DNA of 33,902 nucleotides, taken from a virus (lineage: Duplodnaviria > Heunggongvirae > Uroviricota > Caudoviricetes). The stretch is from IMG/VR virus record IMGVR_UViG_2778261509_000015. The stretch is one strand, 5' to 3'. The notes under the pieces are model-generated. The model did not search any database, was not told the DNA's origin, and worked only from the letters and a program-made list of their open reading frames with translations. Both the position numbers and the translations under genes were made by a program. Below, piece by piece: positions 1 to 33,902 of this stretch (the stretch's first letter is position 1; each line of letters begins with the position of its first letter).

Positions 1-480
1 GGTGGTTTTGCCCTTAATGGTGATGTCTTTTTCCGTCACCCAGCCACCGTTACGCTGTATCTGAACCAGCAGGCGAACTTCCGACGGATTCCGGTCCCCT
101 TTTGAGGTGGTTTCCACCAGTGCCTGCACGCCGAAAGTAAAACGCAGACGGTCAATGTTTGCCGACGTGATGGTCCGGGTGATCGGCGTGTCATATTTCA
201 CTTCCGTACCCAGCACCGTCTCGGAGCCGGAGGATTCAAACCCCTCAGGCGGTATCTGCTCCTGCTCACCGGCACGGAACACCACCGTGACACCGGAGAT
301 GTTGGTATTCCCCTCACTGTCCAGCACCGGCGTGCTGTTCAGCAGCACGCTTTTTAATCCATCCACCGGACCTTCAATCGGCCCTTCGCTGATGGCATCA
401 ATCACACTCAGCAACTGCGTGGACTTCAGATTGTCCTTCGCTTCGCGCGGGGTATGCCCCTTACTGCTGCCTTTACCCAT
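1..480 (-). CDS. J: Tail tip / host specificity protein J, N-terminal 160 codons only (gene continues past window start)
   Basis: ATG at 480..478 (minus); translation MGKGSSKGHTPREAKDNLKSTQLLSVIDAISEGPIEGP matches lambda J N-terminus as recalled; follows gene I. Confidence 0.85.
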   Translation of the reverse strand, partial: MGKGSSKGHTPREAKDNLKSTQLLSVIDAISEGPIEGPVDGLKSVLLNSTPVLDSEGNTNISGVTVVFRAGEQEQIPPEGFESSGSETVLGTEVKYDTPITRTITSANIDRLRFTFGVQALVETTSKGDRNPSEVRLLVQIQRNGGWVTEKDITIKGKTT

Positions 481-540
481 TCGTCATGCTCCATAAACGA
501 CAAAACCGCCCGCAGGCGGTTTCACATAAAACATTTTGCA

Positions 541-1182
541 TCAGCGACCAATCACCACAACCTGACCACCGTCCCCCTCGTCTGCCGTGCTGATCTCCTG
601 AGAAGCCACCCGCGACCCCACGCGCATTTCACCGTACAGAACAGGCAGGACATTGCCCTGGGCAACCATATTATCCAGTGAGGAGAAATAGGTGTTCTGT
701 TTGCCGTTATCCGTTGTCTGTGTGCGGGGAGTTCTGGCTTTCGGTGCCAGCATCTGTGCAACACCGCCAAGCGTCATACTGGCACCGAGAGAAAACAGCA
801 GATTACTCGCCATAATTCCTACCCCCGGCATCCATATAGCAACCGCCATAACAGCCGCCCCCAGCACAGCCTGAAACACACCGCCACTTTTGGCTCCTGC
901 CAGACGCGGCACGATATGGATCACAGCACCATTTGCCAGCGGTTCATTAAGACGGGCTGATAATTCCGTTTCACCTGTATCACGCCCGGCAATCCGTACC
1001 TGATACCAGCCGTCGCTCAATTTCTGACGAAACGCCGGGAGCTGTGTGGCCAGTGCGCGGATGGCTTCAGCCCCCGTTTTCACACGAAGGTCGATGCGGC
1101 GGCCAAATCGTTGCAAATCCCCGTAAAGGCAGATGCGTGCCATGCCCGGTGACGCCAGAGGGAGTGTGTGCGTCGCTGCCAT
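541..1182 (-). CDS. I: Tail assembly protein I
   Basis: 213 aa ORF, MAATHTLPLASPGMARICLYGDLQRFG... near-identical to lambda I as recalled; ATG start; overlaps 3' end of K. Confidence 0.9.
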   Translation of the reverse strand: MAATHTLPLASPGMARICLYGDLQRFGRRIDLRVKTGAEAIRALATQLPAFRQKLSDGWYQVRIAGRDTGETELSARLNEPLANGAVIHIVPRLAGAKSGGVFQAVLGAAVMAVAIWMPGVGIMASNLLFSLGASMTLGGVAQMLAPKARTPRTQTTDNGKQNTYFSSLDNMVAQGNVLPVLYGEMRVGSRVASQEISTADEGDGGQVVVIGR

Positions 1183-1823
1183 TTGTCGGTATACCTCTCT
1201 CGTTTGCTCAGTTGTTCAGGAATATGGTGCAGCAGCTCGCCGTCACCACAGTAAATAGCGGCATGATTCGGCACCGATGAACCAAAACAGCACAGCAGCA
1301 CATCGCCCGGCTGCGCCGCTGACAACGGCACCTGATACAGCCCTGTGGCCTCCAGATTATCCAGATAGAGATTCTGTCCGTGACGCCACCAGTCATCCTC
1401 ACGATGAAAATCCGGCATCTCAATCCCCGCCAGATGGTAAGCATCCCGGAACAGCGTGTAACAGTCCGTCACCCCGTGCCCAAAGCGCCGCCCGGTGAGA
1501 TGCGGCACACAGCGGAACTTATGAATCGCCCCCCGGCAGACCAGCCACCACGGCAAATCACTCTGCACCTGCAGCCGCCTGTCGGCCTCACTCAGCCAGG
1601 GCAGACCACCGGGGTGGCTGTGGACCAGCGCCACAATCTCACCCTGCATTTTGGCCTGCAGCCAGTCCTCCGGAGCCATCCGGAAATAATCCTCCGGCTC
1701 AGCGGAGATATTCACGCAGGGGAAATATCTTTCTCCCTCCGGTGTTCTCACCACGAAGCCGCACGACTCCGCTGGCGCACATCGCCGGGCGTGCGCCAGA
1801 ATCGCTGATTCAGTTTCTGTCAT
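1080..1823 (-). CDS. K: Tail assembly protein K
   Basis: ORF track start is TTG at 1865; first ATG at 1823 gives MTETESAILAHARRCAPAESCGFV..., the recalled lambda K N-terminus; start lies 5 nt after L stop. Confidence 0.85.
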   Translation of the reverse strand: MTETESAILAHARRCAPAESCGFVVRTPEGERYFPCVNISAEPEDYFRMAPEDWLQAKMQGEIVALVHSHPGGLPWLSEADRRLQVQSDLPWWLVCRGAIHKFRCVPHLTGRRFGHGVTDCYTLFRDAYHLAGIEMPDFHREDDWWRHGQNLYLDNLEATGLYQVPLSAAQPGDVLLCCFGSSVPNHAAIYCGDGELLHHIPEQLSKRERYTDKWQRRTHSLWRHRAWHASAFTGICNDLAAASTFV

Positions 1824-1827
1824 GGAT

Positions 1828-2526
1828 TTACTGCGAAAGTTTGTTAATGGAAAGGAAGCCGCCAAAGTTGCCGAGGTTATTGCGAAACTTACAACCGCTC
1901 AGGCATTTGCTGCATTTATCTTTCGTGATATCGGACGTTGGCTGGTCATATTCATCCGCGACCGCCGGACCGCTATAACTGCACTCATCACCGCGATAGG
2001 TCCAGGTGCAGGTATTAGCCAGCATGATGCGCCCAGGAAAAACGGCCCCATCCGTTTCCGTCGGCGTGGACAGTACAAAAGAGGCACTGACCGCACTCAG
2101 TTCGCTGCACTGCTCGATGCGCCAGCGGCTGATCACCTCCTGCTCCGGATCGGCGTCGCTGTTTCCGTTGACGAAGTTCACCGCATCCAGAAAACGGGCG
2201 TAAACCTTACGCCTGACCACCATTCCGCCGACCAGACTCTGCAGGTCTTCCGCCATCCCGGTGACCATGCCGTGCAGGTTAGAAACCGTCAGTGTCGGAC
2301 GGGCTGCACTGCCCTTGCCGTTCAGTTCAAATCCCGTCCCCTGAATGGGATAGGCCTGATACTGCCGCCCCTGCCAGGTAACCGGCTCACCTTTTTCGTT
2401 CTGCTCATTACAGAAAAAATAACGTTCACCACCGACCTCTGTCAGATCGATTTCCCAGAGCACCACGCTGGCCGACTGCTCCGCACGGGTGCATTCATTC
2501 AGTGTTTCCTGCCGGATATCCTGCAT
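1828..2526 (-). CDS. L: Minor tail protein L
   Basis: 232 aa, MQDIRQETLNECTRAEQSASVVLWEIDLTEV... matches lambda L; ATGA start/stop overlap with M. Confidence 0.92.
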   Translation of the reverse strand: MQDIRQETLNECTRAEQSASVVLWEIDLTEVGGERYFFCNEQNEKGEPVTWQGRQYQAYPIQGTGFELNGKGSAARPTLTVSNLHGMVTGMAEDLQSLVGGMVVRRKVYARFLDAVNFVNGNSDADPEQEVISRWRIEQCSELSAVSASFVLSTPTETDGAVFPGRIMLANTCTWTYRGDECSYSGPAVADEYDQPTSDITKDKCSKCLSGCKFRNNLGNFGGFLSINKLSQ

Positions 2527-2855
2527 CAGTTCACCACCTGTTCAAACTCTGCGCTAAACTCAACACGCAACATACTGACCCGAGACGACCATTTTGCGCA
2601 GGTCACCTTTATCTGCCGGTAGCCATAAGGCGGCGTCCACAGAAAGGCCTTCCAGCCCCCGTGCTCAGCCAGAAACGATTCCAGTGCCATGGCCTCCTCG
2701 CGGGGAACAGAAAGCGTCACGCTGTACGTTTTCAGGTCGGCATTCAGCCCGGCAGGCGCTCGCTGGGAATAGCCATCACCAAAGCGCACCTTCCTTACAG
2801 AAGGGGCCGAAGCCACATCCATACCGGGTTTCACTTTCCAGCGGAAGGTTTTCAT
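2526..2855 (-). CDS. M: Minor tail protein M
   Basis: 109 aa, MKTFRWKVKPGMDVASAPSVRKVRFGDGYSQRAPAGLNADLKTYSVTLSVPREEA... matches lambda M; ATGA overlap with H stop. Confidence 0.92.
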   Translation of the reverse strand: MKTFRWKVKPGMDVASAPSVRKVRFGDGYSQRAPAGLNADLKTYSVTLSVPREEAMALESFLAEHGGWKAFLWTPPYGYRQIKVTCAKWSSRVSMLRVEFSAEFEQVVN

Positions 2856-5800
2856 CGTCCACCTCCGGATAACAGCCCACCATCACGGGACTGCTGTTGC
2901 ATAAAGTCAGCTGCTGCTTTTTTCCCGAGGTCATACACCACCTTCAGTGCAGCCGGGCCTATCTGCCCGTTCGTGCCGTCATTATTAATCTCAATGTGGT
3001 ACTGCGGGGCAAACATCGCCATACCCGCACCACTGGTCGCTGCCACAACCCCCAGTTTGCCGTCAGCACCACGACGCAGTGGCAGAATGGCTTCAGGCCC
3101 GGCCTCGCCCATCACACCAGCGCCTTTTGCAAAAGCAAAAAACGTCGGACGGTTAACCACTGTGCCACTGTAGCGACTCAAATCAGCAGACTGATAAACA
3201 CCACCACAGGCATTAAAGGAAAGACTGCCGAGAACAGAACCCAGCCCCAGTGCACTACCAACGCCCTTTACTGCCTGCATCATCGCCATCTGTGCCATAA
3301 TTTTTGCCATATCCGACAACAGGGAAGAGGTGAAGGATTTAAAATTCAGCTTTCCGGTGGTACAGAACGTCGCCAGCCCGTTGCCCATGCTACTGAACGC
3401 GGTATTAAACAACTGCTCAGCGGTACCCGCCGCATTATCCGCATTCTCTGTAAAACTCTGAAAAGCCCGCATGGCACCCTTTTTCCAGTCTGCCTGCATC
3501 AGCTCCTGTTCCTGCCAGTAACGTCTGTTTTCGTTCAGTTGCCGGTTAAGACTGTCTGTCAGCGTCTGCTCAGCATTCCGGTATTCATCTGTGCCGTATG
3601 TTCCTTTCTGCTTACTGTCACGCTCCAGCTGTTCCCGCTGCTGCTGATATTTTTGTTGCAGACTGAACTGTGACTGGTATCGCTGACGCTGTTTATCCCC
3701 CATCCCTGTCGTGGCGATATCCAGGTCATGTTGCTGACGCAGAGCCCGTTCCTCTTCCGCCAGCTGGCTGGCAAGCTGAATGGATTTTTTCTTCAAATCA
3801 TTCAGCGCCGTCTGCTTCTGCAGCTCCTGCTGTTTTGCATCCAGCAGCGTCAGTGCCTGAACCAGCTCATCCTTATGCGCCAGCATGCTTTTTTCATCTG
3901 CCGTCAGCTTTTTACCGGCTAAGTCACTGATACGCTGCTGCAGGGCCAGAAGCTGTTTATGTGCTTCAGTCATCCTTTCAGTGACAATGCCTGCTGACTG
4001 TCTGGCGGCGGCAATCTGCCCCTCCACCTGCGCCTGTTGCTGGCTGTACTGCAGTAATAACCGGGTGGCCTCATCATTGCGGGTGGCAGGCGTTTTTTTC
4101 TTAATGGCTTTTTCGTAACGTTCATTTTCACGTTGTATCGCTGCATCCCTGACCGCCTGATCGGCGTACTGCATGGCATTAATACGCGCAAGTTCACGCT
4201 GATGTCGTGCTGCTTCCGTTTCATTCATCCGGTTCAGCGCAGCATTTTCAGCATTACGGCGTTTCTGTTGCTCCTGATAATTCCGCTCTGCCTGCTCTTT
4301 TGCATCCTGCAAATCCTGCTGGCGCTTTCGCTCTTTCAGCGCATCCAGTTGTTGCTGATCGTATTCCACCGTGGTGGACGCGTTCGTCCACGGAAATCTC
4401 TTCGCACGCTGAATTTTTTCCTGCAGCGCCGAAATCTGTTCATCCAGCGAGTCTTCACGACCAATATTCATGGCCGCATCCCAGAACTGCCTCCACCAGT
4501 CAGACAATGTCTGAAGCGTACTGCCCAGCGCATTGAGGTTATTATCAATATCCGCAGTACGCCGACCGGTTTCCTCTGCCAGTGCAGACATGGCTATCCG
4601 TGCAGCATCACTGGACCGTCCCTGATCCCCAAGGACACGTATCTGCTCAAGCTGAGTGGCAGTAAGAAAATGCAGCTCATTGTCCAGAGCCTTCGCGGCA
4701 TTTACAGGATCATCCTTCAGCCGCTTAAACTGATTTATGGTATCGCTGACCGACTGGCCAACCGATCGCTCCATCTGTGCGGCAGCTCTCGCCACCATAC
4801 CGATATCGTTTCCACGAAATGCACCACTCCCCACCACCTGAGCCAGCGCACCGGCTGCAGCATGTTGCGTGATACCATTCCCGGAAATAGCACGACTGAG
4901 CGTCCACAGCTGCCCGGCAGTGACTCCGGCATAATGCCCCGTCAGCGACAACTGCCGGTTAAATTCTTCCCCCTCCTTCTGACCGTCATACCAGGCTTTA
5001 CCAAGACCATAGACGGCCGCGGCAATACCGCCAATAACCCCGCCCAGCATCATGCCTTTCGGTGACATCAGTGTGTCTATCCATCCGGCACGGTTAGCCA
5101 GCGTTATCCCGGATCCCCTCAGCGCACCTAAATTGCCGCGGGCCAGTTCACCTATCAGAACGCCTATCTCCTGGCGGGCCGCTGCACTTTTCAGACCCAG
5201 CGAATGCGTGGCTTTTCCTGCCTGCTCCATTTTGCGGATATACACTTCTGCAGCACTGCTTACCCCCAGCTGGGCTGCCTTAGCACGAAGCAACTCAGAA
5301 GATGAAAGATTCTGGCGGGTTGCCTGCTCTTTAAGCTGACGGATAAACGCCACTTTCTGTCGGGTAGCCTCTTCCTCAGCCTGTGTAAGAACACGGGTTT
5401 TCGCCGTAACCTCAGAAATCAGCGCCAGATAATCCTGCTGACCAATCCCGCCACTGTTTCTGGCCTGTCGGATCTGCTGCTGAATACGCTGTAATTCCTG
5501 CAGCCCCGCACTGGCCTGTTTCACACTGTCAATCTGACGATAAAACGCAGCAGCCGCTTTATCCTGAGCCTCCGCCAGAGCCATGGCCTGCGCCTGTTCC
5601 TCGCGCATTTTCTGGCTCAGTGCCTCCATGCGCTGGCGGTTTTTTTCCACCTCGCGGGCCATGCGTTCATGAGCCTGTGTGTTCTTCTCCACCGTCTGCG
5701 CATGGACGGATGCGGCTGTTGCAGACGAAGAAGCCGCCTGCGTTGTCTGCCGGGCGGCCTGAGTCTGACGCTCCATAAAACGCTGCATACGGGCAGAAGA

Positions 5801-5914
5801 CCGTTCTGCATCGCTGGCTGCACCATTCAGAAGGTTTTTGATACGGGGAATTTCATTTTTAAACTCTGCCGCATCAATCCCCAAATCAATGACCAGGTTG
5901 GCTATCTGGTCCAT
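2852..5914 (-). CDS. H: Tail tape measure protein (lambda H-like, about 1020 aa)
   Basis: Long coiled-coil-rich ORF with Gly-rich C-terminus between GT and M; ORF track start is TTG at 5944, first ATG at 5914 preceded by GGAGGTG. Confidence 0.85.
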   Translation of the reverse strand: MDQIANLVIDLGIDAAEFKNEIPRIKNLLNGAASDAERSSARMQRFMERQTQAARQTTQAASSSATAASVHAQTVEKNTQAHERMAREVEKNRQRMEALSQKMREEQAQAMALAEAQDKAAAAFYRQIDSVKQASAGLQELQRIQQQIRQARNSGGIGQQDYLALISEVTAKTRVLTQAEEEATRQKVAFIRQLKEQATRQNLSSSELLRAKAAQLGVSSAAEVYIRKMEQAGKATHSLGLKSAAARQEIGVLIGELARGNLGALRGSGITLANRAGWIDTLMSPKGMMLGGVIGGIAAAVYGLGKAWYDGQKEGEEFNRQLSLTGHYAGVTAGQLWTLSRAISGNGITQHAAAGALAQVVGSGAFRGNDIGMVARAAAQMERSVGQSVSDTINQFKRLKDDPVNAAKALDNELHFLTATQLEQIRVLGDQGRSSDAARIAMSALAEETGRRTADIDNNLNALGSTLQTLSDWWRQFWDAAMNIGREDSLDEQISALQEKIQRAKRFPWTNASTTVEYDQQQLDALKERKRQQDLQDAKEQAERNYQEQQKRRNAENAALNRMNETEAARHQRELARINAMQYADQAVRDAAIQRENERYEKAIKKKTPATRNDEATRLLLQYSQQQAQVEGQIAAARQSAGIVTERMTEAHKQLLALQQRISDLAGKKLTADEKSMLAHKDELVQALTLLDAKQQELQKQTALNDLKKKSIQLASQLAEEERALRQQHDLDIATTGMGDKQRQRYQSQFSLQQKYQQQREQLERDSKQKGTYGTDEYRNAEQTLTDSLNRQLNENRRYWQEQELMQADWKKGAMRAFQSFTENADNAAGTAEQLFNTAFSSMGNGLATFCTTGKLNFKSFTSSLLSDMAKIMAQMAMMQAVKGVGSALGLGSVLGSLSFNACGGVYQSADLSRYSGTVVNRPTFFAFAKGAGVMGEAGPEAILPLRRGADGKLGVVAATSGAGMAMFAPQYHIEINNDGTNGQIGPAALKVVYDLGKKAAADFMQQQSRDGGLLSGGGR

Positions 5915-6215
5915 AACGCACACCTCCGGAAATACCTTCCCCAAGATGCATCAGTTCTTCGTCCGTTCGCTCCGGTATCCCGTTCTCTTCCGGTAAAAGG
6001 CTGAAATCAGCCACCGCAGCATCACTGCTGCCGGACACCATTCTCACGATCAATGCCTTCAGCGAGGCAAACTGCGCATCCATCCACACATCACTGAAGC
6101 TCTGCATCCGGAAATAATCGCCCCACTCACCAAGCTCAGTGGCCGACATTTCCGACAGCATCCGCCGCCAGTCTGCCCGCCGGAACTCCCGGGCAAGGCG
6201 CATGACAAACTGCAT
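5886..6215 (-). CDS. T-frame extension of tail assembly chaperone GT, reached by -1 frameshift from G
   Basis: 109-aa ORF in the -1 frame relative to G, overlapping G stop and H start, as in lambda G/GT; no independent RBS. Confidence 0.55.
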   Translation of the reverse strand: MQFVMRLAREFRRADWRRMLSEMSATELGEWGDYFRMQSFSDVWMDAQFASLKALIVRMVSGSSDAAVADFSLLPEENGIPERTDEELMHLGEGISGGVRYGPDSQPGH

Positions 6216-6223
6216 TTCCCGCG

Positions 6224-6240
6224 TCAGGACTTTTCCGGCG
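6224..6240 (-). promoter_or_regulatory. Candidate -1 programmed frameshift site for G to GT (CCG GAA AAG TCC TGA, slip on AAAAG)
   Basis: Minus-strand sequence ccggaaaagtcctga ends G; -1 frame continues open into the T ORF; lambda uses G GGA AAG at the same place. Confidence 0.4.
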
Positions 6241-6613
6241 TCAGCGCCTCATGCTCAAAATCCCCGGCATTCTCAATGGCTCCCATACCGCTCAGCGACA
6301 GAACCATCTCCGCCCCCGCTCCCAGGGCATCATACGACCATGTTGTAATAACGGATGCGCAAAGCGTCTCAACATCCTGAGACTGTTCCGCATTCCACAG
6401 TGAGCGGGAAACCAGCCAGGCATTGATATCCATCCCCATCCGCAGAAAAGCAATCTGTCGTTCAGCCTCCGGCAGTTCTCCCTCTTCGGCATCAAACTTT
6501 GCCGTTCGCTGCTGAACAAACGTCAGATATTCAATTCTCTGCAGCCCGGACAGCTCACTGAGCACCACGGACTGCTTTTCATAATTAAACGTGCCCTGTT
6601 TCAGAAACATCAT
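6224..6613 (-). CDS. G: Tail assembly chaperone G
   Basis: Position between V and H; MMFLKQGTF... resembles lambda G N-terminus; ATG at 6613 preceded by GGTGGAG (ORF track start 6652 is TTG). Confidence 0.8.
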   Translation of the reverse strand: MMFLKQGTFNYEKQSVVLSELSGLQRIEYLTFVQQRTAKFDAEEGELPEAERQIAFLRMGMDINAWLVSRSLWNAEQSQDVETLCASVITTWSYDALGAGAEMVLSLSGMGAIENAGDFEHEALTPEKS

Positions 6614-6627
6614 GTTCTCCACCTGTA

Positions 6628-6650
6628 AAAAAGCCCCGGATAACCGGGGC
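6628..6650 (-). terminator. Hairpin GCCCCGG-TTAT-CCGGGGC followed by TTTTTT between V and G
   Basis: Read directly on minus strand: gccccggttatccggggctttttt, 22 nt after V stop and about 15 nt before G RBS. Confidence 0.5.
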
Positions 6651-6670
6651 AAATGATGAGTATCGTCCTG

Positions 6671-7414
6671 TTAACCTGCGGCGCTGACAGCCACCGTAGC
6701 CACTGCCACAAAATCGCCGTCAGAAGTCATGCCCACAATGCTGACACTGCCCTGCTTCACGCCTTTCACCGTGGCCACAAGCCCGTTCAGGGTCACCGTG
6801 GCAGTCTGTGGATCTGTCGAATGCACACTGATCGCTTTGTCACTGGCTCCGTCAGGTTTTACTGTAAAGGTCAGCGTGGTGGTTGCTCCCACATTGACAC
6901 TGGCGGATGCCGGTGCCACCGTCAGCCCGGTAACGCCAACGGTTTCAGTGCCCTCCTCTGCCAGATATGGACGCCCCACACCGCTGATTTTCACGGTGCG
7001 GGTCATCACGTCTTTTGAGGCAATGGTTTTACCCAGTGAACTCAGCCAGCCACGGAAAACATCAACAGTACCGTTGGGATATTTGATACGAAACGCGCAG
7101 ACTTCACCGGAGTCGAACAACTGAACCAGTTTTTTCTGCCCGCTGTCACCCGGACGCCAGGCCAGCGTCGCCGAAGTATCACCGACGGATTTCTGCCCCT
7201 GGGTTGTCGTTTTCCAGTCTGCATCTTCATCATCGAGATAAGTGTCATCTTCTGCATCAGCGGTCATTTCGCCAGGTTGCAGATCCTTCACCATCGCAAG
7301 ACGCAGCCAGTCAGTGTCCGATAAAGGGTTCGCAAACGCATCGCCCTTGCCGGTGTACATCCAGAACGTCGTTCCCGCACCTTTCGTTTTTGCCAGTGGA
7401 TTTGGTGTGGTCAT
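6671..7414 (-). CDS. V: Major tail protein V with C-terminal Ig-like (Big_2-type) domain
   Basis: MTTPNPLAKTKGAGTTFWMY...NGTVDVFRGW resembles lambda V; ATG at 7414 with AGGAGG 7 nt upstream (ORF track start 7420 is GTG). Confidence 0.9.
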   Translation of the reverse strand: MTTPNPLAKTKGAGTTFWMYTGKGDAFANPLSDTDWLRLAMVKDLQPGEMTADAEDDTYLDDEDADWKTTTQGQKSVGDTSATLAWRPGDSGQKKLVQLFDSGEVCAFRIKYPNGTVDVFRGWLSSLGKTIASKDVMTRTVKISGVGRPYLAEEGTETVGVTGLTVAPASASVNVGATTTLTFTVKPDGASDKAISVHSTDPQTATVTLNGLVATVKGVKQGSVSIVGMTSDGDFVAVATVAVSAAG

Positions 7415-7425
7415 TGCCACCTCCT

Positions 7426-7839
7426 TTAATTCGTGTACGTGATCTGGTACGTGATTTCCGCCATCGCCCAGGTGGCCATCTCATTATCACGTTGATAGTT
7501 AAAACCGAGAGGGATCAGGGTGTCGATGAGTCCGGAAAGTGCCGGTATATCATTCAGGGCCGGGAAAATGGTGCTCTCCATCCACATATCCAGCTCTGAA
7601 TCCGGTGCCTGTGCCCGGATGAAGACAGCAATATGCAGAACAGCCTGCCAGTCATCTTCATCCGTCATTTTTCCGGTGTACTGAGCATCACTCAGCCACA
7701 CCGCCACGGCAGGCAGTTCCTGCGCATCAATAAATGCCGGAAGCCCGTCAAAAAACGTGGCGCTGTCTCCACACTGTTCCCGAAGGCGTGCCAGTACGGC
7801 CTGGCGGATTTGTGTATGTCGGTTCATCGGGTCAGCCAT
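7426..7839 (-). CDS. U: Tail terminator protein U
   Basis: About 133 aa, lambda U-like by position and the FFDG...AVAVWL...ITY pattern; alternative ATG at 7827 gives ATGA overlap with Z stop. Confidence 0.8.
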   Translation of the reverse strand: MADPMNRHTQIRQAVLARLREQCGDSATFFDGLPAFIDAQELPAVAVWLSDAQYTGKMTDEDDWQAVLHIAVFIRAQAPDSELDMWMESTIFPALNDIPALSGLIDTLIPLGFNYQRDNEMATWAMAEITYQITYTN

Positions 7840-8414
7840 AACCTCAGTTGTTGTTTCAGTGCATACCCCAGCTGTTTCGGCATTTCCGCAGCAATGATGC
7901 GGTCGCGGGCATCTTCAAATGCCTGTGTCAGCGGTCCGGACAGCGGGATTTTCACTACCTCCACAGGAAGACGATTTTTTCTTGGCCTGCCCTGATGGTC
8001 ATGCCCTGTTGCAAAACGCGCTTCAGGAAGACGCCTCAAAACATGCCAGCGGCCATTCGCCAGTTGCTGAACAAATGCCCCCCGGAAAAAGTATTTTCCC
8101 ACTCTCAGTCCTTCACCAGCACGCCGCCGTGTTGTGTTCAGTTTGATGGCGGGCAGATTGCCCCGGTTAACGCGGATCCTGGCCGTCATTTTTCCTGACG
8201 GACTGGCTTTAAACACCCGGACACGCTGACGTACCAGTTTCAGGGGGATCCCTTTCACCTGGTTATCTCCCGCAACGGTATTCCCGGCAACCTGCCGGGT
8301 GGCAACCGAGACCGCTTTCTGTGCCACACGGTTTATCGCCCATGCGCTGGCCTGTGGCACCATACGGGTATCAAGGCTGTTCAGATTGCGGATGGCATTC
8401 TCAAGCCCCTTCAT
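7824..8414 (-). CDS. Z: Tail completion protein Z
   Basis: 196 aa basic protein between FII-like and U in lambda order; ATG start. Confidence 0.7.
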   Translation of the reverse strand: MKGLENAIRNLNSLDTRMVPQASAWAINRVAQKAVSVATRQVAGNTVAGDNQVKGIPLKLVRQRVRVFKASPSGKMTARIRVNRGNLPAIKLNTTRRRAGEGLRVGKYFFRGAFVQQLANGRWHVLRRLPEARFATGHDHQGRPRKNRLPVEVVKIPLSGPLTQAFEDARDRIIAAEMPKQLGYALKQQLRLWLTR

Positions 8415-8425
8415 CCCACACCTCT

Positions 8426-8701
8426 TTACTCAATAAAGATCATTGGCTTACCGTTAAAACGTTCATGCCGTGTGACCGTCCATTGTTGTCCGTCATAAAC
8501 AACGCGATCCCCGCGCCGTGGGCGGTATCCCGAAGAAAACACCACCAGAGAGACCGCAGGTCCGGACAGAGCATTCAGCTCTGCCAGTGTTTCGCCCGGG
8601 ATCACAGCCATATCGACATCATTAATCGAGGCTGTCTTTCCCATCTTTCTGACCGTGATCGCATCCATACGCGCTGCCAGCCGGGAAAAGGGATCAGACA
8701 T
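8426..8701 (-). CDS. Head-tail attachment protein (FII-like)
   Basis: 91 aa; position upstream of Z; conserved RRGD motif region resembles lambda FII. Confidence 0.55.
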   Translation of the reverse strand: MSDPFSRLAARMDAITVRKMGKTASINDVDMAVIPGETLAELNALSGPAVSLVVFSSGYRPRRGDRVVYDGQQWTVTRHERFNGKPMIFIE

Positions 8702-9017
8702 TGAGTTTTACCGGCACTTCTTCTGCACTGGTTCCGGCATCTGCCCAGACAACCCCGACCAGCGGATCAGAGCCGCTGTTAGTCAGCTGAACTTTTCCGG
8801 ACTTCAGATAAACCTTCTTACCCGTTTTCATGTCATCCGTTTTCAGCTTAGGCAGCATAAACACACCTTCGGTCATGCCGTCGCCTGTTTCACCCTGTGG
8901 AATATCGGTCAGCGCCACCGCAAAAACATCACCCACCTGCACCAGATCTCCGCTGCTGATGGCTGCACTGGCAACAATCGCCACCGTTTTTCCTTCTTCT
9001 ACAAAATTCTTTGCCAT
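8694..9017 (-). CDS. Small phage head protein, DUF2190-like (possible decoration/cement protein)
   Basis: ATG at 9017 with GGAG upstream gives MAKNFVEEGKTVAIVASAAISSGDLVQVGDVFAVALTDIPQGETGDG...; sits immediately after capsid gene. Confidence 0.45.
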   Translation of the reverse strand: MAKNFVEEGKTVAIVASAAISSGDLVQVGDVFAVALTDIPQGETGDGMTEGVFMLPKLKTDDMKTGKKVYLKSGKVQLTNSGSDPLVGVVWADAGTSAEEVPVKLNV

Positions 9018-9060
9018 AACTGTCTCCGCACAGCCCCGTTCAGGGGCTGATTTCAGGTAC

Positions 9061-9080
9061 AAAAAAAGCCCTTACGGGCC
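9061..9080 (-). terminator. Rho-independent terminator after capsid gene (GGCCCGTAAGGGC + TTTTTTT on minus strand)
   Basis: Hairpin and T7 run read directly, about 25 nt downstream of capsid stop at 9104. Confidence 0.6.
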
Positions 9081-9103
9081 ATCAGAGTTGTTGTCTGCGA
9101 CGT

Positions 9104-11062
9104 TTACGCCGTACATTTCACCAGACCGCGGTGATCAACTGGCGCGACACCGGCGTCAATACGCACTTTCGTTGTCACGCCATCCACACTGAAGCCCTCC
9201 ATCTGATCAATATATGGCGTATCCACACCGTTGAGATAAGCCACTTCAATCGTATCGGAGCCTTTTGACGCAGCCAGGTAGAAGGTGGTCTGGCTGTTAT
9301 CATCAAGACGAGGCTCTGCAATAACGGTCGCAAAATCTTTCACCGGGTTAATAATACCGGCGTTAATGTCAGCCCCCTTGACACTTGAGGAGCGAATGAC
9401 CTGGTTAGCAACAGACTCCATCGCCGTCGGTACCAGTACGAACGCAGGACGAATATTCAGATGACGCTCCCCCTCTTTCTGAACGCGCATCAACTGGCGG
9501 GCTTTATCCAGCGATGCCACGTCCATTGCAGCGCTCTCCAGTACGTTTGCATGTTTCGCTTTATCGAACAGACTTACATTATCTGTGGAGATTTTCGGGT
9601 TAGACGTCAGAATGGCATAAACCAGATCGGCAATAGTGGATTTCGCCGCACGGCCCAGTTTCATCGGGACATCGGTCAGCATATTCAGATCATCATTGAT
9701 AATGGCCTGACGGGTGATACTGAACAGCTCGCCATAGGTCGCCAGTGCAATAGTGGCCTGTTTATCTCCGGTGGTGACGTATTTATATTCCGCCCCTTCA
9801 CGCACCTGACGCAGAGCACTGAAGCCCCCCATACCCACGCGATGGGCAATTTTAAAATCAGACAACTGACCTTTCCGCGTCCACTGTTCATAGGTTTCAG
9901 GGGCATCTTCCCAGCCCTGCAGAATGGCTTTGTTCGCAACATCCAGCAGAATATTACCGAAGTCAGACGTACTGTGTGTGAACGCCGCACCGACCATCTG
10001 CATCGGGTTATAACTGGAAACCCCAATACCCCGTTCAGTCAGTGACATACGGGCATATTCACGCAGGGTCATCCCGTTGTAGACATTATCACGTTCGGTT
10101 TTTTCAAATCCGGCACGCGCCATCAGCGCCTGGCGGATCCCGTCCCCCACAAAATTACCGTTACCGGCATAAATATGAGCCGGGGTATTTTTATTGGATG
10201 GCGTGGACTCGCGCCCCATCTCGTTCAACAGCTTTTCGCGGGCCTGCTCCAGCGAACATTCAGGATCGGCAAGACACTGAGCCTGCAACGACTGATAACG
10301 CCCGCCAAACATGGCAAACAGATCATTAATACCGTTTACACGCGCTTTTTGCTCTGCCAGGACCTGCGCACGGATGCTGTTTTCATCCACCACGGGTGCT
10401 GCTGCCTGCACTGGCGTCCGGGAGGCTGCAGGTCCATCATCCTGTACGCGTGGAGCACTGTTGCGTGGCGGAGTAATCATATTTCGAATGGATTCCGGCA
10501 TCTTTTTAAATTCCTCTGTACGTTTTGACTGAATACATGCCATTGCCTTAACGGCTGGCGTCACCTGATCAGCAAATCCCTGTGCCAGACATTCGGCACC
10601 GGACATCCAGGTCTCATCCGCCAGCATGGCAGCAATTTCATCGGTGGTTTTCCCGGTTTTCTGTGCATAAGCGGGTAACAGAACCGCCTCAACTTTATCG
10701 AGCAGGTCGGCATAGGTGCGCATGTCCTCCGCATCACCGCCCGTAAAGCCAAATGGTTTATGAATCATCATGAAGGTGTTTTCCGGCATAATGACCGGGT
10801 TTCCCACCATCGCAATGACCGACGCCATTGATGCCGCCACACCGTCGACATAAGCGGTAATGGACGCACCATGTGTTTTCAGTGCATTAAAAATGGCGAT
10901 GCCTTCAAAGACATCGCCACCCGGTGAATTGATATGGAGATTAATGTGGGTGATATCGCCCAGTGCATTCAGATCACTGATAAACTGCTTCGCTGTAACA
11001 CCCCAGAAACCAATCTCGTCATAAATATAAATATCCGCGTCACTCTGGTGACCAGCCTGCAT
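9104..11062 (-). CDS. Prohead protease (ClpP/S14-like) fused to HK97-fold major capsid protein, single ORF
   Basis: N-terminal ADIYIYDEIGFWGV...NSPGGDVFEG...MMIHKP is a ClpP-type serine protease; C-terminal two thirds are capsid-like; ATG at 11062 lies 44 nt after portal stop (ORF track start 11323 overlaps portal). Confidence 0.75.
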   Translation of the reverse strand: MQAGHQSDADIYIYDEIGFWGVTAKQFISDLNALGDITHINLHINSPGGDVFEGIAIFNALKTHGASITAYVDGVAASMASVIAMVGNPVIMPENTFMMIHKPFGFTGGDAEDMRTYADLLDKVEAVLLPAYAQKTGKTTDEIAAMLADETWMSGAECLAQGFADQVTPAVKAMACIQSKRTEEFKKMPESIRNMITPPRNSAPRVQDDGPAASRTPVQAAAPVVDENSIRAQVLAEQKARVNGINDLFAMFGGRYQSLQAQCLADPECSLEQAREKLLNEMGRESTPSNKNTPAHIYAGNGNFVGDGIRQALMARAGFEKTERDNVYNGMTLREYARMSLTERGIGVSSYNPMQMVGAAFTHSTSDFGNILLDVANKAILQGWEDAPETYEQWTRKGQLSDFKIAHRVGMGGFSALRQVREGAEYKYVTTGDKQATIALATYGELFSITRQAIINDDLNMLTDVPMKLGRAAKSTIADLVYAILTSNPKISTDNVSLFDKAKHANVLESAAMDVASLDKARQLMRVQKEGERHLNIRPAFVLVPTAMESVANQVIRSSSVKGADINAGIINPVKDFATVIAEPRLDDNSQTTFYLAASKGSDTIEVAYLNGVDTPYIDQMEGFSVDGVTTKVRIDAGVAPVDHRGLVKCTA

Positions 11063-11108
11063 CCTGAACCAGGAATTATTCTTCGGACTGGTCGTCGGTG
11101 TGCTGCGG

Positions 11109-12584
11109 CTACTGTCGTTTCGTTGCGGCACTGCTGCCTCCTTTATCACTGGCCGGATCGGTATCAAATACCAGGTCCAGCTTGCGGTTTTCATCAATTT
11201 CGGCCTTGCGCCGACGTTTGACATCATCCGGATTACGACCACCTGCACGTACCCAGTCTGATTCTGTCGCCGCTCCACCACGAATCTGGATTTTCCAGGC
11301 CTCAGCCTCCTTAACAGGGTCAATCCACGGCATCACCGGTCCGGAATACACCGCGGTATACAGTGAAGAACGGTCAAGATCGCGGGGTAGCCTGATAACA
11401 CCGGATGCCACAGCCTGTTTCAGCCAGGCACGATACATCGGGCGGGTGACGGCACCAATAAACCAGTCCTGCAGGATCAGGTAGCCATCAGTGGATTCAA
11501 CCAGCTCCTGACGCTGGGCGCTGTAAGTGCCGTTATAGTTGCGCGCTGTACTGGAAAAACTCAGACGACTGCCCGCCGCCACGGCACGCAACTGAGCATT
11601 ACGAAAAGTTTCAAGGTTAGGATTTGGGCGATCCGACTTCACCATTCCGATTTCTTCGCCGGGTTTCAGATCGTCGTAAATAATGCCTGGCTGAATGGTA
11701 AGCTCGCGTTCATTCTCCTTGCTGTCATTACCATCCGTTTCATAGCTCTGTCCGTCGCCTTTGCGGATGTACATCCCCAGAGCAGCGGCGACCCTTGCTG
11801 CAGTCAGCTCAGAATCTTCATACTCTTTCAGGGCGCTGAGGCGGATCAGCACACCGGACAATAAAGACGTCCCGCGCATCTGGTGCAGACGGCGAACAAA
11901 TTTAAGATGCAGCATTCGCTCTGCATCCACTTCTTTGGTTTCCATCTGCCGTCCGGATACAGGACGACTTTTATACACCAGATATTTTTCGGGACGCCCC
12001 CAGTCATCAACAAACACGCCCTGATTCAGCCTGTTGCTCTCATCACTGGTCATGGGAATAAAGTCCGGCTCGAGCGCCTCCAGCCAGAAATGAACACCGG
12101 CAGAAGGCGTCAGGCTGTTTATGCGCCCGGAAACCATCTGGGCAAACACCTCACCATCGCGCAGCCAGGTACGCAGCATCAGACGTTCCAGCATCGGACG
12201 GGTAAACTGCCCGGTGACCTCCGGACTGACAGACCATTCACTCCATCGGGTACGTATCTCCGCTGCCAGATCACGGGCAATGGCCCCATTGCGTAATACC
12301 GGATGTGGCTCGACAATAATCCCGTTTTTCCCCACCACCCGTTCTTCCAGCTTGTCAAATACACCAATGACCAGATCGTGGTTGTTATCAAGGTAACGGG
12401 CCTGCTCACGTAACGACACGGCCCCGTACTGGCTTAACTGGTCGGCAGTTCGGTTCTCCCGTCGGGCTTTGTGTGTCCGCGTCGTTTTTACGGCCTCATA
12501 AGCCTGGATCACCGCACGGGAACGCAGCCTTGCCGCTTTCCATCCTGGTGAAAAAACGCCAATCACATCATCAAGAATTGCCAT
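11109..12584 (-). CDS. Portal protein
   Basis: About 490 aa between gpW-like gene and protease-capsid; ATG at 12584 forms ATGA overlap with W stop. Confidence 0.8.
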   Translation of the reverse strand: MAILDDVIGVFSPGWKAARLRSRAVIQAYEAVKTTRTHKARRENRTADQLSQYGAVSLREQARYLDNNHDLVIGVFDKLEERVVGKNGIIVEPHPVLRNGAIARDLAAEIRTRWSEWSVSPEVTGQFTRPMLERLMLRTWLRDGEVFAQMVSGRINSLTPSAGVHFWLEALEPDFIPMTSDESNRLNQGVFVDDWGRPEKYLVYKSRPVSGRQMETKEVDAERMLHLKFVRRLHQMRGTSLLSGVLIRLSALKEYEDSELTAARVAAALGMYIRKGDGQSYETDGNDSKENERELTIQPGIIYDDLKPGEEIGMVKSDRPNPNLETFRNAQLRAVAAGSRLSFSSTARNYNGTYSAQRQELVESTDGYLILQDWFIGAVTRPMYRAWLKQAVASGVIRLPRDLDRSSLYTAVYSGPVMPWIDPVKEAEAWKIQIRGGAATESDWVRAGGRNPDDVKRRRKAEIDENRKLDLVFDTDPASDKGGSSAATKRQ

Positions 12585-12796
12585 CAGAACCTCGCCAGCC
12601 GGTACCCGGGATGCCCACGTCGTCGTGTAATCAGAGCCGCAAGGCGGCGCTCCCACTCCTGCCGCCCCTGCCGGATCTCAGATAAGTTTTCCATGGTCAT
12701 CTGCTGACCATTAAAAGTGACGGATTTTCCGTCCAGCACCGCCATTTCAGCTTCCGTATAACGCTGAATCATGGCTTCAATATCATTCTGATTCAT
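12584..12796 (-). CDS. Head completion / head-tail joining protein (gpW-like)
   Basis: 70 aa from ATG 12796 (GGAGG 6 nt upstream), immediately after terminase large stop; lambda W-like position and size. Confidence 0.6.
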   Translation of the reverse strand: MNQNDIEAMIQRYTEAEMAVLDGKSVTFNGQQMTMENLSEIRQGRQEWERRLAALITRRRGHPGYRLARF

Positions 12797-14892
12797 AACC
12801 ATCCTCCGGAAGTCAGCCAGGGGTTAACATCGTCAGTTACTGTTTTCTTCCGTTTTTGTTTTTTAACAGGCGTGGATACCGGTTCCGGTGAGGGTGACGG
12901 TTCGGTACTGTCCGGGACACACTCCAGCCAGGTTTCCCGGCTCGCCCACTCCGGTGCATCCGGCCAGCGGATCTTTTCGTATCCATGCAGAATGACCAGA
13001 GCCTCGGCATACACCATCAGGTCAAAAGCTTCGTTGGCACCGCGACCCGGCTTACTCCATTTCCCGTCACTGCTCCGCTCTTCATACGTCAGTTCGTCGT
13101 AAAACCAGCTCCCCAGCCAGTCAGGGAAATGCACATAGCCGGGACCTGGCGAGTCACGCCATAACGCGTTATTCACCCGGTCTTTCAGGGCATCCGTCTG
13201 AAGAAGCCAGAGCGGCACATCACCTGCGGCCTGCGCCCGTCGGCCCGTTCGTCCGGTGTTATCAGGGAATGTACGGCTGATCAGTTTTGCGCGCCGGATG
13301 CTGTCGCCCTTAAACAGGTAAATACGTTTACCAAGGCCATCACGACGGCAACGACGCCAGAATTTATAGGCATTATCAGTGACCCCGTCTTCACCGCCGG
13401 AGTCCACCGCCATTGCCATCAGTCGCATTTGTTGAGAAGGATCGGAGGCCAGCGGCCAGCTTTTATGAAAAACATCTGTCAGCAGGACATCCCAGTCTTC
13501 CGGATAGCTGGCCGGATCAATTCGCTGGCTCTCCCCGTCGCAGTCACTGCGCAATGACTGCGTGATGTTGTAACGATCAATAATCCAGCGTTCGCCACGA
13601 CTGCCATAGCCTGTTACCTGAACCACAAAACGGCGATGACGTCCCGCCTGCACATCCACTGTCGCCACAAGGAAATTAACGCCATCCGGCACACTGCGGG
13701 AAGGAACTGGCTCTGCCCGCTGCTCAAGCAATTCACTTTTTCGTTGCTCCATGCTGGCACGAGGAAGATAAGGCAATCCCCAGTCGGTGTTGATAACCGC
13801 CCTGAGTGTTTCTTCGCTTCCTGTCGCTTCATACTCCTGTTCTGCAGTCAGTAATTTGTAAACCAGTTGCGCCCAGGTCTGATACGCAGCAGCTGGCCCT
13901 TCCATCCAGAAACTGGCGATACGGGAGCGGCGCGGTTCACCGGAAACGTTGCCGTTACGATCAATGACCTGACCTTCACGCAACCAGACTCCTGCACTAT
14001 TGAGCTCACGCTTTTTCTCCGCAGTGATAATGCCGCTGCAGTGCGGGCAAAGTAGATACGCCGCCTCACTGGCTTTAAAGGGATCCGGTTCATTACGGTA
14101 GCCGGTCATGGCATCCATGGCTGGCTGAAAATATTCACCGCAGTGCGGACATGGCCAGTACCAGCGGCGGCGGTCACCACGATTGTAAAGGGAAAGAATA
14201 CCAGTCGTCGGTGGCGCTTCATGAGGCGACTTACGTCGCCATTTGCTGTCGCAGATGTCACGTCCCGGCGAGCTCTCCACCAGAGTCATCCCGGCGGACA
14301 TAAATGTGGTGGTACGTTTTGAGGCCAGGGAGAAACCATCACCCTCGCTGTCGATATTCTCCGGAAAACGGTCGTAATCGGTTAAGGCGACAAACCGGTA
14401 ATCCGACGACGACATAATGTTGACCGAGGGCCAACCAATTTTAAGGAACGAGCCATCCCTGAACGTCTTATCATGAACATTATTGTCGTTACGACGTGGA
14501 CTCATTCTTTTCTTTACCGCCGCACTGCTTCTGAACGTTCTGTCGAGGCGCTTTTTAGAATGCTCGCGGGCCTTATCTTCGGTCATCTGCACAACGAGCA
14601 TGTCCGAAGGATCGCAAACGATGGTATAGACAATCCATCCATCGATCAGACCAATGGTCTTCCCTGTTCGCGCAGGACCAACAAAAATCACCGCATCGTA
14701 TTCACGCGATGCCAGGCAGTTCATGGGCTCAATGATGTAGGGTGTCAGTTCAGGATCCCATGGCACCGAGTTACCAGCCCCCTTGGGAACACGCATGAAT
14801 TTTTTAACAGCCTCCGAAATCGGCATGCGACGTGGTGGGGAAAATCCTGCCGATATGTCCCTTCCCAAATTTCGGGCTGATGAAAAACCCAT
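12793..14892 (-). CDS. Terminase large subunit (lambda gpA family)
   Basis: 699 aa; Walker A-like VGPARTGKT near N-terminus, C-terminal nuclease region; ATG at 14892 with AGGAGG 4 nt upstream. Confidence 0.9.
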   Translation of the reverse strand: MGFSSARNLGRDISAGFSPPRRMPISEAVKKFMRVPKGAGNSVPWDPELTPYIIEPMNCLASREYDAVIFVGPARTGKTIGLIDGWIVYTIVCDPSDMLVVQMTEDKAREHSKKRLDRTFRSSAAVKKRMSPRRNDNNVHDKTFRDGSFLKIGWPSVNIMSSSDYRFVALTDYDRFPENIDSEGDGFSLASKRTTTFMSAGMTLVESSPGRDICDSKWRRKSPHEAPPTTGILSLYNRGDRRRWYWPCPHCGEYFQPAMDAMTGYRNEPDPFKASEAAYLLCPHCSGIITAEKKRELNSAGVWLREGQVIDRNGNVSGEPRRSRIASFWMEGPAAAYQTWAQLVYKLLTAEQEYEATGSEETLRAVINTDWGLPYLPRASMEQRKSELLEQRAEPVPSRSVPDGVNFLVATVDVQAGRHRRFVVQVTGYGSRGERWIIDRYNITQSLRSDCDGESQRIDPASYPEDWDVLLTDVFHKSWPLASDPSQQMRLMAMAVDSGGEDGVTDNAYKFWRRCRRDGLGKRIYLFKGDSIRRAKLISRTFPDNTGRTGRRAQAAGDVPLWLLQTDALKDRVNNALWRDSPGPGYVHFPDWLGSWFYDELTYEERSSDGKWSKPGRGANEAFDLMVYAEALVILHGYEKIRWPDAPEWASRETWLECVPDSTEPSPSPEPVSTPVKKQKRKKTVTDDVNPWLTSGGWL

Positions 14893-14900
14893 TATTCCTC

Positions 14901-15428
14901 CTAGAGACTCTCTCCTTCCTCATCAGGAATTAATTCAGCAGCACAAGCCTCGTAGGATTTTTCCTGAAGAGTGTATCGCAGGTCATCAATGGCCTGCTGT
15001 ACAACGCCGACGGCCTGAGGAGTCAGGGCGCAATCGCGCTCAAGAACATCCGGAATTGTCTCCAGAACCTGGACGACAGCCTTTCTCATGGACGAATAGA
15101 CGATGACTACTTCATCAACGGGGATGAGTTTTCGCTGCTCCTTTTCCAGCTTGATCCTTTCATTTTCAGACTGGTACCAGTCCTTTCTCTCTTTCGGCTC
15201 CATACGGGATGGATCATGAACAGAGTCTGCTGCCTCATGCTTCACACTAAACAGGGCAGGCCCGACATGCTGCAGGGCGTAAACGGGGTTCCCCCTGACA
15301 GTCGCTGCCACAGGAGTGTTGGCCGCGAGGAGCCGTTTTTTTACTGTGTCCCGGTGAAGCCCAAAGGCCTCGGCGATTTTAAAAACACTCCAGTAATAAG
15401 CATCACCGATCCCGCTCACATTTGACAT
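14901..15428 (-). CDS. Terminase small subunit (Nu1-like, HTH)
   Basis: About 175 aa directly upstream of terminase large; ATG at 15428 with GGAG 8 nt upstream; DNA-binding N-terminus. Confidence 0.7.
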   Translation of the reverse strand: MSNVSGIGDAYYWSVFKIAEAFGLHRDTVKKRLLAANTPVAATVRGNPVYALQHVGPALFSVKHEAADSVHDPSRMEPKERKDWYQSENERIKLEKEQRKLIPVDEVVIVYSSMRKAVVQVLETIPDVLERDCALTPQAVGVVQQAIDDLRYTLQEKSYEACAAELIPDEEGESL

Positions 15429-15594
15429 AAGCAACTCCATCTGGCAGGTGAAAATCGGGTTTATTTATATATTTCAATTAATTGCAAACTAGTCTAATGA
15501 CAGGGAGAAAAAAATATTGTACAGGCGAAAAGAGAAATAACTTTTAATTATCAATAAATTACCGAACATGCTGCCGCCGCCATGGAAATGCAAA

Positions 15595-15630
15595 AACTAG
15601 CCTTTTTCCGCGACGCTCCCGCCCCGTGGC
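15595..15630. other. Candidate cos site (cosN-like), lambda-type variant
   Basis: Minus-strand ACGGGGCGGGAGCGTCGCGG resembles lambda cos GGGCGGCGACCTCGCGG as recalled; lies about 190 bp upstream of terminase small, as in lambda. Confidence 0.4.
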
Positions 15631-15870
15631 AAGGCCACCCCACCGGGAGGACCCATGAAAAATGAGAGCAATTATCATTTATGCTCAATTAAACATCAGC
15701 ATTATCGCAGCCCCTCACTGAAGGACTGCTGTAATGCTGATTGTTCAACATCAAAAAACCCAATCTGTTGCAAGTTATAAAAGCAACAAACGACATTGCG
15801 CGTTAAGATTTTCTTAATATTTAAGAAATATATTTTTTAATCTCATTTATTTTTGCAAAAGACTTTTCAT

Positions 15871-16446
15871 ATGCAGCGTCGAGAAATAAAGAAAATTACT
15901 TATTTAATCACTTTGATTTTAACTACTCTTTTGTTTGTTTATTTTTTAAGAACACCCACCACAATCAATATGAAACAGGCGCATAAAATAAATCAACAAC
16001 ACCAGACAATTTTCCTTATCCGTCACGGTGAACGATGTGACAGAAGCAAAAATGCATGTCTCTCAAGCAATAAAGGAATTACCGTCAATGGTGCCATTAA
16101 AGCTCGTGATTATGGAAAAATATTTAGCAATACTTTCCCGTCATTCAGCCTTTACTCCACGGATACCATACGGACAATGCAGACAGCCTGTTTTTTCTCT
16201 GGAGGAAAAGCAGCCTCCCGGATACCGTTGGCTGCAACATGCGGACTTGATGCTGCAAAGAACATACTCAAATTGTCATCCGATAATAAAACTACCGTTA
16301 TATTCACCCATAATCATTGCCTGACACAAATAGCAAAAAAAATGAAATGGTGGAAGTTAAAGCCAGAATATCTTGAAACACTGGTTCTTCATATCGAAAA
16401 CAATCGTCTCATTCTTGACGGAAAACTGACTCACGATAAAGCGTAA
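15871..16446 (+). CDS. Ais/PmrG-like histidine phosphatase (putative LPS core heptose(II)-phosphate phosphatase), N-terminal membrane anchor
   Basis: LIRHGERCDRS catalytic RHG motif, FTHNHCL motif, overall resemblance to E. coli Ais as recalled; ATG at 15871 (ORF track start 15853 is TTG); AT-rich flanks; opposite strand to late genes. Confidence 0.7.
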   Translation: MQRREIKKITYLITLILTTLLFVYFLRTPTTINMKQAHKINQQHQTIFLIRHGERCDRSKNACLSSNKGITVNGAIKARDYGKIFSNTFPSFSLYSTDTIRTMQTACFFSGGKAASRIPLAATCGLDAAKNILKLSSDNKTTVIFTHNHCLTQIAKKMKWWKLKPEYLETLVLHIENNRLILDGKLTHDKA

Positions 16447-16517
16447 CAATCATTCAAAGAGTCAACATATTTTCTGCATTAACCCCGAACAGTTCCTCTG
16501 CCGGGGTTTTGTATTAG

Positions 16518-16895
16518 TTATCGCCTCAACTGAAAATGCGGTCCGTCTTTCAGGCTAGTCCAGTCCCCGCCCCATTCGATGGCAGTTCCCAGCTCTGCGG
16601 CAGCCTGCTTAAATGCCTGCGCGATTTTCTCGTACAGAGGCCAGTCCCATGACACCTGGCTGCCAACCCAGGCCACAACATCCACCGCATCACCGGTCAG
16701 GTGGCGGCTGTTCATGGTCTGGCTCTTGCCTTCTGCAACCAGCTGTTTCTGGCGTTCTTTCGTGCGCAGGCCTTCCGTAATACCGAAATCAACCTCCGAC
16801 AGTTCAAGGGCGCGGCGAACTACAGCAACCAGCTGTGGTTTGACGCCTTCCAGATTTTTCTCGCTCCGGCGGCTGAATCTGAATTTACCCGACAT
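16518..16895 (-). CDS. Endolysin, peptidase M15-type (L-alanyl-D-glutamate / D-Ala-D-Ala peptidase fold)
   Basis: SRHLTGDAVDV and PHFQL zinc-ligand motifs; ATG at 16895 with GAGGTGA upstream (ORF track start 16901 is GTG); follows holin genes. Confidence 0.7.
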   Translation of the reverse strand: MSGKFRFSRRSEKNLEGVKPQLVAVVRRALELSEVDFGITEGLRTKERQKQLVAEGKSQTMNSRHLTGDAVDVVAWVGSQVSWDWPLYEKIAQAFKQAAAELGTAIEWGGDWTSLKDGPHFQLRR

Positions 16896-16897
16896 AT

Positions 16898-17173
16898 TCA
16901 CCTCAACAATGGAAAGATTCTTGTGACGTTCCCGCGTGCGCGTATCACCAGCACGCAGAACAGCAGATTAAAAAACACATCCAGCCAGCCCGTTGCTAAC
17001 GGGCGACCACACAGATAGCTGAGAGGCGCAAAGGCATACAGCAGCATCAGCAGCCAGGCCAGCCATGACATCAGCGGTTTATGTCTGGAATCACGGCGAC
17101 GATAAAAAAAGAGCGTCAGCACGATAACCGTGCATAACGCCACATTCAGCAATCCGGGAAGGTTACTTAACAT
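16898..17173 (-). CDS. Small 3-TM membrane protein in lysis cassette (second holin or antiholin candidate)
   Basis: ATG at 17173 with GGAGGAGG 5 nt upstream; 91 aa with three hydrophobic helices; overlaps holin stop and endolysin start. Confidence 0.45.
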   Translation of the reverse strand: MLSNLPGLLNVALCTVIVLTLFFYRRRDSRHKPLMSWLAWLLMLLYAFAPLSYLCGRPLATGWLDVFFNLLFCVLVIRARGNVTRIFPLLR

Positions 17174-17555
17174 TACCGCCTCCTCCGCCTCGCAAGCGGG
17201 AGAACAGTCCTGACACCAGCGATGCAATATCCTGCTGGTGGATGAACGACAGAATCTTCACCGACACCACAGACACCAGCACTGCACACAGCGCGTCGAC
17301 AGATTTACTGTGAAGCCCCAGTTTTTCGACCAGATAAGACGCCATCACATCCGCCCCCAGTACGCCGATAATAAACGACACCAGAAAATGCGCCGCCACC
17401 CGCCAGACAGAAAGCGCCTGCGGCATCGTTGCCACAAACAACGCCCCCGCGAACGCACCAAACACAATCCCGAAATCCGTTCCGGTGAACAGCCCGAATA
17501 CCGTCGCCCCTCCGAGCGCAGCCGCCGTGCCGGAACCGGATAAGGGTTCAGACAT
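17163..17555 (-). CDS. Putative holin (about 130 aa, 3-4 TM, Gly-rich C-terminal tail)
   Basis: ATG at 17555 with AGGAG 9 nt upstream; hydrophobic helices; first gene after tR'-like terminator and before endolysin. Confidence 0.5.
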   Translation of the reverse strand: MSEPLSGSGTAAALGGATVFGLFTGTDFGIVFGAFAGALFVATMPQALSVWRVAAHFLVSFIIGVLGADVMASYLVEKLGLHSKSVDALCAVLVSVVSVKILSFIHQQDIASLVSGLFSRLRGGGGGNVK

Positions 17556-17570
17556 ACTTTTTTCTCCTGT

Positions 17571-17596
17571 AAATAAAAAAGGGCCACCAGCGGCCC
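17571..17596 (-). terminator. Rho-independent terminator (tR'-like) just upstream of holin
   Basis: Minus strand GGGCCGCTGGTGGCCC followed by TTTTTTATTT, 15 nt before holin RBS. Confidence 0.6.
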
Positions 17597-17723
17597 GTAA
17601 AAAACAACACCCCGTCAAAGGCACCCACAGATACCTTTTGTGTGGTGTATTCAGATTTGACATACGCTGAGCAGGGCGAAGAAATGAAAAAGGCCCGCAG
17701 TAGCGAGCCATGAAGAAACTGAA

Positions 17724-17749
17724 TAAAAAAAAACCGCCTGGTACGGCGG
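17724..17749 (-). terminator. Second rho-independent terminator between tRNA-Gly and holin
   Basis: Minus strand CCGCCGTACCAGGCGG followed by TTTTTTTTT. Confidence 0.55.
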
Positions 17750-18013
17750 TTAAGATGAATTTCCAGGTTTTGCTTAATACGTGATTAATCTCAACGTTTT
17801 TTATAGATGTTAACAACATCGGAATGATGCATCACCGGCCCTGTCAGGAAATACAAAATCTCCACCGATAATGCACCATTACGCTGTTGTAAAAAAACAG
17901 CACTGGACTGTAACCGATATCACGTATTACAGAACAGGATGTGGATAAAGATTCAGGAAAACATCCCACATATAATATGTCAGTGCCCAAAACAACTTGG
18001 TATCGTCTACTGC

Positions 18014-18088
<75 letters not shown>

Positions 18089-18505
18089 ATACTATGCGGT
18101 CTTCAGTAATCACACGAATTACCGTGAAAGCCAGCACTGGTCTTTCCGACGGTAGTAACACCCCTGTGAACACCAAAATAACCGTCTTCCAGACCGACGA
18201 GAATACTAACGACATTTTTTCAGATATCAAAAATATATTTTGTTTTTAGTTTTTAATATATGTATGCATCTGTATCAGAAATATACAATTTATATCATTA
18301 CTAAATTAAAAACATTTCTCTGACGTCTGATTAAAACGTTCCTGTTCCAGTTCCGCGCCAATCACACATGGTCATTGCGTTTTACCAGTCCATCGCCACT
18401 ATCAGGCTGACCAGGGGACGCCCCACCCGAACTGCTGAGAATGCCAGGCACACAAAGAATAATGCCCGCCAAAGCGTTCCTGCATACAATGACTGCAAAA
18501 TTCAG

Positions 18506-19249
18506 TTATTCTTGAGCGGAGCCAGAACTCATCTCACTGAATGCAGCCATCCTGTAACCTTCCGGGGTGACCCCAAAATAACGCCTGAATACACTGATAA
18601 AATAAGATGTATTATTATAGCCACACTGCACAGCGATTCTGTTGATGGCACAGCTATATTGATGCAACAGCATTGCTGCCATTCTCATTCTCTCCGTAAG
18701 CAACAACTCACTGAAACATGTGCCTTCTTCTTTCAGTCTTTTTTTTAACAAACTTTCACTCATACATAACCGTGATGACACATCTCGCAGAGTCCAGTTT
18801 GCTGCAATGTCTGTATGAAACAACGCACCAAGCCTGCCGCTGATAGTACTGATACACGCGGTCATAAACGACGAAAACATTTTATCTGATGAAAAAAACG
18901 CCAGACACGAAAAGGAAAGCATTTCCGCTAAATTGTCCGTATGAATCTTTTCCTCATAAAGATAATCAATCAGGATGCCCATCAATTCTGGCCTGGGAAA
19001 ACTCATGCAAAGATATCGTGGCATTTTCCGGACTAAAACAACATCCTGTTTTACCCCACTACGCAACAGGTAACGGCTAATTGTCGATTCACTGAGACTT
19101 ATACGCCGAAAACATTCAGAAAAGGGCAATAACGGTCCAGCCCCTCCCCTGACAAGAAGTGCACTACCACTTTCCAGAGAGAGTACTTTTCCTTCGAAGA
19201 GCACAACAAACGGGGAATGAACAAAAATAACAGAACAGGCCTCATTCAT
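18506..19249 (-). CDS. AraC/XylS-family transcriptional regulator (AppY/YdeO/GadX-like)
   Basis: C-terminal AraC HTH (IAVQCGYNNTSYFISVFRRYFGVTPEGYR); N-terminus MNEACSVIF resembles AppY; ATG at 19249 (ORF track start 19357 is GTG); AT-rich flanks. Confidence 0.8.
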   Translation of the reverse strand: MNEACSVIFVHSPFVVLFEGKVLSLESGSALLVRGGAGPLLPFSECFRRISLSESTISRYLLRSGVKQDVVLVRKMPRYLCMSFPRPELMGILIDYLYEEKIHTDNLAEMLSFSCLAFFSSDKMFSSFMTACISTISGRLGALFHTDIAANWTLRDVSSRLCMSESLLKKRLKEEGTCFSELLLTERMRMAAMLLHQYSCAINRIAVQCGYNNTSYFISVFRRYFGVTPEGYRMAAFSEMSSGSAQE

Positions 19250-19372
19250 ATCAATATCCCTGACATTACTGGTCGCAAGATAAGTATATATCACTTTACA
19301 AAAATGCAAGCCGTGAGCCCCGAATTCACGACCACCAGCGTGTTTACTGTACTGCACCAGGTTTACAGGTAC

Positions 19373-19395
19373 AAAAAAACCCGCTCGACGGCGGG
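19373..19395 (-). terminator. Hairpin CCCGC-N6-GCGGG with T7 run on minus strand, upstream of AraC gene
   Basis: Read directly: aaaaaaacccgctcgacggcgggttt. Confidence 0.5.
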
Positions 19396-19822
19396 TTTAA
19401 GCTGTGTGGCGAAGTAACCACCCTTAACAGCATAACCAATTTTTTACGTACGTAAACCTCTAAACAATATTTGTGAGAATGATATCGAGTGTTCAAAACA
19501 CCACCACAATCACATAAGGAAAAATAAACAAATAATCATTAAATAATTTCTGGCGTTATTTTTAGTGCATTTAAATTAAATAGATGAATTATAAAACGCT
19601 TATAAATAACAACCTTTAATATGATTTTGCTACCAAATTTATTTTCTTTCAGGTAATAGTCATGTACAGCATGCAATAGAAAAAGTTCAGATGAAAATAG
19701 AGATCTAGCTCACAATTTAAATAAGAATCTAAAACTTACATCTTGAATTAATCACATTGATTAGATGAATATTTGTCGCGCAGGGCATCATTTTTTAATA
19801 AATTTCAAAAAAAGGTCTCACG

Positions 19823-20920
19823 ATGAAAAAATTAACAGTGGCAATTTCTGCTGTAGCTGCATCAGTACTGTTGGCGATGTCTGCTCAGGCAGCAGAGATT
19901 TATAATAAAGACAGTAACAAACTCGATCTGTACGGAAAAGTTAATGCTAAGCACTACTTCTCCTCTAACGAGGCAGATGATGGTGACACTACTTATGTTC
20001 GTCTGGGCTTCAAAGGCGAAACCCAAATCAACGATCAGCTGACTGGTTTCGGTCAGTGGGAATACGAATTCAAAGGCAACCGTGCTGAATCTCAGGGTTC
20101 TTCCAAAGATAAAACCCGTCTTGCGTTCGCTGGCCTGAAATTCGGTGACTACGGCTCCATCGATTATGGTCGTAACTACGGTGTAGCATACGATATCGGT
20201 GCGTGGACTGACGTTCTGCCAGAATTCGGTGGTGATACCTGGACTCAAACCGACGTATTCATGACTCAGCGTGCAACTGGTGTTGCAACTTACCGTAATA
20301 ACGACTTCTTCGGTCTGGTTGATGGCCTGAACTTTGCAGCTCAGTACCAGGGCAAAAACGATCGTAGCGATTTCGAGAACTACACCGAAGGTAACGGTGA
20401 TGGCTTCGGTTTCTCTGCTACCTATGAATACGAAGGATTCGGTATCGGTGCAACTTATGCGAAATCTGATCGTACCGACACTCAAGTTTATGCAGGGAAA
20501 GTTCTTCCTGAAGTATTTGCTTCCGGTAAAAATGCAGAAGTTTGGGCCGCAGGTCTAAAATATGACGCTAACAACATTTACCTAGCCACTACCTATTCTG
20601 AAACCCAGAATATGACTGTATTTGCTGATTACTTCGTTGCTAATAAAGCTCAAAACTTCGAAGCTGTTGCACAATATCAGTTCGATTTCGGTCTGCGTCC
20701 GTCCGTTGCTTACCTGCAATCTAAAGGTAAGGATCTTGGAGTATGGGGCGATCAGGACTTAGTCAAATATGTTGATGTAGGTGCAACCTATTACTTCAAC
20801 AAAAATATGTCTACTTTCGTTGATTACAAAATCAACCTGCTTGACAAAAATGACTTCACTAAAACACTCGGTGTAAGCACTGACAACATCGTTGCTGCAG
20901 GATTGGTTTACCAGTTCTAA
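19823..20920 (+). CDS. Outer membrane general porin (OmpC/OmpF/NmpC/Lc family)
   Basis: Signal peptide [24 protein letters not shown]-terminal [18 protein letters not shown]-terminal Phe (VYQF), 365 aa; opposite strand to late genes as nmpC in DLP12. Confidence 0.9.
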
Positions 20921-21055
20921 TTTGGTTACTAAAAGATATGTTGCGGGAGGCGTTGCCTCCCCAACATATAAGTGGCTCCCTCAAGCCACTTCCTTTAGAA
21001 GCACTACCTTGCTTCTGACTATATAAACCTTCTGTTATATATTACCCTTTATTTT

Positions 21056-21080
21056 GGGGGCGTTTATACGCCCTATTTTT
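21056..21080 (+). terminator. Porin terminator (GGGCG-loop-CGCCC followed by TATTTTT)
   Basis: Read directly about 135 nt after porin stop; a second hairpin GGGAGGC-GTT-GCCTCCC sits at 20945..20961. Confidence 0.5.
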
Positions 21081-21107
21081 AATAAAATTAAGTGAACAAT
21101 TAGCGTA

Positions 21108-21491
21108 TCAATTAGACTTCGTAACAACGACATCCATCTCTAACCGGATATCTAATGCCATTAACATCCCTTCAATTATTCCCTCAGCCTTCTGTAACTT
21201 TTTCCCGATATAACCATCAGAGCAACGATGCTTACTTGCCAGTGACATGAATGTCATACCACCTACATAATAATCCACTAATAAATCGTGCAAATCGCTG
21301 TTGTTCTTTTTCAGACGGGCCATGCACCCGCAAATGATCATCGCGTCATCGTCACAACATTGCGGACGGGGTTTTACTTTTGAAGGAAGTAATCCCTTAA
21401 AACCGGCAGCAATGGACGACCAGGTCACATCCTCATGATTATTAGCCGCCCATGCCCCCCAACGTTCAAGAACCATTTGAATATCACGCAT
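21108..21491 (-). CDS. Late gene antiterminator Q (phage 82 / QuuD-like)
   Basis: ATG at 21491 with GGAGG 7 nt upstream gives [26 protein letters not shown]..., matching DLP12 QuuD as recalled; Cys-rich zinc motif. Confidence 0.85.
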
Positions 21492-21508
21492 CAACTTCCT
21501 CCACAAAA

Positions 21509-22504
21509 TCAGGCCAGCACGCCTATTGCCAGCGCACGATCGATAAAACGAAATATCAGCTCCAGCTGGGAGCCATACTTCTCTTCAAATGCCACGGTAT
21601 CCGCATGCAGCTCGTCGTGATGCTTTCTGCACAAAGGCAACACAAAGAGGTCATGCGCTTTTGTTCCCATTCCACCCTGACCGTAACCTATCAGGTGGTG
21701 GGGATCATCAGCGGGCTTTCCACAACATGCACACGGCTGTGTCTTAACCCAGCGCGTGTACTTTTCATTAACCCAGCGGCGACGTTTTGGGCGTAACATA
21801 AAAGACTCCGGCGACTCCGGATCCACTTTCAGCGCCAGCACCTTTTTCGCCTTATCCTGGATGATGCTGGTGGCAGGAACCGAAGGCACAAGGTCACTTT
21901 CCCGGGTGACAGACGGCACAACAGGCTTCGGTAATCTCAGTGCCTTACGGGCTGCGCTTTCCGGTAAGGCATCCGCCAGATCATTACGAACCAGCCACCA
22001 GCACAGTTCCGGCATTGTCACAACGTGACTGTCATCAAAACCGAGATCCCGACGCACAACAGACAACACCCAGCGGGCACAGTTATCCGTTGCCATTGAT
22101 TCCAGCCGTTCCGTGAACTGATCGCGCAGCTGGTTATCGCAGTGCCAGCATAGACGGATTGCACCCGGAGCGTGTCGCATTGTGGTCATGTTCTCGCTGT
22201 GCCAGTCGGAATGAGGCCACTGGCAGCCTTTTTCACGAAGTAACCAGCTTTCAAGACATTCCACGCCACCAGCACGACGGATCACTGCCTCATTGCGGAA
22301 CACGGCCCGAACGGCAGGATCATCCGCCAGCGGTTGTGATGCCGCGGGAACGGCACCACTGGCGAAAGATGAATAACGCTCCGGCTCAGGCTCCAGCAGG
22401 ACACGCCCCTGCATAAACAGGGGCATCAGCTCTGAACCTGGCCTGAACAATACGATCCCCATACGCGGGGCAATTTCAGGGGTCAGTAGTGCTCTCACGG
22501 TCAC
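21509..22504 (-). CDS. DUF968-family phage protein (YdfU-like, HNH-like Cys/His motif)
   Basis: C-terminal CACCGK...HH...CRKHH motif; sits upstream of Q as ydfU does in Qin; GTG start coupled to upstream stop (alternative ATG at 22462). Confidence 0.6.
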
Positions 22505-22505
22505 C

Positions 22506-23315
22506 TCAATGAACGGTATCGAGCAGCTTTAACAGCTCAGGGAATCGGGATTCGAAGAAATGCGGCTGCGTCTCGCGCGGATTTGCGGGACTGGTGATGT
22601 TCTTGCCGAACATGCAACCTTTCGCTGTCAGCGACCAGAATTTTTTGATGTTGTTAATCGCGGTACGGCTGTATCGTTCGCGCTGCTCGACGATCCCCAG
22701 TTTCACCATCTGATGATATGCCTGATTAGCCGTCAGGCGTATACCATACTGTTTCAGCAGTGCACTCAGTGACAGTGTCGGGCGACTTGAGCCATCGTGT
22801 GCATCAGCAGGAGCATCAATGGCATAGCGCGGTGCCAGATTCGGTAAGCCAACAGCCTCCTGGAGTTTCTGACAGGCACCAAGCACTGAAGAGTTAGACA
22901 GGTTTAACTCCCGACGCATAAAGTCCAGCAGAATCACACCAGCCTGCATCTTGTCAGCAGCCTGTCCGGATAATTTTTCCGGTGCGCTGGTTACCATATC
23001 GAAAGTACGGATCACCTTCAGATGGAATGACGGGCTGATCCACATTGCATAGGCATACACCAGTTCCTTGCAGACATACGTTCCCCGTTCATTTCCCCCA
23101 TGAATCACACTCACCGGGTCAACACCCAAATTCTGGGTGTTGGTCAATTCATGAACAAGCTCAACAGTCTGTTGGCTGGAAAGAAACTTTCCTGGCTCCT
23201 TGGTTCTGGCATTTGCACCAGATGCTACTGCTGCGCGATGCAGATCGTTCAGGCTGTAACGCCCATAAGCATCACGACGAACTTCAATACCATCAATGAC
23301 CATCAGATTATTCAT
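22506..23315 (-). CDS. KilA-N domain protein (antirepressor-like)
   Basis: ATG at 23315 with AGGAGA upstream gives MNNLMVIDGIEVRRDAYGRYSLNDLHRAA, a KilA-N-type N-terminus. Confidence 0.65.
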   Translation of the reverse strand: MNNLMVIDGIEVRRDAYGRYSLNDLHRAAVASGANARTKEPGKFLSSQQTVELVHELTNTQNLGVDPVSVIHGGNERGTYVCKELVYAYAMWISPSFHLKVIRTFDMVTSAPEKLSGQAADKMQAGVILLDFMRRELNLSNSSVLGACQKLQEAVGLPNLAPRYAIDAPADAHDGSSRPTLSLSALLKQYGIRLTANQAYHQMVKLGIVEQRERYSRTAINNIKKFWSLTAKGCMFGKNITSPANPRETQPHFFESRFPELLKLLDTVH

Positions 23316-23334
23316 ACTTCGTTTCTCCTCTTTA

Positions 23335-23724
23335 TCAGGCAGCTGCACCCGCCGTTTTCTCGTACTTACTGATAGTGATCTCGACCTTCCCTTCCGGGAT
23401 AACCGGTCCCCACTCCACCAGCATTCTTTTCACCTGACTGTCGTCTTCCCACACACCCGCGTGGGTCAGGGCGTCAAACAGCGCCTTGTTATAGTTGTCC
23501 AGATCGCGGATCCGGTTATCCGGCGGAAACAACACGATCTCCACTGAAGCAGGTGCCGACGTTGGTTTCGGCAGACGACGTAACTGCTCAACTATTGCTG
23601 CACACGCCGCGCTCTGGAATTTGCGCCCCGCCGCGCTTATCAGGCTCTTACCTGCAAACGCCCCTTTGTTGGGGTGTCGCCAGTACGTGTTCACGCAGGG
23701 CGGAAAAGGCAGGATCAGCTTCAT
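23335..23724 (-). CDS. rusA: RusA-family Holliday junction resolvase
   Basis: 129 aa; DLDNYNKALFDALTHAGVWEDDSQV matches the RusA catalytic region. Confidence 0.8.
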   Translation of the reverse strand: MKLILPFPPCVNTYWRHPNKGAFAGKSLISAAGRKFQSAACAAIVEQLRRLPKPTSAPASVEIVLFPPDNRIRDLDNYNKALFDALTHAGVWEDDSQVKRMLVEWGPVIPEGKVEITISKYEKTAGAAA

Positions 23725-24047
23725 ACTTTCAGGCCTCTCTCATGTAACCAGTGGGCTGCACGCAACCTGGCGTTCTCCTCACCGGCAAGCAGTGCGCGGA
23801 TGATACCGACCGCCTCGCTGTCGTCGTCCTTCACCGCGGTATGAAGCGTGATCCCCCGGGCCACGCCACGCTTTATCGTGATGACGCCTTTTTTCTCCAG
23901 TGCGCGAAGATGCTCTACCGCTGCATTCACTGAACGGTATCCCAGCATGGTTGCCACCTCCTGATTGGTTGGCGGGAAGCCACGTTCTTTCTGGTAAGAA
24001 ATCAGCATATCCAGCACCTGCTGCTGGCATTGAGTTAACGTCGTCAT
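23721..24047 (-). CDS. LexA-type winged-helix DNA-binding protein lacking the S24 peptidase domain
   Basis: ATG at 24047 (ATGA overlap with upstream stop) gives MTTLTQCQQQVLDMLISYQKERGFPPTNQEVATMLGYRSVNAAVEHLRALEKKGVI, closely resembling the LexA N-terminal domain; only 108 aa. Confidence 0.6.
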   Translation of the reverse strand: MTTLTQCQQQVLDMLISYQKERGFPPTNQEVATMLGYRSVNAAVEHLRALEKKGVITIKRGVARGITLHTAVKDDDSEAVGIIRALLAGEENARLRAAHWLHERGLKV

Positions 24048-24373
24048 GCCGCCATCTCCCTGACCAGTTTTTCCGCCTGGCGAGTCAGGCACAAAATCAC
24101 CCGGGAATCGTTAGTGCCGACATAGAAATTGCGCACAGGTCTGGTTTCACGAACTGGTTGTGGTTCCGGCTCCTGCGCTCTCTCAGCCAGGCGTGGGAAA
24201 TGTCTGCGTGTATCTCCTTCACAACGGTGAGCCACACGCCCACTCTGACGTAACTTGCTTGCTGACTGCAGAACGTGCTGCCGTGAGTAACCTGCAAAAG
24301 CATCCGCAATGTCTCCGGAAGTACACCCCGGATGGGCTTCAATGAATTTCTGAACTTCATTCAAAAGACTCAT
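24044..24373 (-). CDS. Hypothetical phage protein (possible winged-helix)
   Basis: ATG at 24373 with GGGGGTG upstream; coupled to O-like stop and LexA-like start; no confident homology. Confidence 0.4.
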   Translation of the reverse strand: MSLLNEVQKFIEAHPGCTSGDIADAFAGYSRQHVLQSASKLRQSGRVAHRCEGDTRRHFPRLAERAQEPEPQPVRETRPVRNFYVGTNDSRVILCLTRQAEKLVREMAA

Positions 24374-24375
24374 GA

Positions 24376-25194
24376 TCACCCCCTGAATCCTGCCGGGATC
24401 TGGCTGTAGTCCACGTTGTCGTAACTGGCTTTGAAGTACGGGTCCTCGCGTCTGGCTGCAGATACTGCAGGAACTTCCCAGGATTCTTCGAAATGACGAT
24501 CCGGACCAAAGAACGTGACAGCCTGTTTCACAAATTGTGTGCCGCTGTTACCCATCGCAGATACCCAGCCCGCGTAGCGTTTCACACCTTCCAGCATGGT
24601 TTCGGGTTTTACCCCCTCATTCAAACGAGCTTTCCAGGCTTTGAAGGCTGCAGATTTTGAATTGCCACCAGCACGTTTGGGGTATGCCAGCCATGCCTGC
24701 TCAAACTCCGGAGAGTATTCCGGTCGGTTTGAACGAACTCGCACGGACTCATCAGCAGATGCACCAACAGCTATTGGTTCATTGACTGGTTCTTTGACTG
24801 GTTCAAAAGAGTGACTGGTTCTGGGTGAATCTCCTGCACCACCCCCTGGTGCAACTCCTGCACTACCTGGTGAATTTGCTGCACCAGATAGTGAATTATT
24901 TGCACTACCCCATAGTGAATCTCCTGCACCATCAAGATGAAGGAGATAGATATTACTTGAGTTACCTTTTTCACCTTTCCGGGTGACTTTTTTTACCAGC
25001 CCGGACTCACAAAGGGCCGCAATATGATTCATCACAGAACGTTTGCTAATTTCGCACTGGTCAGCAATATGCTGGTAGCTGGGCCAGCACTCACCCTGAT
25101 CGCTGGCATTATCAGCCAGCTTGATCAGAACCAGTTTTCGCAATGGATTACCCACTCGAATTTTCATCGCTTTAACCATCAGCTCCATACTCAT
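24376..25194 (-). CDS. Replication initiation protein (O-like; N-terminal wHTH, central low-complexity linker)
   Basis: N-terminal LRKLVLIKLADNASDQGECWPSYQHIADQCEISKRSVMNHIAALCESGLV HTH; iteron array inside the gene as in lambda O; ATG at 25194 with GGAGGTG upstream. Confidence 0.65.
   Translation of the reverse strand: MSMELMVKAMKIRVGNPLRKLVLIKLADNASDQGECWPSYQHIADQCEISKRSVMNHIAALCESGLVKKVTRKGEKGNSSNIYLLHLDGAGDSLWGSANNSLSGAANSPGSAGVAPGGGAGDSPRTSHSFEPVKEPVNEPIAVGASADESVRVRSNRPEYSPEFEQAWLAYPKRAGGNSKSAAFKAWKARLNEGVKPETMLEGVKRYAGWVSAMGNSGTQFVKQAVTFFGPDRHFEESWEVPAVSAARREDPYFKASYDNVDYSQIPAGFRG
24771..24975. repeat. Candidate replication origin: two iteron arrays plus AT-rich stretch inside the O-like gene
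   Basis: Four copies of TTGACTGGTTC-like 11-mer (24771..24821) and five copies of a ~20-bp GTGAATCTCCTGCACC-like repeat at ~21-24 bp spacing (24824..24933), then AT-rich 24934..24975. Confidence 0.6.
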
Positions 25195-25427
25195 GCTGCA
25201 CCTCCGAGATGCTTCATGTTTTTTCCGGAGCGAAAGGCTATAAGCGGCATACTGACGCGGTAATTACGGCCCAGCGGTTCACAAATCACCTTCTGGCATT
25301 CACGGTCAACCAGGCTAACACGTAGAACATGCCCTGCAGGCGTGGTGTACCACTGCCCAACTGTAGGAATTGATGTTTTTTTACGCTGAAGCAAACGGCA
25401 AATATTGAGGATCAACGGATTAAGCAT
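25191..25427 (-). CDS. Hypothetical protein (78 aa)
   Basis: ATG with GGAGGG 8 nt upstream; ATGA coupling to O-like start; no homology recognised. Confidence 0.4.
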   Translation of the reverse strand: MLNPLILNICRLLQRKKTSIPTVGQWYTTPAGHVLRVSLVDRECQKVICEPLGRNYRVSMPLIAFRSGKNMKHLGGAA

Positions 25428-26256
25428 GACGATGCCCTCCGCTGATATTCAGGAGACGGTGAATATGAAAATTAGCCTTATCCGCCAGACGAATACGTTC
25501 AGCCTGCAAGTTAAGAAGGGTTTCTACCAAAACCTGATGCGCCTGCGGATCCGAAAGAGTTACCTTGCGCAGAGCACGTAGTGCAGTTGTTACATAACTG
25601 AGTTTATGTAAGTCTTCATCATTCAGACGAGTGAGGGCTGGGACAGTAGCCATGATGGCAGCCTCCTTGATCGGTGAAATACTTCCACCACCGGAAACGC
25701 CAATTTCGCTGGTGGTGAACTGAACGGGGTTGGCGTAACCGGTGATCAAGGAAACCGGCGCATCTTTCGATGCCCCCGCCCAGCCCACCATAACTTTGAT
25801 GTGAGCAAATGCGGACGATAAAAAAGACGCTGGCGCGTCATATATCGCCTTGATCAATTCCAGGACGCCAATCCCGGCACCCGCTTTATAAGGTGCCTGA
25901 ACAGTGTAACGTCCCGGAATGGCAGAATCAATGTGCTGGTGGTCCTTCACACTCAACAAAATCACGCCTGAATTTCCACAAAGGACTAAAGCACTCATGC
26001 GGGTAGTCTTTGCGAAGATAGATAACGCGCTGTGTTTCTGGCTCCCAACGAATAACATGGACATAAAGCCCTCTTCCATCACGAAACCAGCGGTTAAGTT
26101 CCTGCACAACTCGCCCCCCACAGTCAGGTAAAGTTCTCTGTGGTTACTTACAGCCAGGTGATTTGGTAATCTGCATTCATGCCGTAACAACAGGTGTTCA
26201 GCGACGCTGACCACCAGCTGTTGCGACAAACGGTTATTTGCCGTTAAACTGTTCAT
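25420..26256 (-). CDS. Hypothetical phage protein (278 aa), function unknown
   Basis: Long ORF, ATG with GGAGAA upstream, ATGA coupling to upstream gene; size and position resemble Rac ydaU-like genes, but no sequence recall. Confidence 0.5.
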   Translation of the reverse strand: MNSLTANNRLSQQLVVSVAEHLLLRHECRLPNHLAVSNHRELYLTVGGELCRNLTAGFVMEEGFMSMLFVGSQKHSALSIFAKTTRMSALVLCGNSGVILLSVKDHQHIDSAIPGRYTVQAPYKAGAGIGVLELIKAIYDAPASFLSSAFAHIKVMVGWAGASKDAPVSLITGYANPVQFTTSEIGVSGGGSISPIKEAAIMATVPALTRLNDEDLHKLSYVTTALRALRKVTLSDPQAHQVLVETLLNLQAERIRLADKANFHIHRLLNISGGHRHA

Positions 26257-26816
26257 GCGTTAGTTTCTCCACAGACACAAAACGCCACGACGCCCGGAGC
26301 TGCACACTCGCGGGCGTCACTCTTTTCTGGAGCGCAAAAGATTTTGTAGACCAGTGCTGCATGCTCCTGGAGCTTCGAAATTGACAGATACAACTCATCA
26401 TTAATTGCTGTCTGCTCGTGTGGCTCCACTACCCCATCTTCGATTGCCGAACGAATCTGCTTTGAGTAACTCCCGATCTGTTCGATGACTTCCAGCAGGC
26501 GCTGGTTTATATCGGCGTTCTCTACTTCCTCAATTTCAGGAAGCGATACAAACACCCCACCAGCAGACTGTGCGACAGCATCCGCAATGTAGTGAGTGCC
26601 AGCCGCGCGCTGTAAAATCATTGCCCATCCCAGCGGGAAAATCTGATCGCCATCTGCACGAAGGCGGTTGAATAAAGCGTTCTCTGTTACATCCAGCCAC
26701 TCAGCAGCTTCAGCGTAACCCCCCGGCAACGCCGCGATAGTTTTTCTGACAGCTTTCACGTACCACTCAGGCTGTTTTTCTACTTTCCAGTGATGCTTAC
26801 CCACGGTTAGCCTCAT
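26253..26816 (-). CDS. Putative CII-like / YdaT-like early regulatory protein (187 aa)
   Basis: Position immediately downstream of cro-like gene; weak family resemblance only; no clear RBS. Confidence 0.4.
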   Translation of the reverse strand: MRLTVGKHHWKVEKQPEWYVKAVRKTIAALPGGYAEAAEWLDVTENALFNRLRADGDQIFPLGWAMILQRAAGTHYIADAVAQSAGGVFVSLPEIEEVENADINQRLLEVIEQIGSYSKQIRSAIEDGVVEPHEQTAINDELYLSISKLQEHAALVYKIFCAPEKSDARECAAPGVVAFCVCGETNA

Positions 26817-26847
26817 CGTTCTGTGGTTAAAAATTGAAGGTGTTCTG

Positions 26848-27048
26848 TTAATCTTTCGGATAGATATCCGGTCTTAAGTCAGATTTCGTAATTGCACCTG
26901 ACGTGCATTGCTCAAGTTTTTTAGCCAGCACAAAACTGGCTTTTTTATAACCATTGAAAACCAGCCGTAAGTAGCCTGGTGTTGAGCCAACTTTTCCGGC
27001 CAACTCGCCCTGCTGTTCTTTGGTTAAAGAGTCCCAATACGCTTTCAT
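26848..27048 (-). CDS. Cro-like repressor (YdaS-family HTH)
   Basis: ATG at 27048 with GGAGG upstream gives 66-aa MKAYWDSLTKEQQGELAGKVGSTPGYLRLVFNGYKK...SDLRPDIY; divergent from the cI-like gene. Confidence 0.65.
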   Translation of the reverse strand: MKAYWDSLTKEQQGELAGKVGSTPGYLRLVFNGYKKASFVLAKKLEQCTSGAITKSDLRPDIYPKD

Positions 27049-27053
27049 ACAAT

Positions 27054-27132
27054 ATGTACCTCCGATATACATATTACATGATTGAGATGAACCTTCAAGA
27101 TACTTGTACCCTATCGGTACAAAGGTTTTAAT
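27054..27132. promoter_or_regulatory. Immunity switch: operators O2 (27054..27072) and O1 (27104..27122) with divergent pR-like and pRM-like promoters
   Basis: O1 is the palindrome TTGTACCctatcGGTACAA; O2 is ATGTACCtccgaTATACAT. pR (minus) has -35 TTGAAG, 16 bp spacer, -10 TAATAT; pRM (plus) has -35 TTGTAC, 17 bp spacer, -10 TTTAAT and would give a leaderless cI mRNA. Confidence 0.5.
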
Positions 27133-27138
27133 TTCGTT

Positions 27139-27813
27139 ATGAAAACAGTCCATGACATCCGGCGGTCTAACGCCAGAAAACTGAGAGATGGTGTTGGCGG
27201 GAATTCTTCCTTTGCCACCATGATTGATCGCGAGCCAACCCAGACCAGCAGGTTTATGGGAGATGGTGCTACTAAAAATATCGGTGACAGCATGGCACGG
27301 CACATCGAAAAATGTTTCGACCTTCCTGTCGGATGGCTTGATCAAGAACACCAGACAACAAACATCACAAAAAAACCTGATGTTTCAATTACTAACAAAC
27401 AAATAACGTTAGTCCCTGTCATATCATGGGTACAGGCCGGAGCATGGAAAGAAGTTGGCTATTCTGAGGTTGATTTGAGCACAGCAGAAACTTATCCCTG
27501 CCCTGTACCCTGTGGCGAAATGACTTATATCTTGCGGGTGATTGGTGATTCAATGATTGATGAGTACCGCCCGGGAGACATGATTTTTGTAGATCCTGAA
27601 GTCCCTGCCTGCCACGGTGACGACGTTATTGCATTGATGCACGATACAGGCGAAACCACCTTTAAGCGGTTGATAGAAGATGGAACACAGCGTTACCTCA
27701 AAGCATTAAACCCAAACTGGCCTGAACCTTACATTAAGATCAACGGTAATTGCTCTATAATTGGTACAGTAATTTTCTCAGGAAAACCAAGAAGATACAA
27801 AATAAAGGCCTAA
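27139..27813 (+). CDS. CI-like repressor with C-terminal S24 (LexA-like) autopeptidase domain
   Basis: 224 aa; C-terminal GDSM...KR motifs of S24 peptidases; divergent from cro-like gene; start codon abuts predicted pRM start site. Confidence 0.8.
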   Translation: MKTVHDIRRSNARKLRDGVGGNSSFATMIDREPTQTSRFMGDGATKNIGDSMARHIEKCFDLPVGWLDQEHQTTNITKKPDVSITNKQITLVPVISWVQAGAWKEVGYSEVDLSTAETYPCPVPCGEMTYILRVIGDSMIDEYRPGDMIFVDPEVPACHGDDVIALMHDTGETTFKRLIEDGTQRYLKALNPNWPEPYIKINGNCSIIGTVIFSGKPRRYKIKA

Positions 27814-27825
27814 TCAATATTTATA

Positions 27826-27848
27826 ACCTGCTTCGGCAGGTTTTTTTA
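27826..27848 (+). terminator. Rho-independent terminator after cI (stem AACCTGC / GCAGGTT, UUCG loop, T7 run)
   Basis: Read directly: aacctgcttcggcaggttttttt, 13 nt after cI stop. Confidence 0.8.
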
Positions 27849-27851
27849 TAC

Positions 27852-27879
27852 TTGACAATGTACCCATGAGATACATAAT
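27852..27879 (+). promoter_or_regulatory. pL-like sigma70 promoter with overlapping operator O3
   Basis: -35 TTGACA (27852..27857), 16 bp spacer, -10 CATAAT (27874..27879); operator-like ATGTACCcatgaGATACAT (27858..27876) fills the spacer and -10. Confidence 0.6.
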
Positions 27880-28296
27880 GTATCTAAAAGAAACATGTCA
27901 CAGGCAAGATTAAACAAAATTTGGTTGTAACACGGCGTATGGCACATGCGTCGTTAGCGGTCTGGGGACGTTAAAGGGGACAATCCACTCCTTGCTCGGG
28001 CAAACAAACCAGGTAGCCGGAATGTGCAAGTCAATGATGATGCTGATAAGACGCCTAACCAGCGTGGCGATCCGGTTTGACGCCTGGGAAGAGACCAGGG
28101 TGCAACGATGAGGGCATTTATGGAGCCGCGACAAAGTGTGGTGCCGTAACTGGCTAAGTGCTCTCAGCGTTGTGGTAATCCGCGAAATGGCGCGGCGGTA
28201 AGTATGGCGGGGTTACTCTTTCCCCGTTGAGGACACCGGATTGTCAGGTTGACCATACGCCTGAGTGACAACCCCACCACAACAGCCACTGCTTTG

Positions 28297-28341
28297 GCGG
28301 TACCAGTTTGTACACTTTCTTCCGGCTGGTACCGCTCTTTT
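28297..28341 (+). terminator. Terminator-like inverted repeat in the pL leader (GCGGTACCAG...CTGGTACCGC + TCTTTTT)
   Basis: 10-bp perfect arms at 28297..28306 and 28326..28335 with 19-nt loop, followed by a T-run. Confidence 0.4.
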
Positions 28342-28479
28342 TACAAAACAGAGAAGAGCATCACCGGACGACGGGCTCATAACCCAATCCACCCGGGCGG
28401 CTGCCACCGCAGGTGTTCTTCTCTGTTTTGTGGAGAAACCAACCGACCTTGCAGGGTCGATATGATGAGGAGCAGCAAA

Positions 28480-28842
28480 ATGGCTAGCGAACGCAGTACT
28501 GATGTGCAGGCATTTATCGGGGAGCTGGACGGCGGCGTATTTGAAACCAAAATCGGCGCAGTTCTCAGTGAAGTCGCTTCAGGTGTGATGAACACGAAAA
28601 CCAAAGGTAAGGTCTCACTCAACTTGGAAATCGAACCATTTGATGAGAACCGTGTGAAAATCAAACACAAACTCTCATATGTTCGCCCGACTAACCGCGG
28701 GAAAATTTCCGAAGAAGACACCACCGAAACGCCGATGTATGTCAATCGCGGTGGTCGCCTGACTATTCTGCAGGAAGACCAGGGACAATTACTGACTCTT
28801 GCCGGTGAACCTGACGGAAAACTCCGCGCAGCAGGTCATTAA
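28480..28842 (+). CDS. YfdP-like hypothetical protein (120 aa)
   Basis: ATG at 28480 with GAGGAG 8 nt upstream; size and position match CPS-53 yfdP (sizes recalled); first gene of the yfdPQRST-like operon. Confidence 0.5.
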   Translation: MASERSTDVQAFIGELDGGVFETKIGAVLSEVASGVMNTKTKGKVSLNLEIEPFDENRVKIKHKLSYVRPTNRGKISEEDTTETPMYVNRGGRLTILQEDQGQLLTLAGEPDGKLRAAGH

Positions 28843-28907
28843 TATCGTTCTTAATTAACCGATTATTTATCTCATCACTGAATATCTTTATATAGTGAGG
28901 ACTTATT

Positions 28908-29732
28908 ATGTCTCAGAACTTAGACGCAACCGCAATTAATCAAATCCATGCCCTTATTTCTGCTCAGGGTGTTAATGAAATTATCAGTAAGATTGGTGCC
29001 GATGCGGTGGCATTGCCTGAGAATTTCCGCATTCATGATCTGGAAAAATTTAATTTAAATCGCTTCCGTTTCCGTGGTGCGCTTTCCACTGCCAGCATCG
29101 ATGACTTTACCCGTTATTCTAAAGATCTTGCAGATGAAGGCACCCGCTGCTTTATCGATGCCGATAATATGCGTGCCGTCAGTGTGCTTAACCTGGGTAC
29201 TATTGATGAACCAGGTCACGCAGATAACACCGCCACTCTCAAACTGAAAAAGACAGCACCGTTTTCTGCTCTGTTGTCTGTTAATGGCGAGCGTAACTCC
29301 CAGAAGTCACTGGCAGAATGGATTGAAGACTGGGCCGACTACCTAGTGGGCTTTGATGCTAATGGTGACGCCATTCAGGCAACAAAAGCGGCTGCGGCTG
29401 TCCGTAAAATCACGATTGAAGCAAACCAGACCGCTGATTTTGAAGATAATGACTTCAGCGGCAAACGCTCCCTGATGGAGTCTGTCGAAGCGAAGACCAA
29501 AGATATTATGCCAGTGGCATTTGAATTTAAATGCGTTCCGTTTGAAGGTCTGAAAGAACGTCCATTTAAATTACGCCTCAGCATTATCACTGGCGATCGT
29601 CCTGTACTGGTTCTGCGCATTATTCAGCTGGAAGCAGTGCAGGAAGAAATGGCTAACGAATTTCGTGATCTGCTTGTTGAGAAATTCAAAGACAGCAAAG
29701 TAGAAACCTTTATTGGTACTTTCACCGCCTGA
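28908..29732 (+). CDS. YfdQ-like DUF2303 protein (274 aa)
   Basis: ATG with GTGAGGA upstream; length identical to CPS-53 YfdQ as recalled; gene order P-Q-R-S-T conserved. Confidence 0.65.
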
Positions 29733-29859
29733 TTTTATTACTGCAAATGCCCCTGCGGGGGCATTTATGGAAACGTAATTAACTCAATAATCGCCGGATG
29801 GTGAGGGCTTCCTTTTACCAGAATTCAGCGCGGTGCAGCGCATATACGTGGAGAACAAA

Positions 29860-30396
29860 ATGTCATTTATTAAAACTTTTTCCGGTAAGCATTTTTATTA
29901 TGACAGGATAAATAAAGACGACATCGATATTAACGATATCGCGGTTTCCCTTTCAAATATCTGTCGCTTTGCCGGTCATCTTTCGCACTTCTACAGCGTC
30001 GCCCAACATGCGGTTCTTTGCAGCCAGCTGGTACCGCAGGAATTTGCTTTTGAAGCGTTAATGCATGATGCAACAGAAGCGTATTGCCAGGACATCCCCG
30101 CTCCACTGAAACGCCTTCTTCCTGACTATAAACAGATGGAAGAAAAAATAGACGCCGTAATCCGTGAGAAATACGGGTTACCCCCGGTTATGAGTACGCC
30201 CGTGAAATATGCCGATCTCATCATGCTGGCAACCGAACGCCGCGATCTCGGGCTTGATGATGGCTCTTTCTGGCCTGTACTGGAAGGCATCCCGGCAACA
30301 GAGATGTTCAACGTGATTCCACTGGCACCGGGCCATGCCTACGGGATGTTTATGGAACGTTTTAACGAGTTATCGGAGTTACGCAAATGCGCATGA
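29860..30396 (+). CDS. YfdR-like HD-domain 5'-deoxynucleotidase (178 aa)
   Basis: ATG at 29860 with GGAGAA upstream; H...HD metal-binding motifs (VAQHAV, MHDATEAY); length matches YfdR. Confidence 0.7.
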   Translation: MSFIKTFSGKHFYYDRINKDDIDINDIAVSLSNICRFAGHLSHFYSVAQHAVLCSQLVPQEFAFEALMHDATEAYCQDIPAPLKRLLPDYKQMEEKIDAVIREKYGLPPVMSTPVKYADLIMLATERRDLGLDDGSFWPVLEGIPATEMFNVIPLAPGHAYGMFMERFNELSELRKCA

Positions 30397-30749
30397 ATGT
30401 TTTCGAAATGGAAGGGTTTCTTCGTGGGAGATGTGTACCGCGAGATCTGAAAGTGAATGAAACAGATGCTGAATACCTGGTGCGTAAATTCGATGCGCTT
30501 GAAGCTAAATGTGCAGCACAGGAAAACAAAGTAATACCAGTGTCAACTGAACTGCCACCAGCAAATGAAAGTGTTTTGTTATTCGATGCTAACGGAGAAG
30601 GCTGGCTAATTGGCTGGCGTTCTCTCTGGTACACCTGGGGACAAAAAGAAACCGGAGAATGGCAGTGGACATTTCAGGTCGGGGACCTTGAAAACGTCAA
30701 TATCACTCACTGGGCAGTAATGCCAAAAGCACCGGAGGCTGGAGCATAA
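30387..30749 (+). CDS. YfdS-like DUF551 protein (120 aa)
   Basis: ATG with GGAG upstream, overlaps upstream stop; Trp-rich C-terminal domain; length matches YfdS. Confidence 0.6.
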   Translation: MRMNVFEMEGFLRGRCVPRDLKVNETDAEYLVRKFDALEAKCAAQENKVIPVSTELPPANESVLLFDANGEGWLIGWRSLWYTWGQKETGEWQWTFQVGDLENVNITHWAVMPKAPEAGA

Positions 30750-31054
30750 TGACCACTTTTACCGACAAAGAACTGATTAAAGAAATTAAAGAGCGTATCA
30801 GCAGCCTTGACGTGCGAGACGATATTGAGCGCCGTGCTTATGAAATCGCACTCCTATCTCTGGAAGTAGAACCAGATGAACGCGAAGCTTATGAATTATT
30901 CATGGAAAAGCGTTTCGGTGACTTAGTAGATCGTCGGAGAGCAAAAAACGGCGATAACGAATACATGGCATGGGATATGACTCTCGGTTGGATCGTCTGG
31001 CAGCAACGAGCTGGTATCCATTTTTCAACAATGTCACAACAAGAGGTGAAATAA
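30749..31054 (+). CDS. YfdT-like hypothetical protein (101 aa)
   Basis: TAATG coupling to upstream gene; length matches YfdT. Confidence 0.5.
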   Translation: MTTFTDKELIKEIKERISSLDVRDDIERRAYEIALLSLEVEPDEREAYELFMEKRFGDLVDRRRAKNGDNEYMAWDMTLGWIVWQQRAGIHFSTMSQQEVK

Positions 31055-31404
31055 TGGAGCCATACAGCCTCACACTCGATGAGGCCTGTCATTTTCTCAA
31101 GATATCCAGACCGACTGCCATTAACTGGATACGCACAGGGCGTCTTCAGGCAACACGCAAAGATCCCACTAAGAATAAATCTCCTTACCTCACAACACGA
31201 CAAGCCTGCATTGCGGCTCTTCAGTCTCCGCTGCATACTGTCCAGGTGAGCGCGGGTGATGGCATAACAGAGGAAAGAAAATGTCACTCTTCCGCAGAGG
31301 TGAAATATGGTACGCCAGTTTCACATTGCCGAACGGTAAAAGATTTAAACAGTCTCTTGGAACAAAGGACAAAAGGCAGGCGACAGAACTCCATGACAAG
31401 CTAA
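31054..31404 (+). CDS. Excisionase (AlpA/MerR-like HTH)
   Basis: ATG at 31054 with AAGAGGTGA upstream gives [33 protein letters not shown]; reading frame runs 124 nt into the integrase gene. Confidence 0.55.
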
Positions 31405-32444
31405 AGGCTGAAGCATGGCGGGTCAGCAAACTTGGTGAAATACCTGATATAACGTTCGAGGAAGCGTGTGTCAGGTGGCTTGAAGAGAAAGCACATAAAA
31501 AATCACTGGACGATGACAAAAGCCGGATCGGATTCTGGCTTCAACATTTCGCAGGAATGCAACTAAGAGACATTACTGAATCAAAAATTTATTCAGCAAT
31601 GCAGAAAATGACGAACCGGCGTCATGAGGAAAACTGGAAACTCAGGGCAGAAGCATGCAGAAAAAAAGGGAAACCTGTTCCAGAATACACGCCAAAACCA
31701 GCGTCCGTTGCAACGAAGGCTACGCATCTTTCATTTATAAAGGCCCTACTAAGAGCCGCAGAGCGTGAATGGAAAATGCTGGATAAGGCACCAATTATTA
31801 AAGTGCCCCAACCAAAGAATAAACGGATCCGCTGGCTGGAGCCCCATGAAGCACAAAGGCTGATTGATGAATGTCCGGAGCCATTAAAGTCTGTTGTTGA
31901 ATTTGCACTGGCAACAGGCCTAAGACGCTCGAACATCATCAACCTTGAATGGCAACAAATAGATATGCAGCGCCGGGTGGCATGGATAAACCCGGAAGAG
32001 AGTAAATCAAACCGCGCAATTGGCGTTGCGCTGAATGATACTGCATGTCGCGTATTGAAAAAACAAATCGGGAATCATCACCGTTGGGTATTTGTGTACA
32101 AGGAAAGCTGTACCAAACCAGACGGAACGAAAGCGCCAACAGTCAGGAAGATGCGGTATGACGCAAACACAGCCTGGAAAGCGGCGCTGAGACGGGCTGG
32201 TATTGATGATTTCAGATTTCACGACTTGAGACACACCTGGGCAAGTTGGCTGGTTCAAGCCGGAGTCCCGTTGTCAGTGTTACAGGAAATGGGAGGCTGG
32301 GAGTCTATCGAAATGGTTCGTCGATATGCTCACCTTGCACCTAATCACCTTACCGAACACGCACGGCAAATAGACTCGATCCTAAACCCATCGGTCCCAA
32401 ATTTGTCCCAGTCAAAAAATAAGGAAGGTACTAATGATGTGTAA
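31281..32444 (+). CDS. Tyrosine integrase (phage integrase family)
   Basis: 387 aa; catalytic R...HDLRHTWAS...RYAH motifs; GAGGAAAG RBS; ends 14 bp from tRNA-Thr 3' end. Confidence 0.9.
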
Positions 32445-32458
32445 CTTATTGATTTAAA

Positions 32459-32534
32459 TGGTGCCGATAATAGGAGTCGAACCTACGACCTTCGCATTAC
32501 GAATGCGCTGCTCTACCAACTGAGCTATATCGGC
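32459..32534 (-). tRNA. thrW: tRNA-Thr (anticodon CGU), host thrW; prophage attachment site
   Basis: Minus-strand GCCGATATAGCTCAGTTGGTAGAGCAGCGCATTCGTAATGCGAAGGTCGTAGGTTCGACTCCTATTATCGGCACCA; anticodon loop TTCGTAA; lies between integrase and proA as in E. coli. Confidence 0.9.
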
Positions 32535-32648
32535 CCTGAAAGGACATGTTCACGAACGTGAATCACGGTGGACAAGGTTAAAACTAACCGGGCGATGCGT
32601 CAATGGCCTTGTGAATCAAATGGCTACTTTTGCATCACCCGGTTTTAT

Positions 32649-33902
32649 TTACGCACGAATGGTGTAATCACCAATGCCGATCCACTTGTAAGTGGTCAGT
32701 GCTTCCAGCCCCATTGGGCCACGCGCGTGGAGTTTTTGTGTGCTTACCGCCACTTCCGCACCCAGACCAAACTGGCCGCCGTCGGTAAAACGCGTAGAGG
32801 CGTTAACGTAAACAGCGGACGAATCCACTTCGTTAACAAAACGCTGGGCGTTGCGCATATCGCGGGTCAGGATCGCATCGGAGTGTTGTGTGCCGTGTTC
32901 ACGAATATGGGCGATGGCATCGTCAAGATCGCTGACGATTTTGACGTTCAAATCTAATGACAGAAACTCATCGTCATACTCTTCGGCTTTAACAGCAACC
33001 ACCTTCGCAGGGCCTGCCTGCAACTGCGCCAGTGCAGCTGCATCTGCGTGTAATGTCACGCCGCTTTCCGCCATTTGTTTGCTTAATGCGGGCAGGAAGC
33101 TATCGGCGATGTTTTTATTCACCAGCAACGTTTCAACCGTATTACATGTGCTCGGACGCTGAGTTTTCGCGTTGACGATCACTTTTAATGCTTCAGCGAT
33201 CTCTACACTTTCATCAACGTAAATATGGCATACGCCTATACCACCTGTGATCACCGGGATTGTCGACTGTTCACGGCACAGTTTATGCAAACCAGCGCCA
33301 CCACGCGGGATCAGCATGTCGATGTATTTATCCATACGCAGCATTTCACTGACCAGCGCACGGTCAGGATTATCAATCGCCTGCACGGCACCCGCCGGTA
33401 AGCCGCAGGATTTCAGGGCGTCCTGAATCACCGCCACCGTTGCAGCGTTAGTGCGACACGTTTCTTTGCCACCGCGCAGGATCACCGCATTACCGGTTTT
33501 CAGGCACAGCGAAGCGACATCAACCGTCACGTTCGGGCGCGCTTCATAAATCACGCCAATAACCCCCAGCGGTACGCGACGACGCTCAAGACGCAGGCCG
33601 CTGTCCAGTACGCTGCCATCGATTACCTGCCCCACCGGATCGGCGAGGTTACACACCTGGCGCACATCATCGGCAATGCCTTTCAGCCGTGCGGGCGTCA
33701 GTGCCAGACGGTCAAGCATCGCTTCGCCAAGGCCATTGGCACGCGCGTCAGCAACATCCTGGGCGTTAGCGTTGAGGATGATTTCGCTTTGTGCTTCCAG
33801 TTCATCGGCGATTTTTTCCAGCACGCGATTTTTTTCGCGGCTGGAGAGTTGCGCTAATTTATACGAGGCTTGCTTCGCGGCAATGCCCATTTGTTCCAGC
33901 AT
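32649..33902 (-). CDS. proA: Gamma-glutamyl phosphate reductase (host gene)
   Basis: 417 aa [38 protein letters not shown]..., essentially identical to E. coli ProA as recalled; ATG occupies the last three bases of the window. Confidence 0.95.

Follow-up and report, generated by a model that had tools for sequence, protein, structure and literature searches.

It is probable (we estimate roughly 0.7) that positions 28480–31054 of the window, the whole stretch of 33,902 nucleotides that was analysed, hold the yfdPQRST module of an apparently complete SfV-like prophage with e14 immunity at thrW, and that the coding part of the leftward early unit, for which we propose SOS-triggered expression, begins with this module. 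The operon itself is already known, since its genes are named in RefSeq and both its early-left occurrence and the link between YfdR and DnaA have been published. New here are the pattern of a yfdP-yfdQ core and a leader RNA of about 180 nt that is supported by covariation and absent from Rfam 15. The plus strand carries, in this order, a cI-like S24 repressor gene, a terminator, a sigma-70 promoter with two operators, a leader of about 590 nt, yfdP-yfdQ, a hairpin and the overlapping genes yfdR-yfdS-yfdT-xis-int. Cleavage of the repressor in SOS induction would cause the pL-like promoter to fire. Transcription past the terminator in the leader would then yield YfdP and YfdQ first and the coupled R-S-T-xis-int products thereafter, which may damp host initiation, the reuse of dNMPs, or both, during excision of the prophage.

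Five open reading frames, all on the plus strand, make up the module: yfdP (28480–28842, 120 aa), yfdQ (28908–29732, 274 aa, DUF2303), yfdR (29860–30396, 178 aa, an HD-domain phosphohydrolase of the 5'-deoxynucleotidase type), yfdS (30387–30749, 120 aa, with a C-terminal DUF551) and yfdT (30749–31054, 101 aa, PHROG 660). An earlier note on this DNA had described five co-directional genes of exactly these lengths over the same positions and had proposed a likeness to yfdPQRST of prophage CPS-53. The alignment bears this out: global protein identity to K-12 is 99.2% for YfdP and 99.3% for YfdQ, YfdR reaches 97.8% (4 of 178 residues differ), YfdS 95.8% and YfdT 96.0%, and order, orientation and all five lengths equal those of the CPS-53 genes in K-12 BW25113. 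The DNA is 96.9% identical to K-12 over positions 28461–31107. At a 100%-identical locus in E. coli PEC422, RefSeq annotates yfdP, a YfdQ family protein, yfdR as 5'-deoxynucleotidase, a phage protein and yfdT. As judged by these alignments, the five genes are orthologues of yfdP, yfdQ, yfdR, yfdS and yfdT of CPS-53. Translational coupling, which had been claimed for the entire set, holds for one part of it. The yfdR and yfdS frames overlap by 10 nt, yfdS and yfdT by 1 nt, and yfdT and the excisionase gene xis by 1 nt (TAATG), but yfdP and yfdQ are separated by 65 nt and yfdQ and yfdR by 127 nt. The latter gap contains a GC hairpin (29745–29766, plus strand; AAAUGCCCC-UGCG-GGGGCAUUU), which is annotated as a terminator in phage Ayreon and is a putative weak terminator or attenuator.

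Downstream of the module lie xis (31054–31404, plus strand, HTH_17), whose start overlaps the yfdT stop, and a tyrosine integrase gene of P22/SfV type (31281–32444, plus strand; RefSeq start at 31326) that abuts thrW and proA. The tRNA-Thr gene thrW (32459–32534, minus strand) adjoins the integrase. The genes belong to an SfV-like prophage that is integrated at thrW next to proA and is matched by E. coli PEC422 DNA at 100% identity. CPS-53 (KpLE1) shares the five genes, their order and lengths and an excisionase gene in the next position (torI in K-12, xis here). However, in K-12 it is a decayed prophage at argW, whereas the prophage at thrW looks complete and has its regulatory region. Homology to CPS-53 begins at 28461, only 19 nt before yfdP, where a truncated gene on the opposite strand abuts yfdP in K-12; cI, pL, operators and leader are all missing there. 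In Shigella phage SfV the same module is present as orf32–orf28 with 98% DNA identity, together with the cI-cro-operator region, xis-int, thrW attachment and morphogenesis genes of the myovirus type. The two differ in that SfV has orf33 and a terminator, and no covariance-model match, where the structured leader RNA stands here, and in that gtr O-antigen genes lie beyond int in SfV, whereas the window runs into thrW and proA. The module also occurs in SfIV, SfII, cdtI, Ayreon, 2H10 and Stx2c phages, and the yfd cluster in early-left operons of lambdoid phages has been published (PMC12315714).

The window supplies the native regulatory context that is missing in K-12, namely repressor, operators, pL, leader and the coupling to xis-int. 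Consequently, the hypothesis developed in K-12 becomes testable in an inducible prophage instead of with multicopy plasmids. The repressor gene (27139–27813, plus strand, 224 aa, annotated ymfK) encodes a cI-like LexA/S24 protein of the ymfK/cohE type with matches to Pfam Peptidase_S24 (1.5e-26) and PHROG 4 (transcriptional repressor). Its translation retains the Ala-Gly cleavage site, the GDSM serine and the KR lysine motif, which makes SOS induction plausible. Divergent from it is a cro-like HTH gene, a ymfT homologue as annotated by RefSeq at the identical locus of PEC422 (26848–27048, minus strand). Between the two lies an OR-like operator cluster (27054–27122), at the place where SfV is annotated with a 'putative operator region'; compared with ATGTA-N9-TACAT, its sites have no mismatch (27054–27072) or two mismatches each (27087–27105 and 27104–27122). 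The repressor gene is followed by an intrinsic terminator (27825–27850, plus strand) with the stem AACCTGC/GCAGGTT (27825–27842) and a run of seven T, also annotated in SfV and Ayreon. Just past it is the pL-like promoter with its operators (27852–27896, plus strand). This near-consensus sigma-70 promoter, TTGACA-16-CATAAT at 27852–27879, has 11 of 12 matches and is annotated as a promoter in phage Ayreon. It is overlapped by OL1 (27858–27876, no mismatch) and OL2 (27878–27896, one mismatch). In the whole window, ATGTA-N9-TACAT with at most one mismatch occurs only at 27054 in the cI-cro intergenic region, at 27858 and at 27878. Hence, the repressor-controlled pL-like promoter assumed before is present as a sigma-70 promoter after cI, overlapped by two operators of the cI-cro type.

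This arrangement resembles the pL operon of lambda, where repressor gene and operon likewise run in one direction, the promoter immediately after the repressor gene has overlapping operators shared with the cI-cro region, and the operon ends with xis-int. Unlike lambda, the unit lacks an N gene, a recognisable nutL boxB and exo/bet/gam; two pL operators are seen here versus three in lambda, and the pL leader forms a long structured RNA that includes a terminator-like hairpin. No open reading frame with coding support, N-like or other, was found between 27897 and 28479, nor was a sigma-70-like promoter found on the plus strand between 27880 and 28480.

The less ordinary part of the region is this leader, a structured and untranslated stretch of about 590 nt between the pL-like promoter and yfdP. 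Conserved RNA structures thus stand ahead of the operon, and one of them belongs to a widespread family without an Rfam entry. This one is a structured RNA at 27907–28134 (plus strand) with a core at about 27933–28116. From its 5' end it comprises a 9-bp hairpin with a GCA triloop and a multi-branch domain ending in GGUAGCCGGAAUGUGCAAG, followed by a hairpin with the loop YUMACCA, by GGCGAUNNGGUGUGAC and by a hairpin with the loop GAAGAGA. The covariance model R1 scores 153 bits at the leader and finds a single copy in the window. Among 66 sequences, 96.6% of cells are paired, against 29–44% in slid controls, and compensatory changes affect 11 pairs and 116 cells. A weak signal (mean of 5.0 contiguous pairs versus 3.8 in shuffles) suggests that the ACCA loop pairs with the 5' flank in a pseudoknot. 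The RNA was found in 1833 complete E. coli genomes, about one third, and is unannotated in all of them. It also occurs in P1-like plasmids, before P1 ban, and beside tRNA genes, always co-directional with its transcription unit. Rfam 15 gave no match at E<=1 over 4.8 kb and, over 600 nt, only chance-level matches on the opposite strand with E of about 1. ARAGORN detected no tRNA or tmRNA in the leader, and a literal search of its sequence in literature texts returned 0 matches. A minus-strand open reading frame (27910–28134) and a 39-aa frame annotated in Ayreon both lie inside the RNA, but a coding function was rejected because indels there map to the loops of hairpins and the substitutions compensate one another.

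A known RNA for comparison is put of HK022, a cis-acting processive antiterminator, which measures about 70 nt, consists of two stem-loops and follows both pL and pR (PMC9378689). Both are structured RNAs transcribed straight from an early-left promoter, upstream of terminators, in a temperate coliphage without an N-like protein. In contrast to put, the present RNA has about 180 nt, is multi-branched and single-copy, and also stands beside tRNAs and before P1 ban. Identity with put is therefore ruled out by size, architecture and copy number. The leader RNA might nevertheless act as a put-like processive antiterminator, or as a processing or stability element, and would then carry RNA polymerase through the terminator that lies 140 nt before yfdP.

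Three further elements complete the leader. Segment B (28169–28291, plus strand) is about 89% conserved in unrelated coliphages. It is followed by a terminator-like, GC-rich hairpin (28296–28342, plus strand) with 13 bp and then CUCUUUUU (dG -21.2, z -4.95). Of 76 loci from other genera, about 40 have a hairpin with a T-run equally far from yfdP, with stems that differ and covary. The T-run and ACAAAAC after this hairpin resemble boxA, and the boxA-like CGCUCUUUUUACAA is found at 28334. Directly upstream of yfdP is a three-way hairpin (28338–28436, plus strand), an inverted repeat with a 25-bp closing stem and two inner hairpins, followed by GGAGAAAC (dG -49, z -6.75). Its sequence and architecture are kept upstream of yfdP in Mangrovibacter, Kosakonia, Klebsiella, Mixta, Phytobacter and others. 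Since the terminator-like hairpin lies between pL and yfdP, firing of pL may not suffice for expression. A more far-reaching reading, which we consider improbable, is that undescribed RNA elements gate yfdPQ and with them RST-xis-int, that the leader RNA of about 180 nt may act in cis, and that YfdP and YfdQ may together build a large oligomeric machine whose fold belongs to a new class.

Of 5426 complete E. coli genomes, 3941 (about 73%) contain a match to the module. In a gene-neighbourhood survey of 80 species-representative loci, yfdP is directly upstream of yfdQ in all 79 that have upstream DNA, whereas yfdR is next after the pair in 59 of the 80; yfdS is present in 6 and yfdT in 4. The pairing extends to Marinobacter, Vibrio, Photobacterium and Kistimonas at 31–52% identity and is also seen in Xylella and Xanthomonas phages. 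Gene order singles out yfdP and yfdQ as the invariant and ancient core, with yfdR often in third place and yfdS and yfdT as accessories. YfdR is missing from a quarter of these loci, so the module cannot have DnaA targeting as its core function, and a study of it should centre on YfdP-YfdQ as the conserved unit rather than on YfdR-S-T.

It is quite possible, if somewhat short of even odds, that YfdP and YfdQ are a self-contained, large oligomeric assembly of two proteins which acts on phage or host DNA, on replication or on a host defence and represents the true function of the locus, with R, S and T exchangeable and the effect on DnaA a side activity of over-produced YfdR. Besides the invariant adjacency of P and Q in distantly related lineages, against a variable presence of R, S and T, this explanation draws on the hairpin that parts Q from R and on YfdP 91–120 and YfdQ 172–197. 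Both segments are highly conserved yet predicted to be disordered, as is typical of partner-binding regions, and the latter holds a 14-residue motif. YfdQ matches Pfam PF10065 (DUF2303) over residues 7–272 with 309.7 bits (cut-off 26.6) and is homologous to PDB 9o7m, 'YfdQ Protein' (1.2e-44), an entry with 36 chains. No publication behind this entry was found in a literature search. Furthermore, virions of Burkholderia phage JC1 were found to contain its DUF2303 protein. Against this, inhibition at oriC in K-12 needed yfdQ together with yfdR, so that Q and R cooperate there (PMC4776307), and no fold or family match yields a biochemical activity. A recombinase role was considered unlikely by the authors of PMC12315714, since complete Rec modules are found alongside the cluster.

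For YfdR, the claimed H...HD metal-binding motif is kept (H50, H69-D70 and D119), as are E73 and D78. H69, D70, E73, D78 and D119 do not vary among 52 homologues from other genera, and the conservation of H50 is at least 90%. These residues align with PDB 2gz4 (match 3.3e-14), Agrobacterium Atu1052, so that YfdR has the H...HD...D metal ligands and the E and D after HD in common with this protein and with E. coli YfbR. Sequence likeness to YfbR is, however, marginal (Pfam YfbR-like 25.2 bits, cut-off 25.9; HD_3 17.5 versus 22.5; NCBIfam equivalog 20.5 against a cut-off of 122), whereas PHROG 318, 'dNMP phosphatase', is matched at 2.7e-110. Two reports on CPS-53 named in the earlier note, DnaA binding by YfdR and inhibition at oriC upon overexpression, were both located in the literature. 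K-12 YfdR binds domain I of DnaA in a Phe46-dependent manner, at a surface also used by DiaA and DnaB, and multicopy yfdQRT or yfdQRS lowers initiation at oriC (Noguchi & Katayama 2016, PMC4776307). For this inhibition yfdP is dispensable, despite being the gene most tightly linked to yfdQ, and deletion in K-12 had no replication phenotype (PMC4776307). The same authors concede in their Discussion that the overexpression effect is possibly an artefact. Replication arrest or an altered dNMP pool in lytic growth is an extrapolation from K-12 multicopy experiments. K-12 YfdR is described, in work as cited in PMC4776307, as an HD-domain 5'-deoxynucleotidase with weak nucleotide affinity; this much weaker affinity and the binding of DnaA distinguish it from YfbR-type enzymes.

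From these features a second alternative arises, which we regard as rather unlikely: YfdR would dephosphorylate dNMPs early after induction and so block the reuse of host nucleotides or blunt nucleotide-dependent defences, the binding of DnaA being incidental. The invariant catalytic HD residues are consistent with such a role. So is the spread of the family, which is widespread in phages of unrelated hosts with different DnaA, among them those of Bacillus, Caulobacter, Rhizobium, Vibrio and Pseudomonas, although no known defence or anti-defence model is matched. In such phages the family is annotated as deoxyribonucleoside 5'-monophosphate phosphatase.

Most unlikely is a moron-like role, in which the lysogen would express the genes without need of pL and they would aid stress tolerance of the host rather than lytic growth: the terminator-like hairpin would insulate yfdP from pL, K-12 keeps the genes despite the loss of cI, pL and leader, and mild sensitivity to MMS/H2O2 has been reported for yfdQ mutants (in literature as cited in PMC4776307) and likewise for yfdS mutants, but no sigma-70-like promoter was found in the leader downstream of pL, a co-directional S24 repressor gene recurs upstream in 40 of the 80 loci, and R-S-T is coupled translationally to xis-int, which must stay silent in a stable lysogen.

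A PDB sequence search with YfdP, YfdS and YfdT gave nothing significant. A single solved homologue is available for YfdQ (PDB 9o7m) and none for YfdP. None of the five proteins belongs to a PADLOC family, and a defence or anti-defence assignment was ruled out by the absence of PADLOC and NCBIfam matches. The C-terminal half of YfdS marginally matches Pfam PF04448 (DUF551; 22.2 bits, cut-off 22), and the protein matches PHROG 583 at 1.1e-82.

The five genes of the yfdP-T module were found by ORF listing of 27000–33902, co-directional on the + strand and exactly where the earlier note had put them: yfdP (28480–28842, 120 aa from the RefSeq ATG), yfdQ (28908–29732, 274 aa), yfdR (29860–30396, 178 aa), yfdS (30387–30749, 120 aa) and yfdT (30749–31054, 101 aa). 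A megablast search with 28200–31300 against 5,426 complete E. coli genomes gave matches in 3941 of them, with at least 80% of the query covered in 1649; the match was 100% in E. coli PEC422 and, across 28461–31107, 96.9% in K-12 BW25113. The annotation beneath the K-12 match reads, in order, yfdP, yfdQ, yfdR, 'phage protein' (yfdS), yfdT and torI. Global protein alignments confirm the proposed orthology to the CPS-53 genes, with equal lengths and identities of 99.2, 99.3, 97.8, 95.8 and 96.0% for YfdP, YfdQ, YfdR, YfdS and YfdT. Since ORF coordinates, K-12 DNA match, annotation and protein identities agree, the yfdPQRST observation is real and far beyond chance. The identity and location of the module are, however, already known, because the functional phages SfV (orf32–orf28), SfIV, SfII, cdtI, Ayreon, 2H10 and Stx2c phages carry the same module at 97–98% identity. 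Translational coupling, which had been assumed for all five genes, holds only in part: yfdR/yfdS overlap by 10 nt, yfdS/yfdT by 1 nt and yfdT/xis by 1 nt (TAATG), whereas gaps of 65 and 127 nt lie between yfdP and yfdQ and between yfdQ and yfdR, respectively. Each gene is preceded by its own Shine-Dalgarno sequence.

The identical PEC422 region is a complete-looking prophage according to its RefSeq annotation, with Mu-like baseplate and contractile tail genes, HK97-type head genes, terminase, lysis genes, Q, yfdP-T, xis, int and an e14-type immunity region (ymfK, ymfT, ymfL). At its 3' end the window contains int (31281–32444), a tRNA-Thr gene (32459–32534, − strand) and proA.

Which of the genes belong together was analyzed in 80 species-representative genomic loci encoding YfdQ relatives. 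In all 79 loci having upstream DNA, yfdP lies directly upstream of yfdQ, and this adjacency persists at 31–52% identity in Marinobacter, Vibrio, Photobacterium and Kistimonas, where yfdR is absent. A downstream yfdR was found in 59/80 loci, across many Enterobacterales genera; yfdS-like and yfdT-like sequences occur in six and four loci, respectively. Hence, P-Q forms the core of the module, R is a frequent member and the accessory genes are mosaic. In 40 of the 80 loci, an S24 repressor gene of the same orientation is located upstream, and the slot as first coding block behind the repressor gene is conserved.

YfdQ belongs to DUF2303 (309.7 bits, Pfam) and YfdS gives a marginal DUF551 match, while nothing in the Pfam copy searched matches YfdP or YfdT. 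None of the five proteins matches in PADLOC, and in NCBIfam YfdR alone does so, weakly. The predicted structures of YfdQ (pLDDT 78) and YfdP (pLDDT 73) were searched against BFVD, and the matches were solely DUF2303 or uncharacterised proteins, as far as Gordonia phages. Strongly conserved stretches of both proteins (YfdP 91–120, YfdQ 172–197) are predicted to be disordered. A profile search of PDB sequences retrieved entry 9o7m ('YfdQ Protein'), 36 chains of one sequence from Xanthomonas/Xylella phages with about 45% identity to YfdQ; a literature search found no publication for it. A YfdP homologue is encoded directly upstream of this yfdQ-type gene as well (hhalign probability 99%). In the Xanthomonas/Xylella phage locus (L337 4032–5286), recombinase, exonuclease and SSB genes lie downstream of the YfdP-YfdQ homologues.

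YfdR matches PHROG 318, 'deoxyribonucleoside 5' monophosphate phosphatase' (2.7e-110), and pdb entry 2gz4 (3.3e-14), and lies just below the cut-off of Pfam YfbR-like (25.2 versus 25.9 bits). The HD motif attributed to it is borne out by 52 homologues from other genera, in which H69, D70, E73, D78 and D119 never vary and H50 is kept in at least 90%. The family is common in phages of Bacillus, Caulobacter, Rhizobium, Vibrio and Pseudomonas. The reports on DnaA binding and inhibition of initiation, which the earlier note mentions for CPS-53, are those of Noguchi & Katayama 2016 (PMC4776307). There, binding of YfdR to DnaA domain I depends on Phe46, and YfdR is a moderate competitor of DiaA and DnaB; multicopy yfdQRT or yfdQRS inhibits initiation in wild type and suppresses over-initiation, yfdP is dispensable in the oriC-initiation assay, and deletion has no phenotype. 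The K-12 copy behind these functional results is without native promoter and leader. In K-12 (L001 5294–6020), homology to the window prophage starts only 19 nt before yfdP (window 28461), and a truncated opposite-strand HTH gene takes the place of the cI gene, pL, operators and the whole leader; therefore, K-12 yfdPQRST is without its native control region. The idea that, through the operon, induction is coupled to an arrest of host replication or to dNMP changes is reasonable and may apply here. For the P-Q module, the comparative data make such a coupling an unlikely core function. Overall, the reading given in the earlier note finds support in part.

The proposed control by a repressor-dependent pL-like promoter is backed by the sequence. 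The ORF translation of the repressor gene (27139–27813; Peptidase_S24, 1.5e-26) shows that the Ala-Gly site and the GDSM and KR motifs are retained; the gene is followed by a terminator (27825–27842, + strand) and the promoter TTGACA-16-CATAAT (27852–27879, + strand; 11/12 positions match). A 19–20-nt repeat is common to the pL region and the cI-cro intergenic region. In the whole window, ATGTA-N9-TACAT with 0 or 1 mismatch occurs only at 27054 (the cI-cro operator OR), 27858 and 27878, the latter two overlapping pL. Operator region, terminator and promoter are likewise annotated in the SfV and Ayreon records.

The distance from pL to yfdP is about 590 nt, in which PGAP annotates no gene and no N-like ORF is present. 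This leader is a mosaic and forms a far more stable fold than shuffled sequences do (z −5.5). Its segment at 27919–28175 has DNA matches of 78–83% in three contexts: in phage P1, RCS47 and D6 (P1-like plasmids) between a tRNA 3' end and ban, in the epsilon15-like phages O157 typing phage 9, TL-2011b and HEMP4 directly upstream of tRNA-Arg, and in Kosakonia, Phytobacter, Citrobacter and Klebsiella prophages between cI and yfdP. Exact-pattern scans of IMG/VR yielded more than 250 loci, i.e. 174 unique sequences in 66 clusters at 90% identity. In the 66-sequence alignment with its RNAalifold structure, standard pairs occupy 96.6% of cells, compared with 29–44% when partners are slid by 1–3 columns, and two-sided changes are found in 11 pairs and 116 cells. 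Covariation gives good support to three helices; three more are invariant or show one-sided changes only. The covariance model detects one copy in the window (27907–28134, 153 bits) and none after pR, and Rfam 15 contains no match. We regard this multi-branched element of about 180 nt as a genuine structured RNA that is apparently uncatalogued. It is present in 1833 of the 5426 complete E. coli genomes and annotated in none, and SfV and K-12 are without it. Among 163 unique instances, 59 have a same-strand S24 repressor gene upstream (median 181 nt), 45 are followed by yfdP and 41 adjoin a same-strand tRNA; the remaining genes on the 3' side are varied, P1 ban among them. An identity as HK022 put does not fit. 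The RNA might act in cis on transcription or processing. Together with the conserved P-Q pair it is worth following up.

Two further structures stand about 45–185 nt 5' of yfdP (+ strand): a 13-bp GC-rich hairpin followed by CUCUUUUU (28296–28336; dG −21.2, z −4.95) and a three-way hairpin of about 100 nt (28338–28436; dG −49, z −6.75). Many Enterobacterales genera keep this architecture in front of yfdP, with stems that covary. In other genera, about 40 of 76 loci have a GC hairpin of different stem sequence plus a T-run at equal distance from yfdP; the long three-way hairpin and the ensuing GGAGAAAC are also conserved. The 28296–28336 hairpin and the T-run after it look like an intrinsic terminator or attenuator travelling with yfdP, and the T-run plus ACAAAAC is a putative boxA-like sequence. 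A hairpin between yfdQ and yfdR (29745–29766, + strand) is annotated as terminator in Ayreon. Leader segment B (28169–28291, + strand) is about 89% conserved in the otherwise different coliphages PPompW, mEp460_ev081 and vB_EcoM-606R7.

Elsewhere in the window, a C4 antisense RNA (25708–25795; Rfam, 82 bits) adjoins isrK (25820–25896, 64 bits) on the − strand of the early-right region, near ash-family and DUF4222 genes; the pair (25708–25896) is an immI/IsrK-type antirepressor control module. The G+C content is 0.37–0.48 over 15000–21000, a stretch covering HNH/terminase-proximal, lysis and Q-proximal genes, versus 0.51–0.58 in the morphogenesis genes. Within the lysis region, ARAGORN and the Rfam tRNA model (65.6 bits) identify a tRNA-Gly gene (anticodon UCC; 18014–18088, − strand), which RefSeq does not annotate at the identical PEC422 locus.
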